A DNA stretch of 63,455 nt, the filler included, from Actinomycetota bacterium (GTDB lineage: Bacteria > Actinomycetota > Actinomycetes > JAKEEW01), in the NCBI GenBank assembly GCA_046725875.1. It is 6 parts of 6 records of this genome, joined end to end, with 100 filler letters (N's around TTAATTAATTAA, not from the genome) between each part and the next. Parts side by side here need not be neighbours in the genome. Positions count along the whole stretch, not along the records: positions 33,388 to 52,574 come from JBKOZJ010000004.1; 5 more parts are not named here. One strand, given 5' to 3'. The translations under genes were made by a program, and so were the position numbers. Positions 1-63,455 of the stretch are shown in pieces; positions within the stretch are counted from its first letter, which is position 1; the number at the start of each line of letters is the position of its first letter. Under the pieces are notes generated by a model. That model had not been told where the DNA came from, ran no database searches, and was given only the letters and a program-made list of their open reading frames with translations.

Positions 1-131
1 AAGTCCTATCGGGGTACCCGACGAGGATCCGGTCGTCGACCGTGGAACCCGCGATCTCCGATCTCGCGCCCTGCGGATCGTCACCGGCCTTCCTTCGAGG
101 CCATCTGTCAGGACCTGTGAGATCTCCTCGC

Positions 132-358
132 CTGGCATGACGTCTGGCATGACGAACCGCGTTCTCGCAGGTCGCTCAGGGCGATGAGTGGGGTGTGGTG
201 TCGCGTCGGTGCTGGTGGAGCGTTCGGAGTGTTCGCGCGGTTCTCTCGTAATGCGTAGGTCCCGGGTTCGATTCCCGGAGGCGGCTCTTAAAACCACACG
301 TCAGAGCCATGATCGTCAGTATCTTCATGTTCGCAATGGCATGACTATGTCATGCCAG
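132..358. repeat. TGGCATGAC repeats flanking the tRNA fragment (putative integrase arm-type sites)
   Basis: CTGGCATGACG at 132-142 and 144-154 (direct); TGGCATGAC at 337-345 and inverted GTCATGCCAG at 349-358. Confidence 0.7.
245..287 (+). mobile_element. 3' half of tRNA-Thr(CGT); probable att core of an integrative element (not a functional tRNA)
   Basis: CT-CGT-AA loop, TGCGT 3' anticodon strand, T-arm CCGGG-TTCGATT-CCCGG and acceptor 3' strand AGGCGGC are present. The 5' half (acceptor 5' strand, D-arm, ACGCA) is absent; upstream reads GGTTCT. Confidence 0.85.
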
Positions 359-569
359 GCAGTCTTGACTCGTAACACCGCGGTGCGTATCTCGTGACTG
401 TGCGCAATCATCGGCGGCCGTACCGCGACCCGCAACCCGCCGACTCGAACGCACGGATCTGCCGATGAGCGATCGTTGTCGTTTCAGGCTTCTGTTGCCC
501 ATGATCGGGCGGCTAGGTCGCGCGAAAAGGTCACGCATTGACGGCGCAGATCGTGTCAGGATGCGCGGC

Positions 570-1336
570 ATGTCTGGTCGCGCACGGAGCTTCGGAGTGA
601 TGGCGGAAGCATACGAACGGTTCCGGCCGGGTTATCCCATGGAGCTCTTCGACCTGGTGATGGCGTACGCGGGTCAGCCGGTTCGGACTGCCCTCGAGAT
701 TGGCGCTGGGACAGGCAAAGCAACCCGCCTGTTCGCTCAACGGGGGGTCACGGTCACCGCGACCGAGCCTGACGGGGCCATGCTGGCCGAGCTGTGCAAG
801 CACGTGCCAGCAAACGTCAGGACGGTGCAATCCGCGTTCGAGGACTTGCAGCCGGCTGAGAGGTACGGGCTGGTTTATGCGGCAGCAGCGCTGCATTGGA
901 CGAACCCAGAGGGTCGGTGGTCACGCATGGCCGCGCTGCTGGAGCCGGTGGGGTGTTCGCCTCGTTCGGCGGACCAGTCCAGCTGGCTGACCCGGCTGTG
1001 GAGGAAGCTGTTCGCGCGGCACGGGCACCGTTCTTGGAGAGCGACGAGGTTCCGTCCCCAGACGGGACGCCTCCAGGGCATGACATGCAGTGGCCGGGTA
1101 CGGAGCTCCAACGGTCTGACTGGTTCACCGGTGTTCAACAGTCCGTGGTCGAACGGCGCTTGACGATGTGTGCTCGCGACTACGTTGGCCATCTCTCGAC
1201 CGTCTCGGCTTATCTCGTATTGCCAACCTTGGAGCAAGAGCAGGTGTTCAGCCAGATCATGCAGGTTCTGCCTGAGACGGTCGAGATTGCCGCCGACATC
1301 ACCGTCCATCTCGCGCGTCGGCGTTGCGAGCAGTAG
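570..1336 (+). pseudogene. Class I SAM-dependent methyltransferase, split by a frameshift near 948
   Basis: SFG..AEAYERFRPGY and motif I LEIGAGTGKAT lie in ORF 465-1163. The continuation GGVFASFGG...ITVHLARR lies in ORF 896-1336. One extra G in GAGCCGGTGGGG restores LEPGGVF. Confidence 0.8.
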
Positions 1337-1540
1337 TGCCTTGATAATCAGATGTCCGCCCTGCGAACGGTCATCCGGACATGCCGCCGACGGGTGTCTG
1401 CCATCGCCGGTGCCGCAGGGTGAGACATAGCGGGCTGTGATGATCTCAGGGCCCGACGAGATGCTGGCGCGCTGGCGGCCGGCCTCGCGGTCTACCGGGC
1501 CGACCCGTGGGCGCTGCCGGACCGGCCGCCGCACGGCTCG

Positions 1541-2281
1541 GTGCCGGCGCGGGTGCTGGCCGCCACCGACCCAGCCGGACTGACCCGGCTGCGCCCCGAG
1601 ACCGGAAGCCTGGGCGGCCGCAACGCCGAGTACCTCGCCGCGGTCGCGGCCAGCGCCGCCGCCGAGGGCGAGCTGGCCCGGTCCGGGCACTGGCTGGCAC
1701 GCGGCAACGGCACCCGGCCGGAGGTGGCGCTCACCTTCGACGACGGCCCCCATCCGGTCTTCACCCCGCAGGTCCTCGACATCCTGGCCCGCTACCGGAT
1801 CCGGGCGACATTCTTCTGCGTGGGGCTATGCGCGGTCGCCTACCCCGAGCTGGTCGCGCGCATCGTCGAGGAGGGCCACCACATCGGCAACCACACCTGG
1901 TCCCACCCGTACCTGCCCGACCTCACCCGCGACGAGCTCCTGCACCAGGTCGACACCACCGGCGAGGTGCTCGGCGGGATCGCCGGCACGGTCCCGATGA
2001 TGATGCGCCCGCCCTACGCCTCGCGCACCCCCGAGGTCCTGCGCTGGCTGGCCGACCGCGATCTGACGACGGTGCTCTTCGACGTCGACGCCCGGGACTG
2101 GACCACCCCCGGAGCGGACGCCATCGTCGCGACGGTGACCACCGCGGCCGCGCCCGGGTCGATCGTGCTCATGCACGACGCGGGTGGCGACCGGGACCAG
2201 ACCGTCGCCTCCCTTCCCGGCATCGTGGAGGGGCTCCTCGGCCGCGGACTGCGCTTCGTCACGGTCGACCGGATCGGTTAA
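1541..2281 (+). CDS. Polysaccharide deacetylase (CE4/NodB domain); true start may be near 1440 behind a frameshift at ~1470
   Basis: CE4 motifs LTFDDGP, ATFF, NHTWSHP, RPPY, D.RDW, IVLMHD. Confidence 0.9.
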   Translation: MPARVLAATDPAGLTRLRPETGSLGGRNAEYLAAVAASAAAEGELARSGHWLARGNGTRPEVALTFDDGPHPVFTPQVLDILARYRIRATFFCVGLCAVAYPELVARIVEEGHHIGNHTWSHPYLPDLTRDELLHQVDTTGEVLGGIAGTVPMMMRPPYASRTPEVLRWLADRDLTTVLFDVDARDWTTPGADAIVATVTTAAAPGSIVLMHDAGGDRDQTVASLPGIVEGLLGRGLRFVTVDRIG

Positions 2282-2354
2282 CTCTCCGCGCCGTCCTGGG
2301 ATGTGGCGTTTGATTCAGGTGGTGCCAATGGGATACCCGGCGTCCCGGCTTCTT

Positions 2355-3380
2355 CTACGCGGTCCAGTCTGGGAACTCCGGCTCGCCGACGCCCGCCTGC
2401 AGCGAGGTGAGGCCGGATCCGTCCGGATGGATGATGTTCAGGCCGGGAGCGAACACCAGGTATTGGCCGTCCGGCGACCAGTCGGCGAATTGTGCGAACG
2501 TGTCGGTTAGCCGGTGCTGGTCGGCGCCGTCGGCGTTCATGACGTAGAGGGCGAAGTACGGCCCGATGTCGCCGGTGGTGCGGCAGTCGGGACGGTCGGA
2601 GTTGGAGCAGTCGTCGCGGGTAGACGCGAAGGCGATCTTGCGACCGTCCGGTGACCACGACGGGAATCCGTCGTCGCTGGGGTTATCGGTGAGGCGGGTG
2701 ATCCCGGTACCGTCCGCGTTCATCACGTAGATGTTGTAGTCGGGGTCATTTCCTGAAGCTCCGGGTTCTTGGGACATGAACGCGATCTTGGTTCCGTCGG
2801 GTGACCAGGCCTGGTACTCGACATAGATGTCAGCGGGGATGAGATGAAGCCCGGTCCCGTCCGGGTCTTCCACGCAGGCCCGGAACCCGAACGACACGCC
2901 GCGGGCACAGTTCCACAGCACCCTTGCGTCGGGAGACCAGGTGGGCCCCCAATCATCGGCCGGGTCTCGGCTCAGGTTGTGCTGTCCGGAACCGTCGGCG
3001 CTTATCACATAGATCTCGTTGTTGCCGTCCCGCTCCGACCGGAACGCGACCGTCCGCCCGTCGGGCGACCACGCAGGATCGAAGTCGTGAGCGGGGTTGG
3101 TGGTCAGCCTGTGCAGCCCCGATCCATCCGCGTTCACCACCCAGATGTCCTCGGTTCCGTTCGAGAATGTGATCCGGCCGGTAAGCGAGGACACGTCGAT
3201 GGGCCCAGGGGCCGCCGGCGATGGTTCAGAGTTCGCAGACGAGCCTGGAGAGAGCCGCGCAGATGGTGGGGGAGTTCCAGCCCCTGACCCGGACTGGGCA
3301 TCCCCGCCAGACGTGCATCCGGCCAGGACCACGGTGGCCGCGGCGGCCAGCCCGAGCATCGGAGTGGCACGGGACGACAT
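2355..3380 (-). CDS. TolB-like beta-propeller lipoprotein (PD40 repeats)
   Basis: SD GGAGG before MSSRATP; signal peptide with LAGC lipobox; repeated P.WSPDG and IYVMNADG blades. Confidence 0.85.
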   Translation of the reverse strand: MSSRATPMLGLAAAATVVLAGCTSGGDAQSGSGAGTPPPSARLSPGSSANSEPSPAAPGPIDVSSLTGRITFSNGTEDIWVVNADGSGLHRLTTNPAHDFDPAWSPDGRTVAFRSERDGNNEIYVISADGSGQHNLSRDPADDWGPTWSPDARVLWNCARGVSFGFRACVEDPDGTGLHLIPADIYVEYQAWSPDGTKIAFMSQEPGASGNDPDYNIYVMNADGTGITRLTDNPSDDGFPSWSPDGRKIAFASTRDDCSNSDRPDCRTTGDIGPYFALYVMNADGADQHRLTDTFAQFADWSPDGQYLVFAPGLNIIHPDGSGLTSLQAGVGEPEFPDWTA

Positions 3381-3484
3381 CGGCTCCTCCCTCCTTTCGC
3401 TCCCAGGTGACCTCTGGTACACCCGGGACCGCCTAACGGTTCCGGGGCGCGGCGCGGCGCCAGGTGCGGAGCCGGTGCATAGCC

Positions 3485-4378
3485 CCGGGCGGCGTGAGCG
3501 TTCGCCCGGGGCGCGCGAATCGGCGTCCTGATCACCTGGATGCCGGCGGCGGCGCACGCCGCGTCGAACGCCATGGTGAGCGTCGCGTCCCGGTCAGATC
3601 AGCAACCAGGACCGCTGGGCGTGCTCGTCCAAGTGCATCAGCACCTTCCGGGCGGACTGTGCGGTCCAGACACCGGTGGGGTGGGCGGTGATGCCGGCCA
3701 GGTGTACCCGGCGATGCTCCACCTCGATGAGGGCAGCCCATACAGCCGGGTCATGCTGATCGTTTCGACGGTCGGGAGGTTCCACGCGATCACCCCGGTG
3801 GCCTGCGCTTGCAGGAACGCCGCCCAGCTTGGTCCGCCGCGGCGTGGCGCCGGGCCGAGCCGGTGGGAGCAAGGATGGTACGGACCGAGGTCGCCGACGC
3901 CGTGACGCCGGGCTTGCGGCATTCGCCTGCGATCCGCAGGTACCCCCAGCGCGGATTCTCCCTCGCCAGGCGCGCCACAAGCTGGACGGCCTCCTGCGCC
4001 AAGGCGCGAGGATCACGCCGACCGGTGGGCCGGTATTTCCAACGGCCGCGCACGAGATCCCGGTGCCACCGCAACAGCGTCGAAGGCGTGACCAGGAAGA
4101 TCGTCCAACGCTCCCGCGGCATGAGCCTGGCCAAGGTGGCGAGGACGAGTCGGTCGGCCGGGGAGTAGCGAGGGCGGGCGACCTGGGCGCAGCACCATCG
4201 ACTGGTGGCGCAGCACCGCGATCTCCACCTCCCTCGCGTCCAGGACCGAACCGAGCCCGACCAGACCCAGAACCCTGCCGGCGATCAAGAACCCTACGGT
4301 GCCCGCCACCACGGCGACGATCCTGCCAGCCCGGCATCATGCGTGCTCACAGCTGGATCTGCGAAGTTGCACCCCACA
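3485..4378 (-). mobile_element. Degraded integrase-core (rve/DDE) IS transposase with several frameshifts
   Basis: Family motifs spread over frames: EVEIAVLRHQ, VTPSTLLRWHR, LARENPRWGYLRI.GE, GPSWAAFL.AQA, RRVHLAGITAHPT, IRTPIRAPRANAHA. A TGT-type end (TGTGGGGTGCAAC, minus strand) starts at 4378. Confidence 0.85.
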
Positions 4379-4797
4379 GGCCACCGGCAAGGTCGTTGCA
4401 GCCTGCCTCCCGCGGCATCGCCACCGGGAGTTCCTGCGCTTCCTCAAGCAGGTCGCCACCACCTACCCGCGCCGCGAGCTGCACATCGTGTGCGACAACT
4501 ACGGCACCCACAAGCATCCCAAGATCCGCCAATGGCTGGCGGACAACCGGGGGATCCAGCTGAACTTCGCCCCCCACCGGCGGGTCATGGCTAAACCTCG
4601 TCGAGGTGTTCTTCGGGATGACCACCCGGCAGGCCATCCGATGTGGCAGCTTCGCATCGGTCAAAGATCTCATCACCGCGATCCGCGCCTTCATCGACGG
4701 CTGGAACGAACGCTGCCAACCATTCGAATGGACTAAACCAGCCGACCAGGTCCTGGCCAAGACGCAGCGTGAAACAACTGCAGAAACGCGACACTAG
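4379..4797 (+). mobile_element. IS630-family transposase 3' remnant, frameshifted
   Basis: ATGKV..CLPRHRHREFLRFL, LHIVCDNYGTHKHP, (S)WLNLVEVFF, GSFASVKDL.TAI, PFEWTK; ends at CACTAG. Confidence 0.85.
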
Positions 4798-5578
4798 CCA
4801 GTCGGTTTGTGATGGCCGGCCGTCGGTTGATACCTGAAGGCGGCTATTCGGCCTGTCTGACTTTCCGCGATCAGCCCGGCAAGCTTCTCAGCCGTTCCGT
4901 TCACATCGTATTTTGCCGCGTTTTGACGGCAGCGATGCGCCACCTCCGCTCGAAACCGTGGTTGCTCTATCAACCTGCCCAGCCCCGTGGCGATCTGTAA
5001 ATGGTCCATCGCCAGGGCTCCGCTGTGAATCTCGGGATAGGCTACCGTGTTGGGGACTACGCAGGCGGCGCCGGCGTAGGCTGCCTCCAGCATGGCGATG
5101 CCGAAGGTCTCATGGTACGAGCACGAAAAGGCAATATCCACATTAGATAGCAAGCGCCAGTAGTCGACCTGTCTGGCGAATCGAGATAGGAACTGAACGT
5201 TGCCCAAGCGGGTGAGCCTCGGCAGGGCCCGGGCGAAGTAGTCTTTGAGGCTCCGGGGGACCCAGAAGGGCTCATCCCAGTCCTCGTTCCGGCCGACAAG
5301 GAACGTCACGTCCCCGTGCTTCGCCGCCAGGGTCTCGATGATGTCCAGCGCGCCCCGGAGGTTCTTGTCGCTGCGCCAGCGGTGCTGCCACAGCACCGTC
5401 AGGCTGGGGCGTTCGGTGCGCTTCTCGTGTCGGCACTGGTCTATAGCCTCTAGGTCGAGGCCGAGGAAACAGACCTCAAACTGAAAGCCTTCGATGCGCT
5501 CCTCCAGAAGGCGTTTGGTGAAGAAGCTGTTCACGGCGTGTCGCCGGAAGTAGGGCATGATATCTGCCACGGACTCGA
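4794..5578 (-). CDS. GT-B (GT4-like) glycosyltransferase, GTDC1/DUF3524-like; 5' end cut by contig edge
   Basis: LWQHRWRSDKN, DYWRLL..VD..S.SYHETFGIAMLEAAYAG, P...AYPEI. Confidence 0.8.
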
Positions 5579-5678
5579 NNNNNNNNNNNNNNNNNNNNNN
5601 NNNNNNNNNNNNNNNNNNNNNNTTAATTAATTAANNNNNNNNNNNNNNNNNNNNNNNNNNNNNNNNNNNNNNNNNNNN
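5579..5678. other. Artificial contig linker
   Basis: N44-TTAATTAATTAA-N44 (stops in all frames). Confidence 0.99.
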
Positions 5679-5796
5679 CGGCCACTGCACCCTCCTTGAG
5701 CTTGCCCCAGTTCCCGGATCTGGCGTGCCCGGCGTGTCGTCTTGATACCGGGCGGCCATCTCATGCTCATGCTTCGTGACAAGACCGAGCAACGGG

Positions 5797-6262
5797 ATGG
5801 CCGCCGGGGTCATAGCAGAAGACCGGGCCTGGCTGGAGAGACTTGATGGCGAGCTGCGCCGGGAGCTGGCGCCGGTGTTCGCGCAGGCTGGTTCGCGGCT
5901 GACGGCGTTTCCGTATATCGGTGCGCTGCTGGCTGAGCCGGGTGACCGCAAGTCGTGCTGGCAGCTCGCCGAGCGGGCCGGGCACGCCACGCCGCGGCGG
6001 ATGCAGGCGCTGCTGGCCGAGTATGTCTGGGACTGGAAGGCGGTGCTGGCCGCGCTGCAGCGGTTCATCGTTGCGCAGCTGGGCGACCCGGAGGCGATCG
6101 TGGTGCTAGACGAGACCGCCGAGCTGAAGAAGGGGACCGCCACGGCCGGCGTGGCCCGGCATGCCGGGATCACCGGGCAGGTGGAGAACTGCCAGACGGT
6201 GGTGTTCGCCGCCTATGCCACCGCCAGCGCCCACGTACTGTCCGATTTCCGGCTCTACCTAC
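5797..6262 (+). mobile_element. IS701-family transposase N-terminal remnant
   Basis: RKSCWQLAERAGHATP.RMQALL, VVLDET.ELKKG, G.TGQVENCQT.VF, DFRLYL, then abrupt loss of similarity. Confidence 0.85.
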
Positions 6263-6762
6263 GATCCGGAGGAGCGCGGACGCGCGGTCGCGAAACTGGA
6301 CGGGACGCGACTGCGCTCGGCCGGGTCGAGGCAGTCCAAGCCGGCGTCACCGACAGCACCGTCGACATGGCCATCGAGTATGAGCGCCAACTTGTGCCGA
6401 AGGCCATCGACCGTGGGCTTCCGCGGAGCGATATAGACCACCTCTCGCATGCCTTCTATGCGTTGCTTGACGAGAACCGCAGATATGGGTTCGAGGCTGC
6501 CGGAATGTGAGGTCGTGAAAATGTCCGGCCACGTCAAACGGTGGCAGCATGCGGGCGCCGCTGTTCAGAGGGGCGCGGCGAGGAGCTGGGGTGGGATTGG
6601 ACATCAGCCAGGCCGCGACCCAGCTCGCCGCCGCAGCGGGCATCCTCCCCAACGCACCGGTCGGCGCCGACCAGAGGTGACGGCCAGAACCTACCTCCTC
6701 GTGTGACTCTCTCCCTCACGGATCGAAGTGCCGACGAGATCCCGGACGGTTCGCGACAGAGC

Positions 6763-6801
6763 GGGCGCAAGGTCCCCTGCGGGAAGGGACATTCGGCCCT
6801 T
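6763..6801. promoter_or_regulatory. Putative tandem DosR/DevR(OsdR)-type boxes upstream of the ABM gene
   Basis: AAGGGACATTCGGCCCTT (6784-6801) fits GGGACnTTnGnCCC; weaker GGGCGCAAGGTCCC at 6763-6776. Confidence 0.45.
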
Positions 6802-6876
6802 CCTCATAATCCGCCTAGGGCATCGAGTGTTAGTGGAGGTGAGACACAGGGTCATTCACGTGCAGGAGGGACAACG

Positions 6877-7251
6877 ATGAGTCAGTTCGAAGTGCGCACG
6901 CGGCTGAAGGTGCGCGAGTGGCAGCTGGAGGGCTTCAAGTGGCAAGCCGCTGAGATGATGCGGCAGGCGAGGGCGAAGGACACCGGAACGCTCGCATACG
7001 ACTGGTTCCTCAGCAAGGACGGGACCGAGTGCGAGCTCCGCGAGGCCTACGTGGATGAGGATGCATTTATCGAGCATGCCTTCCACGTCCGGGCAGCGCG
7101 GGACCTCCTGTTCGCCGAGTTCACCGACAACCACAAGATGGCGATCTACGGCGACCCGTCGCCGCGGCTGGTCGAGTTTGTGGACAAATCGGGTGTGAAC
7201 GTCACGTGGTTCACCCTGCTCCAGGCGTTGGAGCCGGCGACCGTCCCCTGA
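6877..7251 (+). CDS. Antibiotic biosynthesis monooxygenase (ABM/quinol monooxygenase-like) protein
   Basis: SD GGAGG; KDTGTLAYDWF..DGTECELRE.Y pattern; 124 aa. Confidence 0.75.
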   Translation: MSQFEVRTRLKVREWQLEGFKWQAAEMMRQARAKDTGTLAYDWFLSKDGTECELREAYVDEDAFIEHAFHVRAARDLLFAEFTDNHKMAIYGDPSPRLVEFVDKSGVNVTWFTLLQALEPATVP

Positions 7252-7340
7252 GTAGGTCGAGGGCATCGACATGGGCCGGCACAACCCCTGAGACCTCGCC
7301 CGTCCGTTACGGTGGCTGCACGGCCGGAGGAGGTTTCACG

Positions 7341-7733
7341 ATGCCCGTGGAGCTCAACCACACCATCGTCGCAGCCCGAAACAAGAAGGTGGCCGCCGAG
7401 TTCCTGGCCACCGTGCTGGGACTACGGCTCGGCGCCCCGTTCGGCCCGTTCCTGCCGGTGGAAACCAGCAACGGCGTGACGTTGGATTTCGTCGACAGCG
7501 ACGCCGATCCGATCACGTCGCAGCACTACGCGTTTCTGGTGTCCGAGCAGGAGTTCGACGAGATCTTCGGGCGGATCCAGCAAGCTGGGATCACCTACTA
7601 TGCCGATCCCTGGCACCGACAACCTGGCCAGATCAATCACAACGACGGCGGCCGGGGCGCTTACTTCGCAGATCCGAATGGGCACAACCTCGAGATCATC
7701 ACGCGGCCATACGGCAGCGGAACCGGCTCCTGA
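7341..7733 (+). CDS. VOC/glyoxalase family protein
   Basis: SD GGAGGAGG; LNHTIV, QHYAFLV, GGRGAYFADPNGHNLEIIT. Confidence 0.92.
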   Translation: MPVELNHTIVAARNKKVAAEFLATVLGLRLGAPFGPFLPVETSNGVTLDFVDSDADPITSQHYAFLVSEQEFDEIFGRIQQAGITYYADPWHRQPGQINHNDGGRGAYFADPNGHNLEIITRPYGSGTGS

Positions 7734-7754
7734 CCCGTCCGGACAGGACATGAC

Positions 7755-8456
7755 TCATGCCTGCGGGTGGACTAGTCCTGTCTGGTAGGCGATAACGACC
7801 AGTTGCGCGCGGTCACGCGCGCCCAGCTTCGCCATCGCGCGGCTGACGTGGGTGCGGGCCGTGGCCGGGCTGAGGTAGAGCTCGGCGCCGATCTCGTCGT
7901 TGCTCAACCCCTGTCCCACGAGGGCCAGCACCTCGCGCTCGCGTGGGGTCAGCGCCGCCAGTCGGTCTTCGGCTGCCTGGGTAGCGATCCGTCCTGCGGT
8001 GAATTGAGCGATGAGGCGCCGGGTGATACGCGGGGCTAGCAGCGCGTGCCCGGCGGCGACCACCCGCACGGCATGCAGGAGCTCGGCCGGGCCGGCGTCT
8101 TTGAGCAGGAAGCCGCTGGCACCCGCCTGCAAGGCGTCGAAGACGTACGCGTCGGTGTCGTAGGTGGTCAGGATGAGGACATGAACCTCCTTGAGTCCCG
8201 AGGTGTTTGCGATCTCGCGGGTCGCCTCGATCCCGTCCAGCTGTGGCATACGGATGTCCATGAGGATGACGTCGGGCCGGGTGGCTCGGGCCCGTTCCAC
8301 GGCCTCTGCGCCGGTGGTGGCCTCTCCCACCACGGTGATGTCGTCTTCGAGGTCGAGTAGCACCCTGAAGCCGGATCGCACAAGACCCTCATCGTCGGCG
8401 AGCAGCACCTTGATGGGAGGAGGGCTGTCAGGGGGCGACGCGGCTGCTGGGCTCAT
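7755..8456 (-). CDS. NarL/LuxR-family response regulator
   Basis: VLLADD, ILMDIRMP, GASGFLLKD, LTPREREVL...TARTHV. Confidence 0.95.
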   Translation of the reverse strand: MSPAAASPPDSPPPIKVLLADDEGLVRSGFRVLLDLEDDITVVGEATTGAEAVERARATRPDVILMDIRMPQLDGIEATREIANTSGLKEVHVLILTTYDTDAYVFDALQAGASGFLLKDAGPAELLHAVRVVAAGHALLAPRITRRLIAQFTAGRIATQAAEDRLAALTPREREVLALVGQGLSNDEIGAELYLSPATARTHVSRAMAKLGARDRAQLVVIAYQTGLVHPQA

Positions 8457-9703
8457 CAGTGCGCCGTTCCGATCGGCGCCAGGGGCAGTCGTGCCTTGAC
8501 CTCGAACCCTCCGCTCGGACGCGACCGAGCGGTCAGGTCACCGCCCAGTAGTTGGCAGCGCTCGCGCATTCCGGCGATTCCTCGGCCTGGCCCGGCCAAG
8601 CTGCCGGTGCCGTTGCTGCTCGGATGCTTGGCGAGTACATGCAGGCCCGCGGGATGATCGCCGGCGACGTGACGGCGCCCTTCGTCGGTCACGCGGACCT
8701 CCACGACATCGGCGCCGTAGTCCAGCGCGACCTTCACCCGGGTCGGGCCGACGTGACGGATGACATTGGTGATGGACTCTTGGAGGATGCGGTAGACCGC
8801 ACTGCCCACCGCGCTGGGCAACGGCTCTGCCGGCGAGGCTGCCTCGAGGGTGATGTCGAGTCCGGCGTTGCGCGCCTTCGCGGTGAGCTCGTCGATCTGT
8901 CCCAGGCCCGGGTGCGGCATACGACCCTCGTTGGCATCACGGAGCACCCCGAGGATGGCCCGCATCTCACGCAACGCCTGGGAGCTTGTCTGCTCGATGG
9001 CGACCAGCGTCTCCCGCGCTTGCTCCGGCCGCTTGTCGAGGACATGTGCGGTGACGCCGGACTGGACGTTGATGATCGCGATCGCGTGAGCGACGGTGTC
9101 GTGGACCTCACGCGCGATTCGGAGCCGTTCGGCGTCGACTCGTGAACGGGCCTCCTCCTCCCGAGTCCGCTCTGCCCACTCGGCACGTTCCTGAGCCTCT
9201 GCGGCGATAAACCGCCGCGACCGGACCGACTCGCCAAGCGCAGCGCTCATGACCGACGCGCCGATCCGGAAGAACACCCAGCCGATCGCGGCCCGCGGCT
9301 CGATGTCGGTCGCGGTGACCAGCCAGACGATCGTCAGCACCGTGATTCCCCCGCCGGCGGTCACCAGCGACCGGCGCCCATCGCCGTAGGCAGTAAGCGT
9401 GTATAGGGCGACGAAGAGACCGAGCCAGCCGGGCCCGTCCGGGAAGTCGAGACTGTAATAGACGAGACTGCAGAGCGCGGTTGTGATGAACACCGGCACC
9501 GGCCACCGGCGGCGGGCGGCAACGACCACGCCACTCACGATCAGCAGGACGTATCCCAGGTTTCCAAAGTCGGTGAGGGGCCGCACCACCTCGGTGGGCT
9601 CGCGGCTAACCGTGCCCTGCACCTGCATCACCGTGATGAAGAGGGCGAGCAACGCGTCCTGCGCCAGGACAGGCAGACGGAACGACGCGGGACGGCGCTT
9701 CAT
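8456..9703 (-). CDS. Membrane sensor histidine kinase (HisKA_3)
   Basis: TM region; ERLRIAREVHDTVAH, YRILQESITNVIRH, G.GIAGMRER; stop overlaps regulator start. Confidence 0.93.
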   Translation of the reverse strand: MKRRPASFRLPVLAQDALLALFITVMQVQGTVSREPTEVVRPLTDFGNLGYVLLIVSGVVVAARRRWPVPVFITTALCSLVYYSLDFPDGPGWLGLFVALYTLTAYGDGRRSLVTAGGGITVLTIVWLVTATDIEPRAAIGWVFFRIGASVMSAALGESVRSRRFIAAEAQERAEWAERTREEEARSRVDAERLRIAREVHDTVAHAIAIINVQSGVTAHVLDKRPEQARETLVAIEQTSSQALREMRAILGVLRDANEGRMPHPGLGQIDELTAKARNAGLDITLEAASPAEPLPSAVGSAVYRILQESITNVIRHVGPTRVKVALDYGADVVEVRVTDEGRRHVAGDHPAGLHVLAKHPSSNGTGSLAGPGRGIAGMRERCQLLGGDLTARSRPSGGFEVKARLPLAPIGTAH

Positions 9704-9890
9704 ACCCCGGATCATAAGCTTCCCGCGCGAACACCGACTCCAATCAGACGCGCGACCGTGTACGACAAGGAGCGTGGTCGGACGCGGGCCAACTACGCAG
9801 ATCGGCGGACGTACTGCCATCCATTGTCGGACGACCGGCCCACCTCGTCGGCGCGACGATCGCTTCCGTGAAACCGCATACGGAGGCCCC

Positions 9891-12173
9891 ATGACTCACC
9901 TGTCCACGCTCGACGATCAACAAGACTCACTCATCGTGGCGCGACCGGGACCGCTGGGCAGACTAGCCGGCGTCTCGTTCCGCTGGCGCGGGCGCGTCGT
10001 TCTCGGCTGGATCGCCGCGCTCGCCGTGGCGATCGGCCTGTCTGCCGCGTTCGCCGGCGACTTCACCGCCGACTACTCCACGCCCGGCTCGGACTCGAAG
10101 CAGGCCCAGGACCTGCTGGAGCAGCGCTTCCCCGCGCAGTCCGGTGACACCGTGGACGTCGTCGTTCGGGCCGACCGGCCGGTCACCGAGGCGGCCGTAC
10201 GCTCGGAGGTCACCGACCTCCTCGACGAGCTGCGCGGCCTGCCGCACGTCGCGGCTGTCGACGACCCGTACACGACTCAGGGCGGCATCGCCGAGAACGG
10301 CCAGACTCTGATCGCCCAGCTCAACCTCGATGTGGTCAACCCAGTCGACATGCCGGTCGAGGACACCGAGCAGCTACTTGCGGCCGCCGATGCGGCCGAG
10401 CGGCCCGGGCTCGAGGTCGCGCTGGGCGGCCAGACCATCCAGCAGGCCGAGCAGAGCGAGATCGGCTCGGAGATGATTGCCCTGGTCGTCGCGGCCTTGA
10501 TCCTGCTCGTTACATTCGGCACCGTCGTGGCCGCCGGGCTGCCGCTCGGGGTCGCCCTCGCCGGCCTGGCGGTCAGCGCGGCACTGACCGGGGTCATCGC
10601 GGCGCTCGCCGACGTGCCCGACTGGTCGACCGCGCTGGCCACAATGATGGGCATCGCGCTCGGCATCGATTACACGCTGCTCATGATCACCAGGTTCCGC
10701 GAGTGGCGGGCGGTCGGCTTGGAACCCGAGGCGGCAACCGTCGCGGCCCTCGACACGGCCGGACGCGCCGTGCTGGTCGCCGGCAGCACCGTGATCGTGA
10801 GCATGCTCGGCCTCTTCGCGATGGGCCTGTCCTTCATGCGCGGCGCCGCCGTGGTCACGATTGCCGCGGTCTTCATCGTCATGGCGGCGGCAGTCACCCT
10901 GTTCCCGGCCCTGCTTGGGTACCTGGGCCGCTGGGTGGACCGGCTCCGGCTGCCGATCGGCCGGCGCTCCGTGCCGCAGGTCACCGCCGGTGGCCACCTC
11001 GTACCGACTCGGCGGTGGGCGGTCTGGACCCGGCTCATCGACCGGCACCGCATCCTCGCCACGGTCGGCGGCACCGCTGTCCTGCTGGCGCTGGCCGCGC
11101 CGTTCCTCGGTGTTCGGTACGGCTTCCCCGACGCCGGCAACGACCCCGAGGACAGGTCGTCCCGGCAGGCATACGACATGGCCGCCGAAAGCTTCGGCGT
11201 CGGTGCCAACGGCCCGCTGCTGATTGCGGCGGAGCTGTCGTCGGCCAATGACAGCAGCACGGTCCAAAACCTCGCCACGGACATCGGCGACACTCCCGGC
11301 GTGGCGACGGCCTCGCCGCCGACGATGAGTGCCGGCGGCAACGCGGCGTTGATCACGGTCATCCCGGAGACCGGGCCGCAGGACAAGGCGACTGAGGACC
11401 TCGTCCGCAAGCTGCGCGCCGACGTCATCCCGGCCGCGACCGACGGCACCGGTGTCGAGGCCCACGTCGGCGGCGTCACCGCGACCAACATCGACTCGAA
11501 CGAAAACGTCTCGAGCCGGCTGCCGTACCTGATCGGCGGCGTGATCGCGCTCTCGATGCTGCTGCTGTTCGCCGCGTTCCGGAGCATCGTGATCCCGCTG
11601 ACCGCCGCGGTGATGAACCTGCTCTCGGTCGCCGCGGCCTATGGAGTCATGTCGTACGTCCTGGAAGGCGGCTGGGCCGGCCAACTGCTCGGCATCGACA
11701 CCGAGACGCCGATGCCCGGCTTTGTGCCCGTGATCGTGTTCGCCGTACTGTTCGGGCTGTCGATGGACTACGAGGTGTTCCTGATCAGCCGGATGCGAGA
11801 GGCGTGGATGCGGACCGGCGACAATGCCCGCGCCGTCCGCGACGGGCTGGCCGGCACCGGTCGGGTGATCACGGCGGCGGCAGCGATCATGATCGCCGTG
11901 TTCGCGGCGTTCGTGCCCAGCCCCGACATCATCCTCAAGGTCATCGGGCTCGGCATGGCCACGGCCATCCTGGTCGACGCCACGGTTGTCCGGATGCTGC
12001 TCGTGCCAGCCGTGATGCACCTGTTGGGTCGCGCCAACTGGTGGCTGCCGAGGTCGGTCCAGAGCCGGCTGCCCCAGCTGTACGTCGAGGGCCGTCCGGA
12101 GCAGTACCTGCCGGCCCCGGAGGACCCGCTGGCCCACGAGCCGGGCCGCGAGTGGGTCGGCGCACGCGCCTAG
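9891..12173 (+). CDS. MMPL/RND-family transporter
   Basis: SD GGAGG; GIDYTLL.ITRFRE, FGLSMDYEVFLISR, TGRVIT.AA.IM, LG.ANWWLP. Confidence 0.95.
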   Translation: MTHLSTLDDQQDSLIVARPGPLGRLAGVSFRWRGRVVLGWIAALAVAIGLSAAFAGDFTADYSTPGSDSKQAQDLLEQRFPAQSGDTVDVVVRADRPVTEAAVRSEVTDLLDELRGLPHVAAVDDPYTTQGGIAENGQTLIAQLNLDVVNPVDMPVEDTEQLLAAADAAERPGLEVALGGQTIQQAEQSEIGSEMIALVVAALILLVTFGTVVAAGLPLGVALAGLAVSAALTGVIAALADVPDWSTALATMMGIALGIDYTLLMITRFREWRAVGLEPEAATVAALDTAGRAVLVAGSTVIVSMLGLFAMGLSFMRGAAVVTIAAVFIVMAAAVTLFPALLGYLGRWVDRLRLPIGRRSVPQVTAGGHLVPTRRWAVWTRLIDRHRILATVGGTAVLLALAAPFLGVRYGFPDAGNDPEDRSSRQAYDMAAESFGVGANGPLLIAAELSSANDSSTVQNLATDIGDTPGVATASPPTMSAGGNAALITVIPETGPQDKATEDLVRKLRADVIPAATDGTGVEAHVGGVTATNIDSNENVSSRLPYLIGGVIALSMLLLFAAFRSIVIPLTAAVMNLLSVAAAYGVMSYVLEGGWAGQLLGIDTETPMPGFVPVIVFAVLFGLSMDYEVFLISRMREAWMRTGDNARAVRDGLAGTGRVITAAAAIMIAVFAAFVPSPDIILKVIGLGMATAILVDATVVRMLLVPAVMHLLGRANWWLPRSVQSRLPQLYVEGRPEQYLPAPEDPLAHEPGREWVGARA

Positions 12174-12182
12174 ACCGGGAGA

Positions 12183-12256
12183 GGGGCTCGCGATTGCGGG
12201 ATCATGGTGCTCCGAAGCGCCAAACCAGCGACCGCCATCCCGCAATCGCGAGCCCC
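12183..12256. repeat. 20-bp perfect inverted repeat (terminator or REP-like) between convergent genes
   Basis: GGGGCTCGCGATTGCGGGAT (12183-12202) / ATCCCGCAATCGCGAGCCCC (12237-12256). Confidence 0.75.
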
Positions 12257-12313
12257 GCTCGCCAACCCCGGTCAGCAGGCCGGGAGTCACCGAGTGCTAC
12301 GACGACAGCGGGA

Positions 12314-12796
12314 TCACGACTCTGAATCGGTTGCGGCGACGGGGGCGGCCGTCGTCGTTGCGGGGCGCGCCCGGCCGGTCGCCAGCAGGCCCCATCCGAG
12401 GAGAAGGAACACGACGCCGAGGCCGGCCGCCAGCGCGGCCACGCCGAACGCCACGACCGACGTGAAGAGCGAGGCCCGCAGGAACGACGCGGTCATAACG
12501 GTCTGCCGCCTCGGGTCATCCTGCGGCAGCTGGGCATATGTCTGACCACCGGATTCCGCGAGCGCGTGCTTCTCAATTGTTTGCGCCTCTTCGTACGCCG
12601 TGAACGGGCCATCCACCTTGTCGCCGGCGAAGTGATCCGCATCGTCGGAGACGGTGATCTTCTCGTCTGAGAGCTGATCCCTGACCGTGAACCACGTGGC
12701 TATACCGGCGCCAAGCAGGATCACGCCGGCCACCATGATCAGAATACCGATGACGCGCACGCTGCCCGGCGCCCGCAACTGCTGTAACTCGGCCAT
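12314..12796 (-). CDS. Conserved actinobacterial two-TM membrane protein
   Basis: SD GGAG; VDGPFTAY..A..I.KHAL...GGQTYAQL and MTASFLRASLFTSVVAFG. Confidence 0.8.
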   Translation of the reverse strand: MAELQQLRAPGSVRVIGILIMVAGVILLGAGIATWFTVRDQLSDEKITVSDDADHFAGDKVDGPFTAYEEAQTIEKHALAESGGQTYAQLPQDDPRRQTVMTASFLRASLFTSVVAFGVAALAAGLGVVFLLLGWGLLATGRARPATTTAAPVAATDSES

Positions 12797-13083
12797 GCCG
12801 ATCTCCTCTGTTAAGAACGCGTCGGTTCGGGTGGCTTGCCGCGCGGCCGCCGAACCTAACCGAGCATCGGCGCTCCGACGCGAGCTGTAGTGCGTTCAGC
12901 GGCGATTCTTGCGTACGCGTCCTTCCCGGCCCGGTACGCCGAGAGCGTGTCGCGCATGCTCGGCATTCGCCGAGCGACTTAACCAGAAATAACGAGCTGC
13001 TCCGAGTCCTCGCGCCCGGTCCGGCGGAGTCGCTGCGGGGTTCGAGCCGGCCGCAATCCCGATTTCATGACTCGGTCTATCGA

Positions 13084-13374
13084 TCAGTAGGTGGCGGCAT
13101 AGCGTCGCCGCCCGCTTTGGCCGCTTCCCAACCAGTGGCCGATGTCGAAAATGAATCCCAGTACGACGAAGAACCAACCCCAGCCGCTGACCCCGATCAC
13201 GGGGGCATAGGCCAGCACGTAGAAGAGCGTCGCGTACGGAAAGAAGATCAATCCAAGCAGCGGAATGATGAAGCCAGAAAAGGCCCGATCGACGAGGTTC
13301 GTAAAAATCCAGATCAGGACAAGGGCGACCCTAGGGGCGAACCCCGCGAGCAGGGCCAGCAGGCATCCGCACAT
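13084..13374 (-). CDS. Small hypothetical membrane protein
   Basis: GCLLALL...APR, PLLGLIFFPY.TL; three hydrophobic segments. Confidence 0.75.
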   Translation of the reverse strand: MCGCLLALLAGFAPRVALVLIWIFTNLVDRAFSGFIIPLLGLIFFPYATLFYVLAYAPVIGVSGWGWFFVVLGFIFDIGHWLGSGQSGRRRYAATY

Positions 13375-13551
13375 CCGCAGTTCCCCCTCAGCACGCTCGA
13401 GGTATCCGACCGAAGCATCGACGGCTGACGGTCGCACGTGCGCTCGGCGGACGGCCTCATCCGCCGCGGGTGAACCGACGCCTCATGTTTGACACAATCC
13501 ACCGCTGACGCCCACGAGTGCCGGGATTCTCGACCGTTCGCCGTTGGCTAC

Positions 13552-13584
13552 GCTGCGGGGTCGGTCCATCACCGACCCCGCAGC
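13552..13584. repeat. 14-bp perfect hairpin in a divergent intergenic region
   Basis: GCTGCGGGGTCGGT-ccatc-ACCGACCCCGCAGC. Confidence 0.6.
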
Positions 13585-13655
13585 CCTGGGTGGTAGCCAC
13601 CAGCACCGGTTCGTGGGACCTGCACGTACGGTGTCCGTCGGGTTGGAATAGTTGA

Positions 13656-14117
13656 ATGTCTGTGGTGGTCCGGGAGCGGTCCGGCGTTGACCTGGAAGCC
13701 TGCGCCATGCTGCTCTTGCGCGTGCATGGTCTTCACCGTTACCCGATCCACTGGCCCGCCGATCCTGCCGGCTGGCTGAGCCCGCCATACACCCGTGCGG
13801 CATGGGTCGCCGTTCGCGACGACGAGATCGTCGGCCACGTATGTGTCACTGCGTCGGCCGGGCCACCAAGGCGCCTGATCTTGGAGCGGTTGTTCGTGTC
13901 ACCCGATTACGTCGGCCGAGGCGTCGGCAGAGCGTTGGTAACTCACGCGATGAGCTGGGCCCGGCGACAGCAGCAGCCGCTGGCGTTGGACGTGGCCGAT
14001 AACTGTACGAACGCCATCCGGCTGTACACCCGAATCGGCTGGCGTGAGACAGGTCGGACGCAGATCGACTGGGGCGACGGCGTCGCCAAGAGTCTGATCC
14101 ACTTCGACGCTCCATAG
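13656..14117 (+). CDS. GNAT N-acetyltransferase
   Basis: RLFVSP..VGRGVGRAL acetyl-CoA motif; AIRLY...GW. Confidence 0.85.
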   Translation: MSVVVRERSGVDLEACAMLLLRVHGLHRYPIHWPADPAGWLSPPYTRAAWVAVRDDEIVGHVCVTASAGPPRRLILERLFVSPDYVGRGVGRALVTHAMSWARRQQQPLALDVADNCTNAIRLYTRIGWRETGRTQIDWGDGVAKSLIHFDAP

Positions 14118-14279
14118 CAGCGAGATCTCGGCCGATATTGTCCGCATCAGTACAACCAAACGCGGAGCGTGGCACGACACTTACTGCTCCAGAAGCAGTG
14201 CGCCGTGCCGAAACTGCCTACCTCAGTCCGTGACGAAGGATTCGGTCGCCGACCCGCGTGTCGGGAGAAGGGAGACGTG

Positions 14280-14798
14280 GTGAGCGAACATCGCCGCGTT
14301 CCGGCCCCTACGCAACGTCTCGCGTTCCGCCAGATGACAGCAGGCGACCTCGACGACATGGCGGCGCTCCTCGGCGACCCTGAGGTAATGCGGTACTACC
14401 CTCGCCCGAAGAACCGGGACGAAGCTCTGGCCTGGATCGACTGGAACCAGGGGCTCTACCGACAGCAAGGCTTCGGTCTCTGGCTGCTCACACTCAGGGC
14501 CACCGGTGAGTTCGTGGGCGATTGCGGCCTGACGCCGCAACTGGTCGAAGGAACGACCGACATCGAAGTCGGTTATCACATCCTCTGGGCTCTCCAGGGC
14601 CTCGGTTACGCCACCGAAGCAGCGGCTGCTTGCCGTGACCATGCCCGCGATGTGCTCGGCGTGAGGCGGCTCATTGCAATCATCAATCCGGAAAACGTGC
14701 CCTCCCAGCGCGTCGCCGAGAAGATCGGTCTCGCCTACGAGCGTGACGCAATATCCGGCTCGGGCGAGCCGGTACGCATCTACGCCACACGCTTGTGA
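14280..14798 (+). CDS. RimJ/RimL-type GNAT N-acetyltransferase
   Basis: SD GGAG; T.RL.FR, EFVGDCGL, EVGY, GYATEAA, N.PSQRVAEKIG. Confidence 0.9.
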   Translation: MSEHRRVPAPTQRLAFRQMTAGDLDDMAALLGDPEVMRYYPRPKNRDEALAWIDWNQGLYRQQGFGLWLLTLRATGEFVGDCGLTPQLVEGTTDIEVGYHILWALQGLGYATEAAAACRDHARDVLGVRRLIAIINPENVPSQRVAEKIGLAYERDAISGSGEPVRIYATRL

Positions 14799-14816
14799 AG
14801 CTTCCCTGCTCGTTGG

Positions 14817-15446
14817 CTAACCGTATGTGGGGTGCTGCGGCCAGCCAGGAGGCGAGTCCTCCCAATCCTCCTGCCGGCCGTACGGGGTCAGGTCGAGGAT
14901 GTTGTGGCTGAACAGGATCCGGTCCACGCCGCGGGCGGTCGTCGAGTACGTCCGGTAGATGTCATCGCCATCACGCAGGAAAACGCTCAGCATGAAGCCA
15001 CCATTCGCGCCGCAGTCGTCGGAGAACGACGTGCCGCGCGAAGACACGAACGGCACCGCCCAACCCATCTGATCCTTGTATGCCTCGATCTGGGCAAGCG
15101 GCATGTTGGATACGGTCACCCAGGTGACTCCGTACTCGGCCAAATCGGCCAGCACGACGGCCGGGATGTTGTTCGTGAAGTTGGTACAGCCCGGACAGTA
15201 GCGGTCGGGCCCGAGGTCCATGAACTGGTAGACGACCAACTGTTCGCGCCCCTCGAACAGGTCAAGGAGGGTCTTGGTGCCGTCCGGCGTATCGAATGTG
15301 TACGCGCTGCCAAACTTGACCATCGGAAGGCGGCGACGCTGCGCGGCGAGCGCGTCTAGTGCGCGGGTGGCGTTTTTCTCAGCCGTGAGTAGCTCATCAC
15401 GGGCCTGCTGCCACTCCTTGGCGGAAACGATCTCCGGTTTCTCCAT
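14817..15446 (-). CDS. DUF899 thioredoxin-like protein
   Basis: RRRLPMV, LLDLFEGR.QL.VY.FM, CPGC, LDLTPYGRQEDWEDSPPGWPQ. Confidence 0.9.
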   Translation of the reverse strand: MEKPEIVSAKEWQQARDELLTAEKNATRALDALAAQRRRLPMVKFGSAYTFDTPDGTKTLLDLFEGREQLVVYQFMDLGPDRYCPGCTNFTNNIPAVVLADLAEYGVTWVTVSNMPLAQIEAYKDQMGWAVPFVSSRGTSFSDDCGANGGFMLSVFLRDGDDIYRTYSTTARGVDRILFSHNILDLTPYGRQEDWEDSPPGWPQHPTYG

Positions 15447-15555
15447 ACGGCCATTGTGCCAAGCTGACGGGCATCGCCTACACGCCCTGAACCACGGCTC
15501 CACTCAAGGCGGAGAGTGCGTCTCGCGCCATGGCGGGTGTGGCTTCTCGAAGATG

Positions 15556-15906
15556 TCAGAGGTGATCGCCTCGAGTTTTGGCGCGGGCCACGCGGCCCCA
15601 TGCCGACTCCTGGTCCCGTAGCATGGCCAGGGCCTTCTCGATCCGCCGTGTGCGCGTCTCGGCCTTCTTCGCGCTCTCGATAACAAGCACGTGCTCCCGC
15701 CTGCGGGCATAAGACAAGCGGTCGTAGGCGGTGCGGGCGGCCGGATCGCCATCTAGGGCGCGGGCGAAGTCAGCGGGCTCGACTACGACACGGGGCTCGG
15801 CATCGATTTCCAGCTCAACCTCGACCTCGTCGCCGGTCACGACACCGGCGGCTTGTCGGTTGGCGTTGCTGAGGCCGAGCAGGTAGCGGCCACGCATGAT
15901 TGCGAC
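15556..15906 (-). CDS. YdeI/OmpD-associated (DUF1905) protein, 5' partial
   Basis: GD.VEVELE.D.EPR, LSY.RRREHV..IE.AKKAETR.RRIEKA. Confidence 0.85.
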   Translation of the reverse strand, partial: VAIMRGRYLLGLSNANRQAAGVVTGDEVEVELEIDAEPRVVVEPADFARALDGDPAARTAYDRLSYARRREHVLVIESAKKAETRTRRIEKALAMLRDQESAWGRVARAKTRGDHL

Positions 15907-16006
15907 NNNNNNNNNNNNNNNNNNNNNNNNNNNNNNNNNNNNNNNNNNNNTTAATTAATTAANNNNNNNNNNNNNNNNNNNNNNNNNNNNNNNNNNNNNN
16001 NNNNNN
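15907..16006. other. Artificial contig linker
   Basis: N44-TTAATTAATTAA-N44. Confidence 0.99.
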
Positions 16007-16629
16007 ACCAGTCCGCCGGCCACGAGCCCGCCCATAGCGAGGGCTTTGATCGCAGACTCCTGCGGGTCCAGGTCGCGGTCGACTAGCACATCGTCAGACA
16101 GTCGCCGCCTGCGCCGGTACTCGATGGCTGCCGAGAGCGCAGCACCGACCGGGATAGCTAGCGGCGGTGCGAACCCCACGTGGCGACGGAGCGCTGAGCC
16201 GACCTCTTGGCTGGCCGCGGCGGCCAGGCCCGCGAGGCCGCCCGCCGAAAGATGCCAGCCGCCGGTGCGTACCGCACCACGGAGCAGCCGCTCGCGGGGT
16301 CGCTGCCGGAAGGCCGCCTGCACCGCGAGTCCCCCACCGATGGCCGCGAGGTCAGCGACCACATTTAGCCGCTGCCAGGCTGCATCGTCCTCATCATCGA
16401 CCGCCGCGGCGGCAAGACGATGGGCGGCGGCTTCGATGGCGTCCTGGAGGAACGCAGCAGTGGCGTAGTTGCCGGCCGCAAGAACACCGGTGATCAAACC
16501 CTGGTCCATCGCGGATCGCGGCATCAGCGTGCGCTGGAACGACCTGGGGACAGATGCCGCCGCGATGAACATGCCGGCCTGCTCGGCCCTGCTCGCCAAC
16601 GCTCGGCTCGTACGCCTGACCGCGGCCAT
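16007..16629 (-). CDS. Membrane protein, possibly the N-terminus of an alpha/beta-hydrolase-family protein; 3' partial
   Basis: SD GGGAGG; SF.RTLMPRS..DQGLITG and several TM segments; runs into linker. Confidence 0.55.
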
Positions 16630-16858
16630 CCCGGCCTCCCCACAACGAACGCTATTCCGGGCCGCATCATCGCCAGTTGAACACCAGGACCTGCCGATCA
16701 AGCAACCTCGCTTCATGATTATGAATGTGAACTAAACCCGGCGACAATCCGATCGTCTTCGATTCGTTCATCGCCCGCCGGCTCCTGCCGCCGCGCGCAT
16801 ACTCGTTGTCGGGATCGCGTACTGGAATGACTAGAGGCCGTCGCAACGAGGAGGCCAC

Positions 16859-19321
16859 TTGCGGTCGGAGACTGGCAAGCGCGACACGGATCACGCCGGG
16901 CCACTTGTCGCAGACGGCCGGGGGGTCCAGGGCCCCCGGTCAGCTGACGTCCTCGAGCGGGATCCATATCGACTGGGAGCACGGGCGTTCGCGGTACCGG
17001 CTCGGCCGCGCCGGTTTCGCAGGGTCACGGACGCCGTGCTGTTGGGTGCCTCGCTGGTTGTACTCCTCGTCAGCGCAGCCCGTGCGGACGAACCGCCAGG
17101 CGAGGCCGAGGCGGCGTTCGGCTCACTGCTGTCGAGCTCACCCGCCGTCCTTCGACCGGTCTGGCAGATCTCGTTCGATCTCCTCCAGATCTGGGTGGTG
17201 GTCCTGCTCGCGCTGGCGCTTGTCCGGCGCCGATGGGAGCTGGCGCGAGATCTGGTCGCGGTCGTCGCCGTGGCCGCCGTGGGCGCGGCGGTGACCGGGC
17301 GGCTGACCATCGGCGAGTGGCCTGAGCTCTTCGCAGGGCTCGGATCCGCGAACGACCGGATCGACTTTCCATCCTTGGCGCTTGCCACCGGCGCAGGAGC
17401 CGTCGCCGTGTCGGCGCCGTACCTGGCACGGCCCCTGCGCCACCTCGGGCGGTGGTTGGTCTGTCTTGCGTGGCTCGCCGCCATTGCGCTCCAGGTGCTG
17501 GACCCAGGGGACGCCATCGGCGCGCTCTGTCTCGGATGGGCGGCAGCGGCGTTCGTCCACCTGATCGCGGGTTCGCCCGGCGAGCAGCCGTCGTTGCGGG
17601 AGGTGCGCGAGGCGCTACGCGCGATCGACATCGAGGCAGAACCGCGCGCCATCGAAACTTCGGCAGGCGTCGCCCGGGTGATCGCAACGACGCCGGCTGG
17701 TGGAGAGCTCGACATTCGGGTGTACGGCCGGGACGCGTGGGACAGCCAGCTCATTGTGAAGTTGTGGCGTCTGCTGTGGTACCGCTCCGGTGGGCCCGAC
17801 GTGGCTCTCACCAGGCGCCAGCAGATCGAGCACGAGGCGTTTCTGACGTTACTGGCGGAGCGCCGTGGCGTCGCCGTGGCACCGATTGTCGCCGCAGCTG
17901 TCGATGCTCGTCGCGATGCGGTGCTCGTGGCCGAACGAGTCGGCCCTGGCCTGGGTGATGGCACCCGTGAAGTCGATGACGCGGTGCTCTCGTCCTGTTG
18001 GAGCACTCTTCTCGATCTTCATGCTGCCGGGATCCGACACGGGGCGATCGCTCCAAATCGCCTACAGGTGGCGGGAGCGGTGGTGCATCTTGGCGAGTTC
18101 GACCGAGCTGTCGTTGGTTCGGATGCTTTGTCACGGCGAATCGACGAGGCTCAGCTTCTCGCCACAACTGCCGTGGTCGCCGGCACGGAGCGGGCGACGG
18201 CGGTCGCCCGTGCGGCGCTGGGTGACCACGGACTGGCCGCGGTCACCTCCTACGTTCAGCCGGCTGCACTCACGCACAACCTGAGGCAGCGGGCGGCGGC
18301 CGCTGACGTCGACATCGACGCGTTGCGCGAGGTCGCGCGTCGGTCGGTCGGGGGCACAGAGGAGGAGCTCCAGCCGCTGCGGCGGTTCTCGGTCGGACGG
18401 GTGGTGATGGGGGTCCTGCTGCTCCTCGCCGCCGTCGGTCTGGTGAGCGGGCTCCAGGACATCGGGCTCGACGCGATCATCGACGCCGTGCTGGCGGCCA
18501 GCGTGCCGCTGCTGATCCTGGCCCTCGTGATCGGCCAAACACCGAGGCTGGCGAATGCCGTTGCGCTGGCCGTCGCGGCGCCGCTTCGGATTCCCCTGCC
18601 ACGCCTGGCCACGCTGCAGTTCGCGATAACCTTCGTCAACCTCGCAATGCCGTCGACTGTTGCACGCGTGGCTGTCAACATCCGCTTCTTCCAGCGCTGC
18701 GGCCTCGACCGAACGTCGGCGATCACAATCGGCGCCCTCGACAGCCTCGCGGGCTTCGCCGCCCAGATCGGGATCATCCTCACGATTCTGCTGTTCGGAT
18801 TCGGGACGCTTGAGCTCCATCTCGACGAGGCGCACTCCGGGGACGGGTCTGGAGGCCTCCTCATCGTCCTGACGGTGGTGCTCGTGCTCGCGCTGGCCGC
18901 TGTGGCGCTGCTGCCGATGCTGCGCCGCATCGTCGCGTCCGCTCTCAGCAATGTGCGGGAGAAGGTCTTGCCGCTAGTCGAGTCGCCGCGGCGGCTGAGC
19001 GGGGTGCTTGCAGCGAACGTCGTAGTCGAGTTGCTGTTCTCGTTGTGCAGCTACACGGTCCTCCGCGCGTTCGGGCAGGATGTGGCGTTCGCCGACGTGA
19101 TTCTCGTCAACGAGCTTGTGGCCCTCTTCGCCGGCGTCATGCCGGTGCCCGGCGGGATGGGCGTCACAGAGGCGGCCCTCACCGCCGGCTTCATCGCGAT
19201 GGGTGTTGACAGCGCGACCGCGGTGGGTGCGGCGATCGTGTATCGCCTCATCACGTTCTACCTGCCGCCGCTGCTCGGCTACATTGCCCTACGTTCGCTT
19301 CGCCGCGAGCGTTTCCTCTAG
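16859..19321 (+). CDS. Large membrane protein with kinase-like middle domain and C-terminal lysylphosphatidylglycerol-synthase TM (flippase-like) domain
   Basis: N-terminal TMs; VYGRDAWDSQL..K.WR, EHEA, LHAAGIRHG; C-terminal PVPGGMGVTEAAL and YRLITFYLPP. Confidence 0.85.
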   Translation: MRSETGKRDTDHAGPLVADGRGVQGPRSADVLERDPYRLGARAFAVPARPRRFRRVTDAVLLGASLVVLLVSAARADEPPGEAEAAFGSLLSSSPAVLRPVWQISFDLLQIWVVVLLALALVRRRWELARDLVAVVAVAAVGAAVTGRLTIGEWPELFAGLGSANDRIDFPSLALATGAGAVAVSAPYLARPLRHLGRWLVCLAWLAAIALQVLDPGDAIGALCLGWAAAAFVHLIAGSPGEQPSLREVREALRAIDIEAEPRAIETSAGVARVIATTPAGGELDIRVYGRDAWDSQLIVKLWRLLWYRSGGPDVALTRRQQIEHEAFLTLLAERRGVAVAPIVAAAVDARRDAVLVAERVGPGLGDGTREVDDAVLSSCWSTLLDLHAAGIRHGAIAPNRLQVAGAVVHLGEFDRAVVGSDALSRRIDEAQLLATTAVVAGTERATAVARAALGDHGLAAVTSYVQPAALTHNLRQRAAAADVDIDALREVARRSVGGTEEELQPLRRFSVGRVVMGVLLLLAAVGLVSGLQDIGLDAIIDAVLAASVPLLILALVIGQTPRLANAVALAVAAPLRIPLPRLATLQFAITFVNLAMPSTVARVAVNIRFFQRCGLDRTSAITIGALDSLAGFAAQIGIILTILLFGFGTLELHLDEAHSGDGSGGLLIVLTVVLVLALAAVALLPMLRRIVASALSNVREKVLPLVESPRRLSGVLAANVVVELLFSLCSYTVLRAFGQDVAFADVILVNELVALFAGVMPVPGGMGVTEAALTAGFIAMGVDSATAVGAAIVYRLITFYLPPLLGYIALRSLRRERFL

Positions 19322-19470
19322 CGGTCGCGGGCGCAAGCCGGCCAATCCATGCCTGCGCGTTCTGCGACAGTTTCCGTATGCCAGATGGCAAAGATCGCCC
19401 AGCGGACACGGCATCGCGTGCCCCCGCCCACAGGTCCTTTCCGGATAGGCGCCTGCCTTGGCGTATGACA

Positions 19471-19503
19471 AGGGGTCCGACACGCTTGACGTGCCGGACC
19501 CCT
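19471..19503. terminator. Hairpin between convergent genes, probable bidirectional terminator
   Basis: AGGGGTCCGACACG-cttga-CGTGCCGGACCCCT. Confidence 0.55.
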
Positions 19504-19572
19504 CGGGCCGCCACCCTCGACCAGTGCCCGCTTGGTTGGAGCGGCAGAAAGGCAGGAGCAGGAGACGGCTGC

Positions 19573-20217
19573 TTACCCTGCCGGCTCTGAGCCGCGTGCC
19601 TGCTCGGTGGTAGACCGTGCCTGTTCGCGGAGCTCCTGCCGGGTGGTCCGGGCGCCTGCCCGCGCGGCGTCGGCCACCTGTTGCCCACCTTCCCGGGCGG
19701 TGCTCTTGGCCTCGTCGACAACCTGCTGTGCCGACTCGGTCACCGATTCCTTTACCGGTTGGACGATGTCCTCTGTTCGGTCGGCAACCTGGCGAGCGGC
19801 CTGCTTCTCGGTTCTGCTCGTCGGGATCAGCGTCGCCGCCAGCGCGCCGACACCCAGGGCGACGAGACCCGCAGCGAGTGGATTGCCCTGGGTCTGCTGC
19901 CTCACTTGCTGGGGGGCCGACTTCACGGCCTCGGTGGCTTGCTGTGCGGCACCGCTTGCGGTTTCCCCTACCCGGCTGGCAGCGTCCTGGACGGCGCCAC
20001 CCGCCTGCTCGGCCCGCCACCGGGCCTGACCGGTCGCGGATTCAGCGGACCCCATGACTCGCTCACGAGCGGTTCGGAATGCACCCCGAACTCGGTCGGC
20101 GCGGCGCTGAGCGATGCGGCGCGGACTGGTTCGGTCCGCAAGCCGGTCGACATCCGTGGCCAGCTTCTCTCGGGTCTGGTCGATCTCGGTCTTCATCTCG
20201 TCGGATGCCGTGCCCAT
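19573..20217 (-). CDS. DUF3618 domain protein
   Basis: EIDQTREKL..DVD.LADR.SP; QGNPLAAGLVA. Confidence 0.88.
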   Translation of the reverse strand: MGTASDEMKTEIDQTREKLATDVDRLADRTSPRRIAQRRADRVRGAFRTARERVMGSAESATGQARWRAEQAGGAVQDAASRVGETASGAAQQATEAVKSAPQQVRQQTQGNPLAAGLVALGVGALAATLIPTSRTEKQAARQVADRTEDIVQPVKESVTESAQQVVDEAKSTAREGGQQVADAARAGARTTRQELREQARSTTEQARGSEPAG

Positions 20218-20648
20218 TCCGCATCCTCCTTCAACGTTTCGATCGTGCGTTCCGGCTTGATGGAGACAGTTCGCAGGCGAGACCTGCCGGTGCTGTAGAG
20301 GACGAGGCCGATGAGGGCCCAGGCCCCACCGACCGCGAGCGCCGCCCAGCCGAGCGGGATCACGGCGCCAAGCCCGAACACCGCGGCAAGGGTGAGCAAG
20401 ATCACAACCATGTAACCTGCAAAGCCTGCCGCACCAAGTAGTCCTGCGGCCCTGGCGGACTTGGTGGCCTCTTCACGGATCTCGGTTTTGGCAAGCAAGA
20501 CCTCCTCTCGGAAGAGTCTTTGGAAGTCTTCGGTGACTTCGCTGATCAGTTCGCCCAGGCTGGGCTCCTGCTGGCCCTCTCCGAACTCCTGCGCTGGCTC
20601 GCGCAGGTCCTGTGATCGTGTGTCTTGTGCGTCGCCATGGATGGACAT
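20193..20648 (-). CDS. Phage holin family (holin-X/YqjE-like) membrane protein
   Basis: SLGELI..VT.D..RLFR.E..LAK.E, two TMs, PERTIETLKED; usual partner of DUF3618. Confidence 0.88.
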   Translation of the reverse strand: MSIHGDAQDTRSQDLREPAQEFGEGQQEPSLGELISEVTEDFQRLFREEVLLAKTEIREEATKSARAAGLLGAAGFAGYMVVILLTLAAVFGLGAVIPLGWAALAVGGAWALIGLVLYSTGRSRLRTVSIKPERTIETLKEDAEWARHPTR

Positions 20649-20652
20649 CGAC

Positions 20653-21261
20653 TCACGAGCCTTCCGTGGTGCGGTCGCCTCGCGTCCCGTACTCGGGCTG
20701 CAGGGGCTCGGTAGTCTCATAGGCCCGCCCACCCTCGACGCCCGTTGTCATGGCGTACGGCCGGGTCGGAGCCTGCAGCTCGGGTCCGCGTTCCTGGGTG
20801 GGCTGACTCGCTGCCGCGGCCTTCGTCGCCCGTGCCAGGGCGAACCCGGCCAGGGCGGCTGCGGCCAGAAAGACGCCTGGGCGCCGACGTGCGAAGGCTT
20901 GTATGTCGTCCAGCACGCCTTGCACACCCTGCTGATCAAGGTACCCGGCGGCTCGCTGCACGTTCCCCGAGACTTGCTGGACGATGTCGCGTGCTGGCGA
21001 ATCTGGCTTCGCACCCTCGGCCATCGAGGACAGTTCATCGGACCAGGCTCTGAGGTTCTCGCTCAGCCGCCGGGTCTGCTTGTCGGCCTCCTCGGTCGCC
21101 CGCAGTCTCACTCGGTCGGTTGCTTGTCGCGTTTGCCCTTGCGCCTCCGCGACTACCGTCTTGGCCTGCTCTCGCGCCGTGCCGGCTACCTGACGCGCCC
21201 CCTCCCGGGCCTCCTCGGCCGTGCTTCGGGATGCGGGATCTTGGTTCCCCCATTCACTCAC
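20653..21261 (-). CDS. Conserved hypothetical protein of the DUF3618/holin operon
   Basis: SD GGAGGAGG; Ala/Gln-rich coiled region; FARRRPGVFL..A..AGF..AR. Confidence 0.8.
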   Translation of the reverse strand: MSEWGNQDPASRSTAEEAREGARQVAGTAREQAKTVVAEAQGQTRQATDRVRLRATEEADKQTRRLSENLRAWSDELSSMAEGAKPDSPARDIVQQVSGNVQRAAGYLDQQGVQGVLDDIQAFARRRPGVFLAAAALAGFALARATKAAAASQPTQERGPELQAPTRPYAMTTGVEGGRAYETTEPLQPEYGTRGDRTTEGS

Positions 21262-21304
21262 CTGGTGCCTCCTCCGAGACGTTGTGATGGACAGACCTGC
21301 GGCG

Positions 21305-21395
21305 GTACCCCGGCATGCGGCAACGACACCTCTTTACGCTGCAAGATGGCCGTGGCTGAGGCGGAATTCCTGTTTCGTCCGGCGAGGAAGGGAAT
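21305..21395. promoter_or_regulatory. Divergent SigB/SigF-type promoters
   Basis: Plus strand GTTT-N14-GGGAAT (21372-21395) before the hemerythrin gene; minus strand GGTGT-N~16-GGGTAC (-10 at 21305-21310) before the DUF3618 operon. Confidence 0.5.
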
Positions 21396-21433
21396 GAGCC
21401 CCGGTCTGATCGCAATCGCGCCGGAGGTGGCTC

Positions 21434-22006
21434 GTGGCTGCAGAGCGTCCCGAGACGATGGACGAGAACAACATCATTGACTTGCTGCTTCGCCAGCACG
21501 TCGAAATACGCCGCCTGTTCTTGGAGGTGGACAGCGCCCCGCTTGATCAACGTGCCGACGCGTTCGATCGGCTGCGGCGGTTCCTTGCCGTGCACGAGAC
21601 CGCCGAGGAAGAGATCGTTCACCCCATCGCGAGGCGGAAGGATGAGGCCATATCGCAGATCGTCGATGCCCGGCTGCAAGAGGAGAACGAGGCCAAGAAG
21701 ACGCTGGAGGCTCTGGAAAGTCTTGGACCGGAATCCCCCGAGTTTCCCGAGCTGTTCTCCGTCCTCCGGCGCAGTGTGCTTGCTCATGCCGAGCACGAGG
21801 AACGCGAGGAGTTCCCTACGCTTCGAGAGAGCCTCGACGAGACGAGATCACGGGGGATGGCCGCGGCGGTGAAGGCTGCGGAGGCGATGGCGCCGACCCA
21901 TCCGCACGCTGGCGTGGAATCCGCGACGGCCAATATCCTCGTCGGTCCGTTCGTCTCCATGATGGACCGGACCCGGGATGTCCTCCGCCGAGCGACCCGG
22001 GACTAA
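21434..22006 (+). CDS. Hemerythrin-like (HHE) domain protein
   Basis: QH..IRRLF, HETAEEEIVHP, HAEHEEREEFP, APTHPH. Confidence 0.9.
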   Translation: MAAERPETMDENNIIDLLLRQHVEIRRLFLEVDSAPLDQRADAFDRLRRFLAVHETAEEEIVHPIARRKDEAISQIVDARLQEENEAKKTLEALESLGPESPEFPELFSVLRRSVLAHAEHEEREEFPTLRESLDETRSRGMAAAVKAAEAMAPTHPHAGVESATANILVGPFVSMMDRTRDVLRRATRD

Positions 22007-22238
22007 GGGATCACTGAGCGGACGGCCTCGGACGGCGTCGCCCTCCGAGGGTTTACGTCACCTCGACCGACGCCGTTCGCGTCGTCCCGGTAGATCCCGA
22101 AGCCAGGCAAGTCGTCTTTGACGACCTTGTAGGGCGCCGGGGTGCCGGGCGCGCCGGGTTGGGGTGAGCGCAGGTAGGGACCTTGGCTTTGACCCGTCCG
22201 CCTGCGCCAACAACGATCGATCACCAGGACGCTGAAGG

Positions 22239-22523
22239 TCACACGGGGTCGAGGAGGTAGACCTCGGGGCGACCGTCTTCCCAGGCGTCGAAGTCGTCGC
22301 TCTGGACCGCTGCCCGCATTCCCGGCACGCCGGCCCGGAACGCGTCCTCCGACTCCCAGATCGCCAAACCGACCAGCGTGCCGGTCTCGCGGTCGCGCAG
22401 CGTGTGCGCCTCCCTGAGTCCTGGAATCGGACTGTCATTCGCCTGGCCGAACCGATGCATCGAGTCGATGAGATCGCTCTCCTTGCCCGGCTTCGGCCGG
22501 TGGATCGAGAGGTGAACGAACAC
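22239..22523 (-). CDS. ABM-like dimeric alpha/beta barrel protein
   Basis: SD AAGGAGGAGG before GTG; SIHRPKPG, LVGLAIWES. Confidence 0.7.
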   Translation of the reverse strand: MFVHLSIHRPKPGKESDLIDSMHRFGQANDSPIPGLREAHTLRDRETGTLVGLAIWESEDAFRAGVPGMRAAVQSDDFDAWEDGRPEVYLLDPV

Positions 22524-22608
22524 GACGGCCTCCTCCTTCGATGGACGCGGGAAGCCTATGACGGGCTCCATCCAGCTCGGGCGAGGGCGCAGGAGCGGGA
22601 CCTGACGG

Positions 22609-22977
22609 CTATTGCCGGAGGACGGCCAGAATGTTGCCGGCGGGGTCGGCGAACCAGGCGATCGCCACTCCCATGGCCCGACTAATTCCCTTCTCGTCTT
22701 GATCGAAGCCCTCATAGCGCACAAACGTGACACCCCGGCTGCTCAGCTCGTCAACCGCCGCGTCCACGTCCTCCACCGGGAAGTTGAGGACCGTGTAGGT
22801 AGCCGGGATGTAGTCAGGCTTGGGATAGATCATTACGTCCCGGTCACCTGCGATGTGGAGCATCAGCACGCCATCGCTCTCGTCCACTGGGATGCCCAGC
22901 GTCTGGCTATAGAAGGACTTGACCTTCGCCAGGTCGTCCACGGCGAACGAGCTGAACGCCTTGGTCTTCGCGAACAT
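22609..22977 (-). CDS. VOC/glyoxalase family protein
   Basis: SD AGGAGGAG; AFSSFAVDD, TYTVLNFPV.DVD, IAWF.DPAGNIL. Confidence 0.92.
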   Translation of the reverse strand: MFAKTKAFSSFAVDDLAKVKSFYSQTLGIPVDESDGVLMLHIAGDRDVMIYPKPDYIPATYTVLNFPVEDVDAAVDELSSRGVTFVRYEGFDQDEKGISRAMGVAIAWFADPAGNILAVLRQ

Positions 22978-23206
22978 AGCTCCTCCTAAGTGTGCGGCTC
23001 GGCGGGTCATCCCGCCGGCGACCGCGTCCATACGAAAGACTCTCAAGGTTGACGGCGCAACGAGCCCCAATTCATCGGCACATCACCAAACCATCCGATG
23101 CGCGATCCGCACTTGTCGCCCAGCACGCACCAAAGCGGCCGCCTCGTTCATCGGAGGCGGCCGCTTTAGTCCTATCCCAGCTGCGGCGGTTGGTGTCAAA
23201 GCCCGC

Positions 23207-23857
23207 CTAGGACTTATCGGCGGCCGCCTCGTCGGGCGAAGCCCCGGCCTTGTCTGCACTGGACCGTGTCGTGCCATGCTCCGATGACCCGCGCCCAGCC
23301 TGAGACGTAGACGCGGATGAGGCGCTGGACGTCGCGGCCCTTCGCGACGAAGACGATGTCCCGCCTGTGCTCGCTGCCTCATGGACCGGCTCGGCGGCGG
23401 TGGCGAACGGCTCCTCCGACCCGTCCTGCATCCACTCCGGGCCGCGGGAGCGCTTAGTGATAGCGTAGCTGGCCGCGGCGGCGGCAGCGCTTAGACCGCC
23501 GACAGCGATTGCCGTGTTGCGTAGCTTGTGCGACTTGCGCGCCTTCTCGGCTGCGCTGTACTCGCCGAGGAGCGCGTGCCACATTGCCACACTGCGGGCC
23601 GCGGCCTCGGCGCGCGCCGGCCTGGAGCGCTCGGTGGCCGCGGCCATCAGACCGGCCACCATCGGAAGTAGGTCTTCGCTAACCTTCGTGCGAGCTGCCT
23701 CCACGCGCGGGGCGATGGCGCTACCTGCGCTTTGGACCTTCGGCTTGGTCACGGCCTGGGCCTTGTACGCGGCCTCGGCGGCGCGGTTGCGTGCCTTTAT
23801 CGCCTTGAAGCGAAGGCGGTCGGTGCGGCTTTCCTGGGTTCTCCCGAACCGGAACAC
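23207..23857 (-). CDS. Hypothetical Ala-rich membrane-anchored protein (DUF5324-like, divergent from ppiA)
   Basis: SD GGAGG before GTG; single TM followed by P.W; conserved position opposite ppiA. Confidence 0.65.
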   Translation of the reverse strand: MFRFGRTQESRTDRLRFKAIKARNRAAEAAYKAQAVTKPKVQSAGSAIAPRVEAARTKVSEDLLPMVAGLMAAATERSRPARAEAAARSVAMWHALLGEYSAAEKARKSHKLRNTAIAVGGLSAAAAAASYAITKRSRGPEWMQDGSEEPFATAAEPVHEAASTGGTSSSSRRAATSSASSASTSQAGRGSSEHGTTRSSADKAGASPDEAAADKS

Positions 23858-24091
23858 TGGAACCTCCGGGTGGTCGGTGGTCTCCGTAGTCGAGATCAAC
23901 TCTAAGGAAACAGCAAACTTGACGCTAATTCCCGGTTGCCTTGCAGTCATGCGGCCGGTTGGGTGGTGAGGGCACTCGACCTCGCGTGGCCGATTGGCTC
24001 AGGCCGTGCGAGGATGCATTAACCGCGCCGGTGTTCCCCGTACGCCTCGGCGCAATGGGTGCTGGTGTCGTACGAGTAGAGGGACCGAAGC

Positions 24092-24643
24092 GTGGCCGAG
24101 GAGCTGTTCGCGATCATCTCGACCAATGTCGGGGACATCGAGCTAAAGCTCTTCCCGGACCGGGCGCCCAAGACGGTCAGGAATTTTGTCGAGCTCGCCA
24201 CCGGGACTAAGGAGTGGACCGATCCACGGACCGGGAGACCGACGACCGAGCCGCTCTACAACGGCACGATCTTCCATCGGGTGATCAATGGCTTCATGAT
24301 CCAAGGCGGCGATCCGCTCGGCACCGGTACCGGCGGTCCCGGTTACCGCTTCGCGGACGAGTTTCATCCCGAGCTGTCGTTCGACCGTCCCTATCTGCTC
24401 GCCATGGCGAACGCGGGGCCGAACACCAATGGCTCCCAGTTCTTCGTGACGGTCGCGCCGACCAAGTGGCTCAACTTCAAGCACACGATCTTCGGTGAGG
24501 TCGTTGACGGCGGGAGTCGCGAGGTCGTCGACCGGATCAGCAACACGCCCATCGGGGCAATGGACCGGCCGCTCGAAGACGTGGTCATCAATACGATCCG
24601 AGTGGAACGCCGGGAGAACACGACAAATGAGAGACCCACGTGA
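24092..24643 (+). CDS. ppiA: Cyclophilin-type peptidyl-prolyl isomerase
   Basis: [43 protein letters not shown]. Confidence 0.97.
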
Positions 24644-25530
24644 CCGCTGAGCCAGCGATGACGGGCGACGAACCCGGCCAAGCGGCGGAGGTCACACCGA
24701 CCTGCTATCGCCATCCCGGGCGAGAGACGCACATCCGATGCACGAGGTGTGAGCGCCCGATCTGTCCCGACTGCATGATCAGCGCCGCCGTCGGTTTCCA
24801 ATGCCCCAACTGTGTACGGGACGGCGGCCGCACGGTCCGCGAGGCCCGCACCCAGCTCGGTGGTCGCATCCATCGGCGGTCCGACCTCGTGACCCGGATC
24901 ATCATCGGCGTCAACATCACCGTCTTCATCCTCGCCAGCATCGGCGGCCGAGCTTTCCAGGAGCGCCTCTCGCTGCTCGGTAACGCCGGCTTCCTCGCCT
25001 CCAGCGGCGGCCCGGCCGGGGTCGCCCAGGGCGAGTGGTATCGCCTGATCACGGCGGCGTTTCTGCACGTCCAAATCGCCCATCTCGCCCTGAACATGAT
25101 TGCCCTGTGGCTGTTCGGTCCTCAGCTCGAGGCGGTCTTGGGACGGTGGCGGTTCCTGATGCTCTACATCTTGTCCGCGCTCGGCGGTTCGGTCGTCTCC
25201 TACCTGTTCAACCCGCCGAACCAACAGTCCCTCGGGGCGTCTGGCGCGATCTTCGGCCTGCTCGGGGCGATGCTGGTGATCGCGAACCGGCTGCGTTTCG
25301 ATGCGAGATCGGTCGCCATCCTTATCGCGCTCAACTTGGCCTTCGGCTTTTTCGTCGCGGGCATTGACTGGAAGGCGCATGTCGGCGGGCTAGTCACCGG
25401 GGGAGTCGTGGCGAGCGTTTTCGCATACGCACCGAAGGCTCGACGTACCGAGATTCAAGTGGCCAGCTGTATCGGCGTACTTGGGATTCTCATCGCCCTC
25501 GTGGTCCTGCGCACATCTCAACTTACCTAG
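24640..25530 (+). CDS. Rhomboid intramembrane serine protease with N-terminal Zn-binding domain
   Basis: CYRHP...[27 protein letters not shown]. Confidence 0.95.
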
Positions 25531-25610
25531 GTGCTACGTGCGCACTGGCTCGTGTGACACGCGACGATGATCAGGCGCAGCCGCATGCGCCGACGGAACC
25601 ACACCGAGGG

Positions 25611-25684
25611 TGTGACCCTCGTCACATTACGTATCCCCATCTGTGGATTACTGCTGGGGACACGACAAGCCCGGCTGGGGACAA
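25611..25684. promoter_or_regulatory. CRP consensus site followed by four DnaA-box-like 9-mers
   Basis: TGTGA-CCCTCG-TCACA (25611-25626); GTATCCCCA 25631, TGTGGATTA 25642, TGGGGACAC 25655, TGGGGACAA 25676. Confidence 0.7.
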
Positions 25685-25694
25685 CGGTCCAGCG

Positions 25695-25955
25695 TCACTT
25701 CCACCGGGTCGAGACGGCGAAACCGGCCGCGATGAATGCAAAGCCGACCAGCAGGTTCCAGTTGTGCAGGTCGGTGATGAGCGGGACGTCCTTGTCGGAA
25801 GCGTTTACTACATAGAAGGTCACGAGCCAGGCCAGTCCGAACAACAGCAGGCCGACCATCAGCCCAGCGACCCACGGCGGGCTCTCGAGCCTGACCGGCG
25901 CCTTCTCGGGCGGCGGGGTAAAGGCGGTCTTGCGCCGCAGGCGAGACTTTGGCAT
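25695..25955 (-). CDS. crgA: Cell division protein CrgA
   Basis: MPKSR.R.K, SP.W, two TMs, WNL.VGF..I..G....T.WK. Confidence 0.96.
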   Translation of the reverse strand: MPKSRLRRKTAFTPPPEKAPVRLESPPWVAGLMVGLLLFGLAWLVTFYVVNASDKDVPLITDLHNWNLLVGFAFIAAGFAVSTRWK

Positions 25956-26092
25956 CGGGGACTCACTCCTCTAAGGGCGGGATCGGACGATCGCCGGCGA
26001 TGGCAGCCCCGCCAAGCGCCCGGCCGGTCGTCCTGCGTCGGTTAGCGTAACCCCATTCTCGCCGTACGGCTCACGTTGGAGGTCCCGGGACG

Positions 26093-26836
26093 ATGGCGAC
26101 GAGGCCAGTGGCGCTCGGCTGGCGGGTAGGTGTTCCCGTCGTCGCCCTGCTCGCTGGCCTCATCTTCGCCGTCACTGGAGAGGCGTCCAGAGGTACGGAT
26201 CTACGCGGTGGCCGTTCCACCCGCCTGGTCGACCTCATCGAGGACGTCGAGCAGGGCAATGCCCGCTTGGCGGGGGATGTATCTGCCCTGCGCGAGCAGG
26301 TGGCGGATCTGTCGGTGAGCTCGACCGATGAGCGGGCCTTAGCTTCTCGGGCACGGGCCGAGCGACTCGCCCAGTCGGCCGGTCTCACCCCGGTGTCGGG
26401 CCCAGGGCTGACCGTGACCCTTGATGACGCACCGCCCGACGCGATCGACCGGGCGTATCCAGGCCTGCCGGACCCGAGTCCAGACGATCTTGTCGTCCAC
26501 CAGCAGGACGTGCAGGCGGTGGTCAACGCACTTTGGGCCGGCGGTGCCGAGGCGATCCAGCTCATGGACCAGCGGGTGATCTCGACGAGCGCGGTGCGCT
26601 GCGTCGGGAACACGCTTATTCTTCAAGGTCGCGTCTACTCCCCGCCGTACTCCATCACTGCGGTGGGCGACACCGACCGGCTGATTGGTGCGTTGAACGA
26701 GTCGACCGCGGTGCAGTACTACCAGCAGTACGTCACCGCTTACGGTCTGGGCTATCGGGCAGAAAAGAGATCAGGCGTGACGATCCCGGCATACACCGGC
26801 GCGCTCGAACTCCGGTATGCCTCAGCAGAGGACTGA
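26093..26836 (+). CDS. DUF881 family protein
   Basis: GPGLTVTLDDAP, VVHQQDVQAVVNALWAGGAEA, RCVGNT. Confidence 0.95.
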   Translation: MATRPVALGWRVGVPVVALLAGLIFAVTGEASRGTDLRGGRSTRLVDLIEDVEQGNARLAGDVSALREQVADLSVSSTDERALASRARAERLAQSAGLTPVSGPGLTVTLDDAPPDAIDRAYPGLPDPSPDDLVVHQQDVQAVVNALWAGGAEAIQLMDQRVISTSAVRCVGNTLILQGRVYSPPYSITAVGDTDRLIGALNESTAVQYYQQYVTAYGLGYRAEKRSGVTIPAYTGALELRYASAED

Positions 26837-26838
26837 GC

Positions 26839-28413
26839 ATGGGACGCCATTCGACCGACGTCGACTCGGCCGCCATCGAAGGCCCGGACCTAGGCGGCAA
26901 GCCGAACGGGCCGGCCATGCCCGACCTTTCGTCAGGCTCGGTCGAGACCGGAACGACGAGCGAGCCGAGCCACGACGACTGGTTCACCCCGAAGCGCCCG
27001 CCGACCACCAAACAACCTCCGTCCGGCGAGACGAGAGCGGCAGAAAGCGCGCCCGACCCGAGTGCGCCTGCCCGGGGCACCGCACCTCCGGATATGCCGA
27101 GCCCCGACGTTGTCCTGCCGGGTCCGCCGACGCCGAGCGGCTCCCCGAGCAGACCCGGCGCGCGCACCACCCCGCAGAGCCCGCCGACCCCAAGCACCAC
27201 CTCTGCGAGCACCGCCGGCCCGAGCCGGCTAGCGCCGAGCACCCCCATCGGGAGTGCAGAGGCAGCGACCGCGCCGATCGGAGTCGACCCCGCGCAGCGC
27301 GCGCTTTGGAGGCGCCGCCGGGACGCCGACGAGCCCAGGGTTTCCAATCCCGAATCACCTGCTGAAAGCGGCGGCTTCGCCCGTGCCCGGCCGTACACCA
27401 TGGACCGGTCCACCACCTACGGCGAGCCCAGCCGCTCCGCGGATCTGCGGCGCGGGTCCGCGTACACCAACAAGGAGAGCACTCCGAACGGCGGGGGGAC
27501 GGGTCAAACCGACACGCTGGTCGTGCGCGGGCTGTTCGGCAGGGTCAAGCACAACCCGATGCCTGGTCCGGCGGACCTCCCGGCAGACGGGCAGCGCAGG
27601 TTCCGGGTGGGTGGTGACTCGCCACCAACCGCGTCTGGACTGGCGCCGGCCAAGCCTCCCCCAGCCAGACCTGACCGGCCGCCGGCAGTGCCTGACGACC
27701 GACCAGCGGTCCCTCCCGTCGAGCCTCCGCACAAGTCGCGGGGCGCCGCCATCGTCCGAGGTGTCGGGGAGCTCCTGATCGCTCTCGGCGTCGTGATCTT
27801 GCTGTTCTGCGTCTATCAGCTCTTCTACACGAACCTTGAGTCCAACCGAGCCCAGGCGAAGATCAAGAATGGCCTCGAGCGGGACTGGACACCGCCGCAA
27901 CATGACCCGGACGCCAAGCCAGTGCCGGATGATTTCTCCGGGATCGGCGAGGACGATGCGTTTGCTTTGATGCACATACCGCGGCTCGGCTCCGACTGGG
28001 AGAAGCCGATCCTCGAGGGCGTCAGCCTGGACGACCTGGCGCGCGGACTCGGTCACTACCCGGATTCGGCGATGCCGGGCAAGGTCGGCAACTTCGCCGT
28101 GGCCGGCCACCGGGCGACCCACGGCGAGCCGTTCCGAAACCTCGACCGGCTCGAGGCAGGCGACGTTGTAATCGTCGAGACAGAGAACAGCTGGTACCGG
28201 TATGTCATTGATCGTCACCAGATCGTCGACCCGACCAACGTGGGCGTCGTGTTGCCTGTACCGAACGAGCCCGAGGCGGAGCCGACCGAGAAGCTAATCA
28301 CGTTGACGACCTGCCACCCGCGGTGGGCGTCGACCTATCGGCTGATCTACTGGGGTCACCTGGAGTCGGTGATGAGCAAGGCGGCCGGGACTCCGAACGA
28401 GCTGTTGAACTAG
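26839..28413 (+). CDS. srtE: Class E sortase with long Pro-rich N-terminal extension
   Basis: GELLI..GV..LLF TM; GHYP...PG.VGNFAVAGHR; ITLTTCHP...S..R. Confidence 0.92.
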   Translation: MGRHSTDVDSAAIEGPDLGGKPNGPAMPDLSSGSVETGTTSEPSHDDWFTPKRPPTTKQPPSGETRAAESAPDPSAPARGTAPPDMPSPDVVLPGPPTPSGSPSRPGARTTPQSPPTPSTTSASTAGPSRLAPSTPIGSAEAATAPIGVDPAQRALWRRRRDADEPRVSNPESPAESGGFARARPYTMDRSTTYGEPSRSADLRRGSAYTNKESTPNGGGTGQTDTLVVRGLFGRVKHNPMPGPADLPADGQRRFRVGGDSPPTASGLAPAKPPPARPDRPPAVPDDRPAVPPVEPPHKSRGAAIVRGVGELLIALGVVILLFCVYQLFYTNLESNRAQAKIKNGLERDWTPPQHDPDAKPVPDDFSGIGEDDAFALMHIPRLGSDWEKPILEGVSLDDLARGLGHYPDSAMPGKVGNFAVAGHRATHGEPFRNLDRLEAGDVVIVETENSWYRYVIDRHQIVDPTNVGVVLPVPNEPEAEPTEKLITLTTCHPRWASTYRLIYWGHLESVMSKAAGTPNELLN

Positions 28414-28456
28414 GACGTGACCCGCGCCTCGAGGGCGGACCACGGAGGGAAGTGGC

Positions 28457-28657
28457 ATGTACGGATGGATCTGGCGGCACATTCCCGGCCACTGGATCGT
28501 GAAGACGATCTGGTTCGTGACGGCGATCCTCTTCGTCGCCTGGCTGCTCTTCGAGTACGTTTTCCCCTGGATCGACCCGAGGCTCCCCTTCAACGACGTG
28601 ACCGTCGACAGCTCGACAGGCGCTAGTGCGTTCCCCGGCGGCGGAGGTGGCTCATGA
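28457..28657 (+). CDS. Small conserved membrane protein between sortase and pabA
   Basis: MYGWIWRH.PG, TM, VFPW; ATGA overlap with pabA. Confidence 0.8.
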   Translation: MYGWIWRHIPGHWIVKTIWFVTAILFVAWLLFEYVFPWIDPRLPFNDVTVDSSTGASAFPGGGGGS

Positions 28658-29289
28658 CCCGCATCCTCGTCGTCGACAACTACGACAGCTTCGTCTTCAA
28701 CCTGGTCCAATACCTCGGCCAGCTGGGCGCCGAGTGTGACGTCCGCCGCAACGACGAAGTGTCCGCGGGCGACGCGCGGTCGTACGACGGGGTCCTGCTC
28801 TCCCCTGGACCTGGCGTCCCCGAGAAAGCCGGCGTTTGCGTCCCGCTGATCGAGGAGTGCGCCCGTGACCTGCCGATCCTGGGCGTGTGCCTCGGTCACC
28901 AGGCGATCGGCGTGGCATTTGGTTGTACGGTCGGCCGCGCCCCGGAACTGCTGCATGGCAAGACGAGCCGGGTTCTGCACGAGGGTGCGGGGGTCCTGCA
29001 TCGGCTGCCGAGTCCGTTCACCGCGACGCGGTATCACTCGCTCGCGGTCGAACCGCAGACCGTGCCCCCCGAGCTCGAGGTGACCGGCCGGACTGAGGGA
29101 GGCGTGGTGATGGCGATGCGCCACCGCGACCTGCCGGTGGAGGGCGTTCAGTTCCATCCCGAGTCGGTCCTGACCGAGCACGGCCACCTGCTGCTGGCCA
29201 ACTGGCTCGCCCAATGTGGCGACCCGACCGCCGTCGACCGCGCCCGCGGCCTCGACCGCGCGTTCACGTTGGACCGCACCGCCTCCTAA
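28654..29289 (+). CDS. pabA: Aminodeoxychorismate/anthranilate synthase glutamine amidotransferase subunit
   Basis: VDNYDSF, SPGPG, GVCLGHQ, RYHSL, VQFHPES. Confidence 0.95.
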   Translation: MTRILVVDNYDSFVFNLVQYLGQLGAECDVRRNDEVSAGDARSYDGVLLSPGPGVPEKAGVCVPLIEECARDLPILGVCLGHQAIGVAFGCTVGRAPELLHGKTSRVLHEGAGVLHRLPSPFTATRYHSLAVEPQTVPPELEVTGRTEGGVVMAMRHRDLPVEGVQFHPESVLTEHGHLLLANWLAQCGDPTAVDRARGLDRAFTLDRTAS

Positions 29290-29384
29290 CACTGGAGGCG
29301 GCGAACCTCGCGCGCTCCAGTTCCGGACCCTCAGCCGATCACCCGAGGCCGCCCCACTCCGCGCCCTCGTGGCGTAGCTGGCGA

Positions 29385-31373
29385 TCAGCCGCCGCCTCCA
29401 CCAGCGAGCTTCCCGACGTAGATCGTGACCTTGTCGCCGAATGGCCTGATCACATTGGCTACCGGGTCCTGCGCCACGACGACACCCACCTGGAGGGGGT
29501 CGATAACATCCTGATCCTTCCGGTCCACCTCGAAGCCTGCGTTCTGCAGGATTTGTATCGCCTCCTGCTCGGTCTTGCCGACAACGCCGGGAACCGGTCC
29601 CTGCTCAGGTTGTGAGGGCTCCTTCGCGACGGTCAGGCTGACAGTAGATCCGGCGTCAACGCTCGACCCTGGTGAGGGGCTTTGGTCTAGGACCGTGCCG
29701 GGTTGCGCGTCCGCAAATTCGGTCTCGTTTACGTTGACCCCGAGGCCCTTGTCCGCCAGGATGCTCTTGGCGTCGTCGACCTGCTTATTGCGAACATCAG
29801 GCACCTCGACCTGTTCCGGCCCGGTCGAGATGAGCAGCTTGACCGTCGAGCCTTTAGGCGCCCTCGAACCGGGCTCCGGGTTGGTTCCGATGACGTTGCC
29901 CTCGTCAACCTCGGCGCTGGCCTGCTCCACGCGCTGCACATCGAAGCCGAGGCCCTGCAATGCCGCCGCCGCCGCATCCGCCGACATCTGGGTGATGTTC
30001 GCCGGGATTGCTACGGTCTGTACGCCCTTCGACACGCACAGCGTGACGGTGCTACCAGGCTCGGCCTGAGTGGCACCTTTCGGTGACTGGCTGAGCACTC
30101 GGCCCCTTCCGATCTCAGAGTTGAACGCGCCACAAGCTGCGTCGACCACCGGGTTGAAGCCGGCGTTGGTAAGTGTCTCCTTCGCTTCGGCTTGCGTGGA
30201 GTTGAGCACGGAAGGTACAGCCTGGGTTTTGTTCTCGTCGCCACCGCCGAGCAGGGCGCGGCCGATGAGCGCGGCCAGTGCGAAGACAGCGATGACCGCC
30301 AGCACGACCAGCGCGATCATCGGTCCCTTGTTCTGTTTCGGCGGCTGGGACTGGTAGCCGGGCGGTGGACCGCCCGGTCCCTCGGGCCCCTCAGGCCCAT
30401 AAGCCCCATAGCCACCCATGCCGGCCGGTACGACGGTCGTCGGCTGCATGAGCTGCGTCGTGGCTCCGGCGGGCCGCTGCGACGGCAGCGGCCGGGTCGG
30501 GTCGCCGGCAAACACCGGCGGTGCAGCCACCGGGCGGCCGTCGAGTGCACGGTCAATGTCGGCCCGCATCTCGTCCGCGGACTGATAGCGGTTTTCCGGG
30601 TTCTTCGCCAGCGCCTTCAATACGATCGCGTCGAGCTCCGGCGAAACCTCCGGGTCGAACTGCGAGGGCGGCAGCGGCTCTTCCCGTACATGCTGATAGG
30701 CCACGGACACCGGCGAGTCACCCATGAACGGCGGCCGGCCGGTAAGCAGCTCGTAAAGCAGACAACCCGTCGAGTAGATGTCGGATCGAGCATCGACATG
30801 CTCGCCCTTGGCCTGCTCGGGCGACAGGTATTGCGCGGTACCGATCACCGCGGCGGTCGCGGTCATCGTCGCGCCGACATCGGCGACTGCCCGGGCGATG
30901 CCGAAATCCATGACCTTGACGTGGCCGCTGCGGGTCAGCATTACGTTGCCCGGCTTGATGTCCCGGTGGACGATCCCGTTGCGGTGGGAGTACTCGAGCG
31001 CTTGCAGAACCCCGGCCACGATCTCGAGCGCCCGCTCCGGCAGCAACCTGCGGCCGGATTGCAGGAGTTCGCGCAGCGTCGTGCCGTCCACGTACTCCAT
31101 GACGATGTACGGGAGCGGTGTCCCGTTGAGCAGGTCCTCACCGGTGTCGTACACCGCGACGACGGCCGGGTGGTTCAACGAGGCGGCGGATTGGGCCTCG
31201 CGCCGGAACCGCGCCTGGAAGGTAGGGTCGCTGGCGAGGTCGGCACGCAGCGTTTTCACCGCGACAGTACGGCCGAGGCGCACGTCCCGGCCCATATGGA
31301 CCTCGGCCATGCCACCACGGCCGAGCACGCCGCCCAGCTCGTAGCGGCCGCCGATGAGACGCGGCTCATCCAT
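29385..31373 (-). CDS. pknB: PASTA-domain Ser/Thr protein kinase
   Basis: GRGGMAEV, HRDIKPGN, DFG, YLSPEQ; TM; repeated VP.V PASTA units. Confidence 0.97.
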   Translation of the reverse strand: MDEPRLIGGRYELGGVLGRGGMAEVHMGRDVRLGRTVAVKTLRADLASDPTFQARFRREAQSAASLNHPAVVAVYDTGEDLLNGTPLPYIVMEYVDGTTLRELLQSGRRLLPERALEIVAGVLQALEYSHRNGIVHRDIKPGNVMLTRSGHVKVMDFGIARAVADVGATMTATAAVIGTAQYLSPEQAKGEHVDARSDIYSTGCLLYELLTGRPPFMGDSPVSVAYQHVREEPLPPSQFDPEVSPELDAIVLKALAKNPENRYQSADEMRADIDRALDGRPVAAPPVFAGDPTRPLPSQRPAGATTQLMQPTTVVPAGMGGYGAYGPEGPEGPGGPPPGYQSQPPKQNKGPMIALVVLAVIAVFALAALIGRALLGGGDENKTQAVPSVLNSTQAEAKETLTNAGFNPVVDAACGAFNSEIGRGRVLSQSPKGATQAEPGSTVTLCVSKGVQTVAIPANITQMSADAAAAALQGLGFDVQRVEQASAEVDEGNVIGTNPEPGSRAPKGSTVKLLISTGPEQVEVPDVRNKQVDDAKSILADKGLGVNVNETEFADAQPGTVLDQSPSPGSSVDAGSTVSLTVAKEPSQPEQGPVPGVVGKTEQEAIQILQNAGFEVDRKDQDVIDPLQVGVVVAQDPVANVIRPFGDKVTIYVGKLAGGGGG

Positions 31374-31539
31374 CCGTCGGTGCCCTTCCTCTACCTATTC
31401 GCCGGACACGTGGCGCGTTCGTTACAGACGCGCGCGCGGCCTGCGCCGTTCCAGCGACCTCGCACACCGTACCGGCTCTCGCTGGGTCGATGTTCGCTGC
31501 TGTCCGATTGTGCCCGAAATACGGTGCATATACCGGCGC

Positions 31540-32805
31540 TCATGCTAACCACCGGCCGACGAGCAGCAGGATCACCAGCGATGCCGCACCGACGAGCAGG
31601 GGCCGTCGAGTGGTCGGCCGTCGCACTGCCTCGACCATGTTCGCCAATGGGAGCCGACGTCGCGACGCGCGGCGCCGCCGGCCGGTCGGGCGCGCCTGCA
31701 GCTCCTTAAGGAATGTCGTACCACCCGGAAGGCGGCGCGAGGCTGTTCCCTCCCGAGACCGCTGATCGACCGTGCTTGGCCGCGCGTTGTCTGCGCCGGA
31801 CTTGTCCGCCTTATCCGTATCTAGAACCCGCGGCTGCTCGTGGAAGACGCGCGACGCCTCGTTTCGAGCCGCGGCTTGCGGTGGCGGGGGAGCGGGCGTG
31901 GTCGGCCCGAGCCGGTGGGGCTCGGGCGGCCGGAGTGTCGAGCTGAGGGTCGAGCGCAGCCGGGCGATCTCGCGGGCAAGCGAATCGGCGGAGACGGGCC
32001 GCTGTGCCGGCTCCTTGGCAAGCAGCCTGTGTACGAGGCCGGCAACAGGTGCAGGCACGGCGGGCGGCAACGCCGGCGGTGGCTGGCTGACGTGCGCCAT
32101 AGCGACTGTGACCGGGTTTCCACCCTGGAAGGGACGGCGCCCCGCCAGCGACTCGTACAAGACGATGCCGAGCGCATAGAGGTCGGAAGCAGGCGTTGCG
32201 TCCCGCCCGCTCGCCTGCTCCGGCGAAAGGTACTCGGCCGTGCCCATGACGGTGCCGGTTCCGGTCAGCGACCGGTCGCCCACGGCCCGGGCTATCCCGA
32301 AGTCGGTGATCTTCACCCGGTCGTTCGGCGTAACTATGAGATTGGGCGGCTTGATGTCCCGGTGTACGACGCCGGCATCGTGCGCGGTTTGCAGCGCCAG
32401 CGCCGCCTGACCTACATAGCGCAGCGCGCGGTCGGGTTCCAGTGTCGCCTCCCGGGAGAGGATCCAGGCCAGCGGCTCGCCGGGGATGAACTCCATCACC
32501 AGATAGGCATAGCCGCCCTGCTCGCCGTAGTCGTGGACGGCGGCGATCCCGGGATGAGACAGCGCTGCGGTATTGCGGGCCTCCGCCCGGAACCGATCGA
32601 GGAAGCCCGAGTCCAGGGCCAGGTCTTCACGCAGGAGTTTGATCGCGACGACGCGGTTCAGCAGCTCGTCGGTCCCGCGCCATACCTCCCCCATGCCACC
32701 CCGCGCTATTCGCTCAGTAAGCCGGTACCGGGCCCCGAGGAGGGACTCGGTGGCGGACGGGTAGCGGGGGGTCGTCCGCCCGGGGACGGGCGCTGCGTGT
32801 GTCAT
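31540..32805 (-). CDS. pknA: Ser/Thr protein kinase with C-terminal TM
   Basis: ARGGMGEV, HRDIKPPN, DFG, YLSPEQ; lies between pbpA and pknB. Confidence 0.9.
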   Translation of the reverse strand: MTHAAPVPGRTTPRYPSATESLLGARYRLTERIARGGMGEVWRGTDELLNRVVAIKLLREDLALDSGFLDRFRAEARNTAALSHPGIAAVHDYGEQGGYAYLVMEFIPGEPLAWILSREATLEPDRALRYVGQAALALQTAHDAGVVHRDIKPPNLIVTPNDRVKITDFGIARAVGDRSLTGTGTVMGTAEYLSPEQASGRDATPASDLYALGIVLYESLAGRRPFQGGNPVTVAMAHVSQPPPALPPAVPAPVAGLVHRLLAKEPAQRPVSADSLAREIARLRSTLSSTLRPPEPHRLGPTTPAPPPPQAAARNEASRVFHEQPRVLDTDKADKSGADNARPSTVDQRSREGTASRRLPGGTTFLKELQARPTGRRRRASRRRLPLANMVEAVRRPTTRRPLLVGAASLVILLLVGRWLA

Positions 32806-33287
32806 TGCCGTAGCACCGCCTCCATGACGTCCTTCGCGATCGGCGCGGCTAGGCGCCCACCGGAGATGTCGGCCGCGTTCTCGGCTCCGTTCTCGATAAC
32901 CACTGCGACCGCGACCTGGCGCTCGCCCGCGGACGCGAAGGAGATGAACCATGCGTCCGGCTTCTGCCCCTCGCCCCGCTGGGCGGTGCCGGTCTTGCCG
33001 CCGACGACCACTCCCGGGATCTGCGCGTTCTCGCCCGTGCCGTTGTTCACGACGTCGACCATCATCGACTGCAGCTGCGTGGCTACTGCCGGCGGGACGG
33101 CCTCGCTCAGCTGCTCCGGCTTCGTCTCCCGGACGGTCGTGAGGTCCGGGGCGCGGATCTCGTCGACCAGGTAGGGGCGCATCACGACGCCATTGTTTGC
33201 GACCCCGGCGGCGACCATTGCCATCTGCAGCGGTGTCACCGCTACGTCGAACTGTCCGATCGCCGACTGGGCCGTCTGCGGCTTGTC
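32802..33287 (-). CDS. pbpA: Class B penicillin-binding protein, 3' part (continues in 52675-53787)
   Basis: TPLQMAMV, GKTGTAQ, GG.LAAPIAK. Confidence 0.95.
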   Translation of the reverse strand, partial: DKPQTAQSAIGQFDVAVTPLQMAMVAAGVANNGVVMRPYLVDEIRAPDLTTVRETKPEQLSEAVPPAVATQLQSMMVDVVNNGTGENAQIPGVVVGGKTGTAQRGEGQKPDAWFISFASAGERQVAVAVVIENGAENAADISGGRLAAPIAKDVMEAVLRQ

Positions 33288-33387
33288 NNNNNNNNNNNNN
33301 NNNNNNNNNNNNNNNNNNNNNNNNNNNNNNNTTAATTAATTAANNNNNNNNNNNNNNNNNNNNNNNNNNNNNNNNNNNNNNNNNNNN
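33288..33387. other. Artificial contig linker
   Basis: N44-TTAATTAATTAA-N44. Confidence 0.99.
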
Positions 33388-33946
33388 GGCCAGCGGAGTC
33401 CCGATCCGGACCGACGACGAGGCCGAGCCGGTGGCGCCGAGTGCGCCGCGGGTCCCCGCGCAGCCGTCCGGGTCGCCGGTCGCGGAGTCCGGGCCACAGC
33501 CAGAGCCCGCGCTGGAGCCGGAACCGGCCAGTGCCGCTCCGGCCAACGAAGCCACCGGCGATCCTGCGCATTACGAAGTCGAGCCGACCGTCGAGGAAGA
33601 GGTTGTGTGGACCTCACCGGCGGACTCGGGATGGGCCGCTGCCGTGGTCGCCGCGTCGCCGAACGTCGGCGGCTATACCGCCGCTGGGCTGCCGCGCCGG
33701 GTGCCCAAGTCCAATCTGGTCCCGGGTACGGTCGGGGGGAGCACCGCGGGACAGGGTCGGCACGCGCAGCGTTCGGCGGAAGAGGTGCGCGGCCGGCTGT
33801 CGAGCTTCCACCGGGGGATTCGGCGGGGTCGCGACGAGGCCCAGGTCGAGGACGTGCCGCAGACCGATGCGGTCGACTCGCCGGCCGAGCCCGATCCGGC
33901 CACAGGTGGGTCCGCGGATGGCAGCAATGAACAGGAGAACGGGTGA
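33388..33946 (+). CDS. cvnA: Conservon sensor-kinase-like protein (CvnA) C-terminus, 5' partial
   Basis: W.SPAD.GW, T.AGLPRRVP..NLVPG, RS.EEVRGRLSSF..G.RRGR; upstream of roadblock gene. Confidence 0.85.
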
Positions 33947-34368
33947 CGACTGAGCTCAGTCAGGCAGCACAGAACCTCAACTGGCTGATCACAAACTTCG
34001 CCGACCAGGTGCCCGGCGTGGCTCACACGGTCGTCGTATCCGCAGACGGTCTCCTGCTCGCGGTGTCGCAGGGATTCCCGCGCGACCGCGCTGACCAGCT
34101 CGCGGCCGTGGCTTCGGGCTTGCTGAGTCTGACGCAGGGAGCGTCGCGGGTGTTCGAGGGCGGTCAGGTCACACAGACCGTCGTCGAGATGGAGCGCGGC
34201 TTCCTGCTCGTAATGGCGATCAGTGACGGCTCCATATTGGCCGTACTCGCATCGCCAGACAGTGACCTCGGTCTGGTTGGCTATGAGATGGCGCTGCTCG
34301 TCGAGCGGGCTGGCCGGGTCCTCACGCCTGCCCTTCGTGCGGAGCTCCAGAGTGCGCTTCCGCGCTGA
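33943..34368 (+). CDS. cvnB: Roadblock/LC7 domain protein (CvnB)
   Basis: LNWL...F, VVVSADGL, ADQLAAVASGL.SL, GLVGYEMALLV. Confidence 0.93.
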   Translation: MTTELSQAAQNLNWLITNFADQVPGVAHTVVVSADGLLLAVSQGFPRDRADQLAAVASGLLSLTQGASRVFEGGQVTQTVVEMERGFLLVMAISDGSILAVLASPDSDLGLVGYEMALLVERAGRVLTPALRAELQSALPR

Positions 34369-34385
34369 CCTTAGGGGTGTGTCCG

Positions 34386-34745
34386 GTGAGCACTGGCCAG
34401 GACGACGTCCACGGAGCGCTGGTGCGCCCGTACGCCGTCACACGCGGACGAACCCGACCACGTCACCATTTCGCCATCGAAGCGTTGGTGTCGACGACGG
34501 ACTACGGGTCGCAGACCGGACACCGCGGAACGCCTGAGGTTCAGACGATCATCGAGCTGTGCCGGGAGGTACGGTCGGTCGCCGAGATCGCGGCACACCT
34601 GAGGGTTCCCCTTGGCGTTGCTCGCGTCCTCGTCGGCGACCTGACGGACGAAGGGCTGGTGCGAGTGCACGAGCCCGGACATGAGGATGGGCGGCCGGAT
34701 CTGATGCTGCTTGAAAGGGTGCTCAGTGGACTTCGCAGGCTCTAG
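34386..34745 (+). CDS. cvnC: DUF742 protein (CvnC)
   Basis: LVRPYA.T.GRTRP, SVAEIAA.L.VPLGVARVL, LLERVLSGLRRL. Confidence 0.93.
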   Translation: MSTGQDDVHGALVRPYAVTRGRTRPRHHFAIEALVSTTDYGSQTGHRGTPEVQTIIELCREVRSVAEIAAHLRVPLGVARVLVGDLTDEGLVRVHEPGHEDGRPDLMLLERVLSGLRRL

Positions 34746-35331
34746 TACGGCGAGTGCGACGGCCCGCCCAACGACGGCGACGGCCGCGACAACCTCCGTG
34801 AAGATTGTCGTCGCGGGGGGGTTCGGCGTGGGCAAGACGACGTTCGTGGGCTCCGTGTCGGAGATCGTGCCGTTGACAACCGAGGCCGTCATGACTGTGG
34901 CGAGCGTGGATCACGACGATCTGTCGCAGACCCCGGGGAAGACGACGACGACGGTCGCGATGGACTTTGGCCGCCTCTCGCTCGACGCCGACCTGCTCCT
35001 GTATCTATTCGGCACGCCCGGCCAAGGTCGCTTCTGGTTCATGTGGGATGATCTTGTACGCGGGGCGATCGGCGCGGTGGTCCTCGCGGACACGCGGCGG
35101 CTCGCCGACTGCTTCCCGGCGCTGGACTATTTCGAAGAGCGCGCGCTGCCGTTCATCGTGGCCGTGAACCGCTTTAATGGCGTACTCACCCATGTGATCG
35201 ACGACGTGCGCGACGCGCTCGCCCTCAACCCGAACGTGCCCATCGTCACCTGCGACGCTCGGGAGCGGGAGTCGACCAAGCAGACCCTGATCGCCCTCGT
35301 CGAGCACGCAATGCGCCTCCGCCGCCGCTAG
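34726..35331 (+). CDS. cvnD: Small GTPase / ATP-GTP-binding protein (CvnD)
   Basis: KIVVAGGFGVGKTT, TTVAMDFG, FGTPGQ.RFWFMW, CDAR. Confidence 0.95.
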   Translation: MDFAGSSTASATARPTTATAATTSVKIVVAGGFGVGKTTFVGSVSEIVPLTTEAVMTVASVDHDDLSQTPGKTTTTVAMDFGRLSLDADLLLYLFGTPGQGRFWFMWDDLVRGAIGAVVLADTRRLADCFPALDYFEERALPFIVAVNRFNGVLTHVIDDVRDALALNPNVPIVTCDARERESTKQTLIALVEHAMRLRRR

Positions 35332-35345
35332 CGCGCTTCTTTGGC

Positions 35346-35547
35346 ATGAATGTGCCGTTGGCTCGATTAGTTCGAGTCAACGGCACATTCATCACCGGCC
35401 GGTTCGCAACAATGTGCCGTCCGCTCGAACCGAGAGGGCGACTGCGGTGTAGCCCTGCGGCGTTTCGAGCGAACGTGCCGTTGCTTCGAAAAGTCACCGA
35501 ATGAACGGCACGTTGAGTCGAAACTATCGACTCAACGGCACATTCAT
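35346..35547. repeat. Cluster of REP-like palindromic units (ATGAATGTGCCGTTG.CTCGA family)
   Basis: 21-bp-arm hairpin 35346-35392; half copies at 35411 and 35471; second unit 35501-35547. Confidence 0.85.
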
Positions 35548-36906
35548 CTCAAACGCGTCGGCGAGGATGTCGAGGCCTTCGTCGAGCAGCTGGTCGGGGA
35601 TGACGAGTGGCGGCAGGAAGCGGAGTACGTTGCCGTAGGTGCCGCAGGTGAGCACCACGAGGCCAGCGGCGTGGCAAGCGGCGGCTAGCCGAAGTGTTGC
35701 CGCCGGGTCCGGCTCGTTCGTCGCGCGATCCTTCACCAGCTCGATCGCGACCATCGCGCCACGCCCGCGCACATCGCCGACCGCCTCGTACTTTTCCTGC
35801 AGCCCGGTAAGGCGGGCCAGCATGACCTCGCCGATCGCGGCGGCCCGCGCCACCAGGCCGTCCTCCGCTATGGTCCGAATCGCGCCGAGCGCGGCCGCGC
35901 ACGCGACCGGGTTGCCGCCGTAGGTCCCGCCCAGACCCCAGACGTGCGGCGCATCCATGATCTCTGCCCGGCCGGTCACCGCACCGAGTGGCAATCCTCC
36001 GGCGATCGCCTTTGCCGTGGTGACCAGGTCGGGGATCACGCCCTCGTGCTCGCAGGCGAACCAGGCGCCGGTGCGTGCGAGCCCGGTCTGGATTTCGTCG
36101 GCGACGAAGACGATCCCGTTTGCCCGCGCGTACTCCGCGAGGGCGGCGAGGAATCCCGGCGCGGGAACGATGAAGCCGCCCTCACCCTGGATGGGCTCGA
36201 TCAGGAGTGCCGCGACGTTCTCCGCACCCACCTCTTTGTCGATCTTCCCGATCGCCTGGACGGCTGCGTTCAGGCCGGAGAGCCCGTCGCGGTACGGGTA
36301 CGACAGCGGCATCCGGTAGATCTCCGGCGCGAACGGTCCAAAGCCCTGCTTGTACGGCATGTTCTTCGCGGTCAGGGCGAGCGTGAGGTTGGTACGCCCG
36401 TGGTAGCCGTGCTCGAAGACCACGATCGCCGGCCGCCGGGTGTACGAGCGAGCAATCTTCACCGCATTCTCGACGGCTTCGGCGCCCGAGTTGAAGAGCG
36501 CTGACCGCTTCTCATGGTCGCCCGGAGTGAGCCGGTTCAGCTCCTCGCACACCGCGACGTAACCCTCATATGGTGTGATCATGAAGCAGGTGTGCGTGAA
36601 CTGCGCGACCTGGGCCGTCACGTTCTCGACCACCCGCGGCGCGGCGTTGCCGATGCTGGTGACTGCGATACCGGACCCGAAGTCGATAAGCGAGTTCCCA
36701 TCCACGTCGACGAGCACCCCTCCGCCGGCCTGGGTGATGAAGACCGGAAGCGTCACACCGATCCCACGGGCGACGGCGTCCACCCGCCGGGCGAGCAGCT
36801 CGCGGGAGCGTGGCCCGGGTATCTCGGTCGCCAGGCGCCGCTCCTGCGGCGGCAGCGGACGCGACGATTTGGTGGCAGGTGAGGCAGCAGCCGACAGATC
36901 AACCAT
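35524..36906 (-). CDS. gabT: 4-aminobutyrate--2-oxoglutarate aminotransferase
   Basis: FTHTCF, NSGAEAVENA.K, EPIQGEGG, ADEIQTG, TAKAIAGG, GGTYGGNP. Confidence 0.95.
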   Translation of the reverse strand: MVDLSAAASPATKSSRPLPPQERRLATEIPGPRSRELLARRVDAVARGIGVTLPVFITQAGGGVLVDVDGNSLIDFGSGIAVTSIGNAAPRVVENVTAQVAQFTHTCFMITPYEGYVAVCEELNRLTPGDHEKRSALFNSGAEAVENAVKIARSYTRRPAIVVFEHGYHGRTNLTLALTAKNMPYKQGFGPFAPEIYRMPLSYPYRDGLSGLNAAVQAIGKIDKEVGAENVAALLIEPIQGEGGFIVPAPGFLAALAEYARANGIVFVADEIQTGLARTGAWFACEHEGVIPDLVTTAKAIAGGLPLGAVTGRAEIMDAPHVWGLGGTYGGNPVACAAALGAIRTIAEDGLVARAAAIGEVMLARLTGLQEKYEAVGDVRGRGAMVAIELVKDRATNEPDPAATLRLAAACHAAGLVVLTCGTYGNVLRFLPPLVIPDQLLDEGLDILADAFEMNVPLSR

Positions 36907-37015
36907 GGTCTGACTATCCCACGCGACGGCATCTCAACGAGAAGTCATGCGCGGGCTGACAGCACTGCCGATCAGCGCTGAAGGCGCGCGGCCGATCAGG
37001 GAGAATAGGCGCACT

Positions 37016-38221
37016 ATGACGAAACCCCGCGATGTCGTGATCCTCGGCAGCACGGGCTCCATCGGCACCCAGGCGATCGACGTGGTCCGCCGCAACCGTG
37101 CCCGGTTCCGAGTCGTCGCTCTTGGCGCAGGTGGCGGCGATGTCGGACTGCTAGCGCGGCAGGCGCTCGAGCTCCAAGTCGAGGCCGTCGGGGTGGCGAA
37201 GGCGAGCGCGGCATCCGATCTCCAGCTCGCCTTCTATGCCGAAGCGCAGCGGCAGGGCTTTGCTCGCGGCGACTATTCCATTCCGCGAATCATCGCGGGC
37301 CGTGATGCATGTGCTGAGGTCGCCGGCTGGCCGGCCGACCTCGTGCTGAACGGCATCAACGGCTCGATCGGCCTGGCCCCAACCATGGCCGCGCTTGCGG
37401 CCGGTCGCACCCTCGCACTCGCCAACAAAGAGTCCCTGATCGCCGCCGGACCCTTGGTAAAGTCGCTCGCCAATCCGGGACAGATCGTTCCAGTCGACTC
37501 CGAGCACTCGGCGCTGGCGCAGTGCCTGCGCACCGGTACGGCCGAGGAGGTCCGGCGGCTGGTCATCACGGCGAGCGGTGGACCATTTCGCGGCCGGTCG
37601 AGGTCCGACCTCGCGGACGTGACGCCGTCGGATGCGCTCGCGCACCCGACCTGGTCGATGGGGCCGGTCATCACAGTCAACTCGGCAACCCTGGTCAACA
37701 AGGCGCTGGAGGTGATCGAGGGCCACCTGCTCTTCGACATCCCCCTGAAGCGCATCGAGGTGGTCGTGCATCCTCAGTCGATCGTGCACTCCATGGTCGA
37801 GTTCTGGGATGGAGCCACGATCGCTCAGGCGAGCCCACCCGACATGCGGCTGCCGATCGCGCTCGCGTTGGCTTGGCCCGACCGGGTGCCGGAGGCAGCC
37901 CGGCCCTGCGACTGGACCGCCGCCGCCACCTGGGAGTTCCAGCCGTTGGACAACGAAGCGTTCCCGGCGGTGAGCCTCGGCCGGTCGGCCGCTGGCGCCG
38001 GCGGGACCGCGCCGGCTGTCTTCAACGCCGCCAACGAGGAGTGCGTTGCCGCGTTCCTGGCCGGCCGGCTGCCCTTCCTGGGGATCGTGGATACCGTGGG
38101 GGAGGTCCTGGCGGAACACCAGCCGGCCGCCGTGCGTCAGATCGACGACGTGTACGCCGCGGAGGAGTGGGCGCGCAGCCGGGCCCGCGAGCTGTCGGCA
38201 AGTAAGACGAGGGAACTGTGA
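37016..38221 (+). CDS. dxr: 1-deoxy-D-xylulose-5-phosphate reductoisomerase
   Basis: [39 protein letters not shown]. Confidence 0.98.
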
Positions 38222-39429
38222 TGATCTTTGGCGTCCTAGGTTTCGTCGTGGTCGTCCTGCTCTCGATCATGCTCCACGAGTTCGGGCACCTGTTGACCGC
38301 CAAGTCCTTCGGGATGAAGGCCACGGAGTTCTTCGTGGGGTTCGGGCAACGGCTGTGGTCGTTCCGCCGGGGTGAGACGGAGTACGGGGTCAAGGCCATC
38401 CCGGCCGGTGGCTACGTCCGAATCATCGGCATGAGCGAGAGCGAGGAAGTCGCCCCCAGGGACGAACCACGGGCATTTTACCGGAAGCCGGCGTGGCAGC
38501 GCCTGGTCGTGCTGTCCGCTGGTTCGGCGACGCATTTCCTCATTGCGTTCGTTCTGCTCGCCGGCGTGTTCTTGACGGTGGACCAGTCGCAGCCGACGAC
38601 GACCATCGGATCGGTGTCGCCGTGCGTGACCAGCGGCTCGGCCAGCGACTGTGGATCCGCGGATCCGGTGTCTCCGGCGGCGGCGGCAGGCTTCCAGCCA
38701 GGAGATCGAGTGGTGACAGCGGCCGGGCAGCCCGTCGGCTCGTGGGACGACTTTGTCCGGCTGATCCGCGACTCGGCCGGGCGGCAGGTCGACGTGGTGG
38801 TCGAACGCGACGGTCAGGAAGTCACGCTGCATCCGACGCCGATCGCCCGCGAGCGGCCCGATCCCGACAACCCGGCGAGGACAGTGACCGCTGGATGGCT
38901 CGGCATCGCCGCGCAAACCGAGGCCTACCAGCCGGGCCCGGTGACCGCGATCGGGGATGCCGGCCAGGCGCTGGGCGACTATTCGAAATTGACCGTCCAG
39001 ACTCTGGCTGCCATCCCAAGCAAGATCCCCAACCTCTGGGACGCCACCTTCAACGGGGCGCAGCGGGACAGCGAGGGTCTGGTTGGTGTGGTCGGGGCCG
39101 GTCGGATCTCCGGCGAGGTGATCGCCGATAGTGAGCAACCGCTGTCCGCCCGCATCGGTGGGTTCTTCATCATGATGGCCGGGCTCAATGTGATCATCGG
39201 GATTTTCAACATGTTGCCGTTGCTCCCCATGGACGGCGGCCACGTCGCACTGCTGCTGGTCGAACGAGGGCGGGCGGCCGTCTACCGGCTCGTCGGACGG
39301 CCCGATCCCGGTCGGCTTGACCCCGCCAAGCTTCTCCCGGCGACCTATGCCGTGCTCATCCTGCTCGTCATGCTGACCGTGCTGCTTGTCACAGCCGATA
39401 TCGTGAACCCCGTCCGGCTGCCGTCGTGA
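38218..39429 (+). CDS. rip1: M50 site-2 (RseP/Rip1-like) metalloprotease with PDZ domain
   Basis: [24 protein letters not shown]; between dxr and ispG. Confidence 0.93.
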
Positions 39430-39439
39430 AGGTGGACCA

Positions 39440-40636
39440 GTGAGCGTGAATCTCGGGATGCCGGCGCCGCCGCCCAAGCCGCTCGCGCCACGGCGCAAGT
39501 CCCGGCAGATCAAGGTCGGCAGCGTCCTGGTCGGCGGCGACGCCCCGGTCTCCGTACAGTCCATGACCACCACCGTGACCGCCGACATCAACGCGACGCT
39601 GCAGCAGATCGCGGAGCTGACCGCGGCCGGGTGTCAGATCGTCCGCGTCGCGGTGCCATCGCAGGACGATGCGGACGCGTTGCCTATCATCGCCCGGAAG
39701 TCGCAAATTCCGGTGATCGCCGACATCCACTTCCAGCCGCGCTACGTCTTCGCGGCGATCGAGGCCGGGTGCGCAGCGGTCCGCGTGAACCCGGGGAACA
39801 TCAAGCAGTTCGACGACAAGGTCAGGGAGATCGCGAAGGAGGCCGCAGACACCGGTGTTCCGATCCGAATCGGGGTCAACGCCGGGTCCCTCGACCCCCG
39901 GCTGCTGAAGAAGTACGGTAAGGCGACACCGGAGGCCCTCGTCGAGTCGGCGCTCTGGGAGTGCTCGCTCTTCGAGGAGCACGGCTTCCGGGACATCAAG
40001 ATCTCCGTGAAGCACCACGACCCGGTCGTGATGATCCACGCATATCGGCAGCTCGCCGAGGCGTGCGACTACCCGCTGCACCTGGGCGTAACCGAGGCCG
40101 GGCCGGCGTTCCAAGGCACGATCAAGTCCGCGGTTGCGTTCGGCGCCCTGCTCGCCGAGGGCATCGGCGACACGATTCGGGTCTCGCTCTCCGCCCCTCC
40201 GGTGGAGGAAGTCAAGGTCGGCATCGGCGTTCTCGAGTCGCTCGGCCTGCGGGAGCGCGGTTTCGAGATTGTCTCTTGCCCGTCCTGCGGCCGTGCCCAG
40301 GTCGACGTTTACAAGCTCGCGGACGAGGTCCATGCCGGCCTGGACGGGATGGATGTCCCGCTGCGGGTCGCCGTGATGGGCTGTGTGGTGAACGGCCCGG
40401 GCGAGGCGCGCGAGGCCGACCTGGGCGTCGCGTCAGGCAACGGCAAGGGCCAGATCTTTGTACGGGGCAAGGTCATCAAGACGGTTCCCGAGTCGAAGAT
40501 CGTAGAGACGCTGATCGAAGAAGCCATGCGGCTCGCTGTGGAAATGGGCCTCGACAACGCTGAGCCCGGCCAGCCAACGGTTAGCGTTTCCGGAGCGTCG
40601 GGCCTAACGGCGGGTGCCGGGCGCGCCAGCGGCTGA
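39440..40636 (+). CDS. ispG: (E)-4-hydroxy-3-methylbut-2-enyl-diphosphate synthase
   Basis: [37 protein letters not shown]. Confidence 0.98.
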
Positions 40637-40651
40637 GGCCCCTCGCCCGCT

Positions 40652-40837
40652 CGCCCGCCTGGTGGCGGGCTCGTGGTACGCCCGGCCACGCCCTGGGACC
40701 TCAGCCCCTGGCGCGCCCTTCAACCTGCGGCACAATTCGTGGACGTCGTGAGTCCTCCGCCCGCCTGGCGGCGGGCTCGTGGTGCGTCCGGCCACGCCCT
40801 GGGACCTCAGCCCCTGGCGGGCCCTTCAACGTGCGGC
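40652..40837. repeat. Two 80-bp direct repeats (period 106)
   Basis: 40652-40731 and 40758-40837, 75/80 identical, each with internal hairpins. Confidence 0.92.
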
Positions 40838-40946
40838 TTGGTCGCCCCTGGGCGGCCATGCGCCGCGGACGTCCTCGCCAGCGGTGCTTGCACCTGTTGC
40901 TGGCGGTGGAATGAGGGGGGCCACTTGATCTGGTTACTGTTGAGTT

Positions 40947-41795
40947 GTGCTCGGCACCGCCGCGGTCCGGCTCCTCGACGCGCGTGACACCTTCGACGCA
41001 CTGGACGTCATCGCACGGGACCCGTACTCCAACGTCTTCGTCGGGTCACGCATCCACGCCGTCGGCCTCGACTCCTGGCGGCTCGGCGCGGAGATCTGGG
41101 GTTATCCCGCCCGCGGGCCACTTGAGTCGCTCTGCTATGTCGGCGCGAATCTGGTCCCGGTAGAGGCGACGACCGCCGCGGTCGAAGCCTTCGCTGACCG
41201 CGCGATCAGGCAGGGCCGGCGGTGCTCCTCGATTGTCGGTCCCGCGGATGCGGTTGGTGCCCTCTGGGCACGCCTGGAGCCCGCCTGGGGACCCGCGCGG
41301 ACCATCCGGAGCAGGCAGCCGGCGATGGTGACCGCTAGGCCGGCACTGCCGCACGTTCGACGTGACCCGTTGGTCCGGCCGGTCCGACCGGACGAGATCG
41401 AGGTCCTCCTACCGGCCTCGGTCGCGATGTTCACCGAGGAGATCGGTATCTCGCCGGTAGCGGGCGACGGCGGAACGCTCTACCGGGCCCGCGTGCGCGA
41501 GCTGATCGAGTCCGGGCGTTCACTCGCCCGGATCGACGGCGAGCACGTGGTGTTCAAGGCCGAGATCGGCGCCGTGACCCCAAGCGCGTGCCAAGTGCAG
41601 GGCGTTTGGGTCACGCCGCGGATGCGAGGCCGCGGATGCGGTATCGCGGGCATGGCTGCGACGGTCGACCACGCGCTCCAATCCGTGGCGCCGGCGATCT
41701 GCCTCTACGTGAACGACTACAACCAGGCCGCCCGGGCCGTCTACCGGAAGGTCGGCTTCGAGGACTACGGCACCTTCATGTCGGTCCTGTTCTGA
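40947..41795 (+). CDS. GNAT acetyltransferase with DUF4081 domain
   Basis: GANLVP, RRCSSIVG, AMFTEE.G.SP, QVQGVWV.P, LYVNDYN; conserved downstream of ispG. Confidence 0.92.
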   Translation: MLGTAAVRLLDARDTFDALDVIARDPYSNVFVGSRIHAVGLDSWRLGAEIWGYPARGPLESLCYVGANLVPVEATTAAVEAFADRAIRQGRRCSSIVGPADAVGALWARLEPAWGPARTIRSRQPAMVTARPALPHVRRDPLVRPVRPDEIEVLLPASVAMFTEEIGISPVAGDGGTLYRARVRELIESGRSLARIDGEHVVFKAEIGAVTPSACQVQGVWVTPRMRGRGCGIAGMAATVDHALQSVAPAICLYVNDYNQAARAVYRKVGFEDYGTFMSVLF

Positions 41796-41886
41796 GTGCA
41801 TCTTCACAGCGTCGGCACTTGGGCCAGCCCCGGCTGAGCAACGGCGAGTGCGGTCAGCTAACCGTGTCCCCGGTAGCGTGGCCCGA

Positions 41887-43197
41887 GTGACGTCGACGAC
41901 GGCAGAGACGGGGGCCGTCACCACCGGACCGCCGCCCCTGCGACACGACCGCGACTTCATGCGCTACTGGCTCGCGCGAGTCGCCTCGCTCGCCGGAACT
42001 GCGGCTACATACGTCGCGATGCCGACGTTGATGTATCGGTTGACCGGATCGGCCCTCTACACCGGTGTCCTGACCGCGCTCGAGTCGCTCCCTTACCTCG
42101 TCTTCGGCCTGTTTGGCGGCGCGGTTGCCGACCGAGTCGACCGCCGCCGCATGATGATCACTGCGGATGTGCTCAACGCGGCGGTGCTCGCCTCGGTGCC
42201 GCTTGCCGCGGCATTTGACATTCTTACGGTCGGGCATCTGCTTGCCGCGGCCACGCTGACCGCGAGCCTGTTCGTCTTCTTTGACGCGGCCAACTTCGGC
42301 GCGCTGCCGACCCTCGTCGGACGGGATCGGATCGCCCGCGCGAATGGGGCCGTCTGGGGCGCGAGCACGGTCCTGGAAATTGTGGTGCCGGCATTGGCGG
42401 GGGTGCTTGTCGCGGTGATCCATCCCGCAACCCTGATGGCCGCCGACGCGCTGACCTATCTGATCTCGGCCCGGTTCGTCAGCCGGATCACCCGGCCGTT
42501 GTCCGACCCGGCCAGGCTCGCGGCCGCCGCCGCAGTCGGACGCGGGCTGCTCGATGGCTTGCGTGCGGATATCGCCGAAGGGCTGCGCTTTCTATGGCGC
42601 CACGCCACCATCCGGCCGATGACGCTCATCGGAACAGCGCAGGCGGTCGCCGGCGGTGTGGTCGTCGGGCAGCTTGTCCCGTACGCCCGCGAGGCGCTCG
42701 GGATCGGGGAGAAGGACAACGGCCTTGGCATACTGTTCGCCGGCTGGGGCGTGGGCGCCCTGGTCGCGTCGCTGCTCATGGGTCGTGCGGCCGCCCGGTT
42801 CGGTGCCGCTCGGGTCACGCTCTACGCACTTCCGGCGAGCTTCGCCTGCGGCATCGCATTCGCCCTGGCTCCGACGTTCCCGCTCGCAGTGCTCGCCCTG
42901 ACCCTCTGGGGTGTCGCGTACATCCTCATCGTCGTGAACGGGGTCACCTACCGGCAGCAGCAGACCCCGGAGCACCTGCTGAGCAGGGTGAACGTAACCG
43001 GCCGGCTTCTCTCCTACGGCATCGGCTACACCATGGGTGGGTTCGCCGGCGGCGTCGTTGCCTGGGTCACCGACCCGCGGGGCGCGATGGCGTTCGCCGC
43101 TGGCTGCGTCGCCGTCGCGGTTTTGATCGGCTGGCTGTCTCCGCTGCGCGGCACTCCACCCCCGGCCAAGCCGGCCGCGGCGCCGGCACCGGTCTGA
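41887..43197 (+). CDS. MFS transporter
   Basis: DF.RYW, G..ADRVDRRR motif A, EGLRFLW; about 12 TMs. Confidence 0.92.
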   Translation: MTSTTAETGAVTTGPPPLRHDRDFMRYWLARVASLAGTAATYVAMPTLMYRLTGSALYTGVLTALESLPYLVFGLFGGAVADRVDRRRMMITADVLNAAVLASVPLAAAFDILTVGHLLAAATLTASLFVFFDAANFGALPTLVGRDRIARANGAVWGASTVLEIVVPALAGVLVAVIHPATLMAADALTYLISARFVSRITRPLSDPARLAAAAAVGRGLLDGLRADIAEGLRFLWRHATIRPMTLIGTAQAVAGGVVVGQLVPYAREALGIGEKDNGLGILFAGWGVGALVASLLMGRAAARFGAARVTLYALPASFACGIAFALAPTFPLAVLALTLWGVAYILIVVNGVTYRQQQTPEHLLSRVNVTGRLLSYGIGYTMGGFAGGVVAWVTDPRGAMAFAAGCVAVAVLIGWLSPLRGTPPPAKPAAAPAPV

Positions 43198-43280
43198 TCA
43201 CAGGCAGGCTTGCGCCGAAGACGGCTCCGGCCCGCCGGTGATCATGCGTGGATCGGCAGCTGGTGGGTCAGACTGTCCCG

Positions 43281-44579
43281 GTGACTTCGCGGTGGACCGA
43301 GGGTGAGGGCCGAACCCTGGCGCGGGGTTGGACCCGCAAATTCATCGTGATCGGCTCCCTCGCCCTCGCGCTCGCGGCGGTGCTCGCCGGGCTGAACTGG
43401 ACCGTTCTGGACGACGCGGGGAACGTGCCGGTGAACCCGAACCACGCGAACCGCGGTCCGCAGCCGGCCAGCTCGCCCGGCGAACCAGGACCGACGACGC
43501 CGGGCCCCGGCGCCGACCCGCCGACGTTCACCGTGCTGGTGTCGGGCGACGTGCTCCTTCGGGACACGCTGTGGACACAGGCGGCGCGTGATGCCGAGGC
43601 GCGTGGCGCGGACGGGTACGATTTCCGGCCCATGCTCGCCGGCGTTCATCGCCGGATTTCCGCGGCCGACCTGGCGATCTGCCACCTGGAGACGCCGGTG
43701 GGCGACGCTGACGGACCCTACTCCGACTATCCGGTATTCCAGGTCCCGCCGCAGATCGTGCCGGCGCTCGCCTGGGCCGGCTATGACGCGTGCACCACCG
43801 CCTCCAACCACACCCTCGATGCCGGCGCGGACGGCGTCGAACGCACGCTGAGGGCCTTCGACGCCGCCGGCATCGAGCACTCCGGCTCGGCACGGAGCGC
43901 GGAGGAGGGCAGCCGGATGACGATCCTCGCCGTGCGACTTCATCAGCGGGGCGGTGGCGCGTCGGACGCCGCCGTCCGGTTGGCCCTGCTCTCGTACACG
44001 TACGGCCTCAACGGCTTCGAAGCCCCATCGGGCAAAAGCTGGATCGTCGACACGATCGATCCAGAACAGATCCTCGCCGAGGCCGAGCAGGCGAGGAAGG
44101 CCGGCGCAGACGTGGTCCTAGTCGCGCTGCACTGGGGACGGGAGTACCGAAACCCGCCGACCGCTGACCAGCAGCGGATCGCCAAGCGCCTGCTCGCCTC
44201 ACCAGACGTCGATCTTGTCTATGGACATCACGCGCACGTGCCGCAGCCGTTCGCCAAGATCAACGGCAAGTGGGTCGCCTACGGGCTCGGCAACCACCTC
44301 GCCGAGCAAGCTACGCAGCCCGAGCGGACCCACCAGGGGGTCATGGCGCGGTTCACCTTCACCCACCGCGCCGGGGCGTGGCGAGTGAGCGCGGCTGAGT
44401 TCATCCCGACGTCGATCGGGTTGCGGCCACCGTTCCGCCTCGCTGACCTTTCCATGGTCCTGGCGCGCGACGACCTCCGCGGTGCCGATGGGGCGGCCGC
44501 GCGGCGGTCGTATGACCAAATCAGCGAGATCGTCAACAGCCTGGGGGCGGCCGAGCACGGACTCCGTCCGGCCCGCTGA
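43281..44579 (+). CDS. CapA/PGA_cap family metallophosphoesterase-like protein (copy 1)
   Basis: GDVLL, CHLETP, ASNHTLD.G, LHWG.EY, GHHAHV.QP, YGLGN. Confidence 0.92.
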   Translation: MTSRWTEGEGRTLARGWTRKFIVIGSLALALAAVLAGLNWTVLDDAGNVPVNPNHANRGPQPASSPGEPGPTTPGPGADPPTFTVLVSGDVLLRDTLWTQAARDAEARGADGYDFRPMLAGVHRRISAADLAICHLETPVGDADGPYSDYPVFQVPPQIVPALAWAGYDACTTASNHTLDAGADGVERTLRAFDAAGIEHSGSARSAEEGSRMTILAVRLHQRGGGASDAAVRLALLSYTYGLNGFEAPSGKSWIVDTIDPEQILAEAEQARKAGADVVLVALHWGREYRNPPTADQQRIAKRLLASPDVDLVYGHHAHVPQPFAKINGKWVAYGLGNHLAEQATQPERTHQGVMARFTFTHRAGAWRVSAAEFIPTSIGLRPPFRLADLSMVLARDDLRGADGAAARRSYDQISEIVNSLGAAEHGLRPAR

Positions 44580-44664
44580 TGCCGCGCCGGTCGCCACATA
44601 TTCGCCTGTCGCCACCAGAGTTCAAACGGTCACCGGCTCGGCAGCTGCAGGGCAAACTATCCGG

Positions 44665-45963
44665 GTGCCTCGAGGACAGAGTGGGTATTCGACCGAGTCG
44701 CCTCGATCGGCGGATAACCACGGGTACGCCGCGAGCCGACCGCCTCGGCCGGGTGACCTGCGACCGCTTGGTCTCGCCGCCGCCGTGGCGGGCGTCATCG
44801 CAGCCGTGCTCGCCGCCACTTCTGCCAGCGCCGGCCAGTCTGTGCAGCTTGCGGTGCCCACGAGCCCGCCGTCTTCGCCGGCGGCCGCAGCCACTCCGCT
44901 ATCACCGACGCCCGCACCTTCGCCGAGCCAGGCGGTCGAACACCCGCCTCGGCAGGTGAGTGTGGTGATGACCGGCGATGTGCTGCTGCACGACACGCTC
45001 TGGGAGCAGGCTCGGCGCGACGCGGCCGCAGTGGGGCCCAGCATGGACTTCCGGCCGATCCTCGCGTCGATGCGCCCGGTGACCTCACGTGCTGACCTGG
45101 CCATCTGCCATCTGGAGACGCCGCTCGCGCCGTCGGGCGGTCCCTACCGCGGTTATCCCGTCTTCAGCGTCCCGCCGCAGATCGCGGCGGCGCTGTCGTG
45201 GGTCGGCTACGACGGATGCACGACCGCGTCCAACCACACGCTCGACGCCGGCGAGGCGGGGGTCCGGCGCACGCTCACAGTGCTCGACCGGGCCGGCATC
45301 GCCCACTCGGGATCGGCGAGATCAAGCTCTGAGTCGGACCATCCGTTAGTGCTCGAGGCACGCGGCGTGCGGGTGGCCGTACTGTCGTACACCCAAATGC
45401 TCAATGGGCTCCGGCCGCCGCGCGGGAAGAGCTGGATCGTCAACACGATCGACCCGGAAGCGATCATCCGGGACGCCAAGCGGGCGAAGGAAGACGGCGC
45501 CGACCTCGTTCTGGTTGCGCTCCACTGGGGTGTTGAGTATCAGCACGAGCCGACACCGGACCAGCGCCGGCTCGCGCGCCGCTTGCTCGCTACGCCGGAC
45601 GTGGACCTGGTGTACGGGCACCACGCCCATGTCGTGCAGCCGTTCGAGAAGGTCGGCGATAAATGGGTCGCGTACGGGCTCGGCAACCATATCGCCGACC
45701 AGCGGGGGCTGGCCGAAGCTACCAGGGAGGGAGTGCTGGCCAGGTTCACCTTCACCGAGCGTGCGGCGGGCGGCTGGTCGGTCGCGGCCGAGTATTTGCC
45801 GACCTACATCACCTCGGGCCGGACACTGCGCGTGGTGGACCTGAGCCGCGCGCTCAACAACTCCAAGATATCGGCGGCGGCCAGCGCGGTTTACCGGCAA
45901 GCGTGGCGTCACGTGTCTGGCGACGTCGGCGGCGCCAAGGGCCTCGCGCCGGTCCGCCCGTGA
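44665..45963 (+). CDS. CapA/PGA_cap family protein (copy 2); start uncertain
   Basis: [41 protein letters not shown]. Confidence 0.88.
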
Positions 45964-46072
45964 AGTAATTACCTCGGTACCGCAGGTAGCGAAGGGATAT
46001 CCTCGCGGCACTGGTCAGCACCCGTCAGGCCAGCGAAGACATTTCCGGCCTTCCTGCAAAGGGGGTGGCCCC

Positions 46073-47818
46073 GTGGTCCTCCGTATGTCGACCCTCCTTC
46101 TCCGCACCCTGCGCGAGGATCCGGCCGACGCGGAGGTCCCGAGCCATCGACTGCTCGTGCGTGCGGGCTACATACGCCGAGTCGGTCCGGGCATCTACTC
46201 CTGGCTCCCGCTGGGAAAGATCGTTCTAGAGAACATCACCAGGATCGTCCGCGAGGAGATGAACCGAATGGGCGGCCAGGAGGTTCTCTTCCCAGCGCTT
46301 ATCCCGCGTGAGTATTACGAGGCCACCGGTCGATGGACCGAGTACGGCGAAAACATCTTCAAGCTGACCGACCGGAAAGGCGCCGATTATCTCCTCGGAC
46401 CGACACACGAGGAGCTGTTCACCGGCATGGTGAAGGGCGAGTACTCGTCCTACCGGGATTATCCGGTCATCCTCTACCAGATCCAAACGAAATATCGGGA
46501 CGAGGCGCGGCCGCGCGCCGGTTTGCTGCGGGCGCGCGAGTTCATCATGAAGGACTCGTACTCCTTCGACCTGGACGACGAGGGCCTCAAGAGGTCGTAT
46601 GAGCTCCATCGCGAGGCGTACATCAAGACCTTCGACCGGCTCGGTCTGCACTACAAGGTCGTCTTCGCGATGTCCGGCGCGATGGGCGGGTCCGGCTCGG
46701 AGGAGTTCCTCGCGCCGACTCCGGTGGGGGAGGACACCTTCGTCTCGTGCACGTCGTGTGACTATGCCGCGAACGTCGAGGCCGTCCGGGTGCCGGCCCC
46801 CGAGGCGGGCGATCCAGACGCACATCCCCCGCTGTCGGCTCTCGACACGCCCAATACTCCGACGATCGAGTCACTGGTCGACTACGTGAACGCGCTCGGC
46901 GTACTCGATCGTCCGATTTCGGCGGCGGACACGCTCAAGAACGTCGTTGTGAAGGTCCGTCGGCCGGGATCCGACGAGGACGAAATCGTGGTCGTCGGTG
47001 TCCCGGGCGACCGCGAAGTCGACATGAAGCGGCTGGAGGCCAACCTCGAGCCGGCCACTGTCGCGATGTTCGAAGCCGAGGACTTCGCGAAGAACCCAGC
47101 GCTCGTCCGCGGTTACATCGGGCCGCAGATCTTGCGCCAGCTCGGTATCCGCTACCTGGTCGACCCGCGGATCGTCACCGGCACGGCATGGGTGACCGGA
47201 ACCAATCAGCCGGACCGGCATGCCGCCAACGTCGTCGCCGGCCGGGACTTCGAACCGGACGGCACGATCGAGGCGGCCGAGATTCGAGCGGGCGACCCCT
47301 GCCCGCAGTGTGGATCGGTGCTGTCGATCGACCGCGGCATCGAGATCGGCCACATCTTCCAGCTCGGCCGAAAGTACTCCGACGCCGCGGAGCTGGATGC
47401 GCTCGGCCCCGACGGGAAGCCCATCCGGATCACCATGGGCTCGTACGGCGTCGGGGTCTCGCGCGCGGTTGCCGCGATCGCCGAGCAGACCCACGACAAC
47501 CAGGGGCTCTGCTGGCCGCGCGAGGTGGCGCCGGCCGACGTCCATATCGTGACCACCGGCAAGGAGGACGTGATCTTCCAGGCGGCCGACCGGCTCGCAA
47601 CCGAGCTCGACGAGCGCGCGGCCCGGGTCCTGCTCGACGACCGGCGGGCGGTCTCCGCAGGCGTGAAGTTCGCCGACTCCGAGCTGATCGGCGTGCCAAC
47701 CATCGTGATCATCGGTCGTGGGCTCGCCGAGGGTGTGGTCGAGGTAAAGGACCGTCGTTCTGGCGAACGCAGAACTCTTCCAATCGGCGAGGCTGCCGCT
47801 TACCTTGCCGCGCTGTGA
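46073..47818 (+). CDS. proS: Proline--tRNA ligase (with INS editing domain)
   Basis: [51 protein letters not shown]. Confidence 0.98.
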
Positions 47819-47929
47819 GCCCGCGGCCCCGGGCGAGGCTTGTTTCACTCCGGTGCCGAGCGAGTGCGGTGTGGTCTGGGCACTCGTCCGGCCTGAAGCC
47901 TGTCCGCCCCCTTTGGGAGGATGCAGGGC

Positions 47930-48646
47930 GTGCCTGTGGACGCGGTGATCTTCGACTGGGGTGGCACGCTCACTCCGTGGCACACCGTCGATCTGGCCGA
48001 GCAGTGGCGGGTCTACGCGAGCGCCTACGACTCGGGCTCGGGGGAGGAGATCGCGGCGGCGCTCCGCGACGCGGAGGCGGAGGCGTGGCGGCTCGCCCGC
48101 GAGGAGCACCGCAGCACGACACTCGACGCGGTGATCCGCTCCGTTGGTCTAGAGCCGACCGGACCCGCGCACGCGCGTGGGCTCCAGGCTTATCGACAGT
48201 TCTGGGAGCCGCATACCTTCACAGATGATGACGTCATCCCGCTCCTTAGCGCCCTGCGCGAGCGCGGCGTTGCGGTGGGCGTGCTCTCCAACACCATCTG
48301 GTCCCGCACAGAGCATGAGGAAGTCTTCCGCCGCGACGGGGTCTTCGACCTCATCGACGCGGGCGTCTACACCAGCGAGATCGAGTGGACCAAACCACAC
48401 CCAGAGGCGTTCCTCATCGCCATGGACGCCGTGCGAGTGGCGGATCCGCGGCGTTGCGTCTTCGTGGGGGACCGGCTCTTCGACGACATTTACGGTGCCC
48501 GCGCGGTCGGCATGCGGGCCGTGTTGCTTCCGCACAGCATGATCCCCGATGACCAGCGCGGGCCACTTGACGGAGAGCCGGACGAGGTGATCGGCCGCCT
48601 TGCCGACCTGCTCCCGTTGGTCGACGACTGGAACGCTGCCAGGTAA
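47930..48646 (+). CDS. HAD-family hydrolase
   Basis: IFDWGGTL, LSNT, KPHP.AF, VGDRLFDD. Confidence 0.92.
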   Translation: MPVDAVIFDWGGTLTPWHTVDLAEQWRVYASAYDSGSGEEIAAALRDAEAEAWRLAREEHRSTTLDAVIRSVGLEPTGPAHARGLQAYRQFWEPHTFTDDDVIPLLSALRERGVAVGVLSNTIWSRTEHEEVFRRDGVFDLIDAGVYTSEIEWTKPHPEAFLIAMDAVRVADPRRCVFVGDRLFDDIYGARAVGMRAVLLPHSMIPDDQRGPLDGEPDEVIGRLADLLPLVDDWNAAR

Positions 48647-48684
48647 CCGAGCCGACGGAGCCGGGACTAGCTGGCTGGCGGGCT

Positions 48685-49122
48685 TTACGAAGGCGCGCCG
48701 AGACCGGGAAAGGCAGGTGTGTGCCGGCTCCACGTCGCGACGGCGACCGCTGCTTCGCCAAGGGCCATCGCGCCGAGCTGGCGAAGGTTACGCTGGCTGC
48801 TTGCTGCGACGAGAGCCGCGTAGGCCTGGGCGACCCCGGTTTCGAGCCGGGTAGCGAGCCGGCGGGCGTCGTCGGCTGATTCGACCGGGAACGGCAGCCT
48901 GTACGCGGCTGCCGCGGCCTCAGGTTCGGCGCCGGCTCCGCGAATTGTCGCGGCCAGCTCGTCCCGCCGGCGGCGGTGGTTCTGGTCTGCCGCGGTGGCG
49001 GCGGCGAGGTCGGAGCCTTCGAGGTGGGCGCCGACGATCCCGTATCCGTAGACGGCCGCATGTTCCGCGGCGACCGCGGTCTGCAGGGCGGCCAACTCGG
49101 CAGCGGCCGGCCGGCGGCTCAT
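48685..49122 (-). CDS. Ferritin-like DUF4439 protein
   Basis: ALQ...AAEHAAVYGYG, H..RRD.L, AY.LPFPV, AFPGL. Confidence 0.9.
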   Translation of the reverse strand: MSRRPAAAELAALQTAVAAEHAAVYGYGIVGAHLEGSDLAAATAADQNHRRRRDELAATIRGAGAEPEAAAAAYRLPFPVESADDARRLATRLETGVAQAYAALVAASSQRNLRQLGAMALGEAAVAVATWSRHTPAFPGLGAPS

Positions 49123-49625
49123 GTTTGGCCCTCGGTGCGGAGGAGGACCGCATGTGCCCGCCCACATGCGGAGATCGAGGCCACGAGCGCGGCGAACACG
49201 CCGGAGCCCGCGGTACCCGCGGCGGACTGGCAGCTATTCGCCGAGGCCTCCTCGGCAGCGGCCAGAGCTCTAAGAGCGCCGCCGCGTTCGGCCGGACCCG
49301 AGGGTGCGGGCTCGCCAGTCGTCGAACGGGAGTCGGCAGTCGACGCGGTGCCCGGGAGCGCCGGCGTAGCTCCGAGCACCCCCTGAAGCGCCTCAATGTG
49401 CGCCCCCACCCGATCGATGTACGGGGCCAGCCCGGCCGCAAGCCGGGGGTGCTGCTCTGCGGTCTCTCTATACGCGGCGACCAGGCGCCGCTTCTCGGCA
49501 AGCAGCCGATCCCGCGAGCGCTGGTCGGCGCTGAGCTGCCAGCCGCGGCTACCTCCCGTACATCCGGTCAACCCCGCCACGGCGAGGACCCCCGTCGCCG
49601 CGACCATGCGGCGCCTGGTCAGCAC
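49119..49625 (-). CDS. Putative Tat-exported lipoprotein
   Basis: LTRRR signal, LTGC lipobox, ASISAC..AHA; ATGA overlap with DUF4439 gene. Confidence 0.7.
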   Translation of the reverse strand: MLTRRRMVAATGVLAVAGLTGCTGGSRGWQLSADQRSRDRLLAEKRRLVAAYRETAEQHPRLAAGLAPYIDRVGAHIEALQGVLGATPALPGTASTADSRSTTGEPAPSGPAERGGALRALAAAEEASANSCQSAAGTAGSGVFAALVASISACGRAHAVLLRTEGQT

Positions 49626-49786
49626 GACGGAGACCGTACCCCAAGTCAGCGGTTCCAGCAGGGGTCGTCCCCGCGGGCCTTGACAACGGCGGCCCTTGCA
49701 TGCGACCCGATATCGTGTAGCCCACCCTGACCCGGGAGCGGCGGGCCCGCTGCGAGACAAGACAACAGCCGAGGATAGGTCCCAAG

Positions 49787-50290
49787 ATGAGCAGGCTGCC
49801 TGCACACGACGACCTCACCACGGTGGTCGGGCCGGTTGTCGAACGGGCTGGCGCGGATCTCGAGGGTGTGCACATCAAGACCATCGGCCGCCGCACGCTC
49901 GTACAGATCTTCGTGGACGCCGACGGCGGGATCTCTCTGGACGAGATTGCCGAGATCAGTTCGGCCGTCTCGGAGGAGTTGGACAGGGTCGACCTCTTCG
50001 GCGCGGCGCCGTACACACTCGAGGTCAGCTCCCCGGGCGCCGACCGCCCCCTGACCGCGCCGCGCCATTGGCGGCGCGCCGCCGGCCGGCTGGTGAAGGC
50101 GCAGCTCGCGGCGGGTGGCGAGATCATCGGCCGGGTTGTGGAGTCCGGTGACACCGGTGTCACCCTTGATGTCGGCGGCAGCCAGCGCCGGCTGGCGTAC
50201 AACGAGATCGCCAAGGCCCGGGTGGAGGTCGAGTTCAGCCGCCCGAGCGGCACCCGGGATCTTGACGACGAGCACGACGAGGAGGAGTAG
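49787..50290 (+). CDS. rimP: Ribosome maturation factor RimP
   Basis: VD.DGGISLD, YTLEVSSPG.DRPL, ARVEVEF. Confidence 0.95.
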   Translation: MSRLPAHDDLTTVVGPVVERAGADLEGVHIKTIGRRTLVQIFVDADGGISLDEIAEISSAVSEELDRVDLFGAAPYTLEVSSPGADRPLTAPRHWRRAAGRLVKAQLAAGGEIIGRVVESGDTGVTLDVGGSQRRLAYNEIAKARVEVEFSRPSGTRDLDDEHDEEE

Positions 50291-50293
50291 TCA

Positions 50294-51274
50294 ATGGACA
50301 TCGACCTCGCCGTGCTGCGCGGCCTCGAGCGGGAGAAGGAGATACCGTTCGACCTCCTCGTCGAGGCGATCGAGTCGGCGCTGCTCACCGCGTATCACAA
50401 GACCGACCCGGATCACCCAGAGGCCCGGGTCGAGCTCGACCGCAAGACCGGCCACGTGACCGTCTACGCGCAGGAGCTGGACGAGGACGGCAACGTTGTG
50501 AACGAGTGGGACAACACACCCCACGACTTCGGTCGGATCGCCGCGACCACGGCAAAACAGGTGATCCTTCAGCGCCTGCGGGACGCCGAGGACGAGCAGA
50601 CGTACGGCGAATACGCAGGGCGCGAGGGAGACGTCGTATCCGGGATCATCCAGCAGGGCAGCGACCCCCGAATGGTGTTGGTCAACATCGGCCGGCTCGA
50701 GGCGATCTTGCCGCCGGCCGAGCAGGTCCCGGGGGAACGCTACGTACACGGCGAGCGGATCAAATGCTATGTGGTGTCGGTACGGAAGGGACTGCGCGGC
50801 CCGTCAGTGACGTTGTCCCGTACTCACCCAAACCTGGTGAAGAAGCTGTTCGCGCTGGAGGTGCCCGAGATCGCCGACGGGTCGGTGGAGATTGCGGCCA
50901 TCGCGCGTGAGGCGGGCCATCGTACGAAGATCGCAGTACGGGCCAACAGGCCGGGGATCAACGCCAAGGGGGCCTGCATCGGTCCGATGGGTGCCCGGGT
51001 TCGAAACGTGATGAGCGAGCTCCACGGGGAGAAGATCGACATTGTCGACTGGTCCGAGGACCCGGCGGAGTTCGTCGCACACGCGCTCTCGCCCGCCCAG
51101 GTGACGTCGGTGGAGATCGTAGACGCCGCGGCCAAGGCCGCCCGGGTCGTCGTCCCCGACTTCCAGCTCTCCCTGGCGATCGGCAAGGAAGGGCAGAACG
51201 CCCGGCTGGCGGCCCGGCTCACCGGCTGGCGGATCGACATTCGGCCCGACACCGAGTCGGCCGCCACGGCCTGA
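50294..51274 (+). CDS. nusA: Transcription factor NusA
   Basis: [40 protein letters not shown]. Confidence 0.98.
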
Positions 51275-51386
51275 GGACGATCCTCGGCGACCGGCCGGGT
51301 GTTCAGCAGCGCCCTAACCGAATCGTCCCGCGAGCCGTTCGGGGGGGCCTGATCGAGGGAATGCCAATGCGGGGGTAAAGTGTTCT

Positions 51387-51656
51387 ATGGCTGGTCGCGC
51401 GGCGCCGGTGCGCACGTGCGTAGGGTGCTGGATCCGGGCGGCCAAGTCTGACTTGTTGCGGGTCGTGGCGGTCGAGGGCGCATGCGTTCCCGACCCTCGC
51501 GGCCGGCTGCCGGGCCGGGGCGCTCACCTGCATCCCGACCAGGCATGTCTCGACCTCGCTGAGCGCCGTCGGGCGTTTCCGCGGGCACTTGGGGTGCCGG
51601 GGCCGCTGGATCTGAGCGTGCTCAGGGAGTATGTCGAGCAAAGGCCGTCTCGCTGA
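51387..51656 (+). CDS. ylxR: YlxR (DUF448) RNA-binding protein; probably leaderless
   Basis: P.RTCVGC, LLRVV, PGRGAHLH, RAF.RAL; TAAAGT 5 nt before ATG. Confidence 0.9.
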   Translation: MAGRAAPVRTCVGCWIRAAKSDLLRVVAVEGACVPDPRGRLPGRGAHLHPDQACLDLAERRRAFPRALGVPGPLDLSVLREYVEQRPSR

Positions 51657-51804
51657 TGCTAGCGGCGGTCCACGGTCGCCCTTCCACCCCGACACTCGGC
51701 GGTGGACGGCGGTCTTGGGCGGCTGACCGGGCGTCGGCGATTTCTCGGCACGTGGCAGGTCCCGGCCGCAGAAGGCGTCATAACAGGGTTAGGACGAGTA
51801 ACCG

Positions 51805-51874
51805 ATGAGCGCTCGATGAGCACGCAGCGATGAGTACTCGCATGCACTAGCGGCCCGCGAGCTGATCCGGGCCG
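51805..51874 (+). promoter_or_regulatory. infB leader: three ATGA-overlapped mini-ORFs followed by a hairpin
   Basis: MSAR* 51805-51819, MSTQR* 51816-51833, MSTRMH* 51830-51850; stem CGGCCCG/CGGGCCG 51851-51874; SD AAGGAG 51877-51882. Confidence 0.7.
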
Positions 51875-51886
51875 AGAAGGAGAGCA

Positions 51887-52574
51887 GTGGCAAAGGTCCG
51901 GGTTTATGAGCTCGCCAAGGAGTTTGGCGTCGAGAGCAAGGTCGTTATGGCCAAGCTCCAAGAGCTTGGTGAATTCGTTCGTTCCGCGTCCTCGACGATC
52001 GAGGCGCCGGTTGTACGCAAATTGAAGGAAGCCTTCCCGGTGGGCGTTGCGCCCACCGACGGCGCGGCGCAGGGTGACGGCGCCGTGGCAGCGAAGCCTG
52101 CCGCGAAGAAGGGTGCCGCCAAGAAGACCACGGCCAAGAAGACCGCCGCAGCGCCGGAAGTCGCGGCGGCGGGCCCGATGGCCCCGGCCGAGCCCGAGCA
52201 GGCCATCCCGCCGACCCCGGCCCGACCGGCCCCACCCGTCCCGGGGCCAGGCGAGGATGGCGGTCGTCCCACGGCTCCGCGGCCGGGTCCGATCCCAGGC
52301 GTGCCGACCACCCCCCGGCCAGGCGAATGGCCCGGCCAGGGCCGTCCGGTTCCCGGCGCCATCCCCCGCCCGGCCGGCCCGCGTCCCGGCAACAATCCGT
52401 TCACGTCAAGCACGGGCATGTCTCGGCCTGCCGCGCGTCAGCCGCGCCCTGGTGCACCGGGAGCTCCAGGCGCTGGCCGCGCCGGCGGCGTCCCGCCGGG
52501 CGCGCCCCGCCCCGGTAGCTCGGCCGGTGGGCCTCGGCCTACTCCCGGCGAAATGCCGCCCAGGCCGGCTCGTC
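51887..52574 (+). CDS. infB: Translation initiation factor IF-2, 5' part (cut by contig end)
   Basis: [40 protein letters not shown]. Confidence 0.97.
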
Positions 52575-52674
52575 NNNNNNNNNNNNNNNNNNNNNNNNNN
52601 NNNNNNNNNNNNNNNNNNTTAATTAATTAANNNNNNNNNNNNNNNNNNNNNNNNNNNNNNNNNNNNNNNNNNNN
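52575..52674. other. Artificial contig linker
   Basis: N44-TTAATTAATTAA-N44. Confidence 0.99.
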
Positions 52675-53787
52675 CGGGGCGCGGATCTCGTCGACCAGGT
52701 AGGGGCGCATCACGACGCCATTGTTTGCGACCCCGGCGGCGACCATTGCCATCTGCAGCGGTGTCACCGCTACGTCGAACTGTCCGATCGCCGACTGGGC
52801 CGTCTGCGGCTTGTCGGGGTTGGCCGGGAAGCGGCTGGTCGCGGCCTGCATCGGCACGTCGAGGTCGGCGCCGAAGCCGAACTTCTCCGCCTGGCTGCGC
52901 AACTTGTCGCCGCCCAGCTCGAGGCCGAGCCCGGCGAAGGCCGTGTTGCAGGAGATCCGCAGCGCGTTGGCGATCGTCGTCTTGTCGCCAGGACCGCACG
53001 GCTGGCCGTCGTAGTTGGGAAGGTCATGCGTGGTCTGCGGCAAGTCGAGCGTTGCGGGGGCCGCCACGTCCGTGTCGGGCTTCCAGCGGCGTGACGGATC
53101 GCTGAGCGCAGCAGCCGAGGTTATGATCTTGAAAGTGGAGCCGGGCGGATAGAGCTCCGCGAGGGGCCGATTGAGCATCGGCTTGTCCGGGTCGTCGTTC
53201 AGCCTGCGATATGCGTCGTTTGCCTCCTCGACATCGTGCGTGGAGAGGCGGTTCGGGTCGAACGACGGTGAGGAGACCAGCGCGAGAATCGCGCCCGTGC
53301 TCGGGTCGAGTGCGACCACCGCACCGCGCTTGCCCTGCATCGCACCCCAGGCCGCCTGCTGCGCGCGCGGGTCGAGTGTGAGAGAGACGCTGCCGCCTTC
53401 GGGCGACTTTTGAGTCACGAGGTCGATGAGCCGGCGTACGAAGAACTCGTCGGCGGTTCCGGCAAGGTAGGAGTTCTCCTGGCGCTCTATCCCGGACCGG
53501 CCGAAGATCGGCGAGTAGAAGCCGGTGGCGGGCGCATACATCGGGCCGTCGGGGTAGACCCGCAGGAACTTCAGCTCCCCGCTGGTCTCCTTCGACGTGG
53601 CGATCGGGCGATTCGCCACCAGGATCGGCCCGCGCGCCCGGGAATACTCGTCAAGCAGCGACCGCCGGTTCAGGGGGTTGTCCTTGTACTCGTCGGCCTT
53701 TACCACCTGCAGATAGTTGACGTTTGCCAGCAGGAGCAGGAACAGCAGCAGGCAGGCGGCGGCGACGCGGCGCAATGGCTTGTTCAT
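52675..53787 (-). CDS. pbpA: Class B penicillin-binding protein, 5' part
   Basis: MNKPLRRV TM, YPPGSTFK (SxxK), SCNTAF (SxN); 141-bp end identical to 33147-33287. Confidence 0.96.
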
Positions 53788-55181
53788 GCCTTCATCACCT
53801 GGGTCGGAGCCTCCATGACGGCAGGTACGGGCGGCGGTGCCGGCGCCCGAGCCGCGTTGCTGATGCGCAGCAGCAGCGCGACGAGCGCCCAGTTGGCAAC
53901 CAGGGACGAGCCACCATACGACAGGAACGGCGTGGTCAGGCCGGTGAGCGGGACCAGCCGCGTCACCCCGCCGATGACCACGAAAAGCTGTAGGGCCAGC
54001 GACATTGCGAGGCCGGCGGCGAGCAGCTTGCCGAACGGATCGCGGACAGCCAAGGCAGTGCGCAGGCCGCGCTCGACCAGGATCGCGAACAGGATGAGTA
54101 CGGCCATCACGCCGGTCAGGCCGAGTTCCTCCCCGATCGTGGCCACGATGAAGTCCGTCTTCGCGTACGGAACGCGTTCCGGCCGGCCCTGCCCGAGCCC
54201 CGTACCGAGGATCCCGCCAGTGGCCAGCCCGAAGAGGCCCTCAAGCAGCTGACCGCTGCCACCGATCCGGTGATAGTACGGCCAGGGGTCCAGCCAGATG
54301 TCCACCCGCCGGGCGACGTGCCCGAAGAAGGCGTACGACCCCAGCGCACCGGTCGCGAAGAGGAGGAACCCGAACAAGAGCCAGGACAGCCGTTCAGTGG
54401 CGATGTAGAGCAGGATCACGAAGACGCCGAAGAACAGCAGCGACGTACCCAGGTCGCGCTCCCGGATCAGAATCAGCAGGCTGACCGCCCAGGCAACGAG
54501 GATCGGGCCGAGGTCACGGCCGCGCGGCAGGTCGATACCGAGCACGCGCCGGCTCGCCAGGGCGAGCACGTCCCGCTTCGCCATCAGGTAACCAGCGAAG
54601 AAGATGATGAGCAGCAGCTTCGCGAACTCGCCCGGCTGGATCGAGAAGCCGAAGGCGCGGATCCAGATCCGTGCGCCGTTCACCTCGGAGATGCGCGCCG
54701 GCAGCAGTGCGGGTAGGGCGAGCAACCCGATGCCGACGAACATCGCGGTGTACGCATACCGCCCGAGTGACCGGTGGTTTCGGACCACAACCAGGACGAG
54801 TACGAACAGGAGGATCCCGATTGCGGTCCATGCCAGCTGCAGCCGTACGTCCTCCGACGGCGCGGGCCGCCCGTTCCGCGCGGCCCGCTCGGCCTCGGCG
54901 AGGTCAAGTCGGTGGATGAGGACGAGACCGAGCCCGTTCAGAGCGGTGACCGTCGGGAGGAGCAGGGGATCCGCGTACGGCGCGAACTTCCGGACAACGA
55001 GGTGGGCGATGAGGACCATCGCCCCGAGTCCAGCCCCGTAGGCCACGAGGTCGGGCGGGAGGGTGCCGTCGACCCCGAGGCCGACCGCAGCATAGGCGGC
55101 CATGGCCAGCACGATCGCGAAGACGAGCAATCCCGCCTCCACGCCGCGCCGCGTCTCGACAGCCGGTGTCGCAGTAGTCAA
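53784..55181 (-). CDS. rodA: SEDS-family peptidoglycan polymerase RodA/FtsW
   Basis: PYADP.LLP, SIQPGEFAK, RDLGTSLL, TDFI, PLTGLT.PFLSYGGSS. Confidence 0.95.
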   Translation of the reverse strand: MTTATPAVETRRGVEAGLLVFAIVLAMAAYAAVGLGVDGTLPPDLVAYGAGLGAMVLIAHLVVRKFAPYADPLLLPTVTALNGLGLVLIHRLDLAEAERAARNGRPAPSEDVRLQLAWTAIGILLFVLVLVVVRNHRSLGRYAYTAMFVGIGLLALPALLPARISEVNGARIWIRAFGFSIQPGEFAKLLLIIFFAGYLMAKRDVLALASRRVLGIDLPRGRDLGPILVAWAVSLLILIRERDLGTSLLFFGVFVILLYIATERLSWLLFGFLLFATGALGSYAFFGHVARRVDIWLDPWPYYHRIGGSGQLLEGLFGLATGGILGTGLGQGRPERVPYAKTDFIVATIGEELGLTGVMAVLILFAILVERGLRTALAVRDPFGKLLAAGLAMSLALQLFVVIGGVTRLVPLTGLTTPFLSYGGSSLVANWALVALLLRISNAARAPAPPPVPAVMEAPTQVMKA

Positions 55182-55194
55182 CGACGGTCCCTCG

Positions 55195-56748
55195 TCACTC
55201 CGTCGGCCCGTCGCATTCGTCCGAGGCGCCGCTGCTCGGCGACGGCACCTGGGTCGGTGTGCTGGTCGCAGCGCCCGACGGTGACACGGTCGAGGAGGCG
55301 GTCGGGGTTGCGCCGGCGGAACTGGCAGTTCCCGCCACTTGGCTCGGTGATGGCGTCTGCGTAGCCGCCCCGGACGGCGTGCCGCCCGCCGCGGAGGCGG
55401 TGGTTGGGCCGGCGCTGGACGATGGTGTGCCGCTGGCCCCCGGAGTGGTGTCCCGCGGACTTGGACTCGATGTTGGGGTCACCGGCGCCGCAGCCCGGGC
55501 CGCCTGGCACTCGGCGGCGGCCGACTGCAGGTCTTGCACTATCTTCCTCGCGTGGTCGAGGTCCTTTGCCTCGATGGTCTGCTCAACCTCGCTGCGGTCG
55601 AAGTTCGGCAGGTCGGTGAGCGCCACGTTCGGCCGTTCGTACACCTTCGACAGGTGGATGCCGACTACCGGTTGGGACAGGCCCCGGTAGATCGCGACCC
55701 GGCCTTCAGATGCGCCAACGTAGTACTGCCGCTGCGACCAGGCGTAGCCACCCCAGCTGATCGCGCCGATCACGACGAGGACGAAACCAGCCAGCGCCGT
55801 CCGGCGCAGCCAGTAGCCGCGCCGGCGTCGCATCGCGGCCATGGAAGCGGAGCCATCGCCGCCCTGCCGGGAGGGGTCGGTCTCATCATCGCCATCGACC
55901 CCCTCGCCGGGCTCCGCAAGAGCCGCCGCGCGACCCGCCGGTGTGTCCGGGATCGCTCGGGGGATCGTTGCCCGATCGGCAGCCGCTCCGACAACTTGCG
56001 GTGCGGTCAGTCCCGGCTGACCGTTGCCCGCCGCCACGTCGGCGACCAGGCATGTGACGTTGTCCGGGCCGCCGGCGCGCAGGGCAAGCCCGACCAGCTC
56101 GTCCGCCGCCTCGCCCGGGCCGGGCGCCTCCGCAAGAGTGCGGGCGATGGTCTCGTGGCTGACGACATCTGTCAGGCCGTCACTGCATACGAGATAGCGG
56201 TCGCCTGGGCGTGCCTCGCGCACTGACAGGTCGAGCTCCACTCGATCGCCCCGCCCGTCGAGTGCGCGCATGATCAGCGACCGGTGCGGGTGGTGGGTCG
56301 CTTGCTCAGCCGTAATCCGACCCTCGTCGACCAGAGTCTGTACGAAGGTGTGATCCCGGGTGATCTGGCTGAGCTCGCCGTCGCGCAGCATGTACGCCCG
56401 GGAGTCGCCAATGTGCACCACGCCGACCCGGCCGTTTGAGAAATAGAGCACGGTCAGCGTCGTGCCCATCGTGTCGAGCTGCGAGTCCGCATCGATCATC
56501 GCCCGCAGCTGTTCGTTCGCGTCTTCCACCGCTGCGGCGAGCGTGTCCAGCAAGTCCGCGCCCGGGACGTCCTCATCTAGATGGGCGAGCGCCGCGATGA
56601 CGGTGGAGCTGGCCACCTCACCGTAGGCCTGGCCGCCCATCCCGTCGGCCAGGGCCAGGAGTCGGGGCCCTGCATACCCGGAGTCCTCGTTGCCCTCCCG
56701 AAGCAGACCGACGTCGGTTCGGGCGGCGTACCGCAGAGTAAGCGCCAT
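55195..56748 (-). CDS. pstP: PP2C-family Ser/Thr phosphatase
   Basis: REGNEDS, ADGMGG, HIGDSRAY, CSDGL, GGPDNVT; TM and extracellular tail. Confidence 0.96.
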   Translation of the reverse strand: MALTLRYAARTDVGLLREGNEDSGYAGPRLLALADGMGGQAYGEVASSTVIAALAHLDEDVPGADLLDTLAAAVEDANEQLRAMIDADSQLDTMGTTLTVLYFSNGRVGVVHIGDSRAYMLRDGELSQITRDHTFVQTLVDEGRITAEQATHHPHRSLIMRALDGRGDRVELDLSVREARPGDRYLVCSDGLTDVVSHETIARTLAEAPGPGEAADELVGLALRAGGPDNVTCLVADVAAGNGQPGLTAPQVVGAAADRATIPRAIPDTPAGRAAALAEPGEGVDGDDETDPSRQGGDGSASMAAMRRRRGYWLRRTALAGFVLVVIGAISWGGYAWSQRQYYVGASEGRVAIYRGLSQPVVGIHLSKVYERPNVALTDLPNFDRSEVEQTIEAKDLDHARKIVQDLQSAAAECQAARAAAPVTPTSSPSPRDTTPGASGTPSSSAGPTTASAAGGTPSGAATQTPSPSQVAGTASSAGATPTASSTVSPSGAATSTPTQVPSPSSGASDECDGPTE

Positions 56749-56753
56749 GCGGC

Positions 56754-57236
56754 CTACTTCCGAAGCTCGAGAACGGTCTTGCCGATTCTGATCGGGATGC
56801 CCATCTGGACCGGCGTCGGGCCGTCCACTTTGCGCCGATCCAGATAGGTCCCGTTGGTCGAGCCAAGGTCCTCGACCAACCACATCCCGTCGCGAGGATA
56901 GATCCGGGCATGGTGGCCGGACGCGTAGTCGTCGTCAAGCACGATCGTGGCGTCGGCGGCCCGGCCGATTGTGATCGGCGAGTCAGTGAGCGGCACCGCA
57001 GTTCCGGCCAGTGAGCCACCGGTCACAACGACCCGCGCGGGGACACCCCGCTTTGGTTTGGCCGGCCGCGGCGGCCGCCCGCGGGTCCGCGCTGGCGCCG
57101 ACTTGCGCGCAGCCGGTCGGGCCAGCGTCCGAGCTCCGAAAATGTCGGAACGCATTACCGAGATGGCGGTGAGGACGAACAGCCACAGCACGGCCAGGAA
57201 GCCGAGCCGGATCACGGTGAGGGTGAGCTCAGACAT
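56754..57236 (-). CDS. fhaB: FHA domain protein FhaB/FipA
   Basis: MSELTL...RLGFL..LWLF, IGR, DDYAS..HA, DLGSTNGT. Confidence 0.95.
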   Translation of the reverse strand: MSELTLTVIRLGFLAVLWLFVLTAISVMRSDIFGARTLARPAARKSAPARTRGRPPRPAKPKRGVPARVVVTGGSLAGTAVPLTDSPITIGRAADATIVLDDDYASGHHARIYPRDGMWLVEDLGSTNGTYLDRRKVDGPTPVQMGIPIRIGKTVLELRK

Positions 57237-57256
57237 AAGGTGCCGACACCTTAGTG

Positions 57257-57949
57257 TCAGCCGGCCTCGCGCCGGTAGATCAGGATCGTGTTTCCGAGCA
57301 TGATCTGGTCGCCGTTCTCGAGCTGCGCCTGCGAGATCAGCTCGCCGTTAAGCAAGGTGCCGTTGGTTGAGTCCAGGTCCGTGATGGTGGTGGTGAACCC
57401 GGAACGGATCTCGGAATGACGCCGTGACACGCCTGGATCCTCTATTCGCAGGTCGACGTCCGTACCTCGGCCGATCACAACGACCGGCTTGGTGAGCGCG
57501 TGTGGCTGGCCATTGATCTCCAGCCATGCGGTGGGCTGGCGTATCGGAGCGGGCTCGGACATGGGCATCACGCCGGGCACCACCCTGCTCTTCACCCGGA
57601 ACATGCCGGTGTCGAGGTCGTCGGCGCGGTCGATGTGAACCTCGACCGGTCCGACGAACTGATAGTGCTGCTCCGCCGAATATTCCTGGACGACTCCGGC
57701 GAACTCGGAAGCCAGTGCATCCCGGTAGGGAGCTAGGCGTTCGTGGTCATGGGGTCCGAGCTCCACGACGAAGTCGTTGGGCACCATCGTCCGGCCCCGG
57801 CTCACGATCGCAGCGCGATCGTCGCACTCCCGCTGGAGCGCGCCGGCGACTTCGATCGGCTGTACCTCCGACTTGAATGCACGGGCGAAGGCGCCACTGA
57901 CGAGCCCCTCGAGACGGCGCTCGAACCGGTCGAGAACTCCCACGGCCAC
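57257..57949 (-). CDS. fhaA: DUF3662 + FHA domain protein FhaA
   Basis: L.RFERRLE.LV.GAFA..F...VQP.E; IGRG, D.GVSRRH, DL.STNGT. Confidence 0.95.
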   Translation of the reverse strand: MAVGVLDRFERRLEGLVSGAFARAFKSEVQPIEVAGALQRECDDRAAIVSRGRTMVPNDFVVELGPHDHERLAPYRDALASEFAGVVQEYSAEQHYQFVGPVEVHIDRADDLDTGMFRVKSRVVPGVMPMSEPAPIRQPTAWLEINGQPHALTKPVVVIGRGTDVDLRIEDPGVSRRHSEIRSGFTTTITDLDSTNGTLLNGELISQAQLENGDQIMLGNTILIYRREAG

Positions 57950-58618
57950 CTCCTTTCCCGACGCCAGCGCGTTGCTCAGCGCCTTTCTAGCTGGCCATCC
58001 TCGACCACTGCGGTCGGTCCGGCCAGTTCAACTGCCATATCTTTCTACCTAACGCAACGTGGTCCGGCGGCGGCACGTTGCGCCGCCCGCTCCCGCCGGG
58101 CGCCGGCACGCAGCGCTACCGGGCCGGCGCCACGGGCATGGCGCTGCCCGCTCCGCGTCACGCAAGCCGCGCTGGCCACGGCTCCGGTCAGTACCGAGCA
58201 TGCCCTGGCGCCGGGCATCGCTGCCAACGCCCTCGTTACGGATCAGGTCCAGTTACCCGCCCGATCCTAGATGCTGCCGTGGCGAACCCCCGGTTGCCGC
58301 GGTGCGTTGATCCTGCCTGGGCGTATGCCGCGCGCGTGGCGAGCGCGGTGGCCGGCAGGCGTATCCGAGCCGGAGCACCGTTGGCGATCAGACGTTGTGC
58401 GTGGACCCTGACATTCTCGCCACGAGGGGATCAGCCAGTGTGCAGCAACCTTGACGGATCGGCCGATTCTGTCCTGGTCCCGGCACACCGTTTGATCTCT
58501 AGTCTGTCCAGAATCAGGGCTGGCGCACACTGATTGATCCAAACGGCTTTCGCACCAACCACCGAGATCGAATAGCCCAGGCCGCGGCGGTGGTCTGCGT
58601 GTTAGCCTTGGGCGGCTT

Positions 58619-58702
58619 GCGCGAGTGGCGGAATAGGCAGACGCGCACGGTTCAGGTCCGTGTGTCCGCAAGGACGTGGGGGTTCAACTCCCCCCTCGCG
58701 CA
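58619..58702 (+). tRNA. tRNA-Leu(CAG)
   Basis: GCGCGAG/CTCGCGC acceptor stem, CACGG-TT-CAG-GT-CCGTG anticodon arm, long variable arm, GGGGG-TTCAACT-CCCCC T-arm. Confidence 0.97.
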
Positions 58703-58799
58703 CCCCCGGGCCAGGCCCCTGACCAGCATCGCAGCCACCACAGGCCTTCCTGATTGCCCGAATCGTCCGCACCCGCGCCCACACTGTGTCCACAACGGG

Positions 58800-58975
58800 T
58801 CAGCGCGCAGCTTCGCTCAGGAGTTCGGACCACCGGCTCGCCGACTGGCTCATCGACGGGATGACGTGCGCATACACGCTGAGGGTGATCGTCGGCTTGG
58901 TGTGGCCGAGCCTGGCGACCTCCGTCACTGGCACCCCGCGGCGAGCAGCAGGCTGGCATGGGTGTGCCGCAGATC
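58800..58975 (-). mobile_element. Tyrosine integrase C-terminal remnant pointing at the tRNA-Leu 3' end
   Basis: DLRHTHASLLLAA / (frameshift) GVPVTEVARLGH.KP.ITL.VYAH: box II Arg, LGH and catalytic Tyr. Confidence 0.85.
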
Positions 58976-61432
58976 TGATGAACAACGCGGCCGCTATATC
59001 CGGGTTGGTCTTGCCCTGACCAAGCAGCCGCAGCACGTCCAACTCCCGATCGGTCAACCCAAACGGACGTGTGGCCGTTGGCTCCCCCTCCTCCACCACC
59101 TGGCTGGGCGCTCAGGTCGATGCGGCGCGGCGGGCGAGGTCTTCGATCGCCCTCGCCAGCGGCACATGCTCGGCTGCGAGATCCGCCGCCGTCGACAGTA
59201 CGGTCGCCGCGGCTCCCCGGCTGCCGTGCGGCGTGGCCAGCAGCGCGTCGGCCTGCCGCCAGCGCGCGTATCCGGCTCGGTGCCGGTAATCCAAGGACTC
59301 CCAACGGTTCGCGGCCACGTTCCACTTCTCGGGGTCGCTCGTTGCCGCGGCGCGGCTGCGTTCGGCATCCCAGGTGGCGCGCTCGGCTGGGATGGTGGCC
59401 GCGAACGGATGGTCGGTGAACGGCACGTGGCGTTCCCGCCTCACCCAATCGGCCAGGTTGTCAGCAGCGACTAGCGCTTGCCGGACTGCGTCGCCGTCGC
59501 GGCGGGCTCGGGCCCGTTCGGTCAGGTCCGCGCAGGCGCGCATACCCACCGCGAGCAGCCAGCCGCAGAAGATCACCTCGTTGGTCTCTCGCAGCGGGTC
59601 GAGCACCCGCTGGACCTCAGCGAGCGCCTCCTCGGGCCGTCCCGCCCACCACTCGACCTCCGCGGTACGTTGCCCGAGCTCGCGGATGAACTCGAGGTGC
59701 GGATCAGTCTGGACCTCGTGGATGCGCTGTGCGGCCGCATCGACATCGCCGCGCAGCAGGTCGATCTCGGCGCGAGTCTCGTGCAGCACCCAATGGTCCC
59801 GGTCGCACGGCCCGGTGGTGCGCGGGTCGATCAGCGAAGCGGCCTCGGCAGTAAGGCCGCGACCCAGCAGGCCCTCGACCGCATTGGCGAGAACCGCCGC
59901 GGCACCAACACTTCCTCCAAAGCCCAGCTGCCGGAGGGCGTCGAAAGCGCGCAGCCCCACCCGTGTCGCGGCCTCCAGCCTTCCCACCTTCAACAACCCA
60001 TCGCTCTCCATGCCGGCGAGCCAGAAAACTGCCCAGGGATCCTCGGAAGCTCCAGGCTCGCTCGCTCCCTGCGCCAGCAACCGGAATCCCTCCTCGACCG
60101 CGCCACGACGAAACGACTCGTACGCGAGCAGAGAAAAGATCTGCGGCATCAGCGTCGTCGCGCCGGCCGCCTCGGCGACCTCAAGTGCACCCTTGAACAA
60201 TCGCAGCACGGCGGTTCTCAGCGGGATCTCGTCGGACGTCGAGTCGATCCCCCGGTACGGCGCGGCGCGAAGATGGATAACTGCGGCAGTTACAGGATCT
60301 GGGTGGTCGCTGAATCGGCGAAACGCCTCCTCCGCGACAGCTCCGGCCCGCTGCCGCGTGCCGGACGCCTCAAGGGCGTCCACCGCTCGGAGGTACAGGT
60401 GCGGCAGGTCGACCACGCCACCCAAGTCCACGTCCGGTCCGGCCTGCCACAGCTCGATCGCCCGCAGCCAATGGGCTGCCGCGTCGGCGTAGACGGACAC
60501 CTGCTCGGCGGCCCTGGCCGCCGCAAGTCGAGCCCGCAACTCCTCATCGGTGCGACCCGCCGCGGCCCAGTGGCCGGCCACCTCCGCCGCCAGCGTCTCG
60601 TCCCCGGTGGCCTCGAGCGATGCCGCAAGGCGTTCGTGGAGGGAAACGCACTCGCCGGGCAGCAACTCGGTGGTCACCGCCTCGCCGAGTAGCGCATGCC
60701 GGGGCCGATGTCCTTCGTTTGCGGGGTCGGCAAGCAACCGGGCCGCTGTCAACTCGCGCACCGCGGCCCGAACAGCGTCCGGGTCCAGACCGGTGACCTC
60801 GCCAAGGAACCGCTCGCTCAACGGCCTTCCCGCCACCGCCAGCACGCCCAGTACCGCCTGCGCATCAGCACCACATCCGCCCGCCCGGGCGACCAGCAGC
60901 TCCGCCAACCGGGCGGGCAGCACCCCCGGCTGTACCAGCCGCCCCGAGTCGGTGACCGCGGCGGCCACCAGCTGCTCGGTGAAGAACGGATTCCCCTCGG
61001 CCCGGGCATACACCTGGTCCACCAATCCGGCCGGCTGCAGTCCCGCGGCGAGCGCAGTGATCTGTTCGGCCACCTCAGCACGAGAAAGCGGCCGGAGCCG
61101 GATCTCCTCCACCCCCGCATCCCGCCGACGCACATGGGTCAGCCAGTCGGCCACCCCGGCGTCCAGTTGCATCTCATCGGTGCGGCAGGTCACAACGACA
61201 GTCACCGGGCCACCGCGACCTGCCCGCGTTAGGTAGGTCAGGAAGTCCAACGTTGCGTTGTCCGCCCAGTGCAAATCCTCGATCAACAGCCCAAGGGCAG
61301 CGTGTCGCGCTACCCCATCGAGCAGCTCGGCCACCCCTGCGAACAGCCGCTCATACCGCCACCCCTCCACCGGGCCGGCCGCCTCCTGCTCGCCACCGGC
61401 CAGCCGCGGCAGCAACCGCGCCACCTCCGGCC
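58976..61432 (-). pseudogene. LAL-type (AAA ATPase + LuxR HTH) regulator: 5' partial, interrupted by TGA at 59112, HTH truncated
   Basis: IEDLHWAD, EGNPFF.EQL, RHALL.EA; after the stop, in frame, PFGLTDRELDVLRLLGQGKTNPDIAAALFI, then loss of the recognition helix. Confidence 0.8.
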
Positions 61433-61532
61433 NNNNNNNNNNNNNNNNNNNNNNNNNNNNNNNNNNNNNNNNNNNNTTAATTAATTAANNNNNNNNNNNN
61501 NNNNNNNNNNNNNNNNNNNNNNNNNNNNNNNN
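61433..61532. other. Artificial contig linker
   Basis: N44-TTAATTAATTAA-N44. Confidence 0.99.
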
Positions 61533-61996
61533 AGTCCACGATGGAGGCGGTCGGGCTCCTCCCAGGCAAGCAGAATCTGCGCGGCCGATCCTCCCGTCAT
61601 CGACAGAGCGGCTCCAACCGGCACGGTGTCCCGAAGCCCCGACAGCCGCTCGGCTGCGGCCACGCAAACTCGCACGTCACCCTGACGGCGATAGAGCTGG
61701 GCGCTCTCGCCGGTCATGTCGCGCAGCTGCGCTAGCACCGGTGCGGCCGCGGCGAGCAGGCGGTCTTCGCCCGCCGCCGAGGCAAGCTCACCGAGCCGCG
61801 GTCCGAGCACAAACCGTCCCTGCATATCGCGGGCCACCAGCCGGTGGTGCTCAAGGGCAACAGCGAGCCGGTGCGCGGTCGGTCTGGCGAGTCCGGTCGC
61901 CCCAACAAGGCCGGTCAGCGTCGCTGGGCCGGCCTCCAGTGCGCTCAAGACGCGCGCCGCCTTGTCCAGGACGCCAACACCGCTAGAGTGGTCCAT
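61533..61996 (-). CDS. ndgR: IclR-family regulator NdgR/LtbR-like, 3' partial
   Basis: [48 protein letters not shown]; divergent from leuCD. Confidence 0.92.
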
Positions 61997-62005
61997 GACT
62001 CGATA

Positions 62006-62032
62006 TTGCCGTCTCGGAATGCGAGATGGCAA
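62006..62032. promoter_or_regulatory. Palindromic operator, probable NdgR site
   Basis: TTGCCGTCTCG-gaatg-CGAGATGGCAA between ndgR and leuC. Confidence 0.7.
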
Positions 62033-62184
62033 GCTTGTTGCCGAACCGCTGCGGATGATCCCGGTACACCATTGGTCGCGCCGCCCAGGGGAGCCGGCGA
62101 ACACGCAAACTGCGTGGCGACGAGACTAGGGGAGCGCGAGGGAGCACATAAGCGACCCCAACGCAACCCCGCGGACAGCGCCCA

Positions 62185-62463
62185 CCCGGTCAGCGAAGGT
62201 GCGGCAGCAAGCCGTGGCCGAGGGTCTGGACCGCATCTTCATCCATGCCGGGGCGGAATGGCGGTTCGCGGGCTGCTCGATGTGCCTCGGTATGAATCCA
62301 GATCAGCTGGCCACCCGGGGGAGCGCAGTGCATCGACATCCAACCGGAACTTCGAGGGCCGTCAGGGGCCGGGCGGCGGACGCATCTCGTGTCGCCGTAT
62401 GTGGCGGCCGCCACCGCGGTCAGCGGGCGGTTGGCCGGCCCGGCCGACCTCCTGCCCCGCTAG
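62185..62463 (+). pseudogene. leuC: 3-isopropylmalate dehydratase large subunit; only ~90 C-terminal codons remain, with frameshifts
   Basis: [29 protein letters not shown] / [16 protein letters not shown] / THLVSP.VAAATA..GRL..PADL, interrupted by two frameshifts; no N-terminal domains. Confidence 0.92.
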
Positions 62464-62503
62464 GCGTGCGCCTCGCGATCCACCTTTTTGGAGTACGAGG
62501 CCG

Positions 62504-63093
62504 ATGGAGCCGTTTACCGTCCACAGTGGACGAGCCGTACCGCTGCGCCGCAGCAATATCGACACCGACCAGATCATTCCGGCGGTCTATTTGAAGCGGG
62601 TGAGCCGAAGCGGCTTCGGCGACGGCCTGTGCGCGGCCTGGCGGCGCGACCCGGATTTCGTGCTCAACGACTCCGCCTACCGGCGCGGTCGATCCTTGTC
62701 GCCGGCGCGGACTTCGGCACCGGATCCACCCGAGAGCACGCGGCATGGGGCTTGCAGGACTTCGGTTTCCGGGTGGTCTTCTCGGCTCGGTTCGCCGACA
62801 TCTTCCGTGGCAACGCCCTCGGTGGCCTCCTTGCGGCCGTCCTCGACCAGGCCTCAATCGAGCGGCTCTGGGAGCTCATCCAGGCTGAGCCAGGCATAGC
62901 GGCGACCGTGAACCTGATCGATCGGGTGGTCTCCTGCGGCCCGTTCTCCGCGCCCTTCGAGGTCGACGAGTACGCGGGCTGGCGGCTGCTCGAGGGACTC
63001 GACGATATCGGTCTAACGCTCTGCCACGAGGCCGAAATCGACGCCGCCGAGGCGTGCCGACCGGCCATCCTGCCGACGGTGACCCCATCCTGA
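62504..63093 (+). pseudogene. leuD: 3-isopropylmalate dehydratase small subunit, frameshifted near 62686
   Basis: [19 protein letters not shown] in one frame; [34 protein letters not shown] in another. Confidence 0.92.
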
Positions 63094-63317
63094 GCGGACC
63101 GATTTCCTTTGAGAGAAGGGCTTTCATCGCACCACGAGGCCTGGGGCTCGGAATTCGGCAGCCCCGCCTCCACGGCATTTGCCGCCGCATAGACGCCGAA
63201 ATCCGTTGCGACACAAGGTTGATTCCGTTGCGTTTCGATTGTGCGATGTGGGATAACGGCCTATCGTGCGTTGTCGGGCCGGACAAACATCCGGCCGATA
63301 GTTTTGGAGGGAAGACC

Positions 63318-63455
63318 GTGAACAAGGCGCAGCTCATCGAGCAGCTCGCAACACGGTTCGGGGGGAACAAGAAGGCCGCAGGCCATGCTCTCGACTCCGT
63401 GCTCGACACCATCACGCGCTCGGTCGTCGGCGGCGAGAAGGTCGCGATCTCCGGC
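63318..63455 (+). CDS. hup: HU-family DNA-binding protein, 3' cut by window end
   Basis: SD GGAGG; MNKAQLIEQL, V..GEKV.ISG; follows leuD as in other actinobacteria. Confidence 0.92.
   Translation, partial: MNKAQLIEQLATRFGGNKKAAGHALDSVLDTITRSVVGGEKVAISG

Follow-up and report, generated by a model that had tools for sequence, protein, structure and literature searches.

Leader-peptide attenuation of the ermC/cat/cmlA type relies on a short leader ORF and on an RNA strand that alternates between a leader hairpin and covering the downstream ribosome binding site (RBS). In the yeast gene GCN4, several tiny upstream ORFs (uORFs) precede the coding sequence, and the efficiency of reinitiation reads the supply of the factor that delivers the initiator tRNA. 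The gene infC, coding for IF3, is autoregulated through its AUU start codon, a single abnormal start located on the gene itself. We know of no autoregulation mechanism for IF2, though the level of IF2 relative to ribosomes is held steady, and our literature search on infB autoregulation listed none. Termination-reinitiation at ATGA or TGATG overlaps couples pairs of protein genes for stoichiometry in the known cases treated in excerpts of two reports (Huber et al. 2019, 2023; PMC6728339, PMC10666635). The actinobacterial whiB7/wblC uORF attenuator also senses the state of the ribosome through a leader ORF, and acts on transcription via a rho-independent terminator according to the consulted sections of PMC10727445 and PMC7157823. 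The actinomycete infB leader presented here seems to be a previously undescribed element controlling an essential translation factor; mini-ORFs before infB have no description in Rfam or in the literature searched.

The window, i.e., the whole analyzed stretch of 63,455 nucleotides from an Actinomycetota bacterium, is made of joined contigs, and for this reason infB is interrupted by a run of Ns from 52575. Its first 229 codons (51887..52574, + strand; Pfam IF2_N, E = 6.5e-14) begin with a GTG at 51887, the infB start codon in 15/15 tabulated lineages. The gene 5′ of the leader is ylxR (DUF448; 51387..51656, + strand; Pfam YlxR, E = 1.1e-19, domain 51387-51653), upstream of which RimP, NusA and ProS are encoded (Pfam). 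Sequence inspection of the leader matched its earlier description in a first-pass annotation base for base, including the coordinates of the mini-ORFs, the ATGA overlaps, the stem, the Shine-Dalgarno (SD) sequence and the GTG. All of the leader features lie on the + strand. Mini-ORF1 reads ATG AGC GCT CGA TGA (MSAR*, 51805..51819); mini-ORF2, ATG AGC ACG CAG CGA TGA (MSTQR*, 51816..51833), starts within the ORF1 stop as ATGA; and mini-ORF3, ATG AGT ACT CGC ATG CAC TAG (MSTRMH*, 51830..51850), overlaps the ORF2 stop in the same way. Each occupies a frame of its own, so that every frame receives a stop, and CG-ATGA-G is the sequence of both junctions. ORF1 lacks a good SD at normal spacing in the window. 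The AGGA (51791-51794) of a conserved box 5′ of ORF1 (51785..51804) precedes ATG1 by 10 nt and may serve as a weak, distant SD. A block RGG-YSAG is conserved about 14 nt 5′ of ATG1 (alignments A1 and A3), and CGAG (51795-51798) can pair with CTCG (51812-51815) with ATG1 in the loop (RNAalifold), a 4-bp helix present in 13-14 of 16 alignment rows.

A single chain of at least three ATGA-linked ATG mini-ORFs, each of at most 12 codons, was found in the whole window. Since 42 of 300 dinucleotide shuffles of the window hold at least one such chain somewhere, the chain is weak evidence in the window alone, and comparison with relatives settles the question. The heptamer CGATGAG occurs 31 times in the window compared to 15.1 expected; the leader accounts for 3 of them, all inside 32 nt.

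The comparison set consisted of the window and all 80 related loci returned, i.e., 81 sequences in 24 sequence clusters and about 15 lineages from several orders, including Streptomyces, Kitasatospora, Actinomadura, Sphaerisporangium, Actinopolymorpha, and Frankiaceae and Sporichthyaceae MAGs; independent lineages are few because 63 of the 80 loci are Streptomyces-like. The chain precedes infB in 81/81, with its three ATGs and both overlap stops, and all three mini-ORFs start exclusively with ATG (81/81). Conservation of the start/stop overlaps had been set beforehand as a test, which came out clearly positive, and the first-pass suggestion of similar ATGA runs before infB in other actinobacteria proved right for 80/80 loci. 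Like the termination-reinitiation gene pairs (PMC6728339, PMC10666635, as excerpted), the leader has −4 overlaps at its junctions, both of which are present in 81/81, junction 1 being TGATG, the −1 variant, in L005 and L053. In two lineages (L001 and L008), the homologous ylxR frame extends and ends "...MSAR*" on the first-junction TGA, so that a real gene is the upstream partner and is overlapped by ATG2 in the classical −4 arrangement. The known pairs join two protein genes (PMC6728339, PMC10666635, same excerpts), whereas the leader ORFs have 3-8 codons and unconserved peptides, are chained at least twice and end at a hairpin. A chance arrangement devoid of function, for which the 42 chain-bearing shuffles could be invoked, is refuted by the recurrence of the chain at the same place in distant genera next to a spacer whose sequence is not alignable between lineages, and we regard it as virtually impossible.

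The ORF track evolves in a frame-preserving manner. The distance from ATG1 to ATG2 is 11 nt in 80/81 and 8 nt in 1/81, that from ATG2 to ATG3 is 14 nt in 17/81 and 11 nt in 64/81, and no other ATG-to-ATG distance occurs. The 11/11 spacing is confined to the 64 Streptomyces/Kitasatospora-like sequences; the remaining 17, including the window, have 11/14 in 16 cases and 8/14 in L025. ATG3 lies 15, 18 or 21 nt from the final stop in 80/81 and 29 nt in L061. All length differences are thus 3-nt steps, with the sole exception of an 11-nt insertion in L061, which adds an extra ATGA link so that the chain still finishes on the same TAG. The final stop is TAG in 74 sequences, TGA in 4 and TAA in 3 (n = 81). 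From there to the GTG, the spacer takes 15 different lengths between 39 and 87 nt, with modulo-3 residues of 36/24/21 (n = 81).

The encoded peptides vary. Codon 4 of ORF2 specifies Q, P, R, Y or E or is absent, and codon 2 of the mini-ORFs is Ser, Asn, Thr or Arg across lineages; the first-pass statement that all of them begin with Met-Ser therefore holds in the window and fails in general. The conserved feature is ATGA(G), not Ser. The codon CGA, which accounts for 0.05 of Arg codons in these loci, precedes the overlap stop in 79/81 at junction 1 and in 80/81 at junction 2. The repeat is conserved at the nucleotide level beyond what starts and stops need (CG before ATGA, G after), as would be expected if three CGAUGAG units of about 11 nt were protein-binding sites and the ORFs a by-product of the tandem repeat, recognized as RNA by YlxR, the NusA KH domains or S1, or as DNA by a direct-repeat regulator. 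The exact 11/11 spacing in Streptomyces and the RNA-binding protein gene directly upstream are also consistent with such sites. However, the 11/14 spacing of nearly all other sequences and its change in 3-nt steps only are what reading frames would produce, rather than helical phasing or a protein register of fixed length; the final stop stays in frame and beside the hairpin despite sequence variation in ORF3, and in two lineages ylxR itself terminates at the first junction, which makes protein-binding repeats quite unlikely in our view. OmpR/PhoP-type boxes are direct-repeat DNA operators with 11-bp phasing; an operator with units of one helical turn was rejected, as this spacing is absent outside of the Streptomyces/Kitasatospora-like group. 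Likeness of GAUGAG to hammerhead, k-turn or box C/D motifs was also dropped, the motif being CGAUGAG and not CUGAUGA in most lineages (by eye) and having no Rfam match: cmscan of positions 49000-54000 with E up to 10 gave 6 weak matches, all below gathering scores and none within 51657-51900.

Two properties of the leader go beyond the first-pass annotation: the hairpin lies 0-4 nt after the last stop, and its 3′ arm has a second complement in infB codons 3-6, where synonymous sites are nearly frozen. In the window, the 5′ arm "a" of this hairpin, hereafter hairpin A, is CGGCCCG (51851..51857); it abuts the ORF3 stop and pairs with 51868-51874, forming a 7-bp stem closed by a 10-nt loop (51858..51867) whose length and sequence vary freely among lineages. 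The arm "b" (51864..51874) comprises CGGGCCG (51868-51874) together with three further 5′ bases for the alternative helix described below. The gap between stop and stem measures 0-4 nt in 15/15 representatives. Hairpin A is the RNAalifold consensus structure and, in every one of 15 lineages, exceeds at least 93% of 300 shuffles in stability; the intergenic region as a whole folds no better than shuffles (z = −0.67). Hairpin covariation, proposed as a check in the first-pass annotation, was found: one pair exchanges U-A, C-G and U-G, and L061 carries an additional A-U exchange, although the covariation score is reached by 47 of 500 column shuffles. The sequence 3′ of hairpin A is AGAAGGAG, and no site resembling an intrinsic terminator (GC hairpin followed by a U run) was detected in the window at 51600-51950 or in L003 at 1300-1560.

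Arm b is predicted to pair either with a or with a′ (GGTCCGGGTT, 51895..51904), a segment within infB codons 3-6 that is complementary to b and near-identical to arm a in relatives. The resulting helix B joins 51864-51873 to 51895-51904 (infB +9..+18) through 10 bp, 3 of which are G-U, with a predicted energy of −15.5 kcal/mol in the window compared to −15.7 kcal/mol for hairpin A; the two differ by at most 2 kcal/mol in 7/15 representatives. Over the 10 columns of helix B, 86% of cells are paired. Codons 4 and 5 of infB (GTC CGG) are fixed in 14/15 and 13/15 lineages, respectively, for a background use of 0.51 and 0.25; codons 2, 6, 7 and 8 vary at the third base. In L008, a double change to G-C for C-G in helix B matches a synonymous CGG-to-CGC change in infB. 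This double change makes up the covariation of helix B and is reached by 28 of 500 column shuffles. The infB SD, AAGGAG (51877..51882), lies between the two strands of the helix, and a GGAG-type sequence is conserved at the same place (alignment A2). On moderate support, the complementarity of b to a′ would provide a physical route from the mini-ORFs to the infB RBS.

Generic folding controls do not single out infB. The minimum free energy structure encloses the RBS in 70/81 sequences, but shuffled leaders do so in 39-77% of cases with similar ddG; this measure is therefore not evidence, and RBS sequestration judged by folding energy was discarded. The ddG of RBS opening falls inside the shuffle range, 18 to 197 of 200 shuffles being at least as low, and in only 6/15 lineages do more 3′-arm bases re-pair with the RBS than in at least 90% of shuffles. 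A clade of five loci carries an extra hairpin, and the 3′-arm re-pairing count is ordinary there. Pairing of arm b with an AGGTC box before ORF1 was also considered; compared by eye, it fits Streptomyces and not the window (AGGAC vs CGGGCC).

With short leader ORFs whose translation is predicted and a strand b that may pair either with a or with infB +9..+18, the leader would resemble erm/cat attenuators. The same two-state structure would serve a stress attenuator of that type, in which stalling caused by antibiotics or by a shortage of RF2 or tRNA-Arg, rather than the level of IF2, shifts the balance between a:b and b:a′ and induces infB. The rare Arg codon CGA before both overlap stops is consistent with such an input, and PMC10727445, excerpts of which also describe leader ORFs controlling whiB7 in actinobacteria, lists a WhiB7 ChIP peak 5′ of infB in Mycobacterium abscessus. 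Against it, the peptides are too short for the exit tunnel and are not conserved, and the window leader and L003 contain 0 terminator-like sites, in contrast to the terminator through which whiB7/wblC is controlled (PMC10727445, PMC7157823, sections consulted). We therefore consider a stress attenuator rather unlikely. The leader further differs from erm/cat in having three segments instead of four and three chained ORFs, in targeting a housekeeping initiation factor rather than a resistance gene, and in that a ribosome at the leader end is predicted to close the RBS, not to open it. Inducer-dependent arrest on a specific peptide, the hallmark of erm/cat, probably has no counterpart in peptides of 3-8 residues that are not conserved.

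We tentatively favor, at somewhat below even confidence, a model in which the actinomycete infB leader is a translated termination-reinitiation relay that toggles a two-state structure and tunes infB according to initiation capacity. Ribosomes would enter at ATG1, or come straight from ylxR where ylxR ends at the first ATGA, and would pass along the three mini-ORFs by termination-reinitiation at ATGA overlaps that lack an SD of their own. Initiation at SD-less AUGs should lean heavily on IF2 and fMet-tRNA; for leaderless AUGs, the available part of PMC9031893 reports enhancement by IF1/IF2 and strongly by fMet-tRNA. If the relay starts share this dependence, the share of ribosomes that arrive at the last stop should climb steeply with initiation capacity. 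A ribosome terminating there would melt arm a, although in Streptomyces, where the stem begins 4 nt past the stop, it may open only the base of the stem. Freed arm b would then pair with a′ and lock the SD and GTG in a closed loop. When few ribosomes finish the relay, hairpin A would keep b and leave the infB RBS open. The net effect would be a negative feedback of initiation capacity on IF2 synthesis, with IF2 rather than general translation as the quantity sensed.

Reinitiation coupling needs −4 or −1 overlaps and is nearly abolished at about 20 nt (PMC10666635, excerpt). With 39-87 nt between the final stop and the GTG, the relay cannot simply run into infB, and a structural link is needed. 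The same distance speaks against a positive coupling, in which translation of the leader raises infB because the relay acts as a standby-like, unstructured AUG-rich track for ribosome loading or because an arriving ribosome opens the structure; geometry further suggests that a terminating ribosome reaches a and not b and so could not itself open helix B. Positive coupling shares its anatomy with our preferred model, the concept of ribosomes standing by at structured RBSs is established (PMC5934652, in excerpt), and in S. coelicolor infB is far more translated than its operon neighbors, with Ribo-seq counts of 2693 for infB compared to 276 for nusA and 10.9 for ylxR (PMC4895711, supplementary data consulted). 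We hold this reading to be possible, albeit unlikely. The counts for infB and ylxR indicate that infB is translated mainly via its own SD and that any flux from ylxR is small. In S. coelicolor, a 5′ end has also been reported at position +20 of infB.

For S. coelicolor, the supplement of PMC4895711, as consulted, gives no transcription start site (TSS) in the ylxR-infB interval, suggesting that the leader is intercistronic. A simple sigma-70 scan, which may miss actinobacterial promoters, returned 0 promoter-like sites in the window leader and L003. For both reasons, an independent promoter producing a leaderless ORF1, with its TSS at ATG1, was rejected. An intercistronic leader would equally suit a housekeeping shield without any sensing, whereby translation of the long ylxR-infB intergenic region (73-231 nt across loci) guards it against Rho or RNases, or the stops in all three frames insulate infB. 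Such a role leaves unexplained the strict ATGA chaining, the invariant ATG starts, the position of the last stop at the hairpin and the frozen synonymous sites of infB, and it appears improbable to us.

Within the relay model, we also entertain, as a rather doubtful extension, that the leader is a bacterial meter of initiation capacity and the missing autoregulator of IF2, conserved across Actinomycetes, in which two to three SD-less reinitiations in a row would compound the reliance on IF2 and fMet-tRNA, giving a steep, counter-like signal that flips the near-isoenergetic a:b / b:a′ switch at the infB start. The drop-off of short peptidyl-tRNAs stimulated by IF1/IF2 (cf. Karimi et al. 1998, in part) is a lead, not evidence, for a link between the mini-ORFs and IF2. 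As with infC, the synthesis of an initiation factor would be governed by that same factor through a start site depending on it; the SD and GTG of infB are normal, however, and the starts sensitive to the factor would sit in a separate leader. The resemblance to GCN4 is one of logic only, as GCN4 control is eukaryotic and scanning-based, relies on uORFs that stand apart instead of overlapping, and involves no RNA switch. If the relay model is true, the leader would be, in its logic, a prokaryotic equivalent of GCN4 uORF control that stands beside the AUU-based autoregulation of IF3, as well as a natural case in which termination-reinitiation is chained to serve sensing instead of subunit stoichiometry. 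Reinitiation at SD-less AUGs could be studied in vivo on its three overlapping starts, which would form a clean substrate, and with so compact and conserved a leader, simple reporters in Streptomyces would allow a direct test of IF2 autoregulation. Genome annotation gains a conserved functional element between ylxR and infB, a stretch that is now blank in thousands of actinomycete genomes.

Direct evidence of mini-ORF translation, ribosome profiling included, was not found in the literature searched. The part consulted of the M. tuberculosis Ribo-RET supplement (PMC9094748) yielded nothing near infB, in a genome that may lack the element. The same supplement lists one unrelated MSTR* peptide, at position 3323531.

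Pfam searches placed infB at the end of the gene order proS, rimP, nusA, ylxR (51387-51656), infB in the window, and the sequence features that the first-pass annotation had described between the last two genes (AGGA, three ORFs, stem, SD and GTG) were all confirmed base by base. An AGGA motif (51791-51794) is followed ten bases further on by ATG1 (51805), the start of ORF1 (MSAR*, 51805-51819), which is chained to ORF2 (MSTQR*, 51816-51833) and ORF3 (MSTRMH*, 51830-51850). Each of these mini-ORFs lies in a different frame, and both junctions read CG-ATGA-G. Beyond the ORF3 stop (final stop) come a stem, CGGCCCG (51851-51857) with CGGGCCG (51868-51874), and AAGGAG (51877-51882) before the infB GTG at 51887. 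Bases 51795-51798 (CGAG), before ATG1, can pair with 51812-51815 (CTCG), at junction 1, leaving ATG1 in a 13-nt loop; in a related locus (L005) TCAG and CTGA replace the two sides and the pairing is kept. The infB gene is cut after codon 229 by a linker at 52575. There are five such linkers (5579-5678, 15907-16006, 33288-33387, 52575-52674 and 61433-61532), each made of two 44-N runs flanking 12 bases, and the window is thus a series of separate contigs.

Taken alone and in the window only, the mini-ORF chain is not compelling. A single chain of at least three ATGA-linked ATG mini-ORFs was found, and 42 of 300 dinucleotide shuffles contained at least one somewhere. The heptamer CGATGAG occurs 31 times in the whole window (15.1 expected; 0/100 shuffles reach 31), an excess that may stem from codon usage; three copies fall within 32 nt at the leader. 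The ylxR-infB intergenic region shows no folding advantage over shuffled sequence (z -0.67), and an Rfam search of this region returned no match, placing the element outside known Rfam families.

Querying genomes with IF2 residues 1-70 matched at least 599 stretches, at least 508 of which encode a relative, and the best 80 of these relatives, ranked by similarity of the IF2 N-terminus, were compared. Because of this ranking, lineages whose IF2 N-terminus differs, mycobacteria and corynebacteria among them, lie outside the comparison. Among these best 80 loci, 63 are Streptomyces-like and the others belong to Kitasatospora, Actinomadura (4), Sphaerisporangium (2), Actinopolymorpha, a Streptosporangiaceae MAG, a Frankiaceae MAG, a Sporichthyaceae MAG and several unclassified MAGs. 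The same element precedes infB in all 80 (81/81 counting the window), the 81 sequences forming 24 clusters at 93% identity, or about 15 lineages. The first-pass annotation had proposed weighing conservation of the start/stop overlaps against that of the peptides: the chain is kept in 81/81 and the peptides are not conserved. The arrangement is almost certainly not a product of chance.

Several signs in the aligned sequences suggest that reading frames are what the leader conserves. ATG1 and ATG2 lie 11 nt apart in 80/81 and 8 nt apart in the remaining one; the ATG2-ATG3 distance is 11 nt in 64 sequences and 14 nt in the other 17; and the final stop follows ATG3 at 15, 18 or 21 nt in 80/81. The exception, the Kitasatospora locus L061 (about 1400-1455), carries an 11-nt insertion, a degenerate fourth repeat unit (GATGGG); since the insertion creates an extra ATGA link, between an 8-codon ORF and a following MK*, the chain still reaches the usual TAG. 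Between the final stop and GTG the spacer comes in 15 lengths (39-87 nt), covering all residues mod 3 (36/24/21). That the repeats serve as protein-binding sites strikes us as quite improbable, the 3-nt steps in spacing speaking against it. ATG is used at all three starts in 81/81. Codon 4 of ORF2 is lacking in some sequences and encodes Q, P, R, Y or E in the rest, and codon 2 encodes Ser, Asn, Thr or Arg. CGA, a rare codon (background share 0.05 among Arg codons), precedes the overlap stop in 79/81 at junction 1 and 80/81 at junction 2. In two MAG lineages (L001, 857-1402; L008, 465-1427) the ylxR frame runs without an early stop and ends '...MSAR*' at the first junction, so that ORF1 is there the ylxR tail and ATG2 overlaps a real gene in the classical -4 arrangement; in the other loci the ylxR stop lies between 22 and about 150 nt upstream of ATG1.

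Hairpin A, in which arm 'a' pairs with arm 'b' after the final stop, is the RNAalifold consensus structure and begins 0-4 nt beyond that stop in 15/15 representatives. Its stability is matched by at most 6.7% of 300 shuffles in each of the 15 lineages. One pair varies (U-A in 10, C-G in 3, U-G in 3) and A-U replaces G-C in L061; the covariation statistics are soft, since 47/500 column shuffles attain the score. In one clade (L001, L031, L068, L070 and L073) an extra hairpin of ~30 nt immediately follows the ORF3 stop and precedes hairpin A, with a CCGGACC-like sequence again in its 3' arm.

In most lineages arm 'a' reads GGTCCGG, a sequence that recurs in infB codons 3-5 (AAG GTC CGG); 'b' therefore has two possible partners, 'a' and infB +9..+18. 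Pairing with the latter would give helix B (51864-51873 with 51895-51904 in the window), whose predicted fold would enclose the SD and GTG in a loop. Over its ten columns 86% of cells are paired, and L008 shows a C-G to G-C double change whose infB side is a synonymous CGG-to-CGC. The infB GTC is fixed in 14/15 lineages (background 0.51) and CGG in 13/15 (background 0.25), and there is free variation at the third position of codons 2, 6, 7 and 8. Hairpin A and helix B have energies of -15.7 and -15.5 kcal/mol in the window and lie within 2 kcal/mol of each other in 7/15 representatives; Streptomyces favours B by 5-8 kcal/mol. Three results count against helix B: the RBS is no costlier to open than with shuffled leaders, the double change is a single event that 28/500 shuffles reach, and the number of 3'-arm bases re-pairing with the RBS beats at least 90% of shuffles in only 6/15 lineages.

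In the sections available of one study (PMC10666635), termination-reinitiation coupling operates where genes overlap by -4 or -1 and has almost disappeared at a distance of about 20 nt; the relay could therefore carry ribosomes from ORF1 (or ylxR) as far as the final stop but would not extend into infB. According to the available part of a review (PMC9031893), IF2 enhances initiation at AUG starts that have no SD, and fMet-tRNA does so strongly; from this we propose that relay passage would climb steeply with initiation capacity. We infer that the mini-ORFs are translated and that helix B forms in cells: ribosomes would travel from ORF1, or from ylxR, up to the final stop, a completed relay would put a ribosome on arm 'a', and 'b', released by the ribosome at that last stop, would close the infB RBS. 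The net outcome would be negative feedback of initiation capacity on IF2, its sign and its specificity for IF2 being predictions, and we hold this reading tentatively, as possible rather than probable. That the leader instead acts positively, by loading or standby, seems somewhat unlikely, and a role as a housekeeping shield very unlikely.

By sequence, both junctions qualify as termination-reinitiation pairs. In layout the infB leader is reminiscent of erm/cat translational attenuation, from which it differs by its chain of three ORFs, the lack of an arrest peptide and the opposite predicted sign. An attenuator that responds to stress or stalling through the same hairpin A/helix B switch is an unlikely alternative reading. 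A transcription attenuator was rejected because a scan found no terminator-like site in the leader. The established GCN4 uORF control and infC autoregulation are similar in logic, and no description of a mini-ORF element before infB was found in the literature searched.

In the available part of a Streptomyces coelicolor study (PMC4895711), ylxR extends to 6216304 and the infB start is placed at 6216466; the TSS list there has none between them, the upstream ones being 6216001 and 6214288, which makes the leader intercistronic. The only 5' end that it assigns to infB is 6216485 (+20 inside the gene), 19 nt beyond the start codon's first base and just 3' of the a' segment (infB codons 3-6). By eye, the Streptomyces loci have no -10-like sequence ahead of the corresponding position, and this end may reflect RNA processing or protection by structure. 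For the first growth phase the same source gives Ribo-seq values of 2693 for infB, 276 for nusA and 10.9 for ylxR. The available text of PMC10727445 places a WhiB7 ChIP peak upstream of infB in Mycobacterium abscessus, and searches of M. tuberculosis Ribo-RET tables, made blind to that genome's sequence, turned up no entry near infB.

Three loci (L006, L041 and L065, about 1360-1385) have a further small hairpin in the ylxR-ORF1 spacer, upstream of the AGGA-containing conserved box in the leader alignment; this Streptomyces spacer hairpin shows compensating differences between species (GCACGG/CCGTGC versus GCGCGG/CCGCGC). Elsewhere in the window, adjacent plus-strand ORFs of 443 and 493 aa (43248-45963) have clearly similar C-terminal halves and look by eye like tandem paralogues. 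Long minus-strand ORFs at 52675-57949 are, by eye, candidates for a penicillin-binding transpeptidase, FtsW/RodA, a PP2C phosphatase and two FHA-domain proteins, a set that we take to be the usual actinobacterial cell-division cluster.
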